Source: Flavobacteriaceae bacterium UBA7302
GTDB taxonomy: Bacteria; Bacteroidota; Bacteroidia; Flavobacteriales; Flavobacteriaceae
Assembly: GCA_002471825.1 (NCBI GenBank)
Contig: DKQS01000011.1
Coordinates: 42,712 to 106,711, forward strand
Direction: 5' to 3'
DNA length: 64,000 bases
Shown: in pieces, positions 1 through 64,000 of the stretch
Layout of the letters: each line of letters opens with the position of its first letter
How positions within the stretch are numbered: position 1 is the stretch's first letter
Made by a program: the position numbers and the translations under genes
The notes under the pieces: generated by a model
Seen by the model: only the letters and a program-made list of their open reading frames with translations
Told to the model about the DNA's origin: nothing
Databases searched by the model: none

Positions 1-129
1 CGATATTTTGAAGAGCTGAAGTATGAAGAAATTTCTGAGATCTTAGGCACTTCGGTTGGAGCCTTAAAAGCCTCCTACCATCATGCTAGCAAGAAAATAC
101 AGGAATATATCAAAACACAAACCCATTAA
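1..129 (+). CDS. ECF RNA polymerase sigma factor, C-terminal fragment (runs off window start)
   Basis: Frame 1 reads RYFEELKYEEISEILGTSVGALKASYHHASKKIQEYIKTQTH*, a typical sigma region-4 HTH. Confidence 0.85.
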   Translation, partial: RYFEELKYEEISEILGTSVGALKASYHHASKKIQEYIKTQTH

Positions 130-153
130 ACCAATTCAAAAAAAAGTAGTCTA
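127..153 (+). promoter_or_regulatory. Putative ECF-type promoter TAAACC-N16-GTCTA
   Basis: Resembles the AAC/GTC bipartite ECF promoter pattern and lies just upstream of the ATG at 164. Confidence 0.4.
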
Positions 154-163
154 AAGCATAGAG

Positions 164-679
164 ATGGATTCAAAAATGAAACATAACATACCGACAGAAC
201 CTGGTTTTGAGTTACCAGAAGGGTATTTTGATTCTTTTGACGAACAATTGGAAGAGAAATTGTTTTTTGAAAAACTTCCGAAATCAACTGGATTCGAAAC
301 GCCATCGGATTATTTGTCTAATTTTGAAGTTCAGGTGCCAAAGGAACCAAAACAATCGAAAGTTATTTCTTTGGTCATGCCCATACTAAAATATGGAGTT
401 GCGGCATCTCTAGTGATTGCATTGGTAAGTACTGCTTTTCTTATGGAATGGAACAATTCTTCTTACGAAAACATGTATGACAACTTATCTTCACAAGAAG
501 TGAATACTTGGTTAGAAAGCTATGATGGTGAAATCAAATCTTCCGATTTTATCGCCGTTTATGAAGATGAGATTATAGAAAGTGAAAATCTCCCCAGTAC
601 AAGCTTGAACATTTCAAGTATCGAAAATTATTTAAACGAGTCTTCTGAAACAGAACTCGTTATTGATGAATTTTATTAA
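164..679 (+). CDS. Putative anti-sigma-type single-pass membrane protein
   Basis: Directly follows the ECF gene. Repeated GFxxPxxYF motifs, one TM helix and an acidic C-terminus. Confidence 0.6.
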   Translation: MDSKMKHNIPTEPGFELPEGYFDSFDEQLEEKLFFEKLPKSTGFETPSDYLSNFEVQVPKEPKQSKVISLVMPILKYGVAASLVIALVSTAFLMEWNNSSYENMYDNLSSQEVNTWLESYDGEIKSSDFIAVYEDEIIESENLPSTSLNISSIENYLNESSETELVIDEFY

Positions 680-689
680 AAGAAAGACC

Positions 690-1160
690 ATGAAAAAGTC
701 ATTATACCTTAGTCTCGTTTTTTGCATGATGGTTTCATTAACCATTCAGGGGCAACAGAATAGAAGATCGAATGAGAAGATTCGTTCGTTGAAAATTGCC
801 TACATCACCCAAGAATTGGATTTGAGTGCCAAAGAAGCTCAAGAATTTTGGCCTGTTTACAATGAATTTGATAAGAAAGTGAGAAACTTAGAGCGCAACG
901 AACGGTCTAAGATCAGAATGATTATCAAAGAATCGAATGGTTATAAAAACTTAAGTGAAGAAAAAGCAGCAGAAATTTTGAGTCGCATTCACGATATTGA
1001 AAATCAAATTGTGAAAACCAAATTTGAGATGGACAAGCAATTAGGCAAAATCATCTCAAAAAAGAAAATTCTGAGATTACGACATATCGAGCGAGAATTT
1101 GTGAGGAATCTCATGAATAAGCTTCGAAATAGAAAAAGAAAAGGAATGGAGAGAAATTAA
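690..1160 (+). CDS. Secreted helical protein (Spy/CpxP-like) of an ECF module
   Basis: Signal peptide from MKKSLYL; K(I/V)AYITxxLxLxxxEAQxFWPVYN motif typical of Bacteroidota ECF-linked helical proteins. Confidence 0.55.
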   Translation: MKKSLYLSLVFCMMVSLTIQGQQNRRSNEKIRSLKIAYITQELDLSAKEAQEFWPVYNEFDKKVRNLERNERSKIRMIIKESNGYKNLSEEKAAEILSRIHDIENQIVKTKFEMDKQLGKIISKKKILRLRHIEREFVRNLMNKLRNRKRKGMERN

Positions 1161-1187
1161 AAAAGGGAGTGTTTGCTCCCTTTTTTT
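1161..1187. terminator. Bidirectional intrinsic terminator
   Basis: AAAAGGGAG-tgtttg-CTCCCTTTTTTT between convergent genes. Confidence 0.85.
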
Positions 1188-1190
1188 GTT

Positions 1191-1385
1191 TTATTGGATA
1201 ATACTTAGACAAGGATATAATTCCGGTTTGTCAAACGTAAATTGCTTGAGCCAGATTCGAAGTTCTTTGATTTCATGCGGTAATAACCGCTCAATTGCCT
1301 TCTTTAATTCCTTGCTAAATAATTCAAAATTAAAACTAACTTTTTTCAGCACATCAATTGTGTACTCAAACATTGCTCTTGCCAT
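1191..1385 (-). CDS. Small hypothetical protein
   Basis: 64-aa ORF with an A-rich upstream region; it ends at the shared terminator. Confidence 0.7.
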   Translation of the reverse strand: MARAMFEYTIDVLKKVSFNFELFSKELKKAIERLLPHEIKELRIWLKQFTFDKPELYPCLSIIQ

Positions 1386-1476
1386 AAATAAGTTTAATTA
1401 TAATTAAAGAACGTTGGTCAATCGTAAAAATTGCCTTCTAAAGGTACGAAATTTAGAGCTGATAAAAAAGTTAAAA

Positions 1477-1731
1477 TTAAAGCTTGTTGGTTCTTTCTAA
1501 TAGTGCATTGGCTTGTTCTTCCAACGATTTATTGATGGCAGAATAGTGAGCTTTCTTATTTTCAACGTCCTTTTCATAAATCTTTGCAATGAGTCCGTCA
1601 AAGGTATCAACAGCGTCATCAATGATCTTTTGAGCATCAGCTGCTTTCGACGAATCTTTCGATAAACACTCATCAATAATATCACCTAAAACGTAGTGAA
1701 TATCTTTCTTTAAATTCTTAATACTTGCCAT
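1477..1731 (-). CDS. Hypothetical helical protein
   Basis: 84-aa ORF co-oriented and adjacent to the HAD gene. Confidence 0.75.
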   Translation of the reverse strand: MASIKNLKKDIHYVLGDIIDECLSKDSSKAADAQKIIDDAVDTFDGLIAKIYEKDVENKKAHYSAINKSLEEQANALLERTNKL

Positions 1732-1734
1732 AAT

Positions 1735-2439
1735 TTAAGCTATATAGGTTAATAATTCTTTTAAGTTTGAAAGGGTTTGGTAAGAAGCTGTCTCCTTCTG
1801 ATGATCAGCAACTTCTTCATGGGCCCAAGTAGTATGGAAAGGAACGTGGATGGCCGATCCGCCAATGTCTAAAACAGGCAAAACATCCGATTTTAAGGAG
1901 TTTCCAATCATCAAAAACTCTTTTGGTTCAATATCCAAATGATTTACCAGCTTTTGGAAATCTTGAGGTTTCTTTTCACTCATAACCTCCACATGGTGAA
2001 AATATTGTAGTAGGCCCGACTTATCCAATTTGCGTTCTTGATCTAATAAATCGCCCTTGGTAGCCACGATAAGCTTGTATTTGTCTGATAACTCCTTTAG
2101 CACCTCTTCCACTCCATCCAACAGCTCTATGGGCTTCTGAATCATTTCTTTACCAATATTTAAAATAGCTTGTAGCTTTTTTGGTTCAATTTGGTAATTG
2201 GATAAATCCAAAGCACATTCCATCATGGAAAGCATAAATCCTTTGACACCGTAACCGTACGTTTCAAGATTCTTAATTTCAACTTTAAACAGCTCTTGAT
2301 CAATCTTGTTCTCTGTCTCATAACCCGACAACAATCTTGCAAACTCTTTTTCGGCTTCTCTGAAATAGGTCTCATTGACCCAAAGCGTATCGTCAGCGTC
2401 AAATGCAATAACTTTTATATCCTTAGGAATGCTTCTCAT
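1735..2439 (-). CDS. HAD-superfamily hydrolase
   Basis: Motif I FDADDTLW and motif IV MIGNSLKSD. Start moved to MRSIPK. Confidence 0.9.
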   Translation of the reverse strand: MRSIPKDIKVIAFDADDTLWVNETYFREAEKEFARLLSGYETENKIDQELFKVEIKNLETYGYGVKGFMLSMMECALDLSNYQIEPKKLQAILNIGKEMIQKPIELLDGVEEVLKELSDKYKLIVATKGDLLDQERKLDKSGLLQYFHHVEVMSEKKPQDFQKLVNHLDIEPKEFLMIGNSLKSDVLPVLDIGGSAIHVPFHTTWAHEEVADHQKETASYQTLSNLKELLTYIA

Positions 2440-3169
2440 AATACAAGATGGCTTTTCGTAAATCTTCCTCGGTATCAATTCCAATTACAGGTTTGTCAAT
2501 TTCTACCATCTTAATGGTCTTCCCCATTTCCAAATACCTTATGGCTTCTATTTTTTCTGCCGCCTCCAATGGTGTGATGGAATGATTGTAAAAATCCATC
2601 AAAGCTCCTTTGCGAAAAGCATACACGCCCACATGTTTGTAATAGGCAATCTTTTCTGAGGTATCTCGCGGAAAAGGAATTACACTTCTTGAAAAATAAA
2701 GCGCATTGTTATTCGAATCGGTTATCACTTTCACGTTATTGGGATTGGATACATTCTCCTCTTCGTGAATTCTTACCATGGGTGAGGCAACGTCAACATT
2801 ATTCTCTGTATCTGCCTGATAAATAGCAATCAATTTTTCCAATGAAGGTGCGTCGATAAAGGGCTCATCTCCTTGAACATTTACAATGATATCAGCATCC
2901 AAATCTTCAGCAGCTTCTGCCAAGCGATCGGATCCGCATTGATGTTCCTTTTGACTCATCAAAACCGCTCCACCGGCTTGCGCTATGGCCTTATAAATAA
3001 TTTCTGAATCGGTGACCACATAAACCTCATCGAACAAGGCGGTTGCAACTGCCGCCTCATAAGTTCGTTGAATCACGGGTTTTCCAGAAAGATCTTTCAT
3101 TAATTTCCCCGGGAATCGGGAGGCCTCGTAGCGGGCAGGAATCATCGCAATTACTTTCAAAATTGACAA
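2423..3169 (-). CDS. kdsB: 3-deoxy-manno-octulosonate cytidylyltransferase
   Basis: IPARYEASRFPGKLM, GSDR, IVNVQGDEPF, EKIEAIR and IGIDTEEDL motifs. Confidence 0.95.
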   Translation of the reverse strand: MSILKVIAMIPARYEASRFPGKLMKDLSGKPVIQRTYEAAVATALFDEVYVVTDSEIIYKAIAQAGGAVLMSQKEHQCGSDRLAEAAEDLDADIIVNVQGDEPFIDAPSLEKLIAIYQADTENNVDVASPMVRIHEEENVSNPNNVKVITDSNNNALYFSRSVIPFPRDTSEKIAYYKHVGVYAFRKGALMDFYNHSITPLEAAEKIEAIRYLEMGKTIKMVEIDKPVIGIDTEEDLRKAILYYEKHS

Positions 3170-3245
3170 TTTAAAGTTGATAGTAGTCTAAAACTGAGTA
3201 CAAAGGTACATTTATTCTATGGTATTCAAACCAATTTAAATTGGT

Positions 3246-3253
3246 TACATTTG
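3246..3253 (+). promoter_or_regulatory. Bacteroidota housekeeping sigma -7 element TACATTTG
   Basis: Matches TAnnTTTG upstream of the 3322-4720 gene run. Confidence 0.55.
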
Positions 3254-3321
3254 AGTAAAGGATGATATTTGAAGTCCTCAAAATTGTTCATTTCGAATTA
3301 CATCAATCAAAAAAAGCAAGT

Positions 3322-3516
3322 ATGGGAATATTTTGGGAATTATTGCAGCAAAGTGAAATTCAAAAGCAATCTGACAAATCCAAGAGTTTGGAGGACCGCA
3401 TTACCAGTTTGGAAAACGACCTTGACAATACTAAAAAGCTCTTGCAAAAAACATTGGAAGCTCTTGAGAACCATTTGCAAAAAGATATTGATGGGGACGG
3501 AATTACAGGAAACTAG
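3322..3516 (+). CDS. Small coiled-coil hypothetical protein ending in DIDGDG
   Basis: ORF 3262-3516; the likely start is MGIFWELL at 3322. Confidence 0.6.
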   Translation: MGIFWELLQQSEIQKQSDKSKSLEDRITSLENDLDNTKKLLQKTLEALENHLQKDIDGDGITGN

Positions 3517-3521
3517 CCCGT

Positions 3522-3899
3522 ATGAACATGTTCAAAAACATATCTTTTTATCTATTGATCCTCCTTATTTGTTGGAGTTGTACCTCAAAAGAATCGCTTC
3601 CTGATCCTCTGCAAGCAGGCTGGAAGGGACAAAAGGTTTGTAAAGTTCTTAAGGAAAATGAAAAGGTGAGAGCGCTGAAATGTACGTTTCCTCCTGGTAT
3701 TGGCCATGAAAAACACTTTCATAAAACACACTTTGGATACACCTTATCTGGTAGTAGGTTTCGAATTTCTGATGCAAACGGAGTCCGGGAGGTTGCCATT
3801 AAAACCGGGACCAACTTTTACAATGAAAAGGTGGATTGGCATGAAGTTCAGAACATTGGAGATTCAACGGCAGTTTTTCTTATTCTAGAGCCTAAATAA
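3522..3899 (+). CDS. Cupin-domain lipoprotein
   Basis: Lipobox-like CWSC, then FPPGIGHEKHFH and WHEVQNIG cupin motifs. Confidence 0.8.
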   Translation: MNMFKNISFYLLILLICWSCTSKESLPDPLQAGWKGQKVCKVLKENEKVRALKCTFPPGIGHEKHFHKTHFGYTLSGSRFRISDANGVREVAIKTGTNFYNEKVDWHEVQNIGDSTAVFLILEPK

Positions 3900-4622
3900 A
3901 TGATTAAGATTTTTAGAAATATGCGAAAAGACAAACTTGAAAAAGGCAAAACGAGCAGCTACCTCAAATATGCAATCGGAGAAATTGCTTTGGTGATGAT
4001 CGGTATTTTGTTGGCTGTTCAAATAAACAACTGGAACGAAGACCGCAAGGTGAAAAACGAATTGCAAAATATTTTAAAAACCATTGCTAGCGATTTACAA
4101 AGAGATACTATGGTTGCCAGCTCTGTAATTCAATTGTACGACACCATTGAAGCAAATAGTGTTCGAGTTGTCAATAAAGAAATCAATAAAAAGAACTATA
4201 AAAAGTATCCCATGCTGAGAAGTTTGGTAACCCTATACTCCCCTTATTCGGTCCAGACCAAAGGATATGACATGTTGAAAAGCTATTCCAATAAGAATGA
4301 AATTCAGAACGACACTTTGGTCTCAGCCATCAATCAATTTTATGTTCCATTTATCCAGCTCATAAATGACAATAATGAAATGGTTAAGAAAGAAGTATTG
4401 GAAAATATCGATGCATTCAAAGAGAAATCGTGGTTCGTAGACTGGACTCAAAACCGATTCACTCCAGAAATGGTTAACTACTTTACCCAAAGTGAAGATT
4501 ATCGAAAAAAAGTAGCCGCCAATTTGATTTTTGCCATAAGGAACCACAAGAATGTAATTGTGGCCTACAAAGGCCAGGCAGCAAGAATTATAAAGGTCAT
4601 TAAAGAAAAAACCGAAGACTAA
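3900..4622 (+). CDS. DUF6090-like membrane-anchored protein
   Basis: YLKYAIGEIALVMIGILLAVQINNWNE N-terminal signature common in Flavobacteriaceae. Confidence 0.8.
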   Translation: MIKIFRNMRKDKLEKGKTSSYLKYAIGEIALVMIGILLAVQINNWNEDRKVKNELQNILKTIASDLQRDTMVASSVIQLYDTIEANSVRVVNKEINKKNYKKYPMLRSLVTLYSPYSVQTKGYDMLKSYSNKNEIQNDTLVSAINQFYVPFIQLINDNNEMVKKEVLENIDAFKEKSWFVDWTQNRFTPEMVNYFTQSEDYRKKVAANLIFAIRNHKNVIVAYKGQAARIIKVIKEKTED

Positions 4623-4624
4623 TT

Positions 4625-4720
4625 ATGGGAGACGGATTTAATATCGTAATGATCATCGCCATCATTTTGTTTGCTCGATTGGCCATACGACTTCTTATCA
4701 ATTATAGAAAAAACAAATAA
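4625..4720 (+). CDS. Small 31-aa membrane peptide (not in ORF track)
   Basis: MGDGFNIVMIIAIILFARLAIRLLINYRKNK*; one TM helix with a basic tail; starts 2 nt after the upstream stop. Confidence 0.5.
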   Translation: MGDGFNIVMIIAIILFARLAIRLLINYRKNK

Positions 4721-4780
4721 CTTTAACATATTATTGCGTTTGTGATTGATTACATTTGTGGGTCTTTTTTGATAATTCAA

Positions 4781-5701
4781 ATGGTGGGTAAAAAGATCTT
4801 CGGAATTCTCTTCTTCTTATTGATCACGTTAAATGCACATGGTTATAAGAGAGTCCTTTACGTGGATAATTTTAGCAGTATTGTTGGCAACACCACCAGC
4901 GAAAACAAATTACTTTCCTTTGCAAAACGCTATGGCTTCAACTGCCTTCTTCTTTATGAATTAAACAAGGTGGATAAAAAGTATCCTTTAAAAGACAAAA
5001 GCACTAATGGAATTCTTGCAAAATTTATCTCCAAAGCTAAATCCACCTATAATATTGATGAAATTGGAGCCATTGGAGAAGCTTCTGAGTTTTTTATAGA
5101 TGTCATTCACCCCTATAACGAATCGAGAAACAACGTTTACGAGAAGTTCAACGTATATAACTTAGAATACGAGTATTGGTCTAAAAAGGCCTCTGGAGAG
5201 GATGGCTACTATTGCGAAAACTATTTGAAATACGACAATTATCAGTGCACCAGAGAGGGATCATTTAAGCACTTCATTGACGACTTAAAAGCCATGAAAT
5301 CTTTGGTAAGCCAAAAATCCTATAAAATTAAAATCGAGGCATTTTTAGGATGGTTTAAGGAAAATGAGATCAGAGAGATTAGCAAATACTCAGATCGCGT
5401 CATTTTGCAGAGCTATGACAAAAATCCGCGATTGTGTTATTCAAAAACCAAAAAGAGATTGAGTTTCGTTACCAGTCTCTCCTCAAAAATAGAAACCTCT
5501 GTCCTATTTTCATCAACCATGGAAAATATGGGGAAATGGCTCAAATACGATACGCTTGATAAAACCGAAAACATTTTCATGAGTGAAATGAAGGCAAAAA
5601 ATAGCGAGTTGGCCAAAAAATTAAAAATAGACAGTTTTGGTTACCATACTTATTCGTATTTAGAGAAATCATTAAGCTATTATGCCTATTCCCAGAATTA
5701 A
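4781..5701 (+). CDS. Secreted TIM-barrel / GH18-like hypothetical protein, paralog 1
   Basis: Signal peptide, LYVDNF, FNVYNLEYEYW and GYYCENYL. TACATTTG at 4751-4758 places the start at the ATG at 4781. Confidence 0.7.
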   Translation: MVGKKIFGILFFLLITLNAHGYKRVLYVDNFSSIVGNTTSENKLLSFAKRYGFNCLLLYELNKVDKKYPLKDKSTNGILAKFISKAKSTYNIDEIGAIGEASEFFIDVIHPYNESRNNVYEKFNVYNLEYEYWSKKASGEDGYYCENYLKYDNYQCTREGSFKHFIDDLKAMKSLVSQKSYKIKIEAFLGWFKENEIREISKYSDRVILQSYDKNPRLCYSKTKKRLSFVTSLSSKIETSVLFSSTMENMGKWLKYDTLDKTENIFMSEMKAKNSELAKKLKIDSFGYHTYSYLEKSLSYYAYSQN

Positions 5702-6024
5702 GTTTCAGGGTAAAATTTAATCGTTTTTTCGTCTGAGAATCACCAACTTGACGTTTTCCGGGAGTGCCAATTTTTGGCCATGCAAAAAGTAGGTTGTAAA
5801 ACCATCAAATCCTTCTAAAATTTACTTTCTAATTATCAGTTCATTACCCGTTTTTTATCCCCAAAAATGGGTATAAAAATCCCTAAAAATAGGTAGAAAA
5901 AAAGTTCACCATTTTACGGTATTGTGGGAATAGAACTTGTTTTCTAACTTAGAGTAGAGATTAAAATAAACCCCTAATCTTTTTAATAAAAACACATATT
6001 CAACAACTCCTAAAACCCCTAGTC

Positions 6025-6954
6025 ATGAAAAAGTTTTTAATTTTTATACTTATCTTATTATTAGCCATTCCATTGGTTGCTAACGATAGAAAGTTATACG
6101 TAGATAATTTCAAAAATGTTGTCGGAAACATTGAAGAAGAACACAAGCTCTTGTCATTTGCACAAACCTTAAATATCGAAGAATTGATTCTTTACGATTT
6201 AGATAAGATTCATCGTGTAAAGGACCTTACTAAAAGAAATACCAATGATGTTTTAGCCAGATTCATTAAAAAGGCAAAAACAATATACGACATGAAGCGA
6301 ATTACCGCTTCTGGTGAAAGTGCCAATTTCTTTATTGAAGTCATTCATAAATACAATAAATCTAGAACAGATTTAAGAGAACGATTTGATGTTTACAATC
6401 TAGAATTCGAATATTGGAACTCTTCCTCTACTTATGGAAACTATTATTGTGAAAATTATTTGAGAAAAAACGGTATTCCTTGTACAAAAGCCGGTGCTTT
6501 TAATTATTTCAAAGAATCGTTACTAGTATTACGATTGTTGTCCAAAGAATTGGAAAAGCCAACATTAGTACAAGCTTACATCGCCAAGTTCACCCCAGAA
6601 GAAGTGCGTAAAATTGAACCTTATGTAGATGTATTATTAGTGACTTGTTACGAAAGATCATTGACACGATTGAAATCTACAGCCATCAAAAATGTTGAGA
6701 ATTTAAGAAGATTGAAAAGCAATAATACCGAAATCTCAATTTTGATGTCAAGTGAACCAATATTTATGGGCGGATTCTTTAAGTTCAATTCATTGGCTTC
6801 AACAGAAGATAAAGTAGGAAACCATGTAAACAAACATGCAACCGTAAACGTGAACAACTTGAGTTACACTTATTACAACTACACAACATTAGCCAAGTCA
6901 TACGAGTACTTGTACTACATGAGAACAGGAAAGCGTTACGCTTACACAAAATAG
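6025..6954 (+). CDS. Secreted TIM-barrel / GH18-like hypothetical protein, paralog 2
   Basis: Signal peptide, LYVDNF, FDVYNLEFEYW, YYCENYL and SSEPIFMGG. Confidence 0.7.
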   Translation: MKKFLIFILILLLAIPLVANDRKLYVDNFKNVVGNIEEEHKLLSFAQTLNIEELILYDLDKIHRVKDLTKRNTNDVLARFIKKAKTIYDMKRITASGESANFFIEVIHKYNKSRTDLRERFDVYNLEFEYWNSSSTYGNYYCENYLRKNGIPCTKAGAFNYFKESLLVLRLLSKELEKPTLVQAYIAKFTPEEVRKIEPYVDVLLVTCYERSLTRLKSTAIKNVENLRRLKSNNTEISILMSSEPIFMGGFFKFNSLASTEDKVGNHVNKHATVNVNNLSYTYYNYTTLAKSYEYLYYMRTGKRYAYTK

Positions 6955-6976
6955 GATAATGTGTTTAAAGTGAGAT

Positions 6977-7084
6977 AAGTTGGTTTTGAATTCACTATTT
7001 GAATGAATTTAAGCAAAAGGACAGACGTAGATTAAAACCCTTATGATTGTATAAATATTGATCCCTAAAATTCAAAACCAACTT
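6977..7084 (+). repeat. Long hairpin with perfect 16-bp terminal inverted repeat
   Basis: AAGTTGGTTTTGAATT (6977-6992) and AATTCAAAACCAACTT (7069-7084). Confidence 0.8.
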
Positions 7085-7128
7085 TCTTTTTTGATCACAA
7101 AGTCAAAAAAACAACCAACAAAAAGTTA

Positions 7129-7157
7129 AAAGCTGAGTTAATTCTCAGCTTTTTTTA
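7129..7157 (+). terminator. Intrinsic terminator
   Basis: AAAAGCTGAG-ttaatt-CTCAGCTTTTTTT. Confidence 0.8.
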
Positions 7158-7440
7158 TGTCAAAAATCTGCCGTTTTTAGGAATTTTATGATTGAAAAAA
7201 CGCTGAGAATTGATCCAAAATCACCAAAAATTATATTCGAATTTGATTTTTTTTTTAATTTTTTTTGCCGCGATACCGAATTTATGAAAGCACCCCATTT
7301 TACAGGGGAAATGAAAATATTTTGAAATTGAATATTTCTCTAAAAGGCTCGCTTTTAACCCATTAAAAGGAGGCCTTATTTTTTTTATTCGTTTAATTTT
7401 CTATAATTTTGACTCGTAATTTATAATAATCCCCCTAATC

Positions 7441-8412
7441 ATGAAAAGGACAATCCCCCAGATCCTAGTCATAGCTGTTATTGTTATTTTCCAAATTCAA
7501 CAGCTGTCAGCACAACGAATTTTATACGTAGATCAATTTTATCAGATTCTCGGTGATGAAGATAAAGAAGAGAACCTATTGAATTTTACCAAAGAAAATG
7601 GGTTTGATAAGATTATACTTTACGATCTACACAAGATCAACCGAGACTTTCCTTTAGCAGATGTTCGTAAAAACGGGATTCTTGCCAATTTCATTTCAAA
7701 CGCGAAACTGAAGTACGGAATCAAAGAAGTGAGTGGCTCTGGTGAAAACGGTGAGTTTTTTATCAATGCCATCGATGCTTACAATCGTTCTAGAACCAAA
7801 GCATCAGAAAAATTTGATGCTTACAACCTCGAGTACGAGTACTGGAAGAAGGAAGACTCTTCTTACGGCGGATACTATTGCGAGAACTACCTGGATAAAT
7901 TCGGAAGAAAATGCAACCGGCAGGAATCCTTTGAGTTCTACATCAATTCATTGGCTACCATGAAAAAATTGGCCAGTCAGAACAAGCACAAGGTGAAAAT
8001 TGAAGCCTATGTGGGGAAGTTCACCAAATCTGAAGTAGCCAGAATATCAAAATATGTAGATCGCTTGCTGGTACATGTTTATGTAAATCATCCCAAAAAA
8101 GGATTTTTCTATGCCAATAAGAGATTGAAATACCTATCAGAGTTAAAGAAAAAACCCAAAGTTTCTATCATCTATTCGTCTGAAATCCTATTCATGGGAG
8201 GATGGTTTAAATATAACTCCTTGAAAAAAGCAGAGAGTATTTTTGTAAAAACCATGAAGAACGAAAACCAAAGTTTGATGAAACAGATCAACTTTACCAA
8301 TTTCACCTACTACAATTACAACTACTTGTCAAAGTCGATTGACTTCTATGCAACAGCTAGTGCTAATAGCAACCAATCTGATGACAATACTATTGTTAGT
8401 GGTTTGAAATAA
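7441..8412 (+). CDS. Secreted TIM-barrel / GH18-like hypothetical protein, paralog 3
   Basis: Signal peptide, LYVDQF, FDAYNLEYEYW, GYYCENYL and SSEILFMGG. TAATTTTG promoter element at 7404-7411. Confidence 0.7.
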   Translation: MKRTIPQILVIAVIVIFQIQQLSAQRILYVDQFYQILGDEDKEENLLNFTKENGFDKIILYDLHKINRDFPLADVRKNGILANFISNAKLKYGIKEVSGSGENGEFFINAIDAYNRSRTKASEKFDAYNLEYEYWKKEDSSYGGYYCENYLDKFGRKCNRQESFEFYINSLATMKKLASQNKHKVKIEAYVGKFTKSEVARISKYVDRLLVHVYVNHPKKGFFYANKRLKYLSELKKKPKVSIIYSSEILFMGGWFKYNSLKKAESIFVKTMKNENQSLMKQINFTNFTYYNYNYLSKSIDFYATASANSNQSDDNTIVSGLK

Positions 8413-8458
8413 AACGAATCACAAGAATTAAACTAAAGATAAAAATTAATAACAATAC

Positions 8459-8571
8459 AAAATCTACATGTTGAGGTTAATGCACATCCCCCATTTACCC
8501 TGAATTGGAAATTACAAAAACCGAGCAGTAGGTAAGCCCCTAAATTACCTATCTCCTCAACATTAGATTTT
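8459..8571 (+). ncRNA. Structured element copy 1 (candidate sRNA or 3'-UTR element)
   Basis: Ends pair (AAAATCTAcATGTTGAGG / CCTCAACATTAGATTTT). Inner 8-bp hairpin has loop GCCCCTAAA. Homologous to copy 2. Confidence 0.55.
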
Positions 8572-8688
8572 TATAAACCGTAAAAATTGAAATAAATATA
8601 GATAATACTATTTGTGTAAGAAGTAAAGCTACAAAACCCCCTAAAACAAGCTGAGTCCTTTGAGATTCTCAATATTAAAGTGACTTCC

Positions 8689-8802
8689 AAATCTAATTGT
8701 TGAGGTTAATGCGAACCCCTTTACCCTTTATTATAAATTACACAAATATTCACAGCAGTAGGTATCCCCCTAAAAAGTGCCTATCGCCTCAACATTAGAT
8801 TT
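8689..8802 (+). ncRNA. Structured element copy 2 (candidate sRNA)
   Basis: Same architecture as copy 1; inner hairpin loop CCCCCTAAAAA; stem differences are G-U compatible. Confidence 0.55.
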
Positions 8803-8862
8803 TAGTTAAAATTTTGCAAAACAGCGTGTTAGACTTTAATTTTTGGACATTTTTTCGTAATT

Positions 8863-8891
8863 TGTAACAAAACCTCCTAATCTTCAGTCTT
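8863..8891 (+). promoter_or_regulatory. Putative ECF-type promoter TGTAAC-N17-AGTCTT
   Basis: Same spacing as TGTAAC-N17-CGTCTA at 17083-17111. Confidence 0.4.
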
Positions 8892-8994
8892 TTTAATACA
8901 ACCCACCTCTAAACCAAATTTCTTGGATCGAAAGCATACAGCTTTTGTAATCACCAGAAATTAGATTTTATGTTTAACCAAAATACCATTAAAG

Positions 8995-9150
8995 ATGAAG
9001 AAATTTTTATTGCAAAAATTAGCTCAGTTAATCGATAGGCTTCCCCAAGGAGAAGAGAGAAAAGAAGCACTAAAAGATTGGTTGGAACTAAAGCTTTCCG
9101 AGGCAAACAGCTCTCTTTTAACCCTTATGAAGAATAAATATCAGTTCTAA
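8995..9150 (+). CDS. Small 51-aa hypothetical protein (not in ORF track)
   Basis: MKKFLLQKLAQLIDRLPQGEERKEALKDWLELKLSEANSSLLTLMKNKYQF*; A-rich start context; fills an otherwise empty gap. Confidence 0.65.
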   Translation: MKKFLLQKLAQLIDRLPQGEERKEALKDWLELKLSEANSSLLTLMKNKYQF

Positions 9151-9176
9151 TATAATGGATGGAAGCACCTACGACG

Positions 9177-9587
9177 TTAACCTTCGAACGAGACAAAATT
9201 ACGAGGTGTCTCGTAAAGGGTGATTTTTATATCTAAGTGGTCAGCAATAACCTTTCGGAGTTTGTTGTAGATAACCACACAAATATTCTCTGCTGTAGGA
9301 ATCAAATCCTTAAATTCTTCTACTTCCACATTCAAATTCTTGTGGTCGAAAGGTTCCTCCACCTCTTGTTTTATCAACTCCTTTAATTTTCCTAAATCAT
9401 ATACATACCCCGTTTCCTGGTCTATTTCACCAGTCAACGATACGATTAATTCGTAATTGTGCCCGTGATAATGAGGATTACTGCATTTACTGAAAACATC
9501 AAAGTTTTTGTCGTCACTCCAATCCTTTCTATAAATTCTGTGGGCCGCATTAAAATGGGCTTTTCGATGTACGGTAACTCTAGGCAT
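9177..9587 (-). CDS. 6-pyruvoyl-tetrahydropterin synthase / QueD family protein
   Basis: FNAAHR, CSNPHYHGHNY, DHKNLN, PTAENI and LYETPRN motifs. Confidence 0.9.
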   Translation of the reverse strand: MPRVTVHRKAHFNAAHRIYRKDWSDDKNFDVFSKCSNPHYHGHNYELIVSLTGEIDQETGYVYDLGKLKELIKQEVEEPFDHKNLNVEVEEFKDLIPTAENICVVIYNKLRKVIADHLDIKITLYETPRNFVSFEG

Positions 9588-10098
9588 TTTTCAGTTTTTC
9601 AAAGGATTTCTCAAAAATTATTTTAAACCAAGCTGTATATAAATGCGGATTCGTGCGAATATCGTTTTTAACCGCATCTAAGGTCATCCAACGAAAATCT
9701 TCTACTTCTTCCCTATTGATAATAGGATCTCCATTATAATGACCCACCATTACATGATCCAATTCATGTTCAGTTAAACCATTGTCGAAAGGAGCTTTGT
9801 AAATAAAGGAAAATACTTCCTTAATCTCCGTAGTGAACCCCATTTCCTCTTGGAGTCTTCTTTTTCCAGCTTCAATATTGCTTTCACCAGCTCGTTGGTG
9901 GGAGCAGCAAGTATTTGTCCATAATAAAGGCGAATGATACTTGTGCTTCGCACGTTGTTGCAACATCAACTCTTTTTGGTCATTGAAAATAAAAACAGAA
10001 AAAGCGCGGTGCAATTCGGCCTTTTCATGCGCCTCCATTTTAGGCATCAATCCCCTTGGGTTGTCGTTTTGATCTACTAAAATTACTTGTTCTTCCAC
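9580..10098 (-). CDS. idi: Isopentenyl-diphosphate delta-isomerase type 1
   Basis: LHRAFSVF, LLQQRA-like, WTNTCCSH and EHELDHV motifs. Confidence 0.95.
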   Translation of the reverse strand: MEEQVILVDQNDNPRGLMPKMEAHEKAELHRAFSVFIFNDQKELMLQQRAKHKYHSPLLWTNTCCSHQRAGESNIEAGKRRLQEEMGFTTEIKEVFSFIYKAPFDNGLTEHELDHVMVGHYNGDPIINREEVEDFRWMTLDAVKNDIRTNPHLYTAWFKIIFEKSFEKLKNA

Positions 10099-10212
10099 GA
10101 TAGCAAAGATACATCAAACCATAGTCATACTTCTTAAAATTTTAATAAAAGCAAAGGCATTGAAATTTTGTAAATCAACTGCTATCTTTGTTTGCGCAAA
10201 AATTTATCTCAT

Positions 10213-10920
10213 TTGAAGTATCTCATCAAACCGATTTTAGGCATCCTACTTGTATTGGCTTTTGGCTGTAATCAAAAGGTTGAAAAAGCCGAAAAAAAAG
10301 AAACAAAACTAAAGGCAAAGCCAAAAGTTCAGGTCGAAAAGAAAAAGAAAGAAGTAGCCGTTAAAACTTGGGACAGCTTAAATGCTAAGAATGTAAAACC
10401 ATTCTTTCAAGAATTTGGGAAGCAAAACAAACAAAGCATTGTTGAAATTAGTACCAAGTTTGGCAAGATCAAAATCAGACTCTACAATGATACTCCTATC
10501 CACAGAGCCAACTTCTTGTTTTTAACAAAAATTGAATACTTCAATACGACCGTATTTTATAGGGTTGCCAAGGATTTTGTGATTCAAGGTGGTAATTCGG
10601 ATCACTTTTATACCATCAAACAACGGAATAAGTACGGAAATTATCAATTGGAACCAGAGTTCAGGAAAAACCGGCGACATAAATATGGGGCCCTCGCAGC
10701 AGCCCGCGATTGGGAGAACAATCCGAAGAAGCTATCCAGTCCTTTTCAGTTTTATATTGTACACAAAAGAGATGGCGCCCATCATTTGGATGGAGAGCAC
10801 ACAGTTTTCGGTGAAGTCATTTCCGGATTTAAAACCATGGATCGCATTGCCGACGTAAAAGTGGGTCCAGATGAGTGGCCCATTAGTGATGTACACATGA
10901 CAATCAAGATTTTAGAATGA
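10213..10920 (+). CDS. Cyclophilin-type peptidyl-prolyl isomerase, lipoprotein
   Basis: FYRVAKDFVIQGG, QFYIV and HLDGEHTVFGEV. Lipobox LAFGC. TATCTTTG at 10183-10190 favours the TTG start at 10213. Confidence 0.88.
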   Translation: MKYLIKPILGILLVLAFGCNQKVEKAEKKETKLKAKPKVQVEKKKKEVAVKTWDSLNAKNVKPFFQEFGKQNKQSIVEISTKFGKIKIRLYNDTPIHRANFLFLTKIEYFNTTVFYRVAKDFVIQGGNSDHFYTIKQRNKYGNYQLEPEFRKNRRHKYGALAAARDWENNPKKLSSPFQFYIVHKRDGAHHLDGEHTVFGEVISGFKTMDRIADVKVGPDEWPISDVHMTIKILE

Positions 10921-10938
10921 TTTTCTCGTCCTAAAATG

Positions 10939-10946
10939 TATCTTTG
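10939..10946 (+). promoter_or_regulatory. Housekeeping sigma -7 element TATCTTTG for prfC
   Basis: Matches TAnnTTTG, 17 nt before the ATG. Confidence 0.6.
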
Positions 10947-10963
10947 CATGCTAATTTTTTACA

Positions 10964-12556
10964 ATGAGTTTTTTAACGGAAATTGAACGCAGACGAACCT
11001 TCGGAATTATATCGCATCCAGATGCGGGAAAAACGACTTTAACAGAGAAATTACTGCTATTTGGAGGCGCCATTCAAGAGGCAGGTGCCGTTAAAAACAA
11101 CAAAATTAAAAAAGGTGCGACTTCCGACTTTATGGAAATTGAGCGCCAAAGAGGGATCTCTGTTGCTACTTCGGTTTTAGCATTCATCTACAAGAACAAG
11201 AAAATTAACATTCTCGATACACCTGGTCACAAAGATTTTGCTGAAGATACTTTTCGGACACTTACTGCTGTAGATAGTGTGATTGTAGTGATTGATGTTG
11301 CCAAAGGAGTTGAGCCTCAAACAGAAAAACTTGTTGAGGTATGTAGAATGCGTAATATCCCCATGTTGGTATTTATCAACAAATTGGATCGAGAAGGAAA
11401 AGATGCCTTCGACTTGTTGGATGAAGTAGAGCAAAAACTTGGTCTACGCGTAACACCAATGAGTTTCCCAATTGGTATGGGCTACGACTTTAAGGGTATA
11501 TATAATATCTGGGAGAAAAAACTAAATCTCTTCTCGGGTGAAAACAAACAAAAGGTTTCGGAAGGAATTGAATTCGATGATATTGATAGTTCGGAATTAG
11601 ACAAAACTGTAGGTGAAAGTGCTGCAGAAACACTGCGCGAAGAGTTGGAACTTATCGACGAAGTTTACCCAAAATTCAATAGCAATGAATATTTGGAAGG
11701 GAATTTACAACCGGTATTTTTTGGTTCGGCCTTGAACAATTTCGGAGTGAAGGAATTGCTTGATGCCTTTATCGAGATTGCTCCTTCTCCACAGCCCAAA
11801 AAGGCGGAAGAAAGACAAGTAGATTCCAAAGAAAATAAAATGACCGGATTTGTGTTTAAAATCCATGCCAATATGGATCCCAAACACAGAGATCGTCTTG
11901 CCTTTGTAAAAATCGTTTCGGGGACTTTCAAAAGAAACACTCCCTACTTGCACGTTCGAAATAACAAAAAGGTAAAATTTTCGAGTCCGAATGCCTTCTT
12001 TGCAGAAAAGAAGGAAATCGTGGATGAATCTTTCCCGGGCGACATTGTAGGTTTACACGATACCGGAAACTTCAAAATTGGAGATACGCTTACGGAAGGT
12101 GAAGTTTTAAATTTTAAAGGTATTCCAAGCTTTTCACCAGAACACTTTCGTTATGTAAACAACGCTGACCCTATGAAGGCTAAGCAATTGTATAAAGGAC
12201 TGGATCAGTTGATGGATGAAGGGGTTGCTCAATTATTTACCTTAGACGTGAACGGAAGAAAAGTTATCGGAACTGTAGGTGCACTTCAGTATGAAGTGAT
12301 TCAATACCGATTGGAGCATGAATACGGTGCCAAATGCACCTATGAGAATCTTAACGTTCACAAGGCTTGTTGGGTAGAACCCGAAGACGAAAAAAATGAT
12401 GAGTTCAAAGAATTTAAAAGAGTAAAACAACGTTATTTGGCTAAAGACAAACAAGGTAAGATGGTTTTTCTTGCCGACTCTGCTTTCAGCATTCAAATGA
12501 CCCAACAAAAATATCCAACGGTAAAGTTGCATTTTACCAGTGAATACGATCAATAA
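10964..12556 (+). CDS. prfC: Peptide chain release factor 3
   Basis: RRRTFGIISHPDAGKTTLTEKLLL, DFMEIERQRGISV, DTPGHKDF and NKLD motifs. Confidence 0.98.
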   Translation: MSFLTEIERRRTFGIISHPDAGKTTLTEKLLLFGGAIQEAGAVKNNKIKKGATSDFMEIERQRGISVATSVLAFIYKNKKINILDTPGHKDFAEDTFRTLTAVDSVIVVIDVAKGVEPQTEKLVEVCRMRNIPMLVFINKLDREGKDAFDLLDEVEQKLGLRVTPMSFPIGMGYDFKGIYNIWEKKLNLFSGENKQKVSEGIEFDDIDSSELDKTVGESAAETLREELELIDEVYPKFNSNEYLEGNLQPVFFGSALNNFGVKELLDAFIEIAPSPQPKKAEERQVDSKENKMTGFVFKIHANMDPKHRDRLAFVKIVSGTFKRNTPYLHVRNNKKVKFSSPNAFFAEKKEIVDESFPGDIVGLHDTGNFKIGDTLTEGEVLNFKGIPSFSPEHFRYVNNADPMKAKQLYKGLDQLMDEGVAQLFTLDVNGRKVIGTVGALQYEVIQYRLEHEYGAKCTYENLNVHKACWVEPEDEKNDEFKEFKRVKQRYLAKDKQGKMVFLADSAFSIQMTQQKYPTVKLHFTSEYDQ

Positions 12557-12563
12557 ATCAACT

Positions 12564-14126
12564 ATGAAAAAACTAATTGTTCTTATTTTTTGCCTTGCGA
12601 ATCTTCAGCTGCTTAGCCAGACTAATGAAGTTTCTGAATTGGGCGGAAAGCTATTCAACAATAAAATACGTTTGAACTACATGTTGGTTCATCAGCCATT
12701 TAATGAGGTTAATTATCAGTTGGATCAAACCATGGGATTCATTGGTTTGAATTACAACATTCCCTTAAATGATTGGTTGTACACGGGTGCTGGATTTCAT
12801 ACGGCTATTACTGGTGACCAAGGCGGATTATTCACGCTGGGTGTGAATCTTGGAGTAAACTTCCCGATTTATAAAAACCTGTATTTTGACGCCAATGTGC
12901 ATTTCGGTGGCGGTGGTGGTTATCGATCCCTAGTAAATGGAGGCGGAATTATTTTCCCCAATACTGGTTTGCAGTATAAGAAGGATGACTTTTCCTTCGG
13001 GGTACAATATGGCTATGTGAACTTTTTTACGGGGATTCAAAAAAGTGATAACTTTTCATTTTTTGTAGAAATCCCCACGAAATTCAATTATGCCTCTTAT
13101 GACCAGGCCCAAAAAGAATTTGCAGTTTCAAATATTGACCCTGAAAACTTCTGGAACAAACCGGCGGTGAAATCCGTTCAACAGGTAACCTTTGATTTCT
13201 TTTTCCCTGTTGGAATGTCAAGAACCGATGCCAGTACCAATCCGCAATACCAACCCATCCGAAGAATGCTGTACATCATCGGATTTGAGTATCAGAAATA
13301 TTTAAATCCAAATACCTTTATATATGCACACTTGGATACCATGTACAAAGGACTGACAGCAGGATTCATGGATTTGTTCTTCGGAATTGGTAAAAACTTT
13401 ATCGAAACCAAATACGTCAACTTTTTCGCAAAAGCCGGAATTGGAGCGGCAGGCGGACGAATATTTCCCGAGGGAGGATTGACCATGTATCCGAATGCTG
13501 GATTTGATGTTCGATTCTCAAAGAACTTTGGTTTGAGCTTCCATGGTGGTTACCACAGAGCCATCGGTGGAACTTTTGAAGCGTATACTGCTGGTGTTAG
13601 TTTGAAGTATTATACCCTGAGTGGTGGTATTTCAGATCCTTTCACAAACAAAAAAGTGCAAGCATTAAAAACACAAGGAATCGGAATAGCAGTTCAAAAC
13701 CAAACCTATTTCGACGTAGCCAAATTTGGAATTCCTGATAGTGATTTGCAATTATTAGCCATTAAGATAGAATACGACCTTAACAAACGATTTTATGTCT
13801 CTGGAGAAGCTTCCTTTGCCTATGAAGGGAAATCGGGAGGATATGCACATGGAATCTTCGGACTCGGAATTCGCAGTAACAAGTTCTTGAATGATAAAAT
13901 CTCCTTATACGCCGAAGCAGCTGGTGGTGTGGCCGGTGGAGGTCGTGTAGATTCTGGAGAAGGAATCTTGGTTCGTCCGACGGTCGGAATCAATTATCAT
14001 ATCAACAATGATTTCTCGCTAAATGCTTCTGCCGGACAAATGTGGTCACCTTTTGGAAATGTAAACTCATCAAACATCAACTTCGGGTTGAAATACAACC
14101 TATCAATAGTAAACGCAAAGAAATAA
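12564..14126 (+). CDS. Outer-membrane protein with three tandem beta-barrel-like repeats
   Basis: Signal peptide, alternating beta-strand pattern and three repeats of a Gly-rich unit. Confidence 0.6.
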   Translation: MKKLIVLIFCLANLQLLSQTNEVSELGGKLFNNKIRLNYMLVHQPFNEVNYQLDQTMGFIGLNYNIPLNDWLYTGAGFHTAITGDQGGLFTLGVNLGVNFPIYKNLYFDANVHFGGGGGYRSLVNGGGIIFPNTGLQYKKDDFSFGVQYGYVNFFTGIQKSDNFSFFVEIPTKFNYASYDQAQKEFAVSNIDPENFWNKPAVKSVQQVTFDFFFPVGMSRTDASTNPQYQPIRRMLYIIGFEYQKYLNPNTFIYAHLDTMYKGLTAGFMDLFFGIGKNFIETKYVNFFAKAGIGAAGGRIFPEGGLTMYPNAGFDVRFSKNFGLSFHGGYHRAIGGTFEAYTAGVSLKYYTLSGGISDPFTNKKVQALKTQGIGIAVQNQTYFDVAKFGIPDSDLQLLAIKIEYDLNKRFYVSGEASFAYEGKSGGYAHGIFGLGIRSNKFLNDKISLYAEAAGGVAGGGRVDSGEGILVRPTVGINYHINNDFSLNASAGQMWSPFGNVNSSNINFGLKYNLSIVNAKK

Positions 14127-14165
14127 ACAATCGCTGATCAACAGCAAATAAGAAAAATAGAAAAA

Positions 14166-15095
14166 ATGGATAACGGAATTTATGCAAAAGTAACGACCCC
14201 AAAGGGAGTTATCACAGTGAAATTAGAACATGAAAAGACTCCAGGTACAGTAGGTAATTTTGTTGCCCTAGCTGAAGGAAATTTAGAAAACGGAGCTAAA
14301 CCACAGGGAACACCGTATTACAATGGATTGAAGTTTCACCGAGTAATTCCGGATTTCATGATTCAAGGTGGATGTCCTCTAGGCACTGGAACCGGAAATC
14401 CTGGGTATAAATTTGATGATGAATTTCACCCAGAATTAAAACACGATAGACCAGGAATAATTTCTATGGCGAATTCGGGTCCAGCTACCAATGGAAGTCA
14501 ATTTTTCATTACCCATGTTGCCACGCCATGGTTGGACAATAAGCACACTGTTTTTGGAAATGTTGTTGAAGGTCAAGATGTAGTAGATGCCGTTGCGCAA
14601 GGCGACAGCATGGACATTGAAATTCTAAGAGTTGGTACTGAGGCTGAAAACTGGAATGCTGTTGAGGCTTTTCGAGTGTTTGAAGGTGCTAGAGCTGAAA
14701 GAGAAGCAGCCGAAAAGAAAAAAATGGAAGAGTTAATGGAAGAAGTAGCTGCAGGATTTGATAAAACGGATAGCGGATTACGCTACAAAATCCTTCAAAA
14801 AGGAGAGGGTAAAAAAGCCACGAAAGGAAGCATGGTTTCTGTGCATTACAAAGGCCAATTGTTAGACGGAACCGTATTCGATTCTTCCTACAAAAGACGT
14901 CAGCCAATCGATTTCAATTTAGGAATCGGACAGGTAATTTCTGGTTGGGATGAGGGAATTCAATTATTACAAGTGGGTGATAAAGCTCGTTTCGTAATCC
15001 CATCGAACTTAGCTTATGGTGAGCGCGGTGCAGGTGGCGTAATTCCACCAAATGCTACTTTAATTTTCGATGTAGAATTAATGAATGTAAAATAG
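14166..15095 (+). CDS. Cyclophilin-FKBP fusion peptidyl-prolyl isomerase
   Basis: FHRVIPDFMIQGG and WLDNKHTVFG (cyclophilin); VHYKG, FDSS and GQVISGWDEG (FKBP). Confidence 0.95.
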   Translation: MDNGIYAKVTTPKGVITVKLEHEKTPGTVGNFVALAEGNLENGAKPQGTPYYNGLKFHRVIPDFMIQGGCPLGTGTGNPGYKFDDEFHPELKHDRPGIISMANSGPATNGSQFFITHVATPWLDNKHTVFGNVVEGQDVVDAVAQGDSMDIEILRVGTEAENWNAVEAFRVFEGARAEREAAEKKKMEELMEEVAAGFDKTDSGLRYKILQKGEGKKATKGSMVSVHYKGQLLDGTVFDSSYKRRQPIDFNLGIGQVISGWDEGIQLLQVGDKARFVIPSNLAYGERGAGGVIPPNATLIFDVELMNVK

Positions 15096-15114
15096 ATTGA
15101 ATTCAACAAACTAT

Positions 15115-15144
15115 AAAAAAGAGAGCCCTTAGGCTCTCTTTTTT
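15115..15144. terminator. Bidirectional intrinsic terminator
   Basis: AAAAAAGAGAGCC-ctta-GGCTCTCTTTTTT. Confidence 0.9.
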
Positions 15145-16449
15145 AGTTTCTAATATTCATGGCTTCCGTTTCAAGGAGGTCTTTTGCAGCTTGTTCTTCA
15201 TTGGACAATGTACCATTGAGTAAATTGGTTCCTTCATATGGGTCGTTTTGAAGGTCATAAAAGCTTTCAGTACCATCATCATATTTAATTAGTTTATATC
15301 TAGAATTTCGAATAGCATATCCAACTGCTCCACTATTATTATTTGCTTCTGCATAAATAACTTTTGAATCTGCTTGAGAGGAAGAAGTCGTGAATAAATC
15401 CTTAAAACTATAGCTATTATTTAAACTAGTCGTCGCTACTCCCGCGATTTCAGAAATGGTCGAAAACAAATCAGTTGATTGCACCAAAGAAGCTTCTCTT
15501 TCCCCTATTCGGTTCACACCATAACCGCTTACAAAAAGCGGTACATTAATTCCGCCTTGAAAGAGTGATCCCTTCGCACGTTGACGCTGATAAGGAGATT
15601 GAACAACCTGATTTGGACTACCATTGTCACCAATAAAAATAATAACCGTATTATTTCGCTCTTCCACGGTAAGACTATTTAAAAACCTACCAATTTCTGA
15701 ATCCATCGCCTCAACGGCCGACATGTAATACGGTAACGGATTTGCATTGATAGACGCAATATCATCTGGTAAATTCCCCTGACTATGGAGGTTTGTTGGC
15801 GCCAAATGAAAAGGTGTGTGAGGCGCATTGAAAGCCAGCCATAAAAACCATGGTTTGCTTTGATTACCAACCCAATCGATTGATAAATCAACGAGTTTAG
15901 TAGTGGTGTATTCTGTGGTATTTGAAGTAGTACCATTTTCGGTTAAGTTCCAGCTTGTGTAAGAAGGAACCCCACCATTTAAAATACCAGCGTAGTAATC
16001 AATTCCCATGGTAATGGGATCAGAAGCATTATTTGACAAGTGCCATTTACCGATAATGGCGGTTGCATAATCAGCACCGTTTTCTTTAAATATTTTTGAA
16101 GTGATGTTTCACTTGTTGAGATGTTATCCCCTACTTCAATAACATTGGTTTTAATTCCGTATTTACCTGTTAAAATTGATGCTCTCGTTGGAGTGCAAAC
16201 AGGATAAGACCAGAAGTTATCAAAAGTGAGTCCTGAATTCATTAATGAGGTCAGATTTGGTGTGGAAGGTTTTACAGTACCCTCACTGAAATTCGGCATG
16301 GCATCTTTTCCCAAATCATCTGCAATGATTAAAAGAATATTGGGTTTGACCTCCAGTGTCGGTTCATTATTCATTGTTTCTTCCTCTGTAGCCGAGCTAC
16401 AACCAACTCCGATAATAAGAATTAGTAGTAAATAGATTTTTTTAAACAT
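15143..16449 (-). pseudogene. Sulfatase lipoprotein split by a -1 frameshift near 16084-16090
   Basis: The N-part has PNILLIIADDLG and CTPTRASILTG. A -1 shift continues into IIGKWHL, HTPFH, DSEIG and GDNG, giving a ~435-aa sulfatase. Confidence 0.8.
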
Positions 16450-16472
16450 AATTTAAATTTGGTTTCTCCTAA

Positions 16473-16499
16473 TAGACCCTTGAAAATGAAAATAGTCTA
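16473..16499. promoter_or_regulatory. Palindromic candidate ECF promoter TAGAC(C/T)-N16-GTCTA on both strands
   Basis: TAGACC-N16-GTCTA on + and TAGACT-N16-GTCTA on -, between divergent genes. Confidence 0.4.
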
Positions 16500-16609
16500 T
16501 TCGTGCCTATTAAAAATCAAAAATAAGTCTTCTACATTTCTGTTAACACGAGGCTATTAGCTTCTTGTTTTTTTGTATTCTTACAGGATAAATACAACGT
16601 TTCAAAAAA

Positions 16610-17056
16610 ATGGAACCCATTAAAAAATACACTTTCGCCTTTGTCTTATCTCTAATGACAGTTTTCACCTCTTATTGTCAAGAAGAAGGAGGTAGAGGTA
16701 GTGATCGAACCGAGGATGAAACAAACAACTATGGTTATCGAGAAGTCTTGAGAGATATCAACCAATACCTAGAAACCTTTGATAATGGTTACTATGGACC
16801 ATTAATCGTAGAGGATGGCTATATTTTCTGCACCATCAAAGATGGACGAAAATCTCGAATTCCAGTTGAAGAAATAGGTGAAGTTCGCATGATGAAAAAC
16901 GATGTTGGGGTAGCGATGTTCTGCGCTTCAGGAGATTGTGTGAAAGGGGTTACAGGGAGTTACTTTCCGAAAATGAGTTTTCGAACCTCTGGGAAATTTG
17001 ATTACGATCCTCTGAAAAGCATGCTCGAAGAATTTGTTCTCCGGCTGAGAAACTGA
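16610..17056 (+). CDS. Secreted hypothetical protein
   Basis: 148-aa ORF with a signal-peptide-like N-terminus. Confidence 0.7.
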   Translation: MEPIKKYTFAFVLSLMTVFTSYCQEEGGRGSDRTEDETNNYGYREVLRDINQYLETFDNGYYGPLIVEDGYIFCTIKDGRKSRIPVEEIGEVRMMKNDVGVAMFCASGDCVKGVTGSYFPKMSFRTSGKFDYDPLKSMLEEFVLRLRN

Positions 17057-17082
17057 CGAATCTTCAGAAATTTCGGGTGGAA

Positions 17083-17111
17083 TGTAACAACATGCCCTAT
17101 TCTATCGTCTA
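17083..17111 (+). promoter_or_regulatory. Putative ECF-type promoter TGTAAC-N17-CGTCTA
   Basis: Canonical AAC/CGT ECF pattern, 27 nt before the ATG at 17139. Confidence 0.5.
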
Positions 17112-17138
17112 ATTTAAAAGCTTTTAAATTAATCAACC

Positions 17139-17816
17139 ATGAAATCCAAACTTCTACTATTCTTGGGGACAATTCTATTGTTCTCTTGTGGATCAAGCAC
17201 AAACTCCGACGCATTTATATCAGAGGCATCAGGAAGGTATTTATTCAATGCGGATGAAATCCTGGAAGTATATTTTAAAGAAAAGGTATTGTACATCAAG
17301 TGGCGTGCGAATGACGAATTAAAACCATTGAAGGTGAATGATTCCACGTTTTACTTGGCTGAACTCAATGAAAAAATGATTTTCAACACCAAAAAGGAAG
17401 TCATCAATCTAGCGCCAAAAAAAGAACATGAAGGGGTCATTTATAAATTTGAAAAACTAGGAGAAGGTGAAAAAATACCAAGTGAATATATTGCTGAAGG
17501 AGATTTTACCAATGCCTTACTAGCCTATCAAAAAATTCAGAAAAAAGACTCGTTAAATCCCATTATTCGTCAGTGGACCATTAATAGAATGGGATATGAT
17601 TATATGAGGAAGCGAGAATATGAAAACGCTCTAGAGATATTTAAAATCAACAACAAACTGTATCCAAAAAGCTCCAATACTTTTGATAGCATGGCCGATG
17701 CTTACCTTCGTATGAAAGACACTACCAAGGCCATTGAGTATTACAAAAAAGCCCTGGCGATCAATCCGGAAAACAGAAGTTCCAAAAGACAATTGAAGAA
17801 AATCACCAAAAAATAA
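17139..17816 (+). CDS. TPR-containing lipoprotein
   Basis: Lipobox LFSC; C-terminal TPR YPKSSNTFDSMADAY...YYKKALAINP. Confidence 0.85.
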   Translation: MKSKLLLFLGTILLFSCGSSTNSDAFISEASGRYLFNADEILEVYFKEKVLYIKWRANDELKPLKVNDSTFYLAELNEKMIFNTKKEVINLAPKKEHEGVIYKFEKLGEGEKIPSEYIAEGDFTNALLAYQKIQKKDSLNPIIRQWTINRMGYDYMRKREYENALEIFKINNKLYPKSSNTFDSMADAYLRMKDTTKAIEYYKKALAINPENRSSKRQLKKITKK

Positions 17817-18346
17817 TGGATCATTTAAGATATCCAATTGGGAAATTTGACGTTCCTCAACAAATCACTGAAAATCATGTAAAAGATTGGATTGAAGTCC
17901 TTGAGTTCTTTCCAACTCGACTAGAAAATTTGGTTAAAAACTTGAATGAGGAGCAACTAGACACTCCCTACAGAAATGGCGGATGGACAGTTCGTCAAGT
18001 GGTGCATCATTGTTCGGACAGCCATCACAATAGCTACCTTCGATTCAAATGGGCGCTTACTGAAGACACTCCAACAATCAAAGCGTATTTTGAAAAGAAC
18101 TGGGCCGAATTAATTGATGCCAAGCATGCACCTATCGATATGTCGTTAGATCATTTAAAAGCCATACACTCCAAATTGGTCTACTTACTTAAGCGATTGT
18201 CAGAAGAGCAATTGAATCGAAAATTTATTCATCCTGAGAAAAACAGTGAGGTCTCATTAAAACAAAACATTGGTCAATATGCCTGGCATTCAAACCATCA
18301 TTATGCGCATATTGAAGAATTGTTGAAAAGAAAAAATTGGCTTTAA
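17816..18346 (+). CDS. YfiT/DinB-family putative bacillithiol transferase
   Basis: LRYPIGKF, LDTPYRNGGWTVRQVVHH and YAWHSNHHYAHI motifs. Confidence 0.88.
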   Translation: MDHLRYPIGKFDVPQQITENHVKDWIEVLEFFPTRLENLVKNLNEEQLDTPYRNGGWTVRQVVHHCSDSHHNSYLRFKWALTEDTPTIKAYFEKNWAELIDAKHAPIDMSLDHLKAIHSKLVYLLKRLSEEQLNRKFIHPEKNSEVSLKQNIGQYAWHSNHHYAHIEELLKRKNWL

Positions 18347-18377
18347 ATGATTACTTTTACCCTGTAAAAGATAATCC

Positions 18378-18842
18378 ATGAAAACAGCCCAAGAGTATTT
18401 TGATGAATACGCGGTTAGTCATCAAAATGAAACCAACCAACTTATTCACTATATCTGTGTACCATTGATCTTTTTCAGTGTTATTGGTCTATTGATGTCC
18501 ATTCCCACTGGATTTTTAGAGGATACTTTTAAACTCTGCAATCCGCTTGTAGAAAACTGGGCCTTTATTGTTGGGATATTAATCGGCATTTTTTACTTAC
18601 GATTAGGCTTCTGGTATTTGGTAAAAATGATGTTTGTCATCATGGTTTCCATCATTTTAAACTTTTGGTTGGGCAATAATACCAATCTTTTATGGGCTTC
18701 CTTAATCATTTTTGTTTTGGCATGGATTGGTCAATTTTACGGCCATAAGGTGGAAGGGGCGAAACCTTCATTCCTAAAAGATTTAGAATTCTTATTAATC
18801 GGTCCGCTTTGGGTCATTGAAAAATTAACAAAGAAATCATGA
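18378..18842 (+). CDS. DUF962 / Mpo1-like membrane protein
   Basis: Y..SHQNETNQLIHYICVP and WIGQFYGHKVEGAKPSF motifs. Confidence 0.88.
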   Translation: MKTAQEYFDEYAVSHQNETNQLIHYICVPLIFFSVIGLLMSIPTGFLEDTFKLCNPLVENWAFIVGILIGIFYLRLGFWYLVKMMFVIMVSIILNFWLGNNTNLLWASLIIFVLAWIGQFYGHKVEGAKPSFLKDLEFLLIGPLWVIEKLTKKS

Positions 18843-19177
18843 GTTCTACCATTGCATTTGAAGATTTTTTAAAGGTTGATATCCGTGTGGGTACGATTAT
18901 CGAAATCAATGATTTTCCAAAAGCCAGAAAACCGGCCTACCAACTTCACATTGATTTTGGAGATTTAGGTGTAAAAAAATCAAGCGCCCAGATTACAGAT
19001 CTTTACTCAAAAGAAGAATTAATAAACCGTCAAGTAACGGCGATAGTAAATTTTAAACCAAGACAAATTGCAAACTTCTTGAGCGAAGTATTAGTATTGG
19101 GTGTTTATAACAAAGAAGGCGAAGTGGTCTTATTGAAATCCGATAAGAAGATCACCAATGGCGAACAAGTTCGATAG
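18839..19177 (+). CDS. tRNA-binding / CsaA-family OB-fold protein
   Basis: FLKVDIRVGTI, KKSSAQIT, VNFKPRQIA and SEVLVLG motifs. Confidence 0.9.
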   Translation: MSSTIAFEDFLKVDIRVGTIIEINDFPKARKPAYQLHIDFGDLGVKKSSAQITDLYSKEELINRQVTAIVNFKPRQIANFLSEVLVLGVYNKEGEVVLLKSDKKITNGEQVR

Positions 19178-19178
19178 C

Positions 19179-19337
19179 CTATCGATCTGGATTATTCAAG
19201 ATAACCAAAGCTCCAATAACTCCCGGTATCCATCCGCAGAGTGTCAAGAGAAAAATTATAAAAAAAGAACCGCATCCTTTATCGATCACCGATAAGGGTG
19301 GAAAGATGATGGCTAATAAAACGCGAAAGAATCCCAT
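19179..19337 (-). CDS. YqaE/Pmp3-family small membrane protein (not in ORF track)
   Basis: MGFFRVLLAIIFPPLSVIDKGCGSFFIIFLLTLCGWIPGVIGALVILNNPDR* matches the Pmp3 pattern AIxxPPL...GWIPG. Confidence 0.85.
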   Translation of the reverse strand: MGFFRVLLAIIFPPLSVIDKGCGSFFIIFLLTLCGWIPGVIGALVILNNPDR

Positions 19338-19404
19338 AGACTATTTTTGGTTGATTGCATCTATATGACGCTAACCACTCGCGTTTGTTACAAAGATTTT
19401 ATCC

Positions 19405-19608
19405 TTACTTCCGAGAACGTGTTGATAACCCAAAGGGCAAATACAAAGGGCAAACTCTTACCAAACTTGTCAATAATAAAATTCCGGCAACTCCTAAAAA
19501 TACAATTCCTAGTACTCCTTCAATCACATTAAAGTAGTAAAGAACCATAATTAAGATTGCTAATAACGAACGTACCAATCTGTCTCCTGGACCCATATTT
19601 TTTTTCAT
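19405..19608 (-). CDS. DUF2892 (YgaP-like) membrane protein
   Basis: MKKNMGxxDRxxR...TSLVRVCPLYLPFG signature. Confidence 0.9.
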   Translation of the reverse strand: MKKNMGPGDRLVRSLLAILIMVLYYFNVIEGVLGIVFLGVAGILLLTSLVRVCPLYLPFGLSTRSRK

Positions 19609-19657
19609 GATTCTAAATTTTGATACTCAAAGGAAATCATTTCATTAGAAGTAGGAT

Positions 19658-19671
19658 ATGATATTTGTCAT
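19658..19671. promoter_or_regulatory. Crp/Fnr-like palindrome ATGATATTTGTCAT
   Basis: TGA-N6-TCA imperfect palindrome upstream of the DUF2892 gene. Confidence 0.35.
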
Positions 19672-19683
19672 GCCAGTCTTCAC

Positions 19684-19714
19684 AAAAAAAAAAATCCCGC
19701 ACAAGCGGGATTTT
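19684..19714 (-). terminator. Intrinsic terminator for the M14 peptidase gene
   Basis: AAAATCCCGC-acaa-GCGGGATTTT with a long U-tract on the minus strand. Confidence 0.85.
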
Positions 19715-19737
19715 AAGATTGTTATTTATTGATTCCC

Positions 19738-22236
19738 TTACATTTTATCTCCGAAGAAAATGGCATTCATCAACAACTTATTGGTACCAAACCAAAAGGC
19801 TCTAAAATTGGTGTTATCGGTAAAAACAATGGTTCTACCTCTTCCAAATCGTTGTACTTTAAAGGGAACGGTATTTCCAATTACCTTGGCATTCTCTTTC
19901 GATATATAACCGCTTAACAATGGATTCGCAGTATATTGAATCGGATTGTTATAACTTCTACTGTCTGGTTTTACAAAAATTGTGGTCTTTCTGAATAGGG
20001 CAAGCTTGTCATCCTTATATCCGAAATTGATCGGATGCGAACGATCTAGTTTGGCTTCAAAAATGGCACCCCCAATTACCTGAGCTCCTGATTGCAAGCT
20101 TCGCTCTTCGAAGGAAACATTGGAAATGGTATCAAACTTAGGACGTGTAAAATCCAAATTGATTAGTTTGTTACTTGCCATCCAACGTAGCGCATTTTTA
20201 TAACCAATGATGATTCCACCATTTCGAACCCATGTTTTGAGTTTACCCACAAAATCAGACGACATTCTGCTACTACTAGGAACAACCAAGTGCGTATACT
20301 TTGATAAATCTACACGAGCTGCATAGCTCATATCCAATCTTGTAATGTGCATGTCGTATCGTTGATCAAACAGATGCCACACTTGACCCGAATCATAACT
20401 AGTGATTCCAGAACCTACCAACATGGCTACTTTGGGAGTAGAAACAGCGGCAAAATTGCGGCTACCCAAATCCATATCTGGATTGTCACCTGTTGGGGTT
20501 CCATAAATTGTTAGATGGGCATCACTTGCTACTCCCTGCAAAAATTGATACAATTCACTGGAGTTTAAACGTTGATTCTGAACCGGAATTAAAATGGTTC
20601 CATAATCATAACTTCTACCATTGTTGGTAAAGTTTTTCATGGAAACTTTGGCGCGCAATCCTTTTTGCAGAATGGCATTTAGCGCTTTGGGAGTATAAAA
20701 CTCATTCCAAGGCATTAGATAGCCATAATCGCTTTTTACCGTCACGACACCTTCTTTCATCATTAAATCCGTCACTTCGGCTCCAGCTTTTGACAAAGAC
20801 ACATTTTCTGCATAATCCAAGTCGAATGCATGGTTGAATGTCCATGCCGAAACATCATAAAAAAGACTGTCTTTGAACTTTGTTCGAACATCAAACATGG
20901 CCTTTACCAAGCGATGTTTTTTTTGATTCATAGGAACCATGTAACTATATCCTTTTTTGAATCTTTTACCATTGACGCTAAAATCAGATTTCACCTCATG
21001 AATTTTGATTTTGTGCTTTTTCATCACCTCGGCCAAATGAAAGGTTTTGGCAGCATCTTTTTCATCGCCAAATACAATGGCATTGTTCTTAAAGGTACTT
21101 CTTGATTCCTTGTAAAAAGCCTGCTGGTATTTTAAAATCTTTACACGCATTTTACGTGCCGCTTCCAAGGTCGATAATGCAGCCGTAAATTGATTACGAA
21201 TGGTAAATGGAAAAGTTAGGATTCCGTTCTCCGTTTCTTGGGCATGTCCTCTAGAACTTCCTTGCTCGAATAAAATTCCGATTCCGCCATTAATATCTGG
21301 GAAAGTAGATCCTTTTCCGTAATAGTAATCGTCAAAGCTTTCTTTAGAATAATAGTAGGATCCTATTTTGTCAAGGGCTTTGGCGTGGTATGTTCCGATT
21401 TCTTCAGTCAATTGCTGATTCAATTCTGGTGTCATTGGATGGGTTCTACTCGGAATTCCAGGCTGGAAAAAGAAGGTAGAATTGCTTCCCATCTCGTGAT
21501 GATCTGTCAAAATATTAGGCAACCATTTGTGGAACTGGGCAATTCTTGCAGAACTCTCTGGCAGTTGCACTGGCAACCAGTCTCTGTTCATATCAAATTG
21601 ATAATGATTGGTTCTACCTCCCGGCCACACTTCACGATACTCTCGGTCATTCGGATCCGGATTGATATTCTTGCTTCTATTCGTATTGGCCCAATAGGCA
21701 AAACGTTGCAATCCGTCTGGATTAAAACTTGGATCAAATAAAATCACCACATTGTTTAACAAATCGTCAATGCCCTCAGCTGCTGCCAAATGATAGGCTA
21801 CTGCCAAAGCTGCATTCGAGCCACTTGGCTCATTTCCATGAATAGAAAATCCTTGATATACAACAATGGGATCATTGCTTACATCGTAAGAGGCATCATT
21901 GGTACCTTTGATATGATTAGCGCGAATTTCATCAATTCTTGCATGGTTTTTTGGAGCTGTAATCGTTAACAACAATAACGGTCGGTCTTCATAAGTCTCT
22001 CCAGTTTTCTCCAAGCTTATGCGATCTGAAGCCTTGGCCAGTGCTTTCATGTACTCGACCAGTTTATCGTGAGTTACATGCCACTCTCCTACTTCATGAC
22101 CAATCACAGACTCTGGTGTTGGTATCGCAGGATTGTAGCTGACATTTTTTGGTAAGTAATAACTCAAATCTACTTTTTGAGCTGATAGTGAGAAGCTTAC
22201 AAGAAGTAGTAAGATAAAAGTTGGAAAGTTTTTCAT
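19738..22236 (-). CDS. M14-family zinc carboxypeptidase-like protein, secreted
   Basis: SIHGNEPSG, NPDG, GGRTNHYQFDMNRDW and DHHEMG motifs. Start moved to MKNFPTF. Confidence 0.88.
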   Translation of the reverse strand: MKNFPTFILLLLVSFSLSAQKVDLSYYLPKNVSYNPAIPTPESVIGHEVGEWHVTHDKLVEYMKALAKASDRISLEKTGETYEDRPLLLLTITAPKNHARIDEIRANHIKGTNDASYDVSNDPIVVYQGFSIHGNEPSGSNAALAVAYHLAAAEGIDDLLNNVVILFDPSFNPDGLQRFAYWANTNRSKNINPDPNDREYREVWPGGRTNHYQFDMNRDWLPVQLPESSARIAQFHKWLPNILTDHHEMGSNSTFFFQPGIPSRTHPMTPELNQQLTEEIGTYHAKALDKIGSYYYSKESFDDYYYGKGSTFPDINGGIGILFEQGSSRGHAQETENGILTFPFTIRNQFTAALSTLEAARKMRVKILKYQQAFYKESRSTFKNNAIVFGDEKDAAKTFHLAEVMKKHKIKIHEVKSDFSVNGKRFKKGYSYMVPMNQKKHRLVKAMFDVRTKFKDSLFYDVSAWTFNHAFDLDYAENVSLSKAGAEVTDLMMKEGVVTVKSDYGYLMPWNEFYTPKALNAILQKGLRAKVSMKNFTNNGRSYDYGTILIPVQNQRLNSSELYQFLQGVASDAHLTIYGTPTGDNPDMDLGSRNFAAVSTPKVAMLVGSGITSYDSGQVWHLFDQRYDMHITRLDMSYAARVDLSKYTHLVVPSSSRMSSDFVGKLKTWVRNGGIIIGYKNALRWMASNKLINLDFTRPKFDTISNVSFEERSLQSGAQVIGGAIFEAKLDRSHPINFGYKDDKLALFRKTTIFVKPDSRSYNNPIQYTANPLLSGYISKENAKVIGNTVPFKVQRFGRGRTIVFTDNTNFRAFWFGTNKLLMNAIFFGDKM

Positions 22237-22386
22237 GAAGTAAAAATTTTTAATGCAAACAAAGATAAGCAATCCCGAAGTTTTCATTTTTTGAAAAAAT
22301 AAATCTTCAAAAGGTGACATTTGTTACCTTTTTTCAATAAAAGCCACTTTAATTTTGTGTTGTTCATCAACCATAAATTACGACTC

Positions 22387-23166
22387 ATGAAAGTCTTGGT
22401 AACGCGATTTATTGTTTTCATTTTGATTATCATCGCTTCGATTCATTTATATCAAGAAGAACATTCCCTTAAAAACAAACATTGGACTTATGAAGGGGAA
22501 ACAGCTCCAGAACATTGGGCTGAGATTGAAAAGGATTCTGATTGTAATGGGCGCAATCAATCTCCCATCAATATTGTTGAAATCAACACCCAATTAGTTG
22601 AAAAAGCAAAAGATGATTTAAACATCCATTATTCGCCATTTACCTTTATCAATTCTGTAGTAAACAACGGACATTCCATTCAATTCAATTTTGAACGAGG
22701 AGATTCTCTTCAATACAAAAATAAAGTCTATCATTTGGCTCAAATTCATTTCCATGAACCTGCCGAGCATACCATCAATGGAATTCGGTATCCTTTAGAA
22801 ATACATCTTGTGCATGCCAATGAGGATAATTCGTATACGGTAATGGCAATTGTGGCTAAGGAAGGCATTGAGAGTGATATATTTGAGTTTTTGGAGAGCT
22901 TTTTACCCATTGAGGTAAACGATGAAAAAACGATTCACGAACCTCTAGACCTAACTACCCTATTTCCCAAGGATAAGAGTTATTTCTCTTACAAAGGTTC
23001 CTTGACGACTCCACCATGTAGCGAAAGTGTCGATTGGATCATTTTCAAAGAACCGATTATCGTTTCTGTAGAAGAAGTATTAAAGCTGAAAAAGAACATG
23101 CCCAAAGACAATTATCGCAACGAACAACCTTTGAATGATCGCATAGTAGAGCTTCACCTCCGCTAG
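22387..23166 (+). CDS. Alpha-class carbonic anhydrase, secreted
   Basis: WTYEG, QSPINI, QIHFHEPAEH, EIHLVH, YKGSLTTPPC and NYRNEQPLN motifs. Confidence 0.95.
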   Translation: MKVLVTRFIVFILIIIASIHLYQEEHSLKNKHWTYEGETAPEHWAEIEKDSDCNGRNQSPINIVEINTQLVEKAKDDLNIHYSPFTFINSVVNNGHSIQFNFERGDSLQYKNKVYHLAQIHFHEPAEHTINGIRYPLEIHLVHANEDNSYTVMAIVAKEGIESDIFEFLESFLPIEVNDEKTIHEPLDLTTLFPKDKSYFSYKGSLTTPPCSESVDWIIFKEPIIVSVEEVLKLKKNMPKDNYRNEQPLNDRIVELHLR

Positions 23167-23169
23167 GAC

Positions 23170-24900
23170 CTACTGTTCCGCCTTGAACATCACTTTACCA
23201 GCAATCATTGTTTGAAGCACTTTTCCCTTCAATATTTCTTCTGGAGAAGCATTCAATACATCGGTATCAATAATGGTTAAATCGGCCCATTTTCCGACCT
23301 CAATGGTGCCAGATACTTGCTCTTGTTTCGCCGCATAAGCGGGCCAAGTAGTATAGGCCCTTATTGTTTCTTCTTTTGTAAAAGCCTGTTCAGGGTAATA
23401 CGCTTTATCGTTGGGGGATTTCTTTTTGGTAATGGCGCAATAAATACCATAAAAGAAACTAGGATCTGAACCCGTAAAATCTGAATTGAATATAACCTTG
23501 GCTTGATTTTGTCGTAGTGTTCGCCAGGCATAAGCTCCTTTGGCCCTTTCTTCTCCGATGCGATCTATGGCCCAAGGCATGTCTTCTACTGCGTGTGCTG
23601 GCTCCATGGACGCTGTTATATTTAAAGGAGCAAATCTCTTGAAATCATCGGGATGCACGACTTGCACATGTTCAATGCGATGTCTTAACTGTTGGGAATC
23701 GGGATGATCTTTAAAATACCCTTCATACAGGTCCAATACATCTCGATTGGCTTGATCTCCGATGGCATGAATAGCCAATCTAAATCCTTTATCGAGTGCC
23801 TTAATCATCAAGTCTTTGTCAAATCCATATGCCAATCCGCTTACTCCAGTGTAATCTTTTTTATCTGAATATGGCTCTAAAAATTTGGCTCCTCTTGAGC
23901 CCAAAGATCCATCATAATAACCCTTAAAACCTGTTACTTGAAGAAAGTCTTCAATGTTCTGAGTTGGACCTCTGGCCAGCCAAGTATTGACCAATTCCAT
24001 GTTGTACTTTCTGGCGGCTACAAATGCGTGCACCCGCATCGGCAATTTCCCGTTGGCCTCTAAATCTTCATAGACCTCCATATGCGCTTTTTCAACACCC
24101 AAATGATGGGTTGCCGTAAATCCGAGACTTAATAGCTGATCAAATCCGTACTTCATTATTCGGGTTTGTTGGGCTAAGGATTTGGCTGGGATTTTATCAA
24201 ATAGCAAGCGTTTTGCTCCGTTGATCAATACATATTTCAGGTTCCCTAGTTTGTCTAAAAGTATCTTCCCTCCTTTTTCGGGAACCGAGGATTTGGTGAT
24301 TCCCGCCTTTTCAAAAGCCAAGGCATTTCCCATAACCCCGAAGCCCCGTAAGCCGATCAATACAATGGGATGTTCTGGAGTTTGGCTACTCAATCGCTTC
24401 ATGTCTGGATATGAATTGGCGAATTCGGCCTCATCCCATCCTGAAGCAATAATCCATTCGCCTTTGGGGACAGATTTCGATTTTTCAATCATCAATTCGA
24501 TAATTTCATCAGCCGATAAGCCCTGTAGTTTTATAGCTTCAGCCTTTTCTCCGATTTCATTTAAATGTCCGTGGGATTCAATCAATCCTGGTAAAATAAC
24601 GTAACCCTCAAGATCAATCATTTTGGTTTGTGACCCTTGAAGTTTTTTCAATTCCTTAGTAGAACCTACAGCCATGATTCGATTGCCCTTTATGGCTATC
24701 GCCTCAGCATCAGGAATGTACTTTCCTTGTTTTATAGGAGCCGTTTCAGAAGGGTTTCCATCGAGATCAGGATCTTCCCAACTCATGGTATAAACACGCG
24801 CATTTAGGTAGATGATATCAGCCTCTTCATTCGTTTTTTCTGCACAGGAGAAAAACATAATTACAATCAAAAAGACAACAAAAGGAATCAGTCGCTTCAT
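23170..24900 (-). CDS. Amidohydrolase-3 (YtcJ-like) lipoprotein
   Basis: PGLIESHGH, DGSLGSRGA, AIHAIGDQAN, RHRIEHVQ and GTIEVGKWAD motifs. Confidence 0.9.
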   Translation of the reverse strand: MKRLIPFVVFLIVIMFFSCAEKTNEEADIIYLNARVYTMSWEDPDLDGNPSETAPIKQGKYIPDAEAIAIKGNRIMAVGSTKELKKLQGSQTKMIDLEGYVILPGLIESHGHLNEIGEKAEAIKLQGLSADEIIELMIEKSKSVPKGEWIIASGWDEAEFANSYPDMKRLSSQTPEHPIVLIGLRGFGVMGNALAFEKAGITKSSVPEKGGKILLDKLGNLKYVLINGAKRLLFDKIPAKSLAQQTRIMKYGFDQLLSLGFTATHHLGVEKAHMEVYEDLEANGKLPMRVHAFVAARKYNMELVNTWLARGPTQNIEDFLQVTGFKGYYDGSLGSRGAKFLEPYSDKKDYTGVSGLAYGFDKDLMIKALDKGFRLAIHAIGDQANRDVLDLYEGYFKDHPDSQQLRHRIEHVQVVHPDDFKRFAPLNITASMEPAHAVEDMPWAIDRIGEERAKGAYAWRTLRQNQAKVIFNSDFTGSDPSFFYGIYCAITKKKSPNDKAYYPEQAFTKEETIRAYTTWPAYAAKQEQVSGTIEVGKWADLTIIDTDVLNASPEEILKGKVLQTMIAGKVMFKAEQ

Positions 24901-24992
24901 TCGGTATATAGATTTGTTTAAAATTAGGGAATCTTTTAGTTTTCGGGATTGTTGAATTCGAAATATTTCGATATTTGTTTTTTTTCAGCGCG

Positions 24993-27890
24993 ATGGCAAA
25001 TGAACCCGATTTATTGGCATTAAAAAATAAGCTCCAAGGCGAATTACACTTTGATGGGCTCTACAAATCACTATATGCCACGGATGCCTCTGTTTATCGC
25101 AAAATTCCTTTGGCAGTAGCTTATCCAAAGAATGAAGGTGATATCAAGGAACTCATTCTTTTTGCTAATTCCAATAAAATCACCTTGATCCCAAGAACGG
25201 CGGGGACATCCTTAGCCGGACAGTGTGTTGGTGAGGGAATTGTGGTTGATGTTTCCAAATACTTCACATCAATCCTAGAATTTAATGAAAAAGCGAAAAC
25301 CATCACTGTACAACCTGGAGTTGTTCGTGATGAATTGAATCAATTTTTAGCTCCTTTCGGTTTGTTTTTTGGACCAAACACCTCCACTTCCAATCGCTGT
25401 ATGATTGGCGGAATGGTAGGAAACAATTCATCGGGAAGTACTTCCATTAAATATGGGGTAACTCGAGATAAAGTGATTCAAATTGACGGATTCCTAAGTG
25501 ACGGGAGTTTTACATCCTTCGGAAATCTCAATCCAAAAAATTTCGAGAAGAAACTTCGGGAGCCAGGTTTGGAAGGCGTCATCTACAAAACATTGAATGA
25601 TAAGCTTTCTCAAAAGGAAATTCAAAAGGAAATAAAGAAGGAATTTCCAAAAGAAAGCATTCATAGAAGAAACACGGGTTATGCCGTCGATGAACTTTTG
25701 AAGTTCGAAGCTTTTGGGGGATCAGAAGAACATATCAATCTCACCCAATTGTTATCAGGAAGCGAAGGAACCTTATTCTTCTCCACCGCCATCACGCTGC
25801 AATTGGATGAAATTCAGCCTGAATACAGCGTTTTGGTTACCAGTCATTTTACCAGCGTTCAGGAGAGCTTGGAAGCCACGGTTGTGGCTATGAAACACGA
25901 CCTCTATGCCTGTGAGTTGATGGACAAGGTAATTTTGGATTGTACCAAGAGCAATCGTGAACAAGCAAAGAATCGCTTCTTTTTACAAGGAGATCCTGAG
26001 GCTGTTTTGGTGATGGAAGTTCGCGCCGAAAGTCAATCGATGGCAGAATCTTTCGCCAAAAATCTCATTTCAGATTTGAAGAAAAACAACATGGGATATC
26101 ACCATCCCATGGTAAAAGGAGATAAAACCAAGCAAGTTTTTGCCCTTAGAAAAGCCGGATTGGGTCTGCTGGGGAATATGATTGGGGATCCCAAAGCGGT
26201 AGCTTGTATTGAAGATACTGCCGTTGATCTTAACGATTTACCGAATTATATCAACGAGTTCACCTCTATCATGGACAAATACCAGCAAAAAGCGGTGTAT
26301 TATGCGCACGCTGGTGCTGGGGAATTGCATTTGCGCCCAATTTTGAATCTTAAGAAATCGGAGGACGTAGATTTATTCCGAAAAATAACCACAGAAACCG
26401 CCGAGTTGGTGAAAAAATACCAAGGATCTTTTAGTGGTGAACATGGTGACGGGATTGTGCGGGCCGAATTTATTCCTTTGATGATCGGTGAGAAAAATTA
26501 TCAATTATTAAAGGACATTAAAAAGGCCTTTGATCCAAATGATGTATTCAATAAAGGAAAGATTGTGGATGCCTATCCCATGGATGAGAATCTGCGTTAT
26601 GAAGTAGACAGAGACGAACCTAACATCAAAACCATTCAGGATTTTTCGGATAATGAAGGGATTTTAAGATTGGCTGAAAAGTGCAACGGTTCAGGCGATT
26701 GTAGAAAACCAGCATCTATGGGCGGAACCATGTGTCCGAGTTACCGCGCCACCAAAAACGAAAAAGATACTACGCGAGCAAGAGCAAATACCTTGCGTGA
26801 ATTCTTAACCAATTCAGAGCTAGAAAACAAGTTCAATCACAAAGAACTAAAGGAAGTTTTTGATTTATGTCTTAGTTGCAAAGGATGCGCAAGTGAATGT
26901 CCCAGTAATGTGGATGTGGCGGCCTTGAAGAGCGAATTCTTGTATCAATATCAAGAAGAGAATGGCTACAGCTTCCGAAGTAAATTGTTCGCGAACAATG
27001 TGAAATACAATAAGCTGGGAAGCATTGCTCCGGCTTTAACCAATGTAGTGTTGAATACCACCCTAACCAAAAAGATCATGGGTGTGGCTACAAAACGTTC
27101 GGTTCCGAAATTGGCAAATACAACCTTTTTCAAGTGGGTAAAAAAGCAGAAGGAATCCGAAAACAAAAAGGAAGTATATCTTTTTGTTGATGAGTTTAGC
27201 AACTACTACGACGTTGATATCGCCAAAGACACGTATATCTTACTAGAAAGAATTGGGTATCGTGTAAATATTGTAGAACATCAAGAAAGTGGTCGTAGTT
27301 TTATTTCTAAAGGATTTCTGAAACAAGCCAAGGAAATAGCAAATGAAAACATCGCCTTGTTTTCTGATTTAGTTTCATCGGACAAACCACTTATCGGAAT
27401 TGAGCCTTCCGCAATTTTGACTTTTAAAGACGAGTACTTGCGATTAGCGGATGACCAAGAAAAAGCGAAGTACACGGCAAAGCATGCTTATACCATCGAA
27501 GAATTTCTATTGCGTGAAATTGAAAAAGGAAATATCAAGTCCACGCAGTTTACGGCAAGATCCAAAGAAATTAAAATCCACGGACATTGTCATCAAAAAG
27601 CCCTTTCCGGCACCCATGCTACTTTCCGAATTTTAAATCTCCCTGAAAACTACAAACCAACCATCATGAATACCGGTTGTTGCGGAATGGCAGGTTCCTT
27701 TGGTTATGAAAAAGAACACTATGAGATTAGCATGCAAGTGGGTGAAGACACCTTATTCCCGAAGGTCAGAAAATTGAATTCCAAGACTGAAATTGCAGCG
27801 GCCGGAACCAGTTGTAGACACCAAATCTATGATGGCACCAAACGACAGGCCAAACATCCCGTTACCATTTTACGAGAAGCCTTGAGGTAA
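24993..27890 (+). CDS. FAD-linked oxidase with C-terminal Fe-S / CCG domains (lactate/glycolate dehydrogenase-like)
   Basis: YATDAS, GTSLAGQ, GGMVGNN, SGEHGDG, CLSCKGCASECP and CCGMAGSFG motifs. Confidence 0.9.
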   Translation: MANEPDLLALKNKLQGELHFDGLYKSLYATDASVYRKIPLAVAYPKNEGDIKELILFANSNKITLIPRTAGTSLAGQCVGEGIVVDVSKYFTSILEFNEKAKTITVQPGVVRDELNQFLAPFGLFFGPNTSTSNRCMIGGMVGNNSSGSTSIKYGVTRDKVIQIDGFLSDGSFTSFGNLNPKNFEKKLREPGLEGVIYKTLNDKLSQKEIQKEIKKEFPKESIHRRNTGYAVDELLKFEAFGGSEEHINLTQLLSGSEGTLFFSTAITLQLDEIQPEYSVLVTSHFTSVQESLEATVVAMKHDLYACELMDKVILDCTKSNREQAKNRFFLQGDPEAVLVMEVRAESQSMAESFAKNLISDLKKNNMGYHHPMVKGDKTKQVFALRKAGLGLLGNMIGDPKAVACIEDTAVDLNDLPNYINEFTSIMDKYQQKAVYYAHAGAGELHLRPILNLKKSEDVDLFRKITTETAELVKKYQGSFSGEHGDGIVRAEFIPLMIGEKNYQLLKDIKKAFDPNDVFNKGKIVDAYPMDENLRYEVDRDEPNIKTIQDFSDNEGILRLAEKCNGSGDCRKPASMGGTMCPSYRATKNEKDTTRARANTLREFLTNSELENKFNHKELKEVFDLCLSCKGCASECPSNVDVAALKSEFLYQYQEENGYSFRSKLFANNVKYNKLGSIAPALTNVVLNTTLTKKIMGVATKRSVPKLANTTFFKWVKKQKESENKKEVYLFVDEFSNYYDVDIAKDTYILLERIGYRVNIVEHQESGRSFISKGFLKQAKEIANENIALFSDLVSSDKPLIGIEPSAILTFKDEYLRLADDQEKAKYTAKHAYTIEEFLLREIEKGNIKSTQFTARSKEIKIHGHCHQKALSGTHATFRILNLPENYKPTIMNTGCCGMAGSFGYEKEHYEISMQVGEDTLFPKVRKLNSKTEIAAAGTSCRHQIYDGTKRQAKHPVTILREALR

Positions 27891-27939
27891 AGGCCAAAAT
27901 TGTATTTCGTACATTTAAAAACTCGTAAAGAAATTCTCT

Positions 27940-29187
27940 TTGAAACAAAACAAGGCTTTATCCATATTTACGCTCATCATTGCTGGTGAAGCCATATTTT
28001 TACTACCCTTCATTTTAATTCGAGTTTTTCGACCTATTATTCGAGAGGCCTTCGTTATTTCTGATTTGGAAATCGGTAAAGCACAAGCATTGTACGGAGT
28101 CATGGCGATGATTTCCTATGTTTTCGGAGGATTTTTTGCCGATAAGCTGGAGGCAAGGAAGCTACTTTCCATTTCTCTTATCCTTACGGCATTAGGCGGA
28201 CTATGGATGTTGAGCATTCCTTCTTTTGAGAGCTTACGATTGTTATACGGATTTTGGGGTGTTTCGACCATCCTACTCTTTTGGGCGGCCCTAATTAAAG
28301 CAACAAGACTCTGGGGAAATGCCAGCAATCAGGGATTGTCATTCGGACTCTTAGATGGTGGTCGTGGTGCTTTTGCAGCACTGATCGCCACCTTCGGAGC
28401 CTTCATCCCTGGATTGTTTTTTCCTGATGATGGCACCCAAATAACCTATGACGAAAAGGTAACCACCATTCAGTACATCATCGGTTTTGTGACCATCATT
28501 GTGAGTACCGTGGCTATTTTCGTTTGGTTTATTGTTCCAAAGGCAGAATCAGATTCCCAAGAAACCGCTCCACTATTCGATATTAAGAAAGTAGGAGAAC
28601 TCATCAAACAACCCAAGGTTATTTTTCATATGATCATTATTGTATGCGCTTATTCCGCTTACAAAATCACGGATGTTTATTCGACCTATGCAAAAGACGT
28701 ATGGGACTACTCACTTGAAGAAGCTTCATTTTTTGGAGTTTTGATTCAATGGATTCGGCCGATCGCAGCCATCTCCATCGGTTGGATTGCTGACAAATAC
28801 CTTCCGTCCAAATTGATTCTTTGGAGTTTTATCGTCATGGGTGTTTTCTCATCACTTTTGGGATTTGGCTTATTGGACGGACTCCCTATTGCAATGTCAA
28901 TCATGGCTTTTATCCTGATGGTAATTGGCACCTACTCCCTACGGGGATTGTATTTTGCCATTATTGAAGAGGCAAAAATCCCCATCGCCATAACTGGAAC
29001 CTTAGTAGGCATTATATCATTTATCGGATATACACCAGATATTTTTATGTCACTGCTTTCAGGTTATATGTTGGGAGAAGACCCAACCGTTGTTGATTAC
29101 CAACATCTCTTTCAGATCTTTACCCTATTCCCATTGATTGGATTGATAACCACAATTGGATTCCGAAAGACTATTCGTAGAAACTAA
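27940..29187 (+). CDS. MFS transporter
   Basis: About 12 TM segments; GGFFADKLEARK and GWIADK MFS loop motifs. Confidence 0.88.
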   Translation: MKQNKALSIFTLIIAGEAIFLLPFILIRVFRPIIREAFVISDLEIGKAQALYGVMAMISYVFGGFFADKLEARKLLSISLILTALGGLWMLSIPSFESLRLLYGFWGVSTILLFWAALIKATRLWGNASNQGLSFGLLDGGRGAFAALIATFGAFIPGLFFPDDGTQITYDEKVTTIQYIIGFVTIIVSTVAIFVWFIVPKAESDSQETAPLFDIKKVGELIKQPKVIFHMIIIVCAYSAYKITDVYSTYAKDVWDYSLEEASFFGVLIQWIRPIAAISIGWIADKYLPSKLILWSFIVMGVFSSLLGFGLLDGLPIAMSIMAFILMVIGTYSLRGLYFAIIEEAKIPIAITGTLVGIISFIGYTPDIFMSLLSGYMLGEDPTVVDYQHLFQIFTLFPLIGLITTIGFRKTIRRN

Positions 29188-29189
29188 AA

Positions 29190-29213
29190 AAAGAGAAGTG
29201 TTACCTTCTCTTT
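29190..29213. terminator. Bidirectional terminator between the MFS gene and valS
   Basis: AAAGAGAAG-tgttac-CTTCTCTTT. Confidence 0.75.
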
Positions 29214-29217
29214 CTCT

Positions 29218-31851
29218 TTATTGTAAGCTTGCTAAACTTTGTTTGATGGTTTCAATTTTAGCAAGGGTATCTGCTTCTTTCTTTTTTTCAAGGGCCACTA
29301 CTTGTTCGGGCGCATTGCTCACAAAACGTTCGTTCGATAATTTCTTTTGAATACCTTTTAGGAAGCCTTCTGCTCGTTGCAACTCTTTGTTCAGTTTTTC
29401 AATTTCTTCCTCAACATTGATGTTATCAAGCGAAATAGGAACAAAATATTCGTTCGACTTCACTCGGAAAGTCGCCCCGTCAATCTTTTCTGAAACGTAA
29501 GAAATACTCGATGCATTGGTCAACTTGGAGATTACGGAATCGAATTCTTTAGAAACACCCTCATTGTTCATTACAGAAACCGAAATCGCTTTTTTAAAGG
29601 CGATATTCTTTTCTTTTCTGATGGTTCTTAATCCGGATACCACATCCGTCGCGAATCCAAATGAATTGATAAAAGATTCATCAAAAGATTTCATTTTAGG
29701 ATAGGAAGCGATGATTAAAGCATCTTCTGGTTTTCTTTCTTCGATGTATTGCCAAATCTCCTCCGTTAAAAATGGCATGAAAGGATGCAATATCTTAAGA
29801 TTGTTTTCAAACAATCGAATAATTTCGTTGTAGGTTTTCTCATCAATTGGTTGACCGTAAGCTGGCTTTACAATCTCTAACAACCATGAACAGAATTCAT
29901 CCCAAACTAGTTTGTAAATGGCCATTAAGGCGTCCGACAAACGGTATTTGCTGTAGTGATCTTCAATCTGGGACAATACCTGTTGGAAACGGTTTTCATA
30001 CCATTGCAAACCGATTTTAGATACCTCAGGTTGCTCAATGGATTTGTCAATTTCCCATCCTTTTACCAGACGGAAGGCATTCCAAATTTTGTTGGCAAAC
30101 TGCTTTCCTTGCTGACAAAGACTTTCATCAAACAAAAGATCATTCCCAGCGGCACTAGAAAGTAAGAGTCCCACACGAACTCCGTCGGCACCAAAATCTT
30201 TGATCAATTTCAAAGCATCTGGTGAATTCCCTAAGGATTTCGACATTTTTCTTCGTTGTTTATCACGCACCAAACCGGTTAAATAAACATTCTCAAAAGG
30301 TCTTTGATTCTTGAACTCATAACCGGCAATAATCATACGTGCCACCCAGAAAAAGAGGATATCTGGTCCAGTTACCAAATCGTTGGTAGGATAGTAATAT
30401 TGAATTTCTTCGTTATCTGGATTGCGAATACCGTCAAACACAGAAATAGGCCACAACCAAGAAGAGAACCAAGTATCTAAGGCATCTGGATCCTGATTCA
30501 AGTCTTCAATACCAAGTTTTGAATTTTGAGTTTTTTCTTTAGCAAGCTCTAAGGCTTCTTCTTTCGATGCGGCAACTACAAAATCATTCTTACCATCACC
30601 ATAGTAATAAGCAGGTATTTGCTGTCCCCACCATAATTGACGAGAAATATTCCAATCGCGAATATTCTCCATCCAATGGCGGTACGTATTTTCAAATTTC
30701 TTTGGGAATAGCTTTACATCCCCTGATTCTAAAACGGATTCAAGGGCTGGTTTCACCAAATCCTCCATTTTCAAAAACCATTGATCGGAAAGTCTAGGCT
30801 CAATTACCGCCTTGGTCCGTTCTGAAGTGCCAACTTTATTGGTATGCTGTTCGATTTTTACCAAAAATCCTTTGGCCTCCAATTCTTTAGAAATCTCTTT
30901 TCGAACTACAAATCGGTCTTTCCCTTCGTAATGCAATCCATAAGAATTCAGCGTTGCATCCGGATTGAAAATATCGATCACTTCTAGATTGTGCTTTTCA
31001 CCCAATACTTTATCATTCTCATCATGAGCTGGAGTTACTTTCAAGCATCCCGTACCGAATTCGACATCTACATATTCATCTTCAATAATTGGAATCACTC
31101 GATTGCACAATGGAACAATGGCCTTTTTCCCTCTTAAATGGGTAAAGCGTTCGTCATTCGGATTGATACAAATAGCCGTATCACCCAAAATAGTTTCAGG
31201 CCGTGTGGTGGCGATGGTTACTTTTTCATCAGAACCTTCGATTTGATATTGCAGGTAATACAAATTCCCTTGCTTCTCTTCATAAATTACCTCTTCGTCA
31301 GACAAGGTAGTTTGTGCTTCAGGATCCCAATTGACCATACGATAGCCACGGTAAATCAATCCCTTGTTGTACAAATCAACAAAGACATTGATTACGGCCT
31401 CGGACATATCTGCATCCATGGTGAACTTGGTACGTTCCCAATCACAAGAGGCACCTAACTTCTTCAATTGCTCTAAAATGATGCCCCCATACTTGTTCTT
31501 CCAATCCCAAGCGTGCTCTAAGAATTCTTCTCTAGTAAGATCGTTTTTATCAATTCCCTGTTCCTTAAGCTTGGCCACAACCTTTGCTTCAGTCGCGATA
31601 GATGCGTGGTCCATTCCTGGAACCCAACATGCATTTTTCCCCAACAATCGAGCGCGTCGAATCAGTACATCTTGAATGGTATTGTTCAACATATGTCCCA
31701 TGTGCAACACTCCGGTCACGTTTGGTGGCGGAATTACAATGGTGTAAGGTTCTCTATCGTCAACTTCTGAATGAAAATAATCGTGTTTCATCCAGTAATC
31801 ATACCATTTGTCTTCTACTAAACTAGCATCGTACTTTGAAGGAATATTCAT
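29218..31851 (-). CDS. valS: Valine--tRNA ligase
   Basis: PPPNVTGVLHMGH, DWNISRQLWWG, KMSKSLGN and a C-terminal coiled coil. Confidence 0.98.
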   Translation of the reverse strand: MNIPSKYDASLVEDKWYDYWMKHDYFHSEVDDREPYTIVIPPPNVTGVLHMGHMLNNTIQDVLIRRARLLGKNACWVPGMDHASIATEAKVVAKLKEQGIDKNDLTREEFLEHAWDWKNKYGGIILEQLKKLGASCDWERTKFTMDADMSEAVINVFVDLYNKGLIYRGYRMVNWDPEAQTTLSDEEVIYEEKQGNLYYLQYQIEGSDEKVTIATTRPETILGDTAICINPNDERFTHLRGKKAIVPLCNRVIPIIEDEYVDVEFGTGCLKVTPAHDENDKVLGEKHNLEVIDIFNPDATLNSYGLHYEGKDRFVVRKEISKELEAKGFLVKIEQHTNKVGTSERTKAVIEPRLSDQWFLKMEDLVKPALESVLESGDVKLFPKKFENTYRHWMENIRDWNISRQLWWGQQIPAYYYGDGKNDFVVAASKEEALELAKEKTQNSKLGIEDLNQDPDALDTWFSSWLWPISVFDGIRNPDNEEIQYYYPTNDLVTGPDILFFWVARMIIAGYEFKNQRPFENVYLTGLVRDKQRRKMSKSLGNSPDALKLIKDFGADGVRVGLLLSSAAGNDLLFDESLCQQGKQFANKIWNAFRLVKGWEIDKSIEQPEVSKIGLQWYENRFQQVLSQIEDHYSKYRLSDALMAIYKLVWDEFCSWLLEIVKPAYGQPIDEKTYNEIIRLFENNLKILHPFMPFLTEEIWQYIEERKPEDALIIASYPKMKSFDESFINSFGFATDVVSGLRTIRKEKNIAFKKAISVSVMNNEGVSKEFDSVISKLTNASSISYVSEKIDGATFRVKSNEYFVPISLDNINVEEEIEKLNKELQRAEGFLKGIQKKLSNERFVSNAPEQVVALEKKKEADTLAKIETIKQSLASLQ

Positions 31852-31973
31852 GCTTTGGAACAAGTTTTGCTATATAGTTGGCAAAAATACAATTATCTAA
31901 TTTTTAGGAGATAATTGGATACAAATTTTTTAAAAATATTTGGATGTAGTAACTTTACACAAAATAACTGATC

Positions 31974-32381
31974 ATGAGAAAATTATACGTTTTTTTAGCA
32001 CTTGTTTTTATCGGCACAGGAATTACTGCTCAGGATTTTAAATTCGAAAAAGATGTTATCAACTACGGACAGGTAGAGCAGAACTCAAACGGTGAACGAA
32101 CTTTTGTTTTCACCAACGTAGGAAAAGCGCCGTTAATTATTAAAAATGTTCAGTCTACTTGTGGTTGCACAGTGCCTAAAAAACCAGAAAAGCCAATCAT
32201 GCCAGGTGAAAAAGGAGAAATTAAAGTTTCTTATGACACCAAGCGCTTGGGCGGATTCTCAAAATCAATTATAATCTACTCCAATGCCTTAGCAGGAAGA
32301 AAAGTGATAAAAATTCGCGGTTCTGTAATGAAGCCTGAGGCCGTGAAGCTTGAGAAGAAAAAGAGCTTGTTACACAACTAA
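31974..32381 (+). CDS. DUF1573-domain protein
   Basis: F.FTNVGKAPLII..V.STCGCT and PGEKGEIKVSYD motifs. Confidence 0.9.
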   Translation: MRKLYVFLALVFIGTGITAQDFKFEKDVINYGQVEQNSNGERTFVFTNVGKAPLIIKNVQSTCGCTVPKKPEKPIMPGEKGEIKVSYDTKRLGGFSKSIIIYSNALAGRKVIKIRGSVMKPEAVKLEKKKSLLHN

Positions 32382-33727
32382 ACTCTTCTTTCTAAATAAA
32401 ATTCGAATCGCATTCGCTGTCCATCACGTTCAATGAGCAATCGAATTTTTTTATTAGCCCTTTCTTGAAATTTATACAGTATTTGGCCGAGCTTTAACTC
32501 GTAGGAAGGTCGATTATTGATTCGTATGATCACGTCACCTGATTTTAATCCGGCTCGGTCTGCTGGTGATCCTTCCACCACGTTCTTAATCCGGAAGGAA
32601 GATTTGAATTTATAGGAAAAGCTCGAAACAAATCGTACAGAGTTATTATTCGGAATACTCTGGTTGTATGGGTCTTTAATTTCGGCCATATTCTCTTCAC
32701 GTACCAATATTTTTCCGCTGTACACCACATCCAATCCGCTCATGTTATAGTTGAAGTCTCTCGAGAAATTCGCATTCTTTTTCAAGATCATTCGCTTGTT
32801 GGGATAATCCATCCAGACGGTAAATCGTTTTAAAATCTCGCCTCCAATACTCCCGTTTCTTTCCGTAAATCGACGGGCATTTTTGGTTGTGACGGTATCC
32901 AGATAAGACACCGTTGGATACTTTAGTTTGAAGTTTGCCAGTGAAAAGGCTTTGATACGGCTTCGTTTCCCATAAATGGTTCCACTAAGGCCTTCACCTA
33001 AAATATCTCTAAAGTACTTCTCAGGAGTTTTGATTTCTGGTTTGGTGTCTTCAAAGAGCCATATGGCATCGGATCCTCCGGTGTCGATAAGAAGTTTGAC
33101 ATCAGTTGTTGTCTGAAGGCTATCATTCAACTCGACTTCCCCTTTGATAAAGGGTTTGTTTCTAAAAAACTGTAGTGGCAGTGTTTCGCATTTCCTACAG
33201 GGATCTTTGTCGTAAAACTTAGGATTGTAGAAGTCGATGCGACGGTTTTTATAATTGATCTTCACGATAAAATTTCGAAATAGACTATACCCAATGATGC
33301 CGTGAATGGTTTTCCCCATTTTACCCGATAAATCGAAATAATCTTTCAATATCACATATACGTTCTCATTTCTGTTGACCAAATCACCTACTCTAAAATT
33401 GTTGTTTTTGGAAATCAGTGCATCTACAATACGATCACCTCCCAACCCGCGCAATTCAACCGTTTTGACATTATTAAGACCTACGCTATCGTTTTTTGAC
33501 AAATTAAAGAGGATGGTTTTATTGACACCGCTATCGAGAATAAAGGATAGTTTTTTCCCATTCAATTCCACCGGAAGGATAATGAGATTGTTAATCAACT
33601 GGAATTTAACTCGTTGTCTTTTTTGATTCGGATTGTCAAACTTGAACGAATACTGACCGAATAAAAACGAGGTAAAAAACAAGCCAAAAAAGACTGATAA
33701 TAACAGCTTATTCTTAGTGTCAATCAT
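32378..33727 (-). CDS. Aspartyl protease (two retropepsin-like domains) with PDZ domain
   Basis: FILDSG and LLIDTGG catalytic motifs; GSPADRAGLKSGDVI PDZ segment. Confidence 0.88.
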   Translation of the reverse strand: MIDTKNKLLLSVFFGLFFTSFLFGQYSFKFDNPNQKRQRVKFQLINNLIILPVELNGKKLSFILDSGVNKTILFNLSKNDSVGLNNVKTVELRGLGGDRIVDALISKNNNFRVGDLVNRNENVYVILKDYFDLSGKMGKTIHGIIGYSLFRNFIVKINYKNRRIDFYNPKFYDKDPCRKCETLPLQFFRNKPFIKGEVELNDSLQTTTDVKLLIDTGGSDAIWLFEDTKPEIKTPEKYFRDILGEGLSGTIYGKRSRIKAFSLANFKLKYPTVSYLDTVTTKNARRFTERNGSIGGEILKRFTVWMDYPNKRMILKKNANFSRDFNYNMSGLDVVYSGKILVREENMAEIKDPYNQSIPNNNSVRFVSSFSYKFKSSFRIKNVVEGSPADRAGLKSGDVIIRINNRPSYELKLGQILYKFQERANKKIRLLIERDGQRMRFEFYLERRV

Positions 33728-33860
33728 ATAAAATGAAGGTACGAATTCTTCTTTAAGGTAGTAATTTTTTAGTAAATCTTTAACCTTTGAAAAACAGTAA
33801 ATTTTACCAAGTTAAAATCAAATTTATTTCAGAAATTTGTTGCACAAACTTTACTCAAAA

Positions 33861-35051
33861 ATGCCAGATATTTCACTTAAAGGGAAATTAATGCCCGAAT
33901 CTCCAATTCGTAAATTGGTACCTTATTCGGAAGCCGCTTATAAGAAAGGAAAAAAAGTCTATCATTTAAATATTGGTCAGCCCGACATCAAAACTCCGGA
34001 AGCTGCTTTAAAGGCCATATCCGATCATCAGATTGATGTCTTGGCCTATGCGCGTTCTGAAGGTTCTGAGGAATACAGAAAAAAGCTTGCCGCATATTAT
34101 GCAAAACATGATATTGATGTTAGCCACGATCAAATCATTGCAACCACAGGTGGTTCTGAGGCTTTATTATTTGTTTTTGGATCAATCATGGATGCTGACG
34201 ATGAAGTAATTATTCCAGAACCTTTCTATGCCAATTACAATGGTTTTTCTGTAGCATCTGGCGTTAAAGTTGTACCAGTAATTTCTAAAATTGAAGACAA
34301 CTTTGCCTTGCCTCCAATTGAAGAGTTTGAAAAATTAATTACGCCAAAAACAAAGGCGATATTAATTTGTAATCCAGGAAATCCGACAGGATATTTATAT
34401 AGTAAAGAGGAAATTCAAAAGCTTTCAAAGATTGTTCAGAAACACAACTTGTTTTTGATTGCCGATGAAGTGTATCGCGAATTTGCCTATGATGGCATTG
34501 AGCATTATTCCATACTTCAAGAGGAAGCTTTGAAAGATCATGCGATTATCATCGATTCGGTTTCGAAACGCTACAGCATGTGTGGAGCTCGAATTGGATG
34601 TTTGGTTTCCAGAAATCAAGAAGTTATTTCTACGGCATTGAAATTTGCCCAAGCACGATTGAGTCCACCAACACTGGCCTTAATGGCCGCTGAGGCAGCA
34701 CTAGAAACGCCGCAATCTTATTTTGATGATGTAAAAACAGAATACATCAAACGCCGCAATCTATTGATTGAAGGACTAGAGAAAATAGAAGGTGTTAGAG
34801 TGGCCAAACCAAATGGAGCTTTCTACTGTATCGCCGAATTACCAGTTAAAAATTCCGATCATTTTGCTCAATGGTTGTTAGAGTCCTTCGATGTGGATGG
34901 AGAAACCATCATGGTAGCTCCTGCAGCGGGGTTCTATTCGACAAAAGGCGAAGGCTTAAATCAGATTCGAATTGCTTATGTCTTAAATGAGGAAAGCCTT
35001 AAAAAGGCCATCAACATTTTAGAACAAGCACTTAAAGTATACCAAGACTAA
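33861..35051 (+). CDS. Class I/II PLP-dependent aminotransferase
   Basis: LNIGQPD, NPGNPTG, ADEVY and SVSKRYSMCGARIG motifs. Confidence 0.92.
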   Translation: MPDISLKGKLMPESPIRKLVPYSEAAYKKGKKVYHLNIGQPDIKTPEAALKAISDHQIDVLAYARSEGSEEYRKKLAAYYAKHDIDVSHDQIIATTGGSEALLFVFGSIMDADDEVIIPEPFYANYNGFSVASGVKVVPVISKIEDNFALPPIEEFEKLITPKTKAILICNPGNPTGYLYSKEEIQKLSKIVQKHNLFLIADEVYREFAYDGIEHYSILQEEALKDHAIIIDSVSKRYSMCGARIGCLVSRNQEVISTALKFAQARLSPPTLALMAAEAALETPQSYFDDVKTEYIKRRNLLIEGLEKIEGVRVAKPNGAFYCIAELPVKNSDHFAQWLLESFDVDGETIMVAPAAGFYSTKGEGLNQIRIAYVLNEESLKKAINILEQALKVYQD

Positions 35052-36059
35052 TTGAAATTTCAATCAAACTTCTCACTCAAAAACTACAATACCTTTGGTA
35101 TTGATGTGAAGGCAAAACGTTTTATATCGGTTGCTAGTGAAGCGGAATTGATTGAATTGTTGGAAACCGAGAAGGATATTTTCCTGATCTCGGGCGGCAG
35201 CAACATGCTCCTAACCAAAGATGTTGAAAAAACCACCGTTCATATTGATATAAAGGGAGTTACAAGCAACAATATTGATGAAAACTCGGTAGAAGTAGCA
35301 GTCAAAGCCGGTGAAAATTGGCACGACTTTGTGCTCTGGTGTGTTGCTCAAAATTATGGGGGACTCGAAAACCTATCTTTAATTCCAGGTAATGTAGGCA
35401 CCTGCCCTATTCAAAATATTGGAGCCTATGGTGTTGAAGTCAAAGATGTCATTTCCTATGTAAAAGCCGTCCATATTGAAACCTTGAAATTCAGGACTTT
35501 TTCGAATGAGGAATGCGAATTCGGTTATCGAAATTCCATCTTTAAAAACGAATTGAAAGGACAGTTCATTATTACTGAAGTAGGCTTCGTATTGTCCCGG
35601 CAGAATCATCAATTGAACACCTCCTATGGCGCTATCAATCAGCAATTGGTTGAAAACGGAATTAACCAACCCAATATCAAAGATATTTCGGAAGCCGTAA
35701 TTGCAATTAGGAGTTCCAAATTACCAGATCCAAAGGAAATTGGGAACAGCGGAAGCTTTTTTAAAAACCCAGTGATTTCCATGGCGCACTTTCAAAGGCT
35801 CCAATCTGAATATCCCGAAATACCAAATTATCCGATGAATGCCGAACAAATTAAAGTTCCTGCAGGGTGGTTGATTGAGAAAGCCGGATTTAAGGGCCAA
35901 CGATTTGGTGATGCAGGCGTTCACGAAAGACAAGCCTTGGTATTGGTAAACCACGGCAATGCCACTGGAGCTGAAGTGTATGACTTGGCTTGTAAGATTC
36001 AGAATACCATTGAAAAAGACTTCCAAATTAGACTTGAAATGGAAGTAAATATTTTTTAG
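35052..36059 (+). CDS. murB: UDP-N-acetylenolpyruvoylglucosamine reductase
   Basis: YNTFGI, GGSN, GLENLSLIPG, YRNSIFK, GNSGSFFKNP and HERQALVLVN motifs. Confidence 0.96.
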   Translation: MKFQSNFSLKNYNTFGIDVKAKRFISVASEAELIELLETEKDIFLISGGSNMLLTKDVEKTTVHIDIKGVTSNNIDENSVEVAVKAGENWHDFVLWCVAQNYGGLENLSLIPGNVGTCPIQNIGAYGVEVKDVISYVKAVHIETLKFRTFSNEECEFGYRNSIFKNELKGQFIITEVGFVLSRQNHQLNTSYGAINQQLVENGINQPNIKDISEAVIAIRSSKLPDPKEIGNSGSFFKNPVISMAHFQRLQSEYPEIPNYPMNAEQIKVPAGWLIEKAGFKGQRFGDAGVHERQALVLVNHGNATGAEVYDLACKIQNTIEKDFQIRLEMEVNIF

Positions 36060-36089
36060 ATTGATTATCTTTGTGGCAGATTTGAAATT

Positions 36090-36293
36090 ATGAAATTATT
36101 CTTACTTACATTAGGTCTTTTGGGAATTGGAATCGCTGGAATTGCCATCAAAATTTGGGCAAAAAAAGACGGTGAATTTGCAGGAACATGCGCGAGTCAG
36201 AATCCTATGTTAAATCAAAATGGAGAAGCTTGCGGGTTTTGTGGAAAAACACCTGACCAGTTCGATACTTGTGCAGAACCTAGTCATAAATAA
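36090..36293 (+). CDS. Small single-TM protein with four Cys (NqrM/DUF539-like pattern)
   Basis: TM helix followed by GTC...CGFC...C. Confidence 0.6.
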   Translation: MKLFLLTLGLLGIGIAGIAIKIWAKKDGEFAGTCASQNPMLNQNGEACGFCGKTPDQFDTCAEPSHK

Positions 36294-36307
36294 TCTCTAC
36301 CTCACCC

Positions 36308-37408
36308 ATGATTGAATCTGTTTATTTCTACGTATTTGTAGCGCTTACAGTTATTCAATCCGCCTATCTTATTTTTTTTAGTTCACTGCTGTTTAAGAGA
36401 AAATCCAAAGAGGAAGCAAACAACCATATGCGGCCCTTGTCCGTAATTGTGTACGCCAAGAACAATTGGCAAGCATTATCCAAAACTTTAGCGGATCTCT
36501 TTCAGCAGAAGCGTCCCAAATTTGAAGTCATTGTTGTTGATAATGATAGTATTGACGACACCTTGGAAGAACTTGAGAAATTACAATCCCGAGAGCCCCG
36601 ATTAAAGGTGGTTGACGTGAAAAATAATGAAGCCTTTTGGGCCAATAAAAAATATGCCCTGACCCTTGGGATTAAATCGGCGTCCTATGAATACATCGTA
36701 TTCACCCAACCGAACATCCATATCCAGTCTGAAAACTGGCTTCAATCTTTATCCAGTCACTTTTCCGAAGAGAAAACCTTGATTATTGGACTTTCAAATC
36801 CGAAACCTAGTAATTCTCTTGGTTCATTCTTTACTCAGTTCGAGAACTTTGTATTGAGCCTTTTCAGCCTGAACTTTGGAAAACTTGGAAAGTCCTTCTT
36901 TGCTTGGGATTCGAATTTTGCCTTTAAAAAATCGGAGTTCTTTCGAGTAAAGGGTTTTATTTTTCATCTCAGAAATAAATTGAGTGTTAGCTCCCTTTTT
37001 CTAAAAGATGCTCAACGTAAAAACAACATTGCCATCGCATGGGAAGAAGATAGTTTCATGACCGAATTACCTTCCGATAACCCTGCCAACTGGAGCACAA
37101 GAAACGGAGAGAAATTGGGGGTACTTCATAGATCCTCATTCGACGTAAAATTTTGGTTCTATCTATTTTACCTCACTCGATTAAGCTTTTATGGTTTAGG
37201 AATCTATTTGTTGTTTACCAAAGACCTACTGCCAACGAGTATCATCTTTGCAGTCTTCATTGTATTATCCATGGTAGTATCATTTTTTATTTTAAAACCT
37301 TCAAAACAACTACGACTTTTATTCCTTTACCCCTTCCTTGACCTCTTTCATCTGCTATCACAAATTGTCTTTTTTATTGTATATTTCGTTATCAAAAAGA
37401 AAGATTGA
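36308..37408 (+). CDS. GT2-like membrane glycosyltransferase, catalytic motifs degenerate
   Basis: GT2 fold motifs (VIVVDNDS, NKKYALTLGI), but TQPN in place of DxD. Confidence 0.7.
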   Translation: MIESVYFYVFVALTVIQSAYLIFFSSLLFKRKSKEEANNHMRPLSVIVYAKNNWQALSKTLADLFQQKRPKFEVIVVDNDSIDDTLEELEKLQSREPRLKVVDVKNNEAFWANKKYALTLGIKSASYEYIVFTQPNIHIQSENWLQSLSSHFSEEKTLIIGLSNPKPSNSLGSFFTQFENFVLSLFSLNFGKLGKSFFAWDSNFAFKKSEFFRVKGFIFHLRNKLSVSSLFLKDAQRKNNIAIAWEEDSFMTELPSDNPANWSTRNGEKLGVLHRSSFDVKFWFYLFYLTRLSFYGLGIYLLFTKDLLPTSIIFAVFIVLSMVVSFFILKPSKQLRLLFLYPFLDLFHLLSQIVFFIVYFVIKKKD

Positions 37409-37968
37409 GCACATCTAACAGTCAATTAACCGAACAAATTAACAAGGCCAAAAAAGGGAGCCAATCGGCCTTTAATTTTCTTTTAAACTTTTACTGGTCG
37501 GACATTTACAATTTCTTACTAAAAAGGACATCGAATGAAAATGAAGCTGAGGACATCACCATTCAAACCTTTTCCAAAGGGTTTGATAAGATTGATTTAT
37601 TTGATGATCAATACGCTTTTAAAACTTGGTTAACGACCATTGCAAAGAACCTCCATTTAGATATGGTTCGAAAGCGAAAAAATTCGAAATCAATTGATAC
37701 TACTTACGAGAATGACAACCGAATGCATCAGGTCATCGATGAAAATCCTTCTCCAGAAGACAAGCTCATTCAAGAGCAAAATCTTGCGAAATTACTACGA
37801 GATATCAAACAACTAAAACCGAAATATCAAGAAGTTATACAGCTGCGCTTTTTCCAAGAAATGAGTTATAAGGAAATTGCGAGTCAATTGGACGAACCCA
37901 TCAGTAATGTGAAGGTGAAACTACTTCGAGCCAAAAAGCTCTTGGCCGAAATCATAATCGAATCTTAA
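37405..37968 (+). CDS. ECF RNA polymerase sigma factor
   Basis: EAEDITIQTF, FKTWLTTIAKN and MSYKEIA...VKVKLLRAK motifs. Confidence 0.93.
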   Translation: MSTSNSQLTEQINKAKKGSQSAFNFLLNFYWSDIYNFLLKRTSNENEAEDITIQTFSKGFDKIDLFDDQYAFKTWLTTIAKNLHLDMVRKRKNSKSIDTTYENDNRMHQVIDENPSPEDKLIQEQNLAKLLRDIKQLKPKYQEVIQLRFFQEMSYKEIASQLDEPISNVKVKLLRAKKLLAEIIIES

Positions 37969-39192
37969 ATGAAAAAATCAATACTTCAATCCTTAGGACC
38001 TGGATTGCTATTTGCGGGTGCAGCAATTGGAGTATCGCATTTGGTACAGTCGACAAAGGCGGGTGCTGAATTCGGATTCGGACTTATTTGGGCTTTGGTA
38101 TTGGCGCATTTGTGCAAGTATCCCTTTTTTCAATTCGGCCCTCGCTACTCAGCAGCAACGGGAGAAACACTTTTAGAAGGGTATCGAAAATTGGGAAAAG
38201 GAGTTCTAGTCGCGTATTTCTTGATCAATTTTGCGACCATGTTTACCATTCAGGCCGCAGTCACCATTGTAACCGCCAGTCTTGCGGTTGAAGTATTTGG
38301 TCTTACCAACGATTTGAGTACCTGGTCCCTTGTTTTGTTAAGCATTAGTATCATTATTCTCATAATTGGTCGCTACAAGCTTTTGGACAATTTGATGAAA
38401 TACATCATCATCACCCTAACCATTAGTACCGTAATTGCCGTGTTTGTGGCTTTCAATAAATCGACCGAAGGCTTTGATGTACAGCAAATCATTCCATCTG
38501 GGACCATAGAAATCACATTTTTGATTGCCTTTTTAGGGTGGATGCCAGCACCTTTGGATGTCTCCATTTGGCATTCCATTTGGTCTATTGAAAAAGACAA
38601 AACCACACTATTCAAAACCAATGTGGATGACGCCTTGTTCGACTTCAACATTGGTTATTTAGGAACCTTATTTGTAGGAATTTGTTTTGTGTTGTTGGGC
38701 GCTTTGGTAATGTATGGATCGGGAGAAATATTCTCTGACAAGGGTGTTGTATTTGCCAATCAGTTGATTCGATTGTACACAGAGAATCTCGGTAGCTTCT
38801 CGACCATTTTTATTGCTGTTGCAGCCTTTACCACCATGTTTAGCACCACAATTACTTCCTTAGATGCTTCACCGAGGGCCATGGCCATTTCTTCGCGTTT
38901 ATTATTCAATAAAACCTGGAAACGCGGCTATTGGTTTTGGATCCTATTCCTAGGTATTGGAACTTATATTATTTTAAATTATCTCTCTGAAAGCATGGGA
39001 GTTATGGTCAAAGTTGCGACAGTAATTTCATTCCTAACCACACCGTTTTTTGCCATTTTAAATTACAAATTAATTACGAGTAAGCATGTACCCGAAGAAT
39101 TCAGGCCCGATACGACACTTCGTATTGCCAGTCTCGTAAGTATTGTGATTCTCATTGGTTTTAGCGGTTGGTTTTTATTCTCTATGTTGTAA
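37969..39192 (+). CDS. NRAMP-like divalent metal transporter
   Basis: LGPGLLFAGAAIGVSHL and GWMPAP motifs; multiple TM helices. Confidence 0.8.
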   Translation: MKKSILQSLGPGLLFAGAAIGVSHLVQSTKAGAEFGFGLIWALVLAHLCKYPFFQFGPRYSAATGETLLEGYRKLGKGVLVAYFLINFATMFTIQAAVTIVTASLAVEVFGLTNDLSTWSLVLLSISIIILIIGRYKLLDNLMKYIIITLTISTVIAVFVAFNKSTEGFDVQQIIPSGTIEITFLIAFLGWMPAPLDVSIWHSIWSIEKDKTTLFKTNVDDALFDFNIGYLGTLFVGICFVLLGALVMYGSGEIFSDKGVVFANQLIRLYTENLGSFSTIFIAVAAFTTMFSTTITSLDASPRAMAISSRLLFNKTWKRGYWFWILFLGIGTYIILNYLSESMGVMVKVATVISFLTTPFFAILNYKLITSKHVPEEFRPDTTLRIASLVSIVILIGFSGWFLFSML

Positions 39193-39276
39193 ATTATAAA
39201 CACCTAACTGATGTCTTTTTTAACTGGTAAAAGATTACCGATTTCTTTGTAAATTTGCATTTGAAAAATTGAATAG

Positions 39277-40146
39277 ATGACGACGGAAACGGCAATTGCA
39301 CCAGAAAGAATTAAAAAACCAAAATGGCTACGCGTAAAATTACCAGTTGGTAAGAAATACACGGAGTTACGCGGATTGGTAGACAAGTACAAACTGAACA
39401 CAATTTGTACAAGTGGTAGTTGTCCGAACATGGGAGAATGTTGGGGCGAAGGAACTGCTACCTTCATGATTTTGGGGAACATTTGTACCCGATCTTGCGG
39501 ATTTTGTGGTGTAAAGACAGGACGTCCAGAAACTGTCGAATGGGATGAACCAGAGAAAGTAGCTCGTTCTATCAAAATTATGGGCATCAAGCATGCGGTG
39601 ATTACTTCGGTAGACCGTGACGACTTGAAAGACGGAGGATCCATCATTTGGGCTGAAACTGTTGAAGCCATCCGAAGAGCAAATCCGAATACCACACTTG
39701 AAACCTTAATCCCTGATTTCCAAGGAAAAACAGCACTGATTGATCGAATTATTGAAGTGCATCCTGAAGTGGTTTCTCACAACATGGAAACGGTAAGAAG
39801 GTTGACCAGAGAAGTTCGAATTCAAGCAAAATACGATAGAAGTTTGGGTGTTTTAAAATACCTAAAGGAAAACGGAATGCGTACCAAGTCTGGTCTTATG
39901 TTAGGTTTGGGAGAAACCGAGGAAGAAGTTATTGAAACCATGAAGGACCTTAGAGGTGTTGGACTGGATGTCATCACGATCGGACAGTACTTACAACCTA
40001 CTAAAAACCATTTACCGGTAAAGGAATTCATCACGCCGGCTCAGTTTAAGAAATACGAAGAAATCGGATTGGAAATGGGCTTTATGTATGTAGAGAGCGG
40101 TTCCTTGGTTCGTTCTTCCTACAAAGCGCACAAACACGCGAGCTAG
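39277..40146 (+). CDS. lipA: Lipoyl synthase
   Basis: [20 protein letters not shown] and RSSY motifs. Confidence 0.97.
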
Positions 40147-40181
40147 TTAAAGTTTTGTGAATAAAAATACCAATTCAAATT

Positions 40182-40196
40182 TGGCACAAGTATTGA
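40182..40196 (+). promoter_or_regulatory. Sigma54-type -24/-12 promoter TGGCACAAGTATTGA
   Basis: GG and TTG at exact consensus spacing; the -12 position is A rather than C. Confidence 0.55.
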
Positions 40197-40207
40197 AGTT
40201 AGGTGGG

Positions 40208-40294
40208 TAATTACCATTTAATTGTTTTCATTGTGTAATTAATTTGAATTATTTGATTAAAAGTAAGCCACCTATCAAGGTGGTTTTCTTTTTT
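40208..40294 (+). ncRNA. Candidate ~85-nt small RNA
   Basis: Bounded by the sigma54-like promoter and a terminator; contains no + strand ORF. Confidence 0.4.
40265..40294 (+). terminator. Intrinsic terminator
   Basis: AAGCCACC-tatcaa-GGTGGTTT followed by a U-tract. Confidence 0.75.
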
Positions 40295-40305
40295 ATATTT
40301 GACAC

Positions 40306-40794
40306 ATGAAGAAAACGTTCACCTTCCTCCTATTTTTAATATCATGCAACCTAGTCGGACAAGGACTCTTTGTACCTGCGGAAGTTGCTTCAGACGACTT
40401 AAAAGCTGCTTTTATTAAAAGTAATTACAAAATGAATATCATTCATTCCTACCTTATTGCGAACTACAGGGTAGCCTCCGGGAATCCAATGACAAAAAAG
40501 TTGGGTAAAGAGAAATGCAAGTATCGAAGGCAGTTCAAGCCAAACATCGTGTATAAGATGAATGATTGCGAGGAAGGAAAAGGCAGCTTTGAAACAGTTA
40601 TTTTCCCGAAAGCGGCAATGAACAATTTAAAAAAATGGGTAGAACAAATTTATCGGACGCAACCCATGGAAATTAAAAATATTTGGTATCCAGGTACCAC
40701 GGAATACGGACCGGAACCCAGACAAGAAGGTTGCTACTATAAAATCCTTCAAGAAGAAGACCGAAGTGTTATTGAAATTTGGTGTGGTTCCTAA
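40306..40794 (+). CDS. Secreted hypothetical protein
   Basis: Signal peptide; 162 aa with several Cys. Confidence 0.7.
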   Translation: MKKTFTFLLFLISCNLVGQGLFVPAEVASDDLKAAFIKSNYKMNIIHSYLIANYRVASGNPMTKKLGKEKCKYRRQFKPNIVYKMNDCEEGKGSFETVIFPKAAMNNLKKWVEQIYRTQPMEIKNIWYPGTTEYGPEPRQEGCYYKILQEEDRSVIEIWCGS

Positions 40795-40797
40795 AAT

Positions 40798-42174
40798 CTA
40801 GATGGCACTAATAATATCATACTTGGTGATGATATGGTGCTTACCTTCCCCAAGATCTACCAAGACTGCCTGGTTTTCCTTGGTAATCAAACGCGAAACC
40901 TTGTCAATGGAAGCCTCTTTCGTTACAACAGGATAGGCCGCTCCCATGATATCTTTGATTGGTTTTTCAGCTATTGCCTTGTCTTCAATAAAGTAAGATA
41001 GTAACACAGACTCATCAATTGATCCCACAAAACCATTGATATCTTCAACGGGAATCTGAGAGATTTTGTATTTGCGCATGCGTTCAATGGCATGTGAAAC
41101 TAGCTCCTCTGTCTTTACCGTTACTAAATGTTTGTTGGAATGGTTCGATACCAAATCTTCTGCTGTGGTTACCTCATCATCTAGAAATCCTCGATCGCGC
41201 ATCCAATCGTCATTGTACATTTTTCCAACATAACGACTTCCGTGATCGTGCAAAAGAACTACAACAACATCGTCTTTGGTGAAGTGATCTTTTAACTGTA
41301 GCAATCCTTTCACGGCTGCTCCACAAGAGTTTCCAGCAAAAATACCTTCTTGCTTGGCTAATTTTCTAGTGTAAATTGCGGCATCTTTATCGGTGACTTT
41401 GGTAAATCCGTCAATCACTGAAAAATCAACATTTTCGGGTAAAATATCTTCACCAATACCTTCGGTGATGTACGGATAGATTTCATTTTCATCAAAAATA
41501 CCCGTCTCGTGATATTTTTTAAAAACCGATCCATAGGTATCAATACCCCAGATTTTAATATCTGGATTCTGTTCTTTTAAAAATTTGGCTGTTCCTGAGA
41601 TTGTACCTCCAGTTCCAACTCCTACAACAAAGTGCGTGATTTTACCATCGGTTTGTTTCCAGATTTCTGGACCCGTTTGCTCATAATGAGCCGTGGCATT
41701 GCTCGGATTATCATATTGATTTACGTACCAGGAATTCGGAGTTTCTTCTCCCAATCGCTTCGATACTGAATAATAAGATCTCGGATCATCTGGTTCTACC
41801 GCCGTCGGACAAACAATGACTTCTGCCCCTACCGCTTTTAGAATGTCTACCTTTTCTTTGGATTGCTTGTCATTGGTTACAAAAATACATTTGTATCCCT
41901 TTACAATGGCAGCAAGGGCTAAGCCCATACCGGTATTCCCTGAAGTTCCTTCAATAATGGTACCTCCTGGTTTTAATCGGCCATCTGCCTCAGCATCTTC
42001 AACCATTTTTACAGCCATTCGGTCTTTTACCGAATTTCCAGGGTTGAAGGATTCGACTTTTGCCAATACCAAGGCATCTATTTCCTTAGTAATTGAGTTC
42101 AATTTTACCAAAGGTGTGTTCCCTATGGTTTCAAGAATATTGTTACAATAATCCATAAGCTCTTTTGATGGCAC
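40798..42174 (-). CDS. Cystathionine beta-synthase family protein (PLP domain plus CBS pair)
   Basis: IGNTPLV, NPGNSVKDR, TSGNTG, GVGTGGT and EGIG motifs; C-terminal CBS domains. The start may be MDYCN. Confidence 0.92.
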   Translation of the reverse strand: MPSKELMDYCNNILETIGNTPLVKLNSITKEIDALVLAKVESFNPGNSVKDRMAVKMVEDAEADGRLKPGGTIIEGTSGNTGMGLALAAIVKGYKCIFVTNDKQSKEKVDILKAVGAEVIVCPTAVEPDDPRSYYSVSKRLGEETPNSWYVNQYDNPSNATAHYEQTGPEIWKQTDGKITHFVVGVGTGGTISGTAKFLKEQNPDIKIWGIDTYGSVFKKYHETGIFDENEIYPYITEGIGEDILPENVDFSVIDGFTKVTDKDAAIYTRKLAKQEGIFAGNSCGAAVKGLLQLKDHFTKDDVVVVLLHDHGSRYVGKMYNDDWMRDRGFLDDEVTTAEDLVSNHSNKHLVTVKTEELVSHAIERMRKYKISQIPVEDINGFVGSIDESVLLSYFIEDKAIAEKPIKDIMGAAYPVVTKEASIDKVSRLITKENQAVLVDLGEGKHHIITKYDIISAI

Positions 42175-42228
42175 AAAGATACTTTAATAATTCATTTTGG
42201 AATTATGGAATGGAAAAGTATTTCTGCT

Positions 42229-43197
42229 CTAGGTCAGCCCAATCACCCACAAATAAAGTGGTAGTCCAAGTGTAATATTGAACGGGAATGTAATCGCCAA
42301 AGCCATGGGAACATACAATCCTGGATTCGCTCTCGGTGCCGCCAATTTCATAGCTGCTGGTACCGCAATATAAGAGGCACTCGCGGCCAAAATAGACATC
42401 AACAAGCGATTACCTGGCTCTTCAATGAACAATCCGCTTATTACAGCAACCGTACATCCATTTATGATTGGGATGATTAAAGAAAAAGAAAGTGTGAACC
42501 ACCCCTTCTTCACCAAAGCCTTTACTTCTCTACCACTAGTGATTCCCATATCTAGTAGGAATACCGCTAAGAATCCTTTAAAAATGTCGGTAGTAAAAGG
42601 TTTAATCCCTTCAGCTTGTGCGTCGTTGGCAAGGTAGCCAATTAGCAAACTTCCTAGAATCAGTAGTACACTTCCGTTGGTTAACGAATGGTGAATGATG
42701 TGTTTGAAATTGGTCTTTTTCTTTTTACCATTTTTCTTGTTGTAAATGGAAATCAGAAGTACACCAATAATAATAGATGGTGCTTCCATCAATGCCATCA
42801 CCGCTACCATGTGTCCGCCAAAAGGAATGTTAGATAATTCCAAGAAAGAAATAGTAGTTACAAAAGTTACCGCACTTACTGATCCGTAAGCCGCTGCAAT
42901 TGCTCCAGAATTTTCAACACTGAGTCGCATTCGAAGAATGTAATAACAATATACCGGGACCATTAATGCCAAGAATACTCCGAAGAATAAGGACCAAATG
43001 ATTTCATCCGTAATGGCACTATGGGAAAGCTCTTGCCCCCCTTTAAATCCGATGGATAATAGTAGGTATAAGGAAATAAACTTGGACGAATTCGGCGGTA
43101 TCTCAAGGTCACTTTTTACATTGACAGCAATTAGGCCTAGAAAGAAAAATAATAGAGCGGGATTTGTTAAATTGTCGATTAAGTAATGTAAATCCAT
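42229..43197 (-). CDS. Sodium-dependent bicarbonate transporter family permease (SbtA-like)
   Basis: YLLLSIGFKGG, AAAYGSVSAVTF, LLDMG, ASASYIAVPA and LAITFPFNI motifs. Confidence 0.9.
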   Translation of the reverse strand: MDLHYLIDNLTNPALLFFFLGLIAVNVKSDLEIPPNSSKFISLYLLLSIGFKGGQELSHSAITDEIIWSLFFGVFLALMVPVYCYYILRMRLSVENSGAIAAAYGSVSAVTFVTTISFLELSNIPFGGHMVAVMALMEAPSIIIGVLLISIYNKKNGKKKKTNFKHIIHHSLTNGSVLLILGSLLIGYLANDAQAEGIKPFTTDIFKGFLAVFLLDMGITSGREVKALVKKGWFTLSFSLIIPIINGCTVAVISGLFIEEPGNRLLMSILAASASYIAVPAAMKLAAPRANPGLYVPMALAITFPFNITLGLPLYLWVIGLT

Positions 43198-43276
43198 GAT
43201 AAAAATTTGACACAAAAAAAGCAGGCGATTTACAAATCTAAATTCGTACTTCCCTACTTATATGTGAGATATTTTC

Positions 43277-43600
43277 CTATTCTACAGTGATGTGAATCGT
43301 GCTTGAAATATTGATGTTATATCCTTCTGATTCAATGGCTTTCAAAAACTCTTTGGTTTTGTTCTTGTCAGAAATCAATTCGAGAATTCGCGAATTATCA
43401 AACATACATTCATCATTGATGTTTCCTTCTGTTTTTGCCAATCGTTGAAGCTTGTGGAAATTAATCTTAACGTCCATGACGTCATTGAGAATGTTCAAAG
43501 CTTCCCTTTTGTTAAATCTTCCTTCAATCAATTTAACTTCTGCTGTTAAATTCTTTGATTCGTTAGCCGTGTTTTCTTTTTTAGATACTGTGTTATTCAT
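43277..43600 (-). CDS. Hypothetical protein
   Basis: 107-aa ORF in an operon with the sbtA-like gene; LIEGxF..EA..IL..KINFH motif. Confidence 0.75.
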   Translation of the reverse strand: MNNTVSKKENTANESKNLTAEVKLIEGRFNKREALNILNDVMDVKINFHKLQRLAKTEGNINDECMFDNSRILELISDKNKTKEFLKAIESEGYNINISSTIHITVE

Positions 43601-43892
43601 TGGATGGTGTGTTTTGTGATCTGATGCTACCTAAAGCTTTAATAAATGTTACTAATACAAGAACTGAAGTTCCGCCTATCAAGTGTGTAAAATATTCACT
43701 TCCAGTCATGTATGTATAAATAGTTAGACCTATTGAAAGAAGTAACAAAGCAATCAAAGCCACATCTCTAAACCCTAACTCACTAATTTTGATGTAGTTA
43801 TCACTACTTTTCAAATTTTTTTCCTTTACATTTTCTAAAATAACTTGACGCATGTAATTAGTTTTTTTTGCAAAGATCATAGGTTTTATCAA
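43593..43892 (-). CDS. Hypothetical two-TM protein
   Basis: Overlaps the next gene by 8 nt; the true start may be MRQVILE. Confidence 0.6.
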   Translation of the reverse strand: MIKPMIFAKKTNYMRQVILENVKEKNLKSSDNYIKISELGFRDVALIALLLLSIGLTIYTYMTGSEYFTHLIGGTSVLVLVTFIKALGSIRSQNTPSNE

Positions 43893-43936
43893 TATATTTT
43901 TATTTATATTTATTATGTATTTTATTAATTATTTTT

Positions 43937-44863
43937 ATGAATTACACTTTACACCAATTAGAGATCTTCAGAAAGATTGCCGAAGTAAAAAGCGTTACCA
44001 AAGCTTCGGAAGAATTGTTCCTCACACAGCCAGCGGTTTCCATTCAATTGAAAAATTTTCAGGAGCAATTCAAACTGCCCTTGTTTGAAATTGTTGGAAG
44101 GAAATTATACATCACAGAATTCGGAGCAGAAATTGCTGAAGCAGCCAACAAAATTTTAAACGAAGTTGAATCCATAAACTATAAATCGGCTTTATTTGAA
44201 GGCAAGCTCGCTGGGAAACTAAAGATTGCTATTGTATCTACAGCCAAATATGCCATGCCCTATTTTCTAAGTGGGTTTGTAAAGGAAAATGAAATGGTAG
44301 ATGTCATAATGGATGTGACCAACAAGTCATCGGTCATCAAAAGTTTGGAGAACAACGACTGTGATTTTGCAATGGTGTCCACCATCCCCAAAAAGTTAAA
44401 AATCGAGCGCATCGAATTGATGGAAAACAAATTGTTCCTGGTTGCTCAAAAAGGTTATTTTAAATCCAACTCACCTGTCCGGAAAAAAGACTTGGAAAAC
44501 TTTCTTTTTATTTTTCGCGAAAAAGGGTCTGCAACTCGATTGGCCATGGAAAATTACTTGCTCAAAAACAATATTAAGGTGAATCGTAAAATGGAATTGA
44601 CTTCCAATGAAGCCATTAAACAAGCAATTTTAGCGGGACTAGGGGTTTCCATCATGTCTTCAATCGGATTGAGAAATTCCTTGGAAAAAGAGGAGCTCGA
44701 AATCATTCCCTTATCAAAACTTCCAATTATCACCAACTGGAACTTAATTTGGTTAAAATCAAAAAATCTTTCAAGAGTTGCCAAAGCCTTCAAAGACCAC
44801 ATCGACACCAACAAAGAGGAAATTATGGATACCCACTTTGAATGGTACAAGAGTATTCACTAG
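43937..44863 (+). CDS. LysR-family transcriptional regulator (CbbR/CysL-like)
   Basis: MNYTLHQLEIF...SVTKASEELFLTQPAVSIQLK HTH; REKGSATR and SNEAIKQA motifs. Confidence 0.93.
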   Translation: MNYTLHQLEIFRKIAEVKSVTKASEELFLTQPAVSIQLKNFQEQFKLPLFEIVGRKLYITEFGAEIAEAANKILNEVESINYKSALFEGKLAGKLKIAIVSTAKYAMPYFLSGFVKENEMVDVIMDVTNKSSVIKSLENNDCDFAMVSTIPKKLKIERIELMENKLFLVAQKGYFKSNSPVRKKDLENFLFIFREKGSATRLAMENYLLKNNIKVNRKMELTSNEAIKQAILAGLGVSIMSSIGLRNSLEKEELEIIPLSKLPIITNWNLIWLKSKNLSRVAKAFKDHIDTNKEEIMDTHFEWYKSIH

Positions 44864-46095
44864 GCAAACTTAATGGCCTTGGTAGGCTCTACTTTCGAAA
44901 TGATGTAGGACGGTATGATCAACATCAATACACATAGAATTAAGGTACCGAGATTCAAATACAACCATTGTGTAAATGTGATATGAACAGGCATCACGGA
45001 AACATAATAAGTTTCCGGATCGAGTTTGATGACTTCAAAAAAGTACTGCAACCCAAGAAGGCCGAGTCCAATGATATTTCCCCAAATCAATCCACGGATA
45101 ATCAAATGAGAGGCATTGTACAGGAATATTTTTCGAATGCTAGTATTGCTACTTCCCATGGCCTTTAGTATCCCAATTAATTGGACTTTCTCAAGAATTA
45201 ATACCAGCATTGCTGAAATCATGTTAACCCCCGCAACGATGATCATTAAAGCGATGATGAACCAAACATTGTTATCGAATAATTGAATCCACTCAAAGAT
45301 TCCAGGATAACTTTCGGCAATGGTTTTACTGTTTAAAGTCACACCAATTTGCTGGTAAATTTCACTGCCCTTTTCAGACAACTCGTCAAAATCGTCAATC
45401 AAGACTTCGAATCCGCCCACCTGATTGTCATTCCAACGATTCAACCGTTGTACCTCACGCAAATCGCCAATCATCATGGTATTGTCAAATTGGGTGAAAC
45501 CTGTATTATAAATTCCCACAACGATATACCTCCTGTTCGAAGGAAGTTTACTAGTGGTAGATTTCACAAAGGTTGCTAAAATGGTATCTCCGACTTGTAG
45601 AGAAAGCCTTTTGGCAATTTGATTGGATAACAAAACTTCCCGATTTCGTTCTTGTATAAAATTTGGAATACCTCCTTCAACCAAATATTCTTTGAAAAAT
45701 GTCCAATCATAATCGGTCGAAACACCTTTAAAGATGATACCTTCAAAATCAGTTTCGGTACGGAGAATTCCGCCTTTGCTCGCAACGGCCTGAACATTCT
45801 TAATTCCGTCGATATTCTGAAAATTGGGATAAAACTTTTGATTTTTATCAATCGGAACGGTGGATACTTCGGAGTTATTGGTATCGTAATTGGTAATTTG
45901 AACATGACCTTTGAAACCCGCCATCTTATCGCGAATCTTATATTGAAGTCCAGTGCTGGTAGCAACAGCAACAAGCATGATAAGAATTCCCAAAGCAATC
46001 GCAGTAATCGCTATTTTTATTATTGGCGTTGAAATACTACTTTTATGATTCCGACCTGTAATCAGGCGTTTTGCAATAAATAATTCGTAGTTCAA
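44860..46095 (-). CDS. LolC/E-type (FtsX family) ABC transporter permease
   Basis: ELFIAKRL, LVLILEK...IGILKAMG and LDPETYY motifs. Confidence 0.9.
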   Translation of the reverse strand: MNYELFIAKRLITGRNHKSSISTPIIKIAITAIALGILIMLVAVATSTGLQYKIRDKMAGFKGHVQITNYDTNNSEVSTVPIDKNQKFYPNFQNIDGIKNVQAVASKGGILRTETDFEGIIFKGVSTDYDWTFFKEYLVEGGIPNFIQERNREVLLSNQIAKRLSLQVGDTILATFVKSTTSKLPSNRRYIVVGIYNTGFTQFDNTMMIGDLREVQRLNRWNDNQVGGFEVLIDDFDELSEKGSEIYQQIGVTLNSKTIAESYPGIFEWIQLFDNNVWFIIALMIIVAGVNMISAMLVLILEKVQLIGILKAMGSSNTSIRKIFLYNASHLIIRGLIWGNIIGLGLLGLQYFFEVIKLDPETYYVSVMPVHITFTQWLYLNLGTLILCVLMLIIPSYIISKVEPTKAIKFA

Positions 46096-46098
46096 TTC

Positions 46099-47310
46099 AT
46101 GATCAATTTAAGGCCTATCAAAAGTACATATTTATTCCTAGTCGTTTTGCTGTTTTTTCAATTTACCGCTTGCGCTCAGAAAAAAACAGAAACCAAGGAT
46201 CATTCGAATTCGAGCACGATTGTTACTGCTTCCAACAGGGTGAATGACTACCTCCAACTTCTTTCCAATAAAAAAGTAGCGGTTGTGGCCAATCAAACCT
46301 CAGTCATCTTCCAGAAAGAAGGACATACTCATCTGGTTGACAGCTTATTGGAGCTTAACGTAAAGGTGTCAAAGGTATTTGCTCCTGAACATGGGTTTAG
46401 AGGAAAAGCAGATGCTGGTGAGATGGTAAAAGATGGTACCGATTCTAAGACTGGTCTGCCCATTATCTCATTATATGGGAAAAACAAAAAACCATCTAAA
46501 GCGCAATTACAAGATGTTGAAATCATCCTATTTGATATTCAAGATGTTGGAGCTCGATTCTACACATACCTATCCACCTTGCATTATGTGATGGAGGCGG
46601 CCGCCGAAGTGAAAATTCCCGTTGTTGTTTTGGATCGACCGAATCCGAATGGCCATTACATTGATGGTCCAGTTTTAGAGGAAAAACACAAGAGTTTTGT
46701 GGGACTTCATCCAGTTCCTGTGGTATACGGAATGACCATTGGTGAGTACGCACAAATGATCAATGGTGAAGGATGGCTAAAAAATCAAATACAATGCGAT
46801 TTGACAGTGATTCCACTAAATAATTACAATCATGATTCGGTTTACGAATTGCCAATCAAACCTTCTCCCAACTTACCGAATGCTAAAAGCATCAACTTAT
46901 ACCCGAGTTTGTGTTTTTTTGAGGGAACCAATGTCAGTGCAGGACGTGGAACTGAAATGCAATTTCAAATCTATGGGAGTCCGTATTTGAATGAAACAAA
47001 ATTTTCATTTACACCTCGACCCAATGAAGGTAGTAAATATCCGAAACACCAAGGAAAGGAATGCTTTGGAGAGGATTTAAGAAACTACAACCAATTAAAC
47101 AAATTGAATTTACAATGGTTGCAAAAGGCTTACAGTCAGAATAATACGAAAGGATCATTCTTCAATTCCTTCTTTGTAAAACTTGCTGGCACTGAAAATT
47201 TAGAAGCACAAATTGCCAAGGGATTGACGGAAAAGGAAATTCGAAAGTCTTGGGCTCCAGGATTGAAAAAGTTCCGAAATATTAGAGCAAAGTATTTACT
47301 TTATGAATAG
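46099..47310 (+). CDS. Exo-beta-N-acetylmuramidase NamZ / DUF1343 family
   Basis: FAPEHGFRG, SLYG, FDIQDVGARFYTY, DRPNP, GMTIGE and PSPNL motifs. Confidence 0.9.
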   Translation: MINLRPIKSTYLFLVVLLFFQFTACAQKKTETKDHSNSSTIVTASNRVNDYLQLLSNKKVAVVANQTSVIFQKEGHTHLVDSLLELNVKVSKVFAPEHGFRGKADAGEMVKDGTDSKTGLPIISLYGKNKKPSKAQLQDVEIILFDIQDVGARFYTYLSTLHYVMEAAAEVKIPVVVLDRPNPNGHYIDGPVLEEKHKSFVGLHPVPVVYGMTIGEYAQMINGEGWLKNQIQCDLTVIPLNNYNHDSVYELPIKPSPNLPNAKSINLYPSLCFFEGTNVSAGRGTEMQFQIYGSPYLNETKFSFTPRPNEGSKYPKHQGKECFGEDLRNYNQLNKLNLQWLQKAYSQNNTKGSFFNSFFVKLAGTENLEAQIAKGLTEKEIRKSWAPGLKKFRNIRAKYLLYE

Positions 47311-47811
47311 TTAACTAACAGGTAGTTTTTTCTTCAAGGCCTCAATGATATTATAAGTAGCAGGGCAAATTTCAGTGTTTTTGATGGTCAGATTGGCCAA
47401 TTGAATGAATTTTCTTCGATTGGTATGGGGGTACTCGGCACAGGCCTTGGGTCGAACGTCATAAATGAAACAAGTATTATCCGCTTCATTCAAAAAAGTA
47501 CAGGGAGCACTTTTTAACACCATAAAATCGTCGGAATCGCGCTGCAAATAGGTGTCTGTGAAATCAGAAACCTTCATCTTTAAAAACTTAGAGATTCGTT
47601 CGATATCTTTATCCGTGAAAATCGGACTTGTGGTTTTACAGCAATTCGCACAGGTCAAACAATCGGTCCTCGAAAACTCTTCTTCGTGAAGATCTTGCAT
47701 CACATAATCCAAGTTCTTTGGAGTTCTTTTCTTGAGCTTGGCAAAGTACTTTTTATTTTCTCGCTGCTTTTCTTTTGCTAATCTTGGTAAGTTTTCGAGA
47801 CTCGGATTCAT
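47311..47811 (-). CDS. YkgJ-family cysteine-cluster (CxxCxxCC) protein
   Basis: CLTCANCC and CFIYDVRPKACAEYP motifs. Confidence 0.88.
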   Translation of the reverse strand: MNPSLENLPRLAKEKQRENKKYFAKLKKRTPKNLDYVMQDLHEEEFSRTDCLTCANCCKTTSPIFTDKDIERISKFLKMKVSDFTDTYLQRDSDDFMVLKSAPCTFLNEADNTCFIYDVRPKACAEYPHTNRRKFIQLANLTIKNTEICPATYNIIEALKKKLPVS

Positions 47812-47896
47812 ATTGCAAAAATAGAAATATGCTTACTGAATTTGGGCCTTTAAGCGAAATAAAATTTGTAATTTCGCCGACCAGAATAATCACGTC

Positions 47897-49681
47897 ATGA
47901 GTGTAATGATTACCATAGAAAAGGCAATAAAGAAAGGTTTTTTAGAAACATATTCCGTGGAATTACCAACGGTGGAATTCCAAGCAACTCGCAAGGAATT
48001 TGAAGGGGATGTCACTGTTGTTGTTTTCCCAATGCTGCGTTACAAAAAAGGAAATCCGGCTCAGATTGCTGAAGAATTAGGAAATTATGTGGTTCAAGAA
48101 GTTCCAGAGGTTTCGAAATTCAATGTTGTCAAAGGTTTCTTGAATTTGGTCATTACCGACGATTATTATGTGAATTTTTTCAATAGCATTTACAATCAGG
48201 AACAATTCGGTTTTGTAGAGGCCGCGGAAGGAAACGACTCTTTTATGGTGGAATATTCTTCCCCGAACACGAACAAGCCATTGCACCTAGGGCACATACG
48301 AAACAATCTCTTGGGATATTCGGTTTCTGAAATTTTGAAGGCTTCAGGAAAAAAGGTGTATAAAACCCAAATCATTAACGATCGTGGAATCCACATTTGT
48401 AAATCCATGTTGGCTTGGAAGCGTCATGGAAATAACGAAACACCAGTTTCCACAGGGTTGAAAGGCGATAAATTGGTCGGAAATTACTATGTGAAATTTG
48501 ATGCCGAATACAAAAAAGAAATTGCACAACTAATTGCTGAAGGAAAGTCGGAAGACGAAGCCAAAGCGCAAGCTCCCATCCTATTGGAAGCACAAGAAAT
48601 GCTTCGAAAATGGGAAAGCGGAGATGAAGAAACAGTGGCCCTTTGGAAAACCATGAACGGTTGGGTGTATGATGGATTCGACATCACTTATAAAAATCTA
48701 GGTGTTGATTTTGATAAGTTGTACTATGAAAGTGACACTTACCTCTTAGGAAAGAAATTTGTTCAAGACGGATTGGAAAAGGGAGTGTTTTACAGAAAGG
48801 ATGATGGTTCTGTTTGGTGCGATTTGACCGATGAAGGTCTGGATGAAAAAATTGTATTGAGGGCAGATGGTACAGCGGTTTACATGACCCAAGATATCGG
48901 AACTGCCATCGAAAGGGTTACCGATTTTCCAGACATAAGCGGAATGGTCTATACCGTTGGTAATGAGCAAGATTACCACTTTCAAGTACTCTTTTTAATT
49001 CTGAAGAAATTAGGATTTGCATGGGCGAAAAACCTATTTCATTTGAGTTATGGAATGGTTGATTTACCATCGGGAAAAATGAAATCTCGCGAGGGAACCG
49101 TAGTGGATGCTGATGACTTAATGATTGAAATGGCGAACACAGCTCGTTCCATTTCAGAAGAGTTGGGCAAGCTCGACGGATATTCTGAAGACGAGAAGAC
49201 GGCGCTTTATGAAACCATTGGATTGGGTGCCCTGAAATATTTTATTTTAAAAGTAGACCCGAGAAAACGTATTTTATTTGACCCAGAGAATTCCGTTGAC
49301 TTTCAAGGAAATACCGGTCCGTTTATCCAATATACTTACGCCAGAATTCAGTCGATTTTACGAAAGGCGGACTTCAATTATCAGCATAAATTGTCTACCA
49401 ATTCCGTTGAACTACACGAGCGTGAAAAGGAATTGATCAAACAATTGCAATTGTTCCCAGAGACCATTCAACAAGCCGCTTCCAATTACTCACCAGCTGT
49501 CATTGCCAATTACACGTATGACTTGGTAAAAGAATTCAACTCATTCTATCAGAATGTTTCCATTTTAGGAGAGGAAAACGAGGAATTGAAAAAGTTTCGA
49601 GTGCAACTGTCCAACAAAGTGGGAGAAGTAATAAAATCGGCGTTTTCCCTTTTGGGAATCAATGTTCCGGATCGCATGTAA
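47897..49681 (+). CDS. argS: Arginine--tRNA ligase
   Basis: VEYSSPNTNKPLHLGHIRN, MKSREG and GNTGPFIQYTYARIQS motifs. Confidence 0.97.
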   Translation: MSVMITIEKAIKKGFLETYSVELPTVEFQATRKEFEGDVTVVVFPMLRYKKGNPAQIAEELGNYVVQEVPEVSKFNVVKGFLNLVITDDYYVNFFNSIYNQEQFGFVEAAEGNDSFMVEYSSPNTNKPLHLGHIRNNLLGYSVSEILKASGKKVYKTQIINDRGIHICKSMLAWKRHGNNETPVSTGLKGDKLVGNYYVKFDAEYKKEIAQLIAEGKSEDEAKAQAPILLEAQEMLRKWESGDEETVALWKTMNGWVYDGFDITYKNLGVDFDKLYYESDTYLLGKKFVQDGLEKGVFYRKDDGSVWCDLTDEGLDEKIVLRADGTAVYMTQDIGTAIERVTDFPDISGMVYTVGNEQDYHFQVLFLILKKLGFAWAKNLFHLSYGMVDLPSGKMKSREGTVVDADDLMIEMANTARSISEELGKLDGYSEDEKTALYETIGLGALKYFILKVDPRKRILFDPENSVDFQGNTGPFIQYTYARIQSILRKADFNYQHKLSTNSVELHEREKELIKQLQLFPETIQQAASNYSPAVIANYTYDLVKEFNSFYQNVSILGEENEELKKFRVQLSNKVGEVIKSAFSLLGINVPDRM

Positions 49682-49764
49682 AATTTGCTCGATAGTAGCG
49701 AATTTTGATACTTGTTTTTTACATTTGTACTTCAATTTTTTGAAAATACAGAAATCTATATTTT

Positions 49765-51153
49765 ATGAAATACGATATTATTGTTTTAGGTAGTGGACCA
49801 GGCGGTTATGTAACGGCAATTAGAGCCTCACAATTGGGCTTTAAAACTGCTATTATTGAAAAAGAAAGTCTTGGAGGTGTATGTTTGAATTGGGGATGTA
49901 TCCCAACAAAAGCCTTATTAAAATCTGCACAAGTTTTTGAATACCTGAAACACGTAGATGAATATGGATTGAAAGCGGAAGCGGTAGACAAAGATTTCAA
50001 TGCCGTTGTAAAAAGAAGTAGAAATGTTGCAGAAGGAATGAGCAAGGGTGTTCAGTTTTTGATGAAAAAGAATAAAATTGATGTTATCGATGGTTTCGGA
50101 AAGCTGAAAACAGGTAAAAAAGTTGATGTAACTGCCGCTGATGGAAAGGTTACTGAATACAGTGCCGATCACATCATCATTGCTACTGGAGCAAGATCGC
50201 GCGAATTACCAAGCCTTCCTCAAGACGGTAAGAAAGTAATTGGTTATCGTAAAGCCATGACATTGGAATCCCAGCCTGAAAGCATGATTGTAGTGGGTTC
50301 TGGAGCCATTGGAGTTGAATTTGCCTACTTCTACAATTCTATGGGAACCGATGTAACCATCGTAGAGTACATGCCAAACATTGTTCCTGTAGAGGATAAA
50401 GATATCTCGAAGCAAATGGAACGTTCTTTCAAGAAATCAGGCATCAAAGTGATGACCAATTCATCCGTTGAATCGGTAGATACCAGTGGCGATAAAATCA
50501 AAGCAACGGTAAAAACCAGCAAAGGTGAAAAAGTATTGGAAGCGGACATCGTTTTATCGGCAGTCGGAATCAAAACCAACATTGAAAACATTGGTTTAGA
50601 GGATGTTGGTATCATTACAGATCGTGATAAAATTTTGGTGAACGACTGGTACCAAACCAATATTCCAGGATATTATGCCATTGGAGACGTAACTCCAGGA
50701 CCTGCTTTAGCGCACGTTGCTTCTGCTGAAGGTATCACTTGCGTTGAGAGAATTGCGGGCTTGCATACAGAGCCTATTGACTACGGAAACATCCCTGGAT
50801 GTACTTACGCAACTCCAGAAATTGCTTCGGTTGGATTGACAGAAGACAAGGCCAAGGAACAAGGTTACAAAATCAAAGTTGGGAAGTTTCCTTTCTCGGC
50901 TTCTGGAAAAGCAAAAGCGGCTGGAACGCCAGATGGTTTTGTAAAAGTAATCTTTGACGAAAAGTACGGAGAATGGTTAGGTTGCCACATGATTGGCGCA
51001 GGTGTAACAGACATGATTGCCGAGGCAGTTGTTGCTAGAAAATTAGAAACAACCGGTCACGAAATTCTAAAAGCAGTACACCCACACCCAACCATGAGTG
51101 AGGCAGTGATGGAAGCTGTTGCAGATGCTTATGATGAGGTAATTCATTTGTAG
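49765..51153 (+). CDS. lpdA: Dihydrolipoamide dehydrogenase
   Basis: GSGPGGY, GGVCLNWGCIPTK, YAIGD and HPHPTMSE motifs. Confidence 0.97.
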   Translation: MKYDIIVLGSGPGGYVTAIRASQLGFKTAIIEKESLGGVCLNWGCIPTKALLKSAQVFEYLKHVDEYGLKAEAVDKDFNAVVKRSRNVAEGMSKGVQFLMKKNKIDVIDGFGKLKTGKKVDVTAADGKVTEYSADHIIIATGARSRELPSLPQDGKKVIGYRKAMTLESQPESMIVVGSGAIGVEFAYFYNSMGTDVTIVEYMPNIVPVEDKDISKQMERSFKKSGIKVMTNSSVESVDTSGDKIKATVKTSKGEKVLEADIVLSAVGIKTNIENIGLEDVGIITDRDKILVNDWYQTNIPGYYAIGDVTPGPALAHVASAEGITCVERIAGLHTEPIDYGNIPGCTYATPEIASVGLTEDKAKEQGYKIKVGKFPFSASGKAKAAGTPDGFVKVIFDEKYGEWLGCHMIGAGVTDMIAEAVVARKLETTGHEILKAVHPHPTMSEAVMEAVADAYDEVIHL

Positions 51154-51208
51154 TTATTAACAAGTTATCACAATTTCTTTAACAATAGGCCCTCAACCTG
51201 TTGATAAC

Positions 51209-51239
51209 CTTGCATATTTCACAAATTTCAATATATTTG
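51209..51239 (+). promoter_or_regulatory. Housekeeping-sigma promoter (CTTG-N19-TATATTTG) of the putative EPS operon
   Basis: Matches the Bacteroidota -33/-7 consensus and spacing. Confidence 0.6.
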
Positions 51240-51301
51240 TTATAATTGTAAAAAGAGATACTTATCCCCCACAATAAGGACATAGTAAAAAAGCAGACTG
51301 A

Positions 51302-52432
51302 ATGAGCTTTGTGGAGTGGTTTTTGACGTTCGTTTATAAGATAAAAACGTTCCCCCTAATTATACAAATAACCATTGTATTGACCCTCTTGTTTCTTATT
51401 GTAACCATCTGTACTTTAATCACCATTTACATCATCCGAAGAAAATACAATCGAGAGCAGCGCAAATTGCAAGAAAATGCTCCGAAAATTAGGGAGCTTT
51501 TTGAGGATGTTTTATTTACAGACAAAAATTACTCAGCTGAGGAAATTTTTAATAGATTTGAGGAAATAGTAGGCGAAGTTAACGAGGAAACGCTGGATTT
51601 CGGACTCGACGTTTTGGTAGAAATCAAAAACGATGGCGAGGAAGAATCCGATAAGTATGATCAAATCATCGATGCACTTGGATTGATTGAACACTTGGAA
51701 GAAAAATTCGGTTCGAGATCCAATAGCAAAATTATTGATGCGTTCCAGCAAGCATTCGTATTGGAGTTAAGCAAGTTTGATGCACAGATTCTCCAATATG
51801 CCTACAGCAGAAATAAAAAACTAAGAAACGAAGCGCGGAACTCTTATCTTGCTCTGAGTGCCAATGACCCCTATCGATTTTTTAACGAAATTGAAGGGAC
51901 CTTGACAAAGTGGGATGAAATAGAGCTCATGCAATATTTAGAGCTTCAGAATGAAAGAGGAAATTTAGAAGGACTAGGTAAATGGATTAATTATTCGAAG
52001 AATAACTCTTTGGTAATTTTTCTGGTAAAAATGGTTGGTCACTTCAAACAACGAGGTATTGATGATATTTTGATTGAAAAATTAGAAGATGAAGATGCGC
52101 AGGTCAGAGCGGTATCCATTGATACTATTGGCCAGCTAAATTTAAATCAGGTAGAACAGACTTTGATAGAACGATACTATACAGAACCAGAAATTTGCCA
52201 GGTTGCCATTATTAGAACCATTGAAAAGTTTAATACTGGTAAGGCACTTGATTTCTTGAAGCAAGCTTTTGAAGAGTCTAACAATACGGATACCAAGAAA
52301 ATTATTGCAGAGGCAATTTTGAACTATAGTTATGAGGGCCGAATGGCATTTCAAAATCTAAAAAACACCCTAAACGGATTTGATTTAACCATTCTCCAAC
52401 ATGTTGAAACACCCCTAATTAAATACAAATAG
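51302..52432 (+). CDS. Membrane-anchored HEAT-repeat protein
   Basis: One N-terminal TM helix; HEAT-like repeats such as LEDEDAQVRAVSIDTIGQL. Confidence 0.8.
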   Translation: MSFVEWFLTFVYKIKTFPLIIQITIVLTLLFLIVTICTLITIYIIRRKYNREQRKLQENAPKIRELFEDVLFTDKNYSAEEIFNRFEEIVGEVNEETLDFGLDVLVEIKNDGEEESDKYDQIIDALGLIEHLEEKFGSRSNSKIIDAFQQAFVLELSKFDAQILQYAYSRNKKLRNEARNSYLALSANDPYRFFNEIEGTLTKWDEIELMQYLELQNERGNLEGLGKWINYSKNNSLVIFLVKMVGHFKQRGIDDILIEKLEDEDAQVRAVSIDTIGQLNLNQVEQTLIERYYTEPEICQVAIIRTIEKFNTGKALDFLKQAFEESNNTDTKKIIAEAILNYSYEGRMAFQNLKNTLNGFDLTILQHVETPLIKYK

Positions 52433-53971
52433 ATGTTAGAAATATTTACGGTAATTTATGAGTATTTCATATTCTTCTATGCAACTTCGTTGATTATAAG
52501 TTATATAGTTCTAGCCATCTTTTCCTTTCTTGCAATCAACCGATATAAAAATTACAACACTGATATTGATGACGAAGAATTACTGAAATCCGACCTTGCT
52601 CCAGGTATTTCGGTAATCGCTCCTGCCTATAACGAAGAAAAAACCATCATTGTAAATGTAAAATCTCTTTTAACACTCGAATACCCAATTTTTGAGGTAA
52701 TCATTGTAAACGATGGTAGTAAAGACAAAACTTTAGATCTATTGATCGAAGAATTTGAGTTGGTAGAGGTACCCTTCGCTTATGTGGAAAAGGTAAAAAC
52801 CAAACCTTACAAACGAACATTCAAATCTACCAATCCGAAGTACGACATCCTTACGGTTGTGGATAAAGAAAATGGTGGAACCAAGGCCGATGCCTTCAAC
52901 GCTGGTTTGAATGCATCCGTTTTCCCGTACTACCTAAACACAGATGTAGACTGTATTCTGGCTCGTAACACTTTGACCAAAATGATCAAGCCAATTTTGA
53001 GTTCGAAAGAAAGGGTGATTGCGGTTGGTGCTACCTTACGTATGTCGAACAACTGTGATATTGAGGAAGGACTGATTAAACGAGTTCGTCCACCAAAGGC
53101 ATTGATTCCGAGATTCCAAGAATTGGAATACATTCGATCGTACCTACTTGGTAAAATGGGTTGGGAATTGATCAATTCGGTTCCCAATGTATCGGGAGGC
53201 CTCGGAATGTTTGATAAGGAAATTGCGATTAAGGCCGGTGGATACGGTGCGGATTCTCACGCAGAAGACATGGATATGATGACGCGAATGTGTGTACACA
53301 TGATGAACAACCGTCTGAAATATCGGGTGGGTTACATACCACTTTCCTGTTGTTGGACCGAAGGACCGCCGAACTTACAGATATTAAACCGACAAAGAAC
53401 CCGATGGGCCAGTGGACTTTTCCAGATGTTCTATGACCATAGGGCGGTGTTGTTTAATCCGAAATACAAAAACTTGGGAATGGTAACATTCCCTTACGTG
53501 TTTATATATGAATTCCTTGCGCCGATCATTGAAGCATTCGGAATTTTGTTTACTATTTTCCTCTTTTTATTCGGATTGATCAACTGGACCTTTGCACCAT
53601 TGATCCTATTTTATTCTTACGCTTTCGCGGTAATGGTATCGTCTATCGTAATAATTTGGGATCAAATGACGTTTAAATATTACAAAACAACACAAGAAGT
53701 ATTAACACTTTTTGTCACAGCCTTGTTGGAGCCATTCATGTACCACCCCCTGATCATGTTCTTCTCGCTGAAAGGGTATTATTCCTACATTACTTCTCGA
53801 GAATTGGCATGGGGTACAATGACACGTCAAGGATTCGATAAGAAAGAAGGTGACAAGAAGAACGATAACAACAAACCAAACGATTCAGGTAAAAAAGAAA
53901 ATAGACCAAACATCTTTCAAAAAAACAAGAAAGATGAAAGTGGTGGGAAGTTTGAACCTATAAAAACCTAA
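52433..53971 (+). CDS. Processive GT2 polysaccharide synthase (PgaC/IcaA/YaiP-like)
   Basis: APAYNE, KADAFNAG, DVD (DxD), AEDMD and QRTRW motifs; flanking TM helices. Confidence 0.88.
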   Translation: MLEIFTVIYEYFIFFYATSLIISYIVLAIFSFLAINRYKNYNTDIDDEELLKSDLAPGISVIAPAYNEEKTIIVNVKSLLTLEYPIFEVIIVNDGSKDKTLDLLIEEFELVEVPFAYVEKVKTKPYKRTFKSTNPKYDILTVVDKENGGTKADAFNAGLNASVFPYYLNTDVDCILARNTLTKMIKPILSSKERVIAVGATLRMSNNCDIEEGLIKRVRPPKALIPRFQELEYIRSYLLGKMGWELINSVPNVSGGLGMFDKEIAIKAGGYGADSHAEDMDMMTRMCVHMMNNRLKYRVGYIPLSCCWTEGPPNLQILNRQRTRWASGLFQMFYDHRAVLFNPKYKNLGMVTFPYVFIYEFLAPIIEAFGILFTIFLFLFGLINWTFAPLILFYSYAFAVMVSSIVIIWDQMTFKYYKTTQEVLTLFVTALLEPFMYHPLIMFFSLKGYYSYITSRELAWGTMTRQGFDKKEGDKKNDNNKPNDSGKKENRPNIFQKNKKDESGGKFEPIKT

Positions 53972-53981
53972 ACTCCTAAAG

Positions 53982-56858
53982 ATGAAATTAAGTAACTACA
54001 TCCCAATTGTAATTGCAACAGTTTTCTTCGCCATAAACACCTATGGTCAGGAATACGAGTCTTCCGATGAATATTTTGATGACGCAAAGAGAAATGTTGA
54101 GCAACAAAATTTTTCCAATGCTGCCCGTTTGAGTTTAAAGGGTTTAAAACTTGCACCGAACGATTTGGATTTAAAAATTCTTTTAGGAAAATCATATTTG
54201 GAATTGGGCCGATATGATTCTAGTAGGTTTGTATTAAAACAAGTATATGAAAAGCGTAGAAAGGATATTACCGTACTCCGTTATCTCGTAAACGTGGAAC
54301 AAACCACCAAAAGGTATTCGGATGCCATTTGTTATGTAAACGAACTTCTAGAGATTACTCCTTATAGTCGTGGATGGTGGAGACGTAAAATCGCCATTTA
54401 CAAAGAAATGGGGAATTACGAAGAAGCCGAAAGAGCCCTAAAAAGAATTCAGCAGATCTATCCAGACGATAAAGAATTACAAGAGGAATACAATTACATC
54501 ATGATTGGTGATGGTACTGATGCCACCAAAAACAAAAAATACGACGAAGCCAATCAGATTTACAAAACAGTTATTGATTACAATCCCTCTAATAAGGAAG
54601 CCTACATGGGTATCATTAAAAATGAGATGCTCAAAGGGAATAAAGAGGAAGCCTTAATATTCACAAATAGGGCCTTACTCGAACTGCCTGAAGACAGAGG
54701 ATTGGTTGAAAAGAAGATCGGTTTGTTGGAAGACATGGGAAGGTACGACGAGGCCATCAATTATATTCAGACACTTCCTGCTGTTTTCGACGACATCAAG
54801 AAAAACACCATGCCGTATTTGATGCAGGAATCGGCTCGATACAATGAATACAACGACCCATATACGCTGAATAAGAAGTTGTATGACATGAACGGGAATT
54901 CGAACTCCTTGAATTATGTCATCAACAATGCGTTGGGAAAAGGTTATTACATTGATGCCGAGTTCCATATCAAGAAAGCTTTGAAAAGGAATCCGAATTC
55001 TAAGACCTTATTGGTTAAGGAAATGGAGTTGTATCGAGCAACCAAGGATACCGACAAGTTTGAGAAATCGGTTTTGAATCTTCATGAAAAATTCCCGAAT
55101 GATACCGATATCAAATATGCTTATGACGAATTGATGTACAACCGTGGGAAACGATACATCCAAGAAAAAAGATATTCAGAGGCCTTGACCATCTTCCAAG
55201 ATTTGACTTCTTCTCCTGATTTTACCAAAGGATCTGAACAACAAATCTTCAGTATTTTTCTTTTACAAAATCGCTTTGACGAAGCAACAGAACAAATTGA
55301 CAAGTTGATTCAATTAGATCCAAACAATGCGGATTACCTATTGAAAAAGTCAACGTTGTATCAAAAAATGGAGTTGTATGACGACGCCCTGGAAATTACA
55401 AGAAATCTAGAAACACAATATCCCTTAAACAGAAGATATCCAGTCATTTACGTTTCTCAAACTGAAGAATACGCGACCTACTTAATGCGCGAAGGTCTCT
55501 ATAGTAGGGTCTTACCGGTTGTAGAAGACGGACTTACCCGTGATGAAGACAACAAGTTATTGCTCAATCTTGCCATTAACGCTTCTTCTGCTATCCCGAA
55601 CTATCCAAAAGGAATCCAGTATGGACAGCAAGCCTTGCAATACTATCCGAACAATAAGAATTTCAAATTGAAATTATCAAACATGTATTCTTTGAACAAA
55701 GAATTTGATAATTCAGTTGCCATTTTAGATTCCCTAAAGCTGATTTATAAATACGATCGAAAGATCAAAAATGCATTGGGTGAAGTACTTTTCTACAAAG
55801 CAAAAGATCAAGAAGAACAAGGATTGATTGATGAAGCTTTGATCAACTATGATTCGGCCTATGCACTAAATGTAGAGGATAAAGGTGCCATGATGCGATT
55901 GATCAACCTTCACATCACCGAAAGACCTTATGAGGAATCATTAGATTTCATTAACGAGAAATTGAAAAGGACACCAAATGATAACTTCCTTCGTTATAAG
56001 AAAGGTGTTGTCTTTGAATTGTTGAAGCAATACGATTCGGCTTACTACTATCAAAAGTACCGGGAATTGGACAATCCGTATGAACAGCAACAATGGAATG
56101 TGTACCTAGAATCACTCGGTGCTACCCAATTAAAGAATGAACTTGCAGCCACCTACTTACGTGCTTCTTCAGATTCTGTGGCCTTTAGTACAGCCTTGGC
56201 GAGTATCAACTACCGACATTTTTATGACAAGGTAAATACTTTCGGACTAGACTTGAATTATGCGGCTCGTCGTAGTGGTGTTGCTTTTCAAATTGGACCT
56301 TATTATTCGCGCGTCTTCTCCCCTACGCTCTATGCCGATGTAGGTCTCTTATTCGGTGGACAATTCTTCCCATCTATTAAATTGTATGGAAATGCCTATA
56401 AGGCTTTCAAAAACGATTATGTGGGTAGCTTAGGAGTGAGTTGGGCCCGTGTGAATAACAATGCAAACAGTACCAATGAAATAAATTATTTTACCATTAC
56501 CGGTGGCGTCACGAAAACTTGGGATGATGTCTCAGCCAATGTGAAACTATCCATTATGCGGGATGATTTGTTCTTCTATAGCAACCTGATGGCCTCTGGA
56601 CGATTTACCCTGAACCCTCGGGGAGATTACCTCTCGCTGATATTATCGGGAGGATCGGCACCATTTGATCAACAGGTCCAATTCCAGCAAAATACCTTCT
56701 CCGAATTTATCAATACCATGATTGGAGCGGGATACAAGCATTTTATTTCACCGAAAACAGCAATTCTAATTGATGGTACCTGGTATAACTTTGCTACGAG
56801 ACAAAATATTTACACCAATCAGTACAACTTAGGACTAACCATTATAACTAAGTTTTAA
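53982..56858 (+). CDS. Multi-TPR protein with C-terminal outer-membrane beta-barrel (PgaA/YaiO-like export porin)
   Basis: Signal peptide, about 700 aa of TPRs, amphipathic beta-strands and a terminal Phe. Confidence 0.8.
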   Translation: MKLSNYIPIVIATVFFAINTYGQEYESSDEYFDDAKRNVEQQNFSNAARLSLKGLKLAPNDLDLKILLGKSYLELGRYDSSRFVLKQVYEKRRKDITVLRYLVNVEQTTKRYSDAICYVNELLEITPYSRGWWRRKIAIYKEMGNYEEAERALKRIQQIYPDDKELQEEYNYIMIGDGTDATKNKKYDEANQIYKTVIDYNPSNKEAYMGIIKNEMLKGNKEEALIFTNRALLELPEDRGLVEKKIGLLEDMGRYDEAINYIQTLPAVFDDIKKNTMPYLMQESARYNEYNDPYTLNKKLYDMNGNSNSLNYVINNALGKGYYIDAEFHIKKALKRNPNSKTLLVKEMELYRATKDTDKFEKSVLNLHEKFPNDTDIKYAYDELMYNRGKRYIQEKRYSEALTIFQDLTSSPDFTKGSEQQIFSIFLLQNRFDEATEQIDKLIQLDPNNADYLLKKSTLYQKMELYDDALEITRNLETQYPLNRRYPVIYVSQTEEYATYLMREGLYSRVLPVVEDGLTRDEDNKLLLNLAINASSAIPNYPKGIQYGQQALQYYPNNKNFKLKLSNMYSLNKEFDNSVAILDSLKLIYKYDRKIKNALGEVLFYKAKDQEEQGLIDEALINYDSAYALNVEDKGAMMRLINLHITERPYEESLDFINEKLKRTPNDNFLRYKKGVVFELLKQYDSAYYYQKYRELDNPYEQQQWNVYLESLGATQLKNELAATYLRASSDSVAFSTALASINYRHFYDKVNTFGLDLNYAARRSGVAFQIGPYYSRVFSPTLYADVGLLFGGQFFPSIKLYGNAYKAFKNDYVGSLGVSWARVNNNANSTNEINYFTITGGVTKTWDDVSANVKLSIMRDDLFFYSNLMASGRFTLNPRGDYLSLILSGGSAPFDQQVQFQQNTFSEFINTMIGAGYKHFISPKTAILIDGTWYNFATRQNIYTNQYNLGLTIITKF

Positions 56859-56875
56859 AGTAAGTTAATTCCGAT

Positions 56876-59053
56876 TTGATGGGGAAAAAGTTCCTGGTTT
56901 TATGTCTTTTAGTGGGTTGTTCATTTTCATGTGCACAGCAAAAAGTGAGTTTTTATTCCTTGAAATACAAGATTTTCCCAAAAATCAATATTCCTTCGAA
57001 CTCCGATGTTTATATGCAAAAGGCAGCATTGGAATTTCAGAAAAACTTTGAAATACTCACCAAAACCAAATTAACTATTGAAGAAAGAACAAGGTTTGAC
57101 AAAACCGAAAATGTTCTGGTCTTACGAGTAAATCCAACACAATCGAGCGACTTTTGCATCAAAAAAAACAAGTTGAATACCACCATAGTAGCGAGTTCTG
57201 TTGAAAACCTACACTTCGGAATTAACGAGTTCTTTATCAAGTATACATCCCTTAATTTCAAGCAAAAAAGCAAGCAAGTTGGCAATCCTCAGTTGACTTA
57301 TGATATTGACTTGAATTCAGAAATCAATGAATGTTATAAGGCCGATTTTTCCTATCGTGAACCTTATTATTCGCGGAATTTCAACTCAGACTACTCAAGA
57401 TGGCATAAAACCAATTATTTAGACCTTAACTGGGGGATTTGGGGACACAATATCCCGAAGATTCTAAAAAAATACCAATTACCAGAATCCGCCTATGCCG
57501 AAGTGAATGGCCGACGCAACAAACAACAATTTTGTTTCTCCAGCAATGATTTGTTTAAATACTTGAGTACGGAAATTATCAAGATTTACGAAAGCGACAA
57601 TGCATTGGATCGCTTTATGATATTACCAAACGACAATTTCTTATCATGTACCTGCGATAAATGTAAAAAATTGGGCAACACCCCAACAAACGCATCTCCT
57701 GCTGTTTTTACCTTCTTAAACAAATTAGCCCGAAAATATAAAAAGCTGCACTTCTTTACTTCAGCTTACAATACGGTAACCGAAGTCCCTGATTTTAAGG
57801 CCGAAAAAAATATTGGTTTGTTTTACAGTACAATCAAAATTCAGAAAGGAATTCCCATTGAAAAATCAAGGTACTATAACCGATTTAAGAAAGATATTAC
57901 AAATTGGAAAGACCACGTAGATGATGTCTACATTTGGGATTACACCGTAAATTTTGACAACTACTTTGATTTATATCCGTCTCTGAAAGTTACCCAAGAC
58001 AATCTGAAACTTTACAAAAAACTGGGGGTTCATGGTGTTTTCTTACACGGTAGTGAATACAACTACTCTACCCTAGAAGATTTAAAGACATATGTCTTCG
58101 CCAGAATGTTATGGGATACGGATATTGATTTAAAAGAAGAAATCACCTCATTTTTAAATGACAACTATTCTAAGAAGGTAGCAAAGCTACTGAGTGAGTT
58201 CTACATTTATCTAACTGATTCTTTTTACAACAGTAAAAAAGAACTTAGTATTTATAGTGGCATCCATCAAACCGCGGCAAAATACCTAGATCCTGAGCTA
58301 TTATTCACCTTCTATGAGGATTTCGACAAGTATGTTCAGAGCAATCAATACAATCAAAATTATTTACAGATTGCCACGGCATTGACCTTTTTGAAACTTG
58401 AAATCATGAGGGATTATGGTTTTGGAAAATATGGTTATGCACGATTGTTTAACAATGAGATTCGAGTAAAAAGTGAAATCGGAACGTTATTGGACAAATT
58501 GGACTCCTACAGCAGATTGGCCAAAATAAGTACCTATAATGAGATCCAATCGAGTTTGCGAAAGTATATCATTGGTTGGCGTGAGACCATTTTCAGATAC
58601 CATAGACGAAACAGTTACTTCTTTAAGAAAAAGTTCGAAGTGCTTTCGAGTTTGGATGAAGACTACACCAATACATCTTATTTGAATGATGGGGCTTTTG
58701 GATTGCTGGATTACAATACCAACTGGTTACTTTGCTCGGTAGATGATTTGGTATTAAAAGTAAAAAAAGAAGACGTTAAGAATTCGAAAGAGATTACCTT
58801 TTCGTTTTTACAGGACACCAAACATCGTATTTATTTCCCAGAAGTTATTCGCATTAAGGACACTGAGAACAATACGATTAAAAGATTCCGATTGCCAGTT
58901 GAAAAGGATAAATGGTTGAAAAAGGAATTTGTATTGAGGCTTCCTACGGAATATGAAGACGAACAATTAAGTGATGAATTCATCATTAGCATTGAGAAAA
59001 AGCGCGGTATCGGTAAAAACACCCTTGCCGTTGATGAAATCATTTTTAATTAA
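56876..59053 (+). CDS. DUF4838-like putative glycoside hydrolase, probable lipoprotein
   Basis: GH20/67-type N-domain, then FSYR, PND...CTCDKC, AY, IWDYTVNF and ARMLWD motifs. Confidence 0.7.
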   Translation: MMGKKFLVLCLLVGCSFSCAQQKVSFYSLKYKIFPKINIPSNSDVYMQKAALEFQKNFEILTKTKLTIEERTRFDKTENVLVLRVNPTQSSDFCIKKNKLNTTIVASSVENLHFGINEFFIKYTSLNFKQKSKQVGNPQLTYDIDLNSEINECYKADFSYREPYYSRNFNSDYSRWHKTNYLDLNWGIWGHNIPKILKKYQLPESAYAEVNGRRNKQQFCFSSNDLFKYLSTEIIKIYESDNALDRFMILPNDNFLSCTCDKCKKLGNTPTNASPAVFTFLNKLARKYKKLHFFTSAYNTVTEVPDFKAEKNIGLFYSTIKIQKGIPIEKSRYYNRFKKDITNWKDHVDDVYIWDYTVNFDNYFDLYPSLKVTQDNLKLYKKLGVHGVFLHGSEYNYSTLEDLKTYVFARMLWDTDIDLKEEITSFLNDNYSKKVAKLLSEFYIYLTDSFYNSKKELSIYSGIHQTAAKYLDPELLFTFYEDFDKYVQSNQYNQNYLQIATALTFLKLEIMRDYGFGKYGYARLFNNEIRVKSEIGTLLDKLDSYSRLAKISTYNEIQSSLRKYIIGWRETIFRYHRRNSYFFKKKFEVLSSLDEDYTNTSYLNDGAFGLLDYNTNWLLCSVDDLVLKVKKEDVKNSKEITFSFLQDTKHRIYFPEVIRIKDTENNTIKRFRLPVEKDKWLKKEFVLRLPTEYEDEQLSDEFIISIEKKRGIGKNTLAVDEIIFN

Positions 59054-59071
59054 AAAATTAATACCTTTATA

Positions 59072-59599
59072 ATGATGAAAAAAGGATTTCTACTTGTTGT
59101 TTTTTTGGTCTTATTAAGTTCCTGCGAACTTAGAAAGCCAAATATTGAAAATGTGGAAAGGACAAAAATTGAATTTTTGGATCCTGATCGTCATTACTAT
59201 CCAATTTTAAGAGGATCCGAATTAACGGCTTCTTATAAGTTTTGGAATCGTGGAAATGCACCCTTAATTATTTATGAGGTACAAGCTTCCTGTGGATGTT
59301 TGGACATTGATTATCCGAGAGGTTCTATCGGTAAGGATGATTTCGGATTTATCACGGTTGATTATGATAGTGCCAAGAATATTGGTTTTGTCGAGTTTTA
59401 CATTACCATAGTTGCGAATACCGAAAATGATATTTTCAATACCATTAAATTCGATGTGAATGTGGTTACTTCACCACACTATACTCAGGATTACGAAGAA
59501 ATTTACTTAAGACGAAGAAAAGAAAAACTTGGAGGCGAAGTTGATGGGGATTTAACACAACAGGGATACTACATCGACTTTGATAAGACCATTCGATAA
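59072..59599 (+). CDS. DUF1573 lipoprotein
   Basis: Lipobox LSSC; NRGNAPLII.EV.ASCGC motif. Confidence 0.85.
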   Translation: MMKKGFLLVVFLVLLSSCELRKPNIENVERTKIEFLDPDRHYYPILRGSELTASYKFWNRGNAPLIIYEVQASCGCLDIDYPRGSIGKDDFGFITVDYDSAKNIGFVEFYITIVANTENDIFNTIKFDVNVVTSPHYTQDYEEIYLRRRKEKLGGEVDGDLTQQGYYIDFDKTIR

Positions 59600-59621
59600 T
59601 TTTAAAATATTTGAAACCACC

Positions 59622-59653
59622 AACCAAAGCAAATTTTTAGCTTTGGTTTTTTT
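59622..59653 (+). terminator. Intrinsic terminator closing the 51302-59599 operon
   Basis: AACCAAAGC-aaattttta-GCTTTGGTT followed by T's. Confidence 0.8.
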
Positions 59654-59677
59654 ATTGCCAAGCACTAACATCCAGAC

Positions 59678-60277
59678 GTGATACACTTCAATTCCAAATT
59701 CTTTTTAGAACTCGCAAAAGCCATTGGTAAGCTCATTATTGCTGGTGTCTTTATTGGACTCCTGAAAGAGTATGACTTCATCATTGCCATCTTATTGCTC
59801 CTAAAAATTGCTTACAATCTTTATCGGAATTTTGTCACTCGTAAAGAGAAAAACTGGCTTTTGATCGTAGGAATGATTCTAACCGGAATTGGCGGAATCA
59901 TAGGCGAAATTTGGGGCGTAACCAATGGATTCTGGGAATATCATGAAATTTCAGGCAAATTACCCTATTGGCTTCCCTTCGCTTGGATGTTGGCTTTTGA
60001 TTACCTCTATAAGGTTGAAAAAGCCTTGATTCCTTTTTTGGTGAATCCCACCCATCGAAACAAAATCGTTCTAGCCATTATATTGGCCTTAATTTTACCA
60101 GCCTTAGGCGAAATGGTTACGATATATTTGGGAGTGTGGACCTATTACTGGCCTTATCAATTATTGGGTGTACCCTTGTATGCATTTATCTGTCTGGTAT
60201 TTGTACACATGCTCGTTTACAGCATCATGAATGCCATCTGTAGAAAATACAAGATTAAGGATCCTGTTTTTACCTAA
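59678..60277 (+). CDS. Hypothetical multi-TM protein with internal duplication
   Basis: Repeats GEIWGVTNGFWEY and GEMVTIYLGVWTY. Confidence 0.65.
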   Translation: MIHFNSKFFLELAKAIGKLIIAGVFIGLLKEYDFIIAILLLLKIAYNLYRNFVTRKEKNWLLIVGMILTGIGGIIGEIWGVTNGFWEYHEISGKLPYWLPFAWMLAFDYLYKVEKALIPFLVNPTHRNKIVLAIILALILPALGEMVTIYLGVWTYYWPYQLLGVPLYAFICLVFVHMLVYSIMNAICRKYKIKDPVFT

Positions 60278-61866
60278 AATTCAATGATGGTAAATGAGGA
60301 GGCTAACGGATCTAAAGACTCTTTAAGGGTAGGCACCAATGATTTGCCGTACTCCAGATAATATTCCGAAAAATTACGTTGACGTTCTTCAAGCTTTTGA
60401 TTGGGTAAGATTGCATTTTGCAACTTTGTAATTCGATGCACCAAATCATTTTGTCTTCTTTTTTCAGCCTTTAACAATCGTTTTTGAAGATGTATTAGTC
60501 CGTTGATTTGCTTCTTCTCTTGTGCTGATACTGCGTTGAGGAAAGATTTATCTGTTTTTCCTGCCGTTTCTCGTAATTCAGCAAATTGTTGCTTTAAAAA
60601 GTCAATCTTATCCTGAAAATCAATTTCCAACGAAGAATTCTCAATGACTTTTTGGTCAATTAGATCGCGTTGAGAAAGGAATAACTCTTCAAATGAAATA
60701 TCTAATTTCTTTAGTTTTTTTCGTTGTTTTTTAGTGACAATCTGTGCGGAATTTCGGAGTAACAACATCGGAAAGACAACCTTGCTATCTTGGAAGTAGG
60801 ACTTTAATTGAAGCCAATAAGCCAACTCTCCTCCTCCACCGATATAACATAAATTCGGTAGAATTACCTCTTGATACAAAGGCCTTACCAAAACATTGGG
60901 TGAAAATCTTTCGGGATGCTTCTCCAGTTCATCTAAAATTTCACTTTCAGTAAAACTCAATTCCGTATTCAGAACTTGATATACTCCTTTTTCTAAAACG
61001 ATTCGTTCGCGCAATTGATCGTGAAGGTAAAACAGGTTGATTTCCCTCGGGTTCACCTGAATTTTGTACTTAGAAGCAAAAGATTCGTTGGTCGTCGTAA
61101 CATTTTTATCCGCCGTATGGTACAAGAGTTCATTCTTGCAATACGGAACTAAAAATTTCTTTAATCGGGCATCATCAGCATCAATAATTACCAAACCATA
61201 TTCTCCAAACAATTCATTAGCGATGAATCGAGTTGCCTCTGTCAATGTTGGAAATGTTGTGTAGGCTTTCTCAAAAAGATTCGATAAGTAATTGGCCTTC
61301 TTAGACGTTCCGAAAGCAGTTTTTAGTAAATCAGACACCTCATTCAATCCCTCGGTTGAGAATCGCCCTACCCCTCCTTTTTGATCAGAATTCCATATTA
61401 CTTTTCTTCCTTGAAAGTTGAAATAATTTATTTCATCAAAATCGTGGTCTTCAGTGGCCATCCAATAAATCGGAACAAAGCGCTGTTCGGGATAGGCGAC
61501 ATTCAGATGCTCTGTCAGATTGATGGTGGAGATGATTTTATACAAAAAGTACAATGGCCCCGTAAACAGATTTAACTGATGTCCCGTAACAATGGTGAAC
61601 GATTGATTGTTCGAAAGCGCCTCGATGTTTTCTTTTGTAAATTCGGATATTTCCAGGGTTTCATATTGTTCTTTCAACACTTCCACTAGTGGTTGACGAA
61701 TGGAATGATCGTAAGAATTATGCTTTTCTTCTAGTTGAAGTTTAAAATTCTCAAGTTTGGGAAATCGATGGTAGTATTGAGAAATACCCTCCGATTCTTT
61801 TAAATAATCAACAATTAAATTGGAATAGAAACCAGTTTTGTGATAAGGAATTTTAGTTGTTGACAT
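60274..61866 (-). CDS. bshC: Bacillithiol biosynthesis cysteine-adding enzyme
   Basis: IVTGHQLNLFTGPLY, PIYWMATEDHDFDEI, FSPNVLVRP, YIGGGGELAYW and LEER motifs. Confidence 0.93.
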   Translation of the reverse strand: MSTTKIPYHKTGFYSNLIVDYLKESEGISQYYHRFPKLENFKLQLEEKHNSYDHSIRQPLVEVLKEQYETLEISEFTKENIEALSNNQSFTIVTGHQLNLFTGPLYFLYKIISTINLTEHLNVAYPEQRFVPIYWMATEDHDFDEINYFNFQGRKVIWNSDQKGGVGRFSTEGLNEVSDLLKTAFGTSKKANYLSNLFEKAYTTFPTLTEATRFIANELFGEYGLVIIDADDARLKKFLVPYCKNELLYHTADKNVTTTNESFASKYKIQVNPREINLFYLHDQLRERIVLEKGVYQVLNTELSFTESEILDELEKHPERFSPNVLVRPLYQEVILPNLCYIGGGGELAYWLQLKSYFQDSKVVFPMLLLRNSAQIVTKKQRKKLKKLDISFEELFLSQRDLIDQKVIENSSLEIDFQDKIDFLKQQFAELRETAGKTDKSFLNAVSAQEKKQINGLIHLQKRLLKAEKRRQNDLVHRITKLQNAILPNQKLEERQRNFSEYYLEYGKSLVPTLKESLDPLASSFTIIEF

Positions 61867-62055
61867 AAATGAATTAACCTCGAAATCAGTTGTTTTAGAG
61901 CAAAACTTGAACCTTGCTTCAGACTGTAAAAATACGAATATTTATCCTTTTGAATTTTGAACTAAGAATTGTAACATTATTTTAACTCCACCTCTTTTTC
62001 ACGTATTTTAAGATTAAAATAATCTGTACATTTGGTTTCCACAAAGAATTCCACC

Positions 62056-64000
62056 ATGAAACACTTGAAACTAATCTTACCCGCGTTTTTACTAACGTTT
62101 TCAATGCTTTTTTCGCAAGACATCAAATCTCCATCCGAATTTTTGGGATATGAACTGGGATCTCGATTTACCCGTCATCATAAGGTGGTTGAATACTTTC
62201 AGTATGTCTCCAAAAATTTACCGAATGTAGTTGTTGAAAAATATGGAGAAACCAACGAATTCCGACCATTACTAGTTGCCTACCTATCTTCTCAAGAAAA
62301 TATGGATAACCTTGAAGCCATTCGAAAGGCAAACTTGGGTCAAACCGGACTATTGCCTTCTAACTCCAAAGGTGAGAAAGCCATTGTGTGGTTGAGTTAT
62401 AATGTCCATGGAAATGAAGCCTCTAGTACAGAAGCTTCAATGAAAACACTGTATAAATTGGTGACCGAAAAAGCAGAATGGTTGAAAAACACTGTAGTAA
62501 TCATGGATCCATGTATCAATCCGGATGGAAGAGATCGTTATGTCAATTGGTACAATCAAGTAAAAAGTACGCCTTTTAATACGAGTCAAATGGCCAAAGA
62601 ACACTCCGAACCTTGGCCAGGAGGAAGACCAAACCATTACTTGTTTGATTTGAATAGAGATTGGGCTTGGGCGACACAAAAAGAGACGCGTGCACGATTA
62701 AAAGTCTATAACAAATGGATGCCTCATGTACACGTAGATTTCCACGAACAGGGCATCAACAACCCGTATTACTTTGCTCCTGCTGCAGAACCTTTCCATG
62801 AGGTAATTACACCTTGGCAAAGAAGCTTCCAAACTCAAATTGGAAAGAATCACGCCAAATATTTTGACAAAAACAGCTGGTTGTATTTCACCAAAGAAAG
62901 TTTTGATTTGTTATATCCGAGTTATGGTGACACCTATCCTACGTACATGGGATCAATCGGAATGACTTATGAACAAGCAGGTCACGGACGAGCAGGTTTG
63001 GGTATTCAGACAGATGAAGGCTTTGTATTAACCTTGAAAGATCGATTGAACCATCATACCACTACTGGATTGTCTACCGTTGAAATCTCTTCTCAAAATG
63101 CGCAAAGATTGAATGAAGAGTTTGCTAAGTTCTTTGATAACTCCGGATTAAAATTCAAAAGTTTCGTAGTCAAAAACGATAATGAAGACAAGATTAACCG
63201 TTTGAAGGCCTTACTCGATCGTCATGAAATCTCCTACGAATATGCTAGTGGTTCTGAAGCCAAAGGTTTTGTATACCAACAAAATAAGGAAGGAAAATTA
63301 AAGCTAACCAATGAAGACTTAGTACTGCATACCGACCAGCCCAAAGGGAAGATGCTACATGTCCTTTTTGAACCAAGCGCCAAGCTTGTAGATTCGCTAA
63401 CCTATGACATAACAGCATGGTCAATTCCTTATGCACACGGACTAACGGCATTGGCATCCACCAAAAAAATAGGATCGAATAAAGGAATGCAAACCATTAT
63501 GGAACAAAACTCCATTGACAAATCGGCTTACGCATACATCTCTAAATGGAACAGTCTAGACGATGCCAAGTTCTTGGGCCAGTTGTTACAAAACGGAATC
63601 ACACCAAGATTTGCTGAAAAGCCATTTTCAATTGCAGGAAAAGCATTTGATAGAGGTGCCTTAATTGTCTTGAGGAGTGATAATGGTCAAGAGAATTTCG
63701 ATGCAAAACTTATCGAATTGGCCAATGAACACAAACGTTCTGTAATTCCTGTAAAAACCGGATTTGTGGACAGCGGAGTTGATTTTGGATCTTATTCGGT
63801 AAAACCCATTAACAAACAACGCATTGCCGTACTATCAGGTAATGGAGTTTCTTCCCTGAGTTTTGGTGAAATCTGGCACTTTTTCGAAAAGAATTTGTCC
63901 TATCCGATTACCAATGTGAACACGGACTACTTTTCAAGAATAGATTTAAATGCCTTTGATGTGATCATTTTCCCAAGCGGAGGATATTCAAGAGTCTTAA
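62056..64000 (+). CDS. M14-family zinc carboxypeptidase-like protein (partial, runs off window end; not in ORF track)
   Basis: Translation MKHLKLIL...SYNVHGNEASS...NPDG...GGRPNHYLFDLNRDW...VDFHEQG; no stop before 64000. Confidence 0.88.
   Translation, partial: MKHLKLILPAFLLTFSMLFSQDIKSPSEFLGYELGSRFTRHHKVVEYFQYVSKNLPNVVVEKYGETNEFRPLLVAYLSSQENMDNLEAIRKANLGQTGLLPSNSKGEKAIVWLSYNVHGNEASSTEASMKTLYKLVTEKAEWLKNTVVIMDPCINPDGRDRYVNWYNQVKSTPFNTSQMAKEHSEPWPGGRPNHYLFDLNRDWAWATQKETRARLKVYNKWMPHVHVDFHEQGINNPYYFAPAAEPFHEVITPWQRSFQTQIGKNHAKYFDKNSWLYFTKESFDLLYPSYGDTYPTYMGSIGMTYEQAGHGRAGLGIQTDEGFVLTLKDRLNHHTTTGLSTVEISSQNAQRLNEEFAKFFDNSGLKFKSFVVKNDNEDKINRLKALLDRHEISYEYASGSEAKGFVYQQNKEGKLKLTNEDLVLHTDQPKGKMLHVLFEPSAKLVDSLTYDITAWSIPYAHGLTALASTKKIGSNKGMQTIMEQNSIDKSAYAYISKWNSLDDAKFLGQLLQNGITPRFAEKPFSIAGKAFDRGALIVLRSDNGQENFDAKLIELANEHKRSVIPVKTGFVDSGVDFGSYSVKPINKQRIAVLSGNGVSSLSFGEIWHFFEKNLSYPITNVNTDYFSRIDLNAFDVIIFPSGGYSRVL

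Follow-up and report, generated by a model that had tools for sequence, protein, structure and literature searches.

The intergenic region behind lipA (lipoyl synthase) in a 64,000-nucleotide stretch of DNA, referred to here as the window, probably contains a conserved, independently transcribed small RNA (sRNA) gene of the sigma-54 type at positions 40180-40294. The fuller reading, in which the RNA from this sigma-54-type gene also represses a SusC-like mRNA by pairing with it, has a probability of roughly 0.68, based on sequence comparisons and predicted pairing. An earlier note on this DNA had proposed an independent sRNA gene, read from a sigma-54-type promoter and ending at a terminator of its own. 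The features it named (TGGCAC-N5-TTGA, a palindrome, a core, a terminator on the + strand, and the lack of a + strand ORF) are each present in the sequence, and conservation of the promoter, core, and terminator in more than 100 genomes argues in favor of such a gene.

All of the described features lie in the 159-nt gap between lipA and the gene at 40306 (Table 1), with the promoter beginning 34 nt past the lipA stop codon. A terminator scan found no terminator between that stop codon and the sRNA promoter, and the sole terminator in the region is the one at 40265-40294, so that one terminator is common to lipA and the sRNA. No + strand ORF of at least 30 aa occurs between lipA and the 40306 gene, and the 162-aa ORF at 40306 matched no Pfam family. 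Because the 159-nt intergenic region is present only once in the genome, a repeat or mobile element was ruled out. A minus-strand mini-ORF (MKTIKW*) was also rejected, as relatives share MKT alone and then diverge in both sequence and length.

Table 1. Positions of features at the lipA-sRNA locus in window coordinates
Feature	Position	Strand	Basis
lipA (lipoyl synthase), conserved upstream neighbor	39277..40146	+	ORF call
Long imperfect inverted repeat, lineage-specific	40172..40250	+	Intergenic fold
Sigma-54-type promoter, TTTGGCAC-N5-TTGA	40180..40196	+	Sequence and conservation
TGGCAC, then 5-nt gap and TTGA	40182-40187 and 40193-40196		Sequence inspection
-24 GG and -12 element TTGA	40183-40184 and 40193-40196	+	Sequence
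Palindrome GGTAATTACC	40206-40215	+	Sequence
Predicted sRNA transcript, ~87 nt	40208..40294	+	Promoter geometry, fold, and covariance model
5' stem-loop SL1 (40208-40216 pairs with 40232-40241), includes part of core	40208..40241	+	Fold
Antisense (seed) region	40221..40264	+	Predicted pairing with SusC-like mRNA at G000:C1:163772, outside the window
Core TTGTTTTCATTGTGTAATTAATTTGAATTATTTGATTAA	40222-40260	+	Sequence
Intrinsic terminator, stem 40265-40286 plus U-run TCTTTTTTAT	40265..40294	+	Terminator scan and fold
162-aa lipoprotein-like ORF, outside the element	40306..40794	+	ORF call

When positions 39950-40450 were compared by BLAST with 40 relatives, matches to lipA were accompanied by separate matches of 85-93% identity to window positions 40209-40262. 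These separate matches fell into two classes, one downstream of lipA (class A) and one at the starts of SusC-like genes (class B). Class A sequences share a common order, consisting of (T)TTTGGCAC-N5-TTG, about 25-30 variable nucleotides, TTGTTTTCATTGTGTAAATTATTTGAATTAGTTGATTAA, and a hairpin of variable sequence followed by a T-run. Among relatives found by BLAST, 18 keep TTTTGGCAC-N5-TTG, the core, and the terminator, while the intervening sequence varies. A scan of named genomes with the exact core pattern returned at least 126 matches in at least 120 contigs, and among the matches listed, 102 copies bear a terminator. In these 102 copies, there are 93 distinct terminator hairpins, each with a predicted stability of -13 to -27 kcal/mol and each followed by a T-run; terminator stems carry compensating changes, and the 5' segments comprise 91 distinct sequences. 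Carriers among the matches listed are labeled Polaribacter (Polaribacter vadi, P. marinivivus, and Polaribacter sp. R77954 among them), Tenacibaculum, Aureibaculum, or unnamed Flavobacteriaceae, and the closest RNA variant among them is in a MAG labeled Polaribacter (L145). Retention of promoter, core, and hairpins with divergence of the sequence between them indicates that the former are under selection and the latter is not.

When a covariance model using sequence only was applied to 151 species genomes from the genus of the window, 128 of them contained the RNA, including 98 of 106 high-quality genomes, and the model recovered three additional copies from this genus that BLAST had overlooked. 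Among 302 genera sampled, weaker but clearly homologous copies were present in three more, and these also have TTGGCA(C/T)-N5-TTG(C/A). The core is nearly invariant across genera, and genomes contain one or two copies of the RNA.

Gene order around these copies bears on the proposal, raised in the earlier note, that the element serves the 40306 gene in cis, as its leader or attenuator. The element lies 12 nt upstream of the start region of this gene, and AGGTGG (40201-06) could compete with a terminator arm. Of the 102 loci among the matches listed, however, just 5 have a homolog of the 40306 gene behind the element, and 41 have a convergent cbs gene directly after it, which ends about 100 nt past the start of the core. 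For the RNA family, synteny refutes a leader role, and for the window copy the idea is scarcely plausible.

As a single occurrence, the promoter motif carries little information. The pattern TGGCAY-N5-TTGH was found once in the window compared to 0.86 occurrences expected by chance, and at least one occurrence was present in 56 of 100 shuffled sequences. The motif by itself is therefore not significant within the window, and it is the recurrence in other genomes that gives it weight. Among the matches listed, GGCA(C/T)-N5-TTG is kept in 88 of the 102 terminator-bearing copies, where it lies 37-51 nt upstream of the core; two further copies nearly match the motif, and 12 lack it. The recurrence of a promoter-core-terminator unit in Flavobacteriaceae, which the earlier note had suggested looking for, was thus evident as 88 strict cases among the 102 listed copies. 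Each of the 4 bases preceding the GG is T in 81-98% of copies, with a T-run conserved at 95-98%, a preference not forced by the search, as the T-run was outside the search pattern. In motif-bearing copies, the N5 spacer and the bases past TTG vary. The 12 listed copies without the motif are mostly the first member of a tandem pair, and their existence implies that another promoter or readthrough from lipA is apparently able to supply the RNA.

The -12 element in the window copy is TTGA, and the textbook element is TTGC. In a frequency table built from the 90 motif-bearing copies among the matches listed, 41% share with the window copy an A in place of the C of the -12 GC. Similar elements are found in Flavobacterium psychrophilum, where transcription start sites were mapped and the sigma-54 motif was validated by mutagenesis (PMC9723704). 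Mapped sigma-54 promoters with A at -12 precede lon, clpB, and one lipoprotein gene in this organism (PMC9723704); its supplementary promoter table includes TGGCAC-AATCC-TTGA for lon, TGGAAT-AACAA-TTGA for clpB, and TGGCAT-AGCTT-TTGT for a muramidase gene (PMC9723704). TTGA at -12 can therefore be regarded as normal in Flavobacteriaceae. The GG in these mapped promoters lies at -26/-25 or -25/-24 (PMC9723704), and this geometry places the expected start site in the window at 40208 or 40209. From this, we infer that the transcript begins at 40208 (±1) and ends within the U-run.

The genome encodes RpoN, the sigma factor on which the earlier proposal depended (Sigma54_DBD, 176 bits in a 498-aa frame), along with two sigma-54 activators containing a full Sigma54_activat domain. 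One activator has a receiver-AAA+ architecture (REC-AAA) with no DNA-binding domain and is encoded beside an mscS-like gene, while the second is PspF-like (AAA+-HTH_8) and is encoded between miaB and lptE. A strict search of the same genome for the promoter motif returned 45 sites, 9 of which were intergenic. Intergenic sites precede dnaK and a ClpB/ClpC-type ATPase gene, with predicted start sites 35-38 nt from the start codon, and another precedes an ExbB/TolQ-like gene. This predicted set resembles the sigma-54 regulon of F. psychrophilum, which includes groESL, clpB, lon, and skp (PMC9723704).

Structure predictions were in agreement with the position of the putative promoter. Taking the first G of the GG as -25, each predicted transcript was folded separately, and in 79 of 88 copies among the matches listed the first stem started at nucleotide 0, 1, or 2 relative to the predicted start site. 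The promoter position thus predicts where the RNA structure begins on its 5' side, which would be expected if the transcript opens with a protective stem-loop. A conserved promoter at a fixed distance from the first stem-loop (SL1) argues for independent initiation. The predicted window transcript folds at -19.4 kcal/mol (z = -3.6). Five diverse members that were folded share the same plan of a 5' stem-loop, about 30 unpaired nucleotides, and a terminator. In these five folds, SL1 arises where a variable 5' arm pairs with the core at its UUGUUUUC(AU) end, and the unpaired stretch of about 30 nt corresponds to AUUGUGUAAAUUAUUUGAAUUAGUUGAUUAA. In many species the 5' arm reads AUGAAAACAA, which is a copy of the target start (see below). 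The seed is in part single stranded, with a mean of 60% unpaired positions in minimum-energy folds. RNAalifold applied to a MAFFT alignment returned zero pairs, with the variable hairpins misaligned, and the structure was read from the separate fold of each sequence instead of from an alignment consensus.

A different explanation is that the element is a structured 3' untranslated region (UTR) and terminator of lipA, acting as a stabilizer or being processed from the lipA transcript, with an incidental promoter motif. Without an intervening terminator, lipA transcripts must carry the element, and among the matches listed, 94 of 102 copies follow lipA on its own strand at a distance of no more than 600 nt. 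The + strand of the intergenic region can also form a long hairpin (-40 kcal/mol, z = -4.6, compared to -24.8 kcal/mol and z = -1.9 for the - strand), in which the promoter region (AATTCAAATTTGGCACAA) is able to pair with the seed solely in transcripts initiated upstream, such as lipA readthrough. The 12 listed copies with no sigma-54 motif agree with such an origin as well. However, the long hairpin needs an upstream ATTCAAAT motif that is present in just 9-14 of 88 copies among the matches listed; the same scarcity ruled out this motif as a universal seed-masking partner. The retained promoter motif and unforced T-run described above, set among variable N5 and flanking bases, and the near-constant distance from motif to first stem also argue against an incidental motif, and a few copies that are not next to lipA still retain the promoter (for example, in relative L054). 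Moreover, a lipA 3' UTR leaves a 40-bp antisense match to susC unexplained. A 3' UTR as sole origin is therefore unlikely given the conserved promoter, while the shared terminator means that this suggestion from the earlier note was correct as to layout.

RNA-derived sequences were available for parts of the locus. Assembled contigs from three metatranscriptome runs contain portions of it, without 5' ends, and one low-depth metatranscriptome contig spans 40075-40740, running from the 3' end of lipA through the element and across the terminator, a pattern that agrees with lipA readthrough and neither shows nor excludes a discrete sRNA. In four Tenacibaculum culture transcriptomes, the RNA lies inside assembled contigs of 2.5-8 kb, which likewise neither show nor exclude the sRNA; the end of a contig coincides with the terminator in two of these four runs. 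The terminator sequence in the Tenacibaculum transcriptomes matches T. discolor and close relatives.

The class B matches point to a target for the sRNA. They are the reverse complement of ...CAATTAATTCAAATAATTACACA-ATG-AAA-ACA-AAG-TTT-AAT-GG..., the start of a SusC-type receptor (MKTKFNGILTLLLAL..FAQE..), and apart from class A, BLAST searches of relatives' genomes gave significant matches to the core only at such reverse-complemented SusC-like gene starts. In the genome of the window, this target is at C1:163772, and a tandem paralog is at C1:159014. The two receptors are members of the SusC/RagA family (TIGR04056, 660 and 611 bits, respectively), with a SusD-like gene behind each. The two SusC/SusD pairs adjoin rpsL-rpsG-fusA, and no glycoside hydrolases are encoded nearby. 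The best match of the target among solved structures is RagA, a similarity that is limited to the conserved N-terminal plug and is uninformative on substrate.

A genome-wide scan compared the seed (40216-40264) with positions -40 to +30 of 2,789 ORFs of at least 100 aa. The start region of C1:163772 ranked first of 2,789 at -34.6 kcal/mol, equivalent to a z score of -7.5 in a distribution with a mean of -12.0 and a standard deviation of 3.0. All other start regions scored -25.3 kcal/mol or weaker, inside the range of best scores obtained with 12 shuffled seeds (-22.7 to -27.2 kcal/mol), and the paralog at C1:159014 ranked 12th at -21.9 kcal/mol. The predicted duplex consists of 40 pairs (36 Watson-Crick and 4 G-U) between RNA positions 40221-40264 and mRNA positions -34 to +11, so the idea that the core is antisense over a start codon held up. 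Judging from a Bacteroidota-type -7 box (GATTTTTG) that lies just upstream, the mRNA leader may be only about 22-27 nt long; if so, pairing spans the entire leader.

The earlier note had placed this pairing at generic AUGAAAA starts of secreted-protein mRNAs and envisioned one or many targets, a claim not supported by the scan, which singles out one SusC-like mRNA. The idea of an sRNA acting broadly by occluding many AUGAAA(A) starts draws on the complementarity of UUGUUUUCAU to AUGAAAACAA and on the several MKT lipoprotein or secreted-protein genes in the top 25, such as C10:239751 with 16 contiguous nucleotides. The matches to MKT genes have energies of -21 to -25 kcal/mol, though, and are no better than those of shuffled seeds. 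In addition, most homologs have the anti-start segment tied up in SL1, and what the conserved single-stranded part matches is the susC leader rather than start codons. Broad action of this kind is decidedly improbable.

Cognate pairs from other genomes were consistent with pairing between the sRNA and a single SusC-like mRNA. The target was found in 24 of 24 other genomes examined, mostly as two tandem copies. In all 25 cognate RNA-target pairs, the predicted RNA strands formed a more stable duplex than their complementary strands did (for example, -42.4 versus -24.0 kcal/mol). Mismatched columns contained 71 G-U-compatible transitions versus 24 of the A-C type, although the genomes are related and a nominal P value from these counts is not a true probability. 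Examples of such wobbles include target AUGAAGACA opposite RNA UUUUCAU and the Aureibaculum-type RNA GAGUUA opposite target UAAUUC. This strand asymmetry is what RNA-RNA pairing predicts, as opposed to a shared DNA site.

The same data weigh on the possibility that the shared sequence is a DNA operator, bound by a transcription factor both at the promoter-proximal region of susC and downstream of lipA. For an operator speak the nearly palindromic TAATTCAAATAATTA and a TAATT-N5-AATTA element with inverted-repeat arms. The target leader is also conserved in Lutimonas and Cochleicola, genera in which the sRNA search found none, so conservation of the susC leader is to this extent independent of the sRNA. 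On the other hand, the similarity extends beyond the palindrome, across the start codon and 3-4 codons; the match is always antisense and located between promoter and terminator; and both the G-U-compatible bias and the advantage of the real strands over their mirror images run counter to a DNA site. An operator is thus highly improbable as the source of the similarity.

These results suggest a model in which an RpoN promoter just behind lipA would drive synthesis of a trans-acting sRNA of about 87 nt whenever one of the two sigma-54 activators fires, with transcription stopping at the intrinsic terminator that also serves lipA. The invariant stretch and the 3' arm of SL1 would be antisense to the whole 5' leader, start codon, and first 3-4 codons of the susC-like mRNA. 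Pairing could nucleate at the open anti-leader stretch, after which the helix would grow through SL1 and across the start codon, and the resulting duplex, some 35-40 bp long, would cover the site where the ribosome lands and block initiation. Such a long duplex would probably also be a substrate for cleavage by a double-strand-specific RNase. The predicted outcome is that less of the SusC/SusD transporter pair is made, with the direction of regulation inferred as repression. Translation initiation in Bacteroidota is largely independent of Shine-Dalgarno pairing, and this property, combined with the precedent of FopS acting near a start codon (see below), makes repression the likely outcome here. 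Searches of the genome found no Hfq and no RRM_1 (RbpB-type) protein, and the absence of such helpers fits the unusually long predicted pairing.

The inducing signal could be protein-folding or envelope stress, a possibility that arises because the same promoter type lies ahead of dnaK and the Clp ATPase gene in this genome. By extension, the sRNA might be the post-transcriptional arm of a sigma-54 folding or envelope stress response that halts new synthesis of a major SusC/SusD pair, a reading that we consider tentative and somewhat doubtful. If true, it would represent a Bacteroidota counterpart of the sigma-E MicA/RybB/MicL circuit operating without Hfq or RbpB, using a long antisense match that is seeded from a single-stranded toehold and that keeps its anti-start-codon part in a self-mimicking 5' hairpin.

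To our knowledge, very few sRNA-target pairs have been established in Bacteroidota, with almost none outside the gut Bacteroides. Polaribacter and Tenacibaculum dominate carbon turnover in algal blooms and include fish pathogens, and their SusC/SusD transporters rank with the most abundant proteins that they make. Being highly conserved, with a predicted sigma factor and a single clear candidate as target, the sRNA offers a ready hypothesis for this group. A dedicated RNA switch for one SusC/SusD pair would show that transporter levels are also controlled post-transcriptionally and would tie that control to sigma-54. It would also be a simple test case for antisense RNA action in a phylum that lacks both Hfq and Shine-Dalgarno-based initiation.

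Comparisons with described RNAs point to a separate family. An Rfam 15 scan of positions 39900-40500 returned matches that were all far under their thresholds and aligned mainly to the terminator, the best being a Tetrahymena snoRNA family (25.8 bits versus a threshold of 100), and full-text literature searches found no description of this RNA. In F. psychrophilum, Rfp1, Rfp36, and Rfp45 are non-coding RNAs with a sigma-54 (SM4) promoter and mapped start sites (PMC9723704). Like the window RNA, they come from the same bacterial family and place a sigma-54 promoter ahead of a non-coding transcript. The core string was absent from the published Rfp sequence table and supplements, which cover 88 F. 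psychrophilum RNAs (PMC9723704). Identity with Rfp1, Rfp36, or Rfp45 was ruled out, as each has another sequence.

Several sRNA genes of Proteobacteria, including Qrr1-4, CrcZ/CrcY, GlmY, and NrsZ, have -24/-12 promoters under the control of enhancer-binding proteins, and CrcZ and GlmY sequester proteins instead of acting by antisense pairing. These sigma-54 sRNAs differ from the window RNA in sequence, phylum, and targets. In enterobacteria, the sigma-E stress sRNAs MicA, RybB, and MicL shut down the synthesis of abundant outer-membrane proteins. MicL shares with the window RNA a promoter of its own within or behind an upstream gene and a terminator in common with that gene, and the window RNA has the layout of a 3'-region sRNA with its own promoter (MicL/DapZ type). 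MicA, RybB, and MicL differ in belonging to another phylum, in using the ECF factor sigma-E, and in being Hfq dependent, whereas the genome of the window lacks Hfq.

In function, the window RNA appears closest to Bacteroides FopS. Both FopS/GibS of Bacteroides thetaiotaomicron and the window RNA are trans-acting sRNAs of Bacteroidota, 65-90 nt long, with an intrinsic terminator. FopS pairs beside the start codon of susC-homolog mRNAs and blocks translation initiation in vitro, acting on many polysaccharide utilization loci, and the RRM protein RbpB binds FopS and counteracts it (PMC11697453). FopS is transcribed from a sigma-ABfr housekeeping promoter, occurs 14 times per genome, pairs through a short 5' seed, and is restricted to Bacteroidaceae (PMC11697453). 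In contrast, the window RNA combines a sigma-54 promoter and a copy number of 1-2 with a predicted pairing of about 40 nt over the whole leader of one SusC pair. Promoter type, the absence of an RRM_1 protein, and distribution in Flavobacteriaceae set it apart from the FopS/GibS family. Together, these comparisons suggest a new sRNA family within a known class of mechanism, in which antisense pairing at a translation start, a sigma-54-driven sRNA gene, and an sRNA acting on susC each have precedent, and in which the unusual traits are the great length of the pairing, which spans a whole leader, the self-mimicking 5' hairpin, and the use of a sigma-54 promoter in Bacteroidota.

The leader of the SusC-like TonB receptor gene that is the predicted target of the sRNA, TAATTCAAATAATTTATATA-ATG-AAAACAAAG, is nearly invariant, including in genera in which no copy of the sRNA was found. 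This conservation argues that something besides the sRNA keeps the leader constant, for example a second regulator or a need for efficient translation. An inverted copy of the SusC leader was probably captured to give rise to the sRNA. In the same assembly as the window (own genome), no carbohydrate-active enzymes were encoded near the tandem SusC/SusD pairs, and the two proteins flanking these pairs had no Pfam or NCBIfam match.

In some genomes, the sRNA is doubled in tandem after lipA. Of the two copies, the one nearer to lipA has no sigma-54 motif; in its place stands TTTTGCAGAGTACTT, which looks like either a decayed −24/−12 site or a different promoter, and the tandem copies may each answer to a separate signal. 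Four metagenome-assembled genome (MAG) contigs from outside the Flavobacteriaceae were among the listed matches to the 26-nt pattern representing the sRNA core. None of the four had a sigma-54 motif or a terminator at the match, and the three from Clostridia look like chance matches in AT-rich sequence. Downstream of the sRNA, only 4 nt separate the ATG of the lipoprotein-like gene at 40306 from the end of a sequence that matches the Bacteroidota −7 promoter box, a position from which the gene's mRNA would be leaderless or nearly so.

Features discussed in the text (L, extracted locus; C, contig, of the own genome unless marked G001; G001, another genome)
Feature	Location	Detail
Loci with conserved SusC leader	L109, L163, L149; L119; L098, L172 and others	Lutimonas (first three); Cochleicola (L119)
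SusC/SusD flanking protein	L063 3203-4909 (C1:157203-158909)	568 aa
SusC/SusD flanking protein	L063 14751-15491 (C1:168751-169491)	246 aa
Tandem sRNA pairs	L099, L101, L127, L131, L169, L181; G001:C65 16622-17086	Tenacibaculum (L loci)
Non-Flavobacteriaceae pattern matches	L094, L194, L207; L148	Clostridia MAGs; Spirochaetia MAG
TATATTTG	window 40294-40308	−7 box match, TAnnTTTG
PspF-like activator	L058 1465-2688 (C4:61445-62668)	own genome
Receiver-AAA+ activator	L057 1081-2244	own genome
Strict sigma-54-type motifs outside window	C1:84121, C11:44042, C9:12799	+ strand, own genome

The genome encodes two sigma-54 activators. One is PspF-like, with AAA+ and HTH_8 domains and no sensor domain, and its gene lies between miaB and lptE; the other, encoded beside an mscS-like channel gene, combines a receiver with an AAA+ domain and lacks a DNA-binding domain. 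Downstream of the three strict sigma-54-type motifs outside the window are dnaK and genes for a ClpB/ClpC-type ATPase and an ExbB/TolQ-like protein, each 35 to 51 nt beyond the predicted start site. These motif positions suggest that heat-shock or envelope functions are under sigma-54 control in this organism; such control has been reported in F. psychrophilum (PMC9723704).

Follow-up and report, generated by a model that had tools for sequence, protein, structure and literature searches.

The question raised by this locus is whether five closely spaced genes of a marine Polaribacter form a polysaccharide synthesis and export system of their own and, if so, what polymer they make and how its synthase is controlled. 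The genes lie on the + strand at 51302-59599 of the window (the whole 64-kb stretch of DNA that was analyzed) and are separated by gaps of 0, 10, 17, and 18 nt. Gene A (51302-52432) encodes a 376-aa protein with a transmembrane (TM) segment and HEAT repeats, gene B (52433-53971) a 512-aa processive GT2, gene C (53982-56858) a 958-aa protein combining TPRs with a YaiO-type barrel, gene D (56876-59053, TTG start) a 725-aa DUF4838 protein, and gene E (59072-59599) a 175-aa DUF1573 lipoprotein, all on the + strand. A sequence-only reading of this DNA had proposed five tightly spaced genes with these domains, and the ORF coordinates, the gaps, and the profile matches agree with it. A search of open-access papers and bioRxiv found no published account of the cluster, and none of the PADLOC defense-protein models matched A-E. 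A 199-aa TM protein (59678-60277) was considered as a sixth gene and set aside, being conserved only within Polaribacter and at a variable distance.

The -33/-7 promoter read from the letters alone holds up. A predicted Bacteroidota-type promoter lies at 51210-51239 (+), with a -33 TTG (51210-51212) and a -7 box TATATTTG (51232-51239) 19 nt apart, and each of the six Polaribacter loci has a TAnnTTTG box, which lies at -105 in L005 and between -64 and -70 in the other five. A sigma-70-like match, TTCACA-17-TATAAT at 51218-51246, overlaps this predicted promoter. A conserved leader motif, TATCCCCCAC (51263-51272, +), lies 3′ of the -7 box and ahead of gene A and has no other exact match within the window; the form ATCCC(T/C)CA(C/G) occurs in four of five orthologous Polaribacter loci and a weaker one, ATCCATCTT, in L005, in each case 36-44 nt 5′ of the start codon. 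The terminator claimed 3′ of gene E is also present in the sequence, as an intrinsic-terminator-like hairpin (59622-59656, +) with a 9-bp stem, a 9-nt loop, and then a U-run; its stem-loop (59622-59648; -11.1 kcal/mol, z -2.5) was missed by a generic terminator scan because the loop is 9 nt long. In three further Polaribacter loci, the sequence 3′ of gene E gave no convincing hairpin, so that the evidence for the terminator is confined to the present genome and its 98% relative. The operon is transcribed in the sea: contigs from marine metatranscriptomes map to each of the five genes and span the A/B, B/C, C/D, and D/E junctions, and in two of three metatranscriptomes their depth is zero past ~59775. 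These contigs are unstranded and may include DNA carry-over, and some of them extend over the promoter region as well.

The sequence-only reading had staked its case on the genes occurring together elsewhere, and they do so across genomes and orders. The same five genes in the same order were found in ~35-40 genomes of Flavobacteriales, Sphingobacteriales, Chitinophagales, and Bacteroidales, with hosts that include marine Polaribacter, soil Sphingobacterium, Pedobacter, and Chitinophaga, Chryseobacterium, and gut or rumen Prevotellaceae and Alistipes. Because this collinearity extends over four orders while the flanking genes (lpdA and bshC) are common to Polaribacter only, it goes beyond chance. 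Neighbor clustering over 80 loci placed the HEAT family directly upstream of the GT2 gene in 77, the barrel family in 69, and a stand-alone receiver domain before the HEAT gene in 44; DUF4838 was present in 37 loci, 35 of these belonging to clade 1, and DUF1573 in 34, all from clade 1 and none from clade 2, with every other gene family in at most 8 of the 80. In the paralogous clade 2, a sulfatase-family enzyme stands in place of DUF4838/DUF1573, at the gene position held in Bcs operons by the pEtN transferase BcsG.

At the center of the system is the synthase. Gene B is predicted to comprise an N-terminal TM segment, a cytoplasmic GT-A domain, a C-terminal TM bundle, and a Lys/Asn-rich tail, so that TM segments flank the glycosyltransferase domain of a processive GT2, as is typical of the synthase-dependent class. 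The full processive set (DxD, ED, QxxRW) ascribed to it earlier is there, as D94, D171-x-D173, E278-D279, and Q321-R-T-R324-W325, each retained by 95% or more of 80 homologs, together with a WGTxTR motif at 460-465 of which W460 and R465 are conserved in the same set. The protein matches Pfam GT2 families and Chitin_synth_2, and its best NCBIfam match is PgaC_IcaA (TIGR03937) at 114.6 bits, far short of the equivalog cut-off of 422.3. The closest E. coli enzyme is PgaC (24.5% identity over 371 aa, E 5e-24), followed by YaiP (1e-6) and NfrB (0.1), and the top family and pairwise matches are all GlcNAc polymerases (PgaC/IcaA, Chitin_synth_2, and NodC); a PDB sequence search returned only short matches to GT2 N termini. 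In the scheme that we propose, B would use a nucleotide sugar to build the chain in the cytoplasm and would thread it across the inner membrane.

The control of this synthase would differ from that of its best-studied counterparts. Neither domain profiles nor BLAST found PilZ, GGDEF, MshEN, PgaD, or CE4 in A-E, which upholds the absence of PilZ, GGDEF, PgaD, and CE4 reported earlier, and no c-di-GMP receptor domain (PilZ, a PgaCD site, a degenerate GGDEF, or MshEN) was found on or beside the synthase within these five proteins. The export system apparently runs without the proteobacterial c-di-GMP switch, and Bacteroidota are generally credited with little c-di-GMP signaling. The gene next to the synthase encodes instead a protein with one TM segment (~19-45), a family-specific region (50-240), and HEAT repeats (245-366; HEAT_2 profile 31.8 bits, cut-off 27.7). 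A search of 1.84 billion representatives gave 925 relatives at E<=1e-3, and a PDB sequence search with A and its profile matched only designed HEAT proteins. The HEAT domain is probably cytoplasmic, to judge from the positively charged RRKYNREQRK that follows the TM segment and from longer relatives carrying periplasmic SPOR or LysM domains N-terminal to it. The earlier suggestion that the HEAT protein is a co-factor or regulator of the synthase fits its coupling to the GT2 in 77 of the 80 loci, often with the genes overlapping or a few nucleotides apart (most loci have an A-stop to B-start spacing between -4 and +10 nt). We propose A as a cytoplasmic partner or regulator of the GT2, anchored beside B by its single TM segment with the HEAT solenoid in the cytoplasm, where it may be an obligatory subunit taking the place of the proteobacterial PgaD, PilZ, or MshEN modules. 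The receiver domain upstream of the HEAT gene in many relatives points to phosphorylation, not c-di-GMP, as the means of control; this receiver is missing here, none being found in the 64-kb window.

The case for the identity of the polymer draws on gene D as well as on the synthase. This protein has a lipoprotein-type signal, with a lipobox in most orthologs, a GH20b-like N-domain, a TIM-barrel DUF4838 domain (143-442), a helical domain, and a C-terminal β-sandwich (618-724). Its match to PF16126 (DUF4838) covers profile positions 14-323 of 325 (E 2e-48; 165.5 bits, cut-off 26.6), and Foldseek with its model (pLDDT 86, pTM 0.83) returned GH20, GH115, GH138, GH67, and GH84 at E values down to 3e-17; a PDB sequence search with D, its profile, and E gave no match. 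Invariant in 32 orthologs are H191, Q218, D253, Y298, D355, Y356, and the cluster C258/C260/C263, and E162 is kept in 23 of the 32, with Gly, Asp, or Ser at this position in 8 others. The GH163 and GH185 families, both of them substrate-assisted β-N-acetylglucosaminidases whose mechanism requires the 2-acetamido group of the substrate, have DUF4838 as their catalytic domain, and the DUF4838 family as a whole is highly diverse (PMC10570127). The sequence-only reading had treated this gene as an atypical accessory, and in this it has to be corrected: with a catalytic domain of the GH163/GH185 type, a GH20/GH84/GH115-like fold, and an invariant His, Asp, and Tyr as candidate catalytic residues, gene D would fill the usual slot of the periplasmic hydrolase, and the cluster has no deacetylase. 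Like the GH163 enzyme BT1035 and the GH185 enzyme Sp_0475, it has a DUF4838 TIM barrel related to GH20 and GH84, and its invariant His, Asp, and Tyr follow the order of H227, D309, and Y436 of Sp_0475, the correspondence of E162/H191/D253/Y356 to Q174(E)/H227/D309/Y436 being mapped by residue order and TIM-barrel strand position only. Unlike them, it is a lipoprotein with an invariant Cys cluster in a biosynthetic operon, whereas the characterized GH163/GH185 enzymes are catabolic and act on host N-glycans and sulfated GlcNAc (PMC10570127). We propose gene D as a putative periplasmic hydrolase of the polymer, which would trim or release it in the periplasm as BcsZ, the PgaB C-terminal domain, PelA, and PslG do elsewhere.

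Because B is nearest to PgaC and chitin-synthase types and the characterized DUF4838 families cleave β-GlcNAc bonds, the product is most likely a β-linked N-acetylhexosamine polymer, and because no deacetylase is present it would stay acetylated. The same machinery could also make a β-glucan or a uronic acid-containing or mixed polymer, with D having another specificity, and we regard this as unlikely, while giving it some weight: B is distant from PgaC (114.6 bits against a cut-off of 422), the DUF4838 family is very diverse (PMC10570127), the fold matches of D include the uronidases GH115, GH67, and GH138, and E162 is not universal. However, the best matches of B are all polymerases of GlcNAc, both characterized DUF4838 families target β-GlcNAc (PMC10570127), and the cluster lacks genes for uronic acid or other precursors, so that an acetylated β-linked N-acetylhexosamine chain is the reading that we carry forward.

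Gene E, the last of the operon, encodes an Ig-like DUF1573 domain (PF07610, E 2.5e-17) behind a lipobox whose Cys18 is shared by 95% or more of 35 orthologs, and it has an S-C-G-C motif (C74 and C76) of which CGC is kept in 31-32 of the 35. Selenoprotein relatives have UGC at this motif (PMC9312934). We propose gene E as a periplasmic accessory that is possibly redox-active, and the small lipoprotein might assist D or C, perhaps by redox chemistry. That D and E stand outside the export machine, as nutrient-scavenging or envelope glycan-remodeling lipoproteins that happen to lie downstream of a three-gene HEAT-GT2-barrel core, would agree with the catabolic role of the characterized DUF4838 enzymes (PMC10570127) and with the existence of a HEAT-GT2-TPR/YaiO core without D and E in clade 2 and in one further locus (L013). 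We consider it improbable, since, over four orders, 35 of ~40 clade-1 loci have D after C and 34 have E after D, with gaps that are short or overlapping, since the neighborhood survey found no SusC/SusD genes at these loci, and since the RNA contigs span the C/D and D/E junctions. Dedicated hydrolases are, moreover, a regular component of synthase-dependent systems, as in Bcs, Pga, Pel, and Psl.

The remaining step, passage through the outer membrane, would fall to gene C. Its signal peptide is followed by ~19 helix pairs of the TPR type (28-714) and then by a C-terminal β-barrel of 14 strands (719-957), and the AlphaFold model of the protein (pLDDT 85) shows a TPR superhelix ahead of the 14 β-strands, whose hydrophobicity alternates; 95% or more of 39 orthologs retain the terminal Phe, F958. 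Besides many TPR families it matches the YaiO profiles PF19413 (30.2, cut-off 23.9) and TIGR04390 (37.8, cut-off 32), NCBI and JGI name its orthologs as YaiO family, and relatives in the same gene position match YaiO at E 1e-30 to 1e-61, including short-TPR intermediates (L027 and L060) at 1e-30 to 1e-47. When the barrel profile was aligned by hhalign to single E. coli sequences, none of the comparisons was significant (YaiO E 0.015, NfrA 0.36, PgaA 0.038), so that it is the curated HMMs, together with the model and the intermediate forms, that carry the assignment. Foldseek with the whole model returned only eukaryotic TPR/HAT superhelices and was uninformative on the barrel, and a PDB sequence search matched only designed TPR proteins. 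The YaiO profiles, the 14-strand model, and the strand hydrophobicity bear out the claim that the C-terminal domain is a membrane-type β-barrel, and profiles and model alike give the TPR scaffold joined to an outer-membrane barrel that marks the synthase-dependent class. We propose that C, as modeled, is a periplasmic scaffold and outer-membrane export pore, bridging the periplasm with its ~19 TPR pairs and letting the polymer leave the cell through the 14-stranded YaiO-type barrel. It is very improbable that the product stays inside the outer membrane as a periplasmic or lipid-linked glycan, with C a scaffold on a structural barrel without a pore, because, even if 14 strands make a smaller barrel than the 16-18 of PgaA, BcsC, and AlgE, an array of TPRs joined to a barrel beside a processive GT2 is the hallmark of export (PgaA, BcsC, PelB, and NfrA) and the GT2-barrel pairing is kept in 69 of 80 loci.

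Read as an export system, the cluster can be set beside those already known. With the Pga/Ica PNAG systems of E. coli and Staphylococcus (PgaABCD/IcaADBC) it shares a processive GT2, a TPR and barrel exporter, a GH-domain lipoprotein, and a small membrane partner of the synthase. On the other hand, it has no PgaD, CE4 deacetylase, or c-di-GMP site, the synthase partner is the 376-aa HEAT protein, and the hydrolase is DUF4838 (GH163/185-like) rather than the GH153 domain of PgaB; BLAST of A-E against E. coli PgaA, PgaB, and PgaD gave no match, and gene C reaches 42 bits against the PgaA model (TIGR03939), on its TPRs only and far from the cut-off of 366.65. Bcs and Pel have an architecture of synthase, TPR/porin, and periplasmic hydrolase to which the cluster, with D as the putative hydrolase, corresponds, but they differ in sequence families throughout, and no homologs of BcsB, PilZ, PelD, or PelC occur in A-E. 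The barrel of C passes both curated cut-offs of the YaiO family, and in E. coli, too, a GT2 gene is close by, since yaiO adjoins yaiP and the deacetylase gene yaiS; the E. coli protein is a 257-aa barrel without TPRs, whereas C is divergent and fused to ~19 TPR pairs. The NfrB-NfrA-YbcH pathway, which makes the glycan receptor of phage N4 in E. coli (PMC8669469, PMC8669472), likewise combines in one operon a GT2 synthase, a TPR-barrel protein of ~960-990 aa, and a periplasmic auxiliary. There is, however, no significant similarity (B to NfrB E 0.1, the barrel profile to NfrA E 0.36; nothing found for C, D, and E against NfrA and YbcH), and B (512 aa) lacks the long C-terminal region of NfrB (745 aa), which is annotated as c-di-GMP-activated.

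Together, these data make it likely that A-E form a Bacteroidota-specific synthase-dependent system in which a polymer is made at the inner membrane, trimmed, and exported via an outer-membrane pore. The gene content and order, their conservation, the folds and motifs, and transcription in situ are observations; the topology, the pairing of A with B, the action of D on the product, the identity of the sugar, and any phenotype belong to the proposed model. A fuller proposal, which we advance tentatively and with some doubt, is that a dedicated HEAT subunit anchored in the membrane runs these Bacteroidota synthases and is fed by a stand-alone phospho-receiver in many lineages, so that a switch of the two-component type replaces the c-di-GMP switch of the proteobacterial Pga, Bcs, Pel, Alg, and Nfr systems, and that in the present clade the fully acetylated β-N-acetylhexosamine chain is processed by a new periplasmic pair, the GH163/185-like lipoprotein hydrolase D with its Cys cluster and the Ig-like lipoprotein E with a CxC redox motif. 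A role of the operon in biofilm, gliding, or phage reception is speculation. Exopolysaccharide systems of the synthase-dependent kind play a central part in the biology of biofilms, and nearly all that is known of them comes from Proteobacteria and Firmicutes; the cluster is a conserved counterpart in Bacteroidota and a candidate source of a polymer of the surface or matrix in gut members of the phylum and in those associated with blooms. With its HEAT partner, and with the receiver domain of its relatives, it also opens a way into the control of synthases without c-di-GMP and gives DUF4838 glycosidases and DUF1573 their first biosynthetic context. If the polymer is PNAG- or chitin-like, the system would be relevant to how these groups of Bacteroidota attach to particles, aggregate, and adsorb phages.

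Five genes follow one another on the plus strand, namely A (51302-52432; ORF of 376 aa, HEAT_2), B (52433-53971; ORF of 512 aa, GT2 families), C (53982-56858; ORF of 958 aa, TPR families and YaiO barrel), D (56876-59053; ORF of 725 aa, TTG start, DUF4838), and E (59072-59599; ORF of 175 aa, DUF1573), with intergenic gaps of 0, 10, 17, and 18 nt. Pfam and NCBIfam searches reproduced the domain assignments of an earlier sequence-only reading, and domain searches together with comparison with E. coli proteins confirmed its view that PilZ, GGDEF, PgaD, and CE4 are missing from A-E, as is MshEN. The cluster is likely to be a synthase-dependent polysaccharide export system, in which B would polymerize and translocate the chain, A would serve as partner or regulator of B from the cytoplasmic face, C would guide the chain across the periplasm and outer membrane, D would trim or release it, and E would have an assisting role.

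The best NCBIfam match of B is PgaC_IcaA, at 114.6 bits and far under the 422-bit cut-off; of the E. coli synthases, PgaC is the closest (24.5% identity over 371 aa, E 5e-24), followed by YaiP (E 1e-6), with NfrB barely matched (E 0.1). A scan with a GT2 alignment across one genome per GTDB species gave at least 419 confirmed relatives, of which the best 80 loci were analyzed by tblastn, blastp on ORFs, and neighbor clustering. Among the 80 homologs from this best set of at least 419, the B motifs D94, D171-x-D173, E278-D279, and Q321-R-T-R324-W325 are conserved in at least 95%, and a C-terminal motif, W460-G-T-x-T-R465, is also conserved. BcsA has its FxVTxK gating loop at the position of this last motif, and chitin and hyaluronan synthases carry (S)WGT(R/K) there. 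Protein A consists of one TM segment, a basic stretch, a family-specific region (50-240), and PBS-type HEAT repeats (245-366), and searching the full set of 1.84 billion representative proteins with HMMER gave 925 relatives at E<=1e-3, mostly of 360-410 aa. Longer relatives carry a signal/TM segment and a SPOR (P0498, P0502, and P0506) or LysM (P0436) peptidoglycan-binding domain N-terminal to the TM, which places the HEAT domain probably in the cytoplasm, beside the GT domain of B. These SPOR and LysM domains also hint that the synthase complex is tied to the cell wall or to the division site. In most of the best 80 of at least 419 loci, the stop of A either overlaps the start of B or is no more than 10 nt away from it. 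Together with the probable cytoplasmic placement of the HEAT domain, this supports the proposal that A is a synthase co-factor or regulator.

Protein D matches DUF4838 (E 2e-48), and its model (pLDDT 86, pTM 0.83) opens with an α/β domain, continues with a TIM barrel and a helical domain, and closes with a β-sandwich at the C-terminus, with Foldseek matches to GH20 (BT0459, E 3e-17), GH115, GH138, GH67, and GH84 enzymes. DUF4838 is the catalytic domain of GH163, an endo-β-N-acetylglucosaminidase family (BT1035), and of GH185, a 6-sulfo-β-GlcNAcase family (Sp_0475), in both of which the acetamido group of the substrate is proposed to take part in the mechanism; residues important for the activity of Sp_0475 are Q174 (a position where certain relatives have Glu), H227, D309, and Y436 (PMC10570127). 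The sequence-only reading had called DUF4838 an atypical accessory, a label that does not survive this assignment and the glycosidase fold of D. Across 32 D orthologs (22-94% identity), H191, Q218, D253, Y298, D355-Y356, and Y363 show little or no variation, and 23 of the orthologs have E162; by order and by position after the barrel strands, the conserved residues appear to fit the Sp_0475 active-site set. With this fold, these candidate catalytic residues, and the lipoprotein box that starts most D orthologs, D would take the place that a hydrolase has in synthase-dependent systems. DUF4838 orthologs of ~436-440 aa, without the helical and β-sandwich C-terminal domains, occur in four Prevotellaceae loci (L022, L032, L033, and L035). 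The PgaC/chitin-synthase-like GT2 and the DUF4838 hydrolase together point, tentatively and with a little less than even confidence, to a β-linked HexNAc polymer, which would probably stay acetylated because A-E include no deacetylase; a product built of a different sugar, against which these same two features speak, is unlikely.

Protein E is an Ig-like DUF1573 lipoprotein, with a lipoprotein box at the start of essentially all orthologs, and its S-C-G-C motif (C74, C76) is kept in 31-32 of 35. DUF1573 selenoproteins have UGC at this site, that is, selenocysteine in place of the first Cys (PMC9312934), and the motif is therefore probably redox-active. In D, C258-x-C260-x-x-C263 is invariant and C220 is found in 29 of the 32 orthologs; this Cys cluster lies close to the candidate catalytic Asp253. 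It is tempting to speculate that the CGC motif of E and the D cluster (C220, C258, C260, and C263) form a redox or metal-handling pair.

The best 80 of the at least 419 loci split into two clades. Clade 1, to which the window belongs, accounts for ~42 of them, with a GT2 at least 47% identical to B, and spans Polaribacter, Flavobacterium, Wenyingzhuangia, Myroides, Chryseobacterium, Weeksellaceae, Brumimicrobium, Pedobacter, Sphingobacterium, Chitinophaga(ceae), Prevotellaceae, Paraprevotella, Alistipes, and other Bacteroidales. Gene order in this clade is nearly always HEAT-GT2-TPR/barrel-DUF4838-DUF1573, with short or overlapping junctions. The window operon is flanked by namZ, argS, and lpdA on the 5' side and by a 199-aa membrane protein and then bshC, on the opposite strand, on the 3' side; lpdA, bshC, and the membrane protein are common to Polaribacter only. 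The five genes thus form a module and not a chance neighborhood, in line with the co-occurrence anticipated for them. The membrane protein itself (59678-60277, ~6 TM segments, 79 nt past E) has no match in Pfam or NCBIfam and was rejected as a module member, being kept in Polaribacter only and at a varying distance from E. A complete clade-1 five-gene cluster also occurs on a contig labeled uncultured Oscillospiraceae, a Firmicutes family (L031), which is probably mis-binned Bacteroidales, horizontal transfer being less likely.

Counted over the best 80 of at least 419 loci, the HEAT family lies directly upstream of the GT2 in 77, the TPR/YaiO barrel family is present in 69, a receiver of ~126 aa just upstream of the HEAT gene in 44 (9 in clade 1 and 35 in clade 2), DUF4838 in 37 (35 in clade 1), DUF1573 in 34 (clade 1 only), and any other family in at most 8. 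That D and E are unrelated neighbors is improbable, given the order kept across clade 1. Clade 2, whose GT2 is 40-46% identical to B, typically runs receiver, HEAT, GT2, sulfatase-family protein, and short TPR/YaiO barrel, as in Polaribacter glomeratus (L071:8501-15170) and Algoriphagus locisalis (L065:8059-13882), where the sulfatase-family + TPR protein has 811 aa and the YaiO barrel matches at E 1e-51 to 1e-61; P. glomeratus, P. vadi, and P. ponticola have both clades. In a Daejeonella MAG (L056:9995-13483), a clade-2 GT2 and a sulfatase-family domain share one 1162-aa ORF, with a DUF4838 gene upstream, and this fusion argues that both act on the same polymer. BcsG of Bcs operons adds a phospho-substituent, and by analogy the clade-2 sulfatase-family enzyme may do likewise. 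The clade-1 locus of Chitinophaga eiseniae (L013:8436-15655) has a receiver upstream, no DUF4838 or DUF1573, and a GH130 family gene downstream on the opposite strand. From the contents of the two clades, the core of the system is HEAT, GT2, and TPR/YaiO barrel, and the periplasmic accessories joined to it are exchangeable. That a receiver gene so often precedes the HEAT gene suggests phosphorylation-dependent control; the 64-kb window contains no receiver gene.

Protein C passes both curated YaiO cut-offs and also matches many TPR families. Its AlphaFold model (pLDDT 85) has a signal helix, ~38 helices (28-714), and 14 long β-strands (719-957), many with hydrophobic/polar alternation, and at least 95% of 39 orthologs keep the C-terminal Phe; shorter proteins at the same gene position match the YaiO model at E 1e-30 to 1e-61. 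The C-terminal barrel, on which the sequence-only reading had staked its proposal, is upheld by the YaiO models, the 14-strand model, and the YaiO-matching short forms. Direct profile comparison of the barrel with E. coli YaiO, PgaA, and NfrA gave no significant similarity, and Foldseek with the whole chain returned TPR proteins only; C belongs to the YaiO barrel family as a divergent member. With such a barrel encoded in the operon, a product that is not exported is scarcely credible.

Upstream of A, a Bacteroidota-type promoter can be read on the plus strand (TTG at 51210, TATATTTG at 51232-51239), and all six Polaribacter loci have its TAnnTTTG box, which sits at -105 in L005 and at -64 to -70 in the other five. 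The A+T-richness of the promoter probably explains a near-consensus sigma-70-type pair at 51218-51246 (TTCACA-17 nt-TATAAT, 11/12, with TG), which overlaps the Bacteroidota -7 box. The leader that separates this box from gene A contains a motif, TATCCC(C/T)CAC (51263-51272), the sole exact match within the 64-kb window, which recurs in four of five orthologous Polaribacter loci, is weaker in L005, and may be an operator or RNA element; ATCCCCCAT, which resembles it, lies 5' of the clade-2 operon of P. vadi (L078). Past E on the plus strand, a hairpin with a 9-bp stem is followed by a U-run (59622-59656; -11.1 kcal/mol, z -2.5). For B, C, and D, the nearest named homologs come from Polaribacter, and 100% identical database entries exist for C and D, that of D from a marine Flavobacteriaceae MAG. 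Contigs from three marine metatranscriptome runs, which are unstranded and may include DNA carry-over, cover all five genes and span the A/B, B/C, C/D, and D/E junctions; some reach the promoter region, and depth falls to zero soon past E in two of the three runs. These contigs fit a single A-E transcript produced in situ.

By analogy, the cluster would work like the Pga, Bcs, Pel, Alg, and Nfr systems. It falls outside Pga and Nfr, since equivalog cut-offs were missed and homology tests failed, and it lacks a c-di-GMP module; D belongs to the DUF4838 domain family. A role in biofilm formation, gliding, or phage reception, as raised by the sequence-only reading, is speculative. Literature searches of open-access papers and bioRxiv found no published study of the cluster, and database names of its homologs are generic. 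The A-E cluster is a real, widespread, and transcribed system of the Bacteroidota that is as yet uncharacterized.
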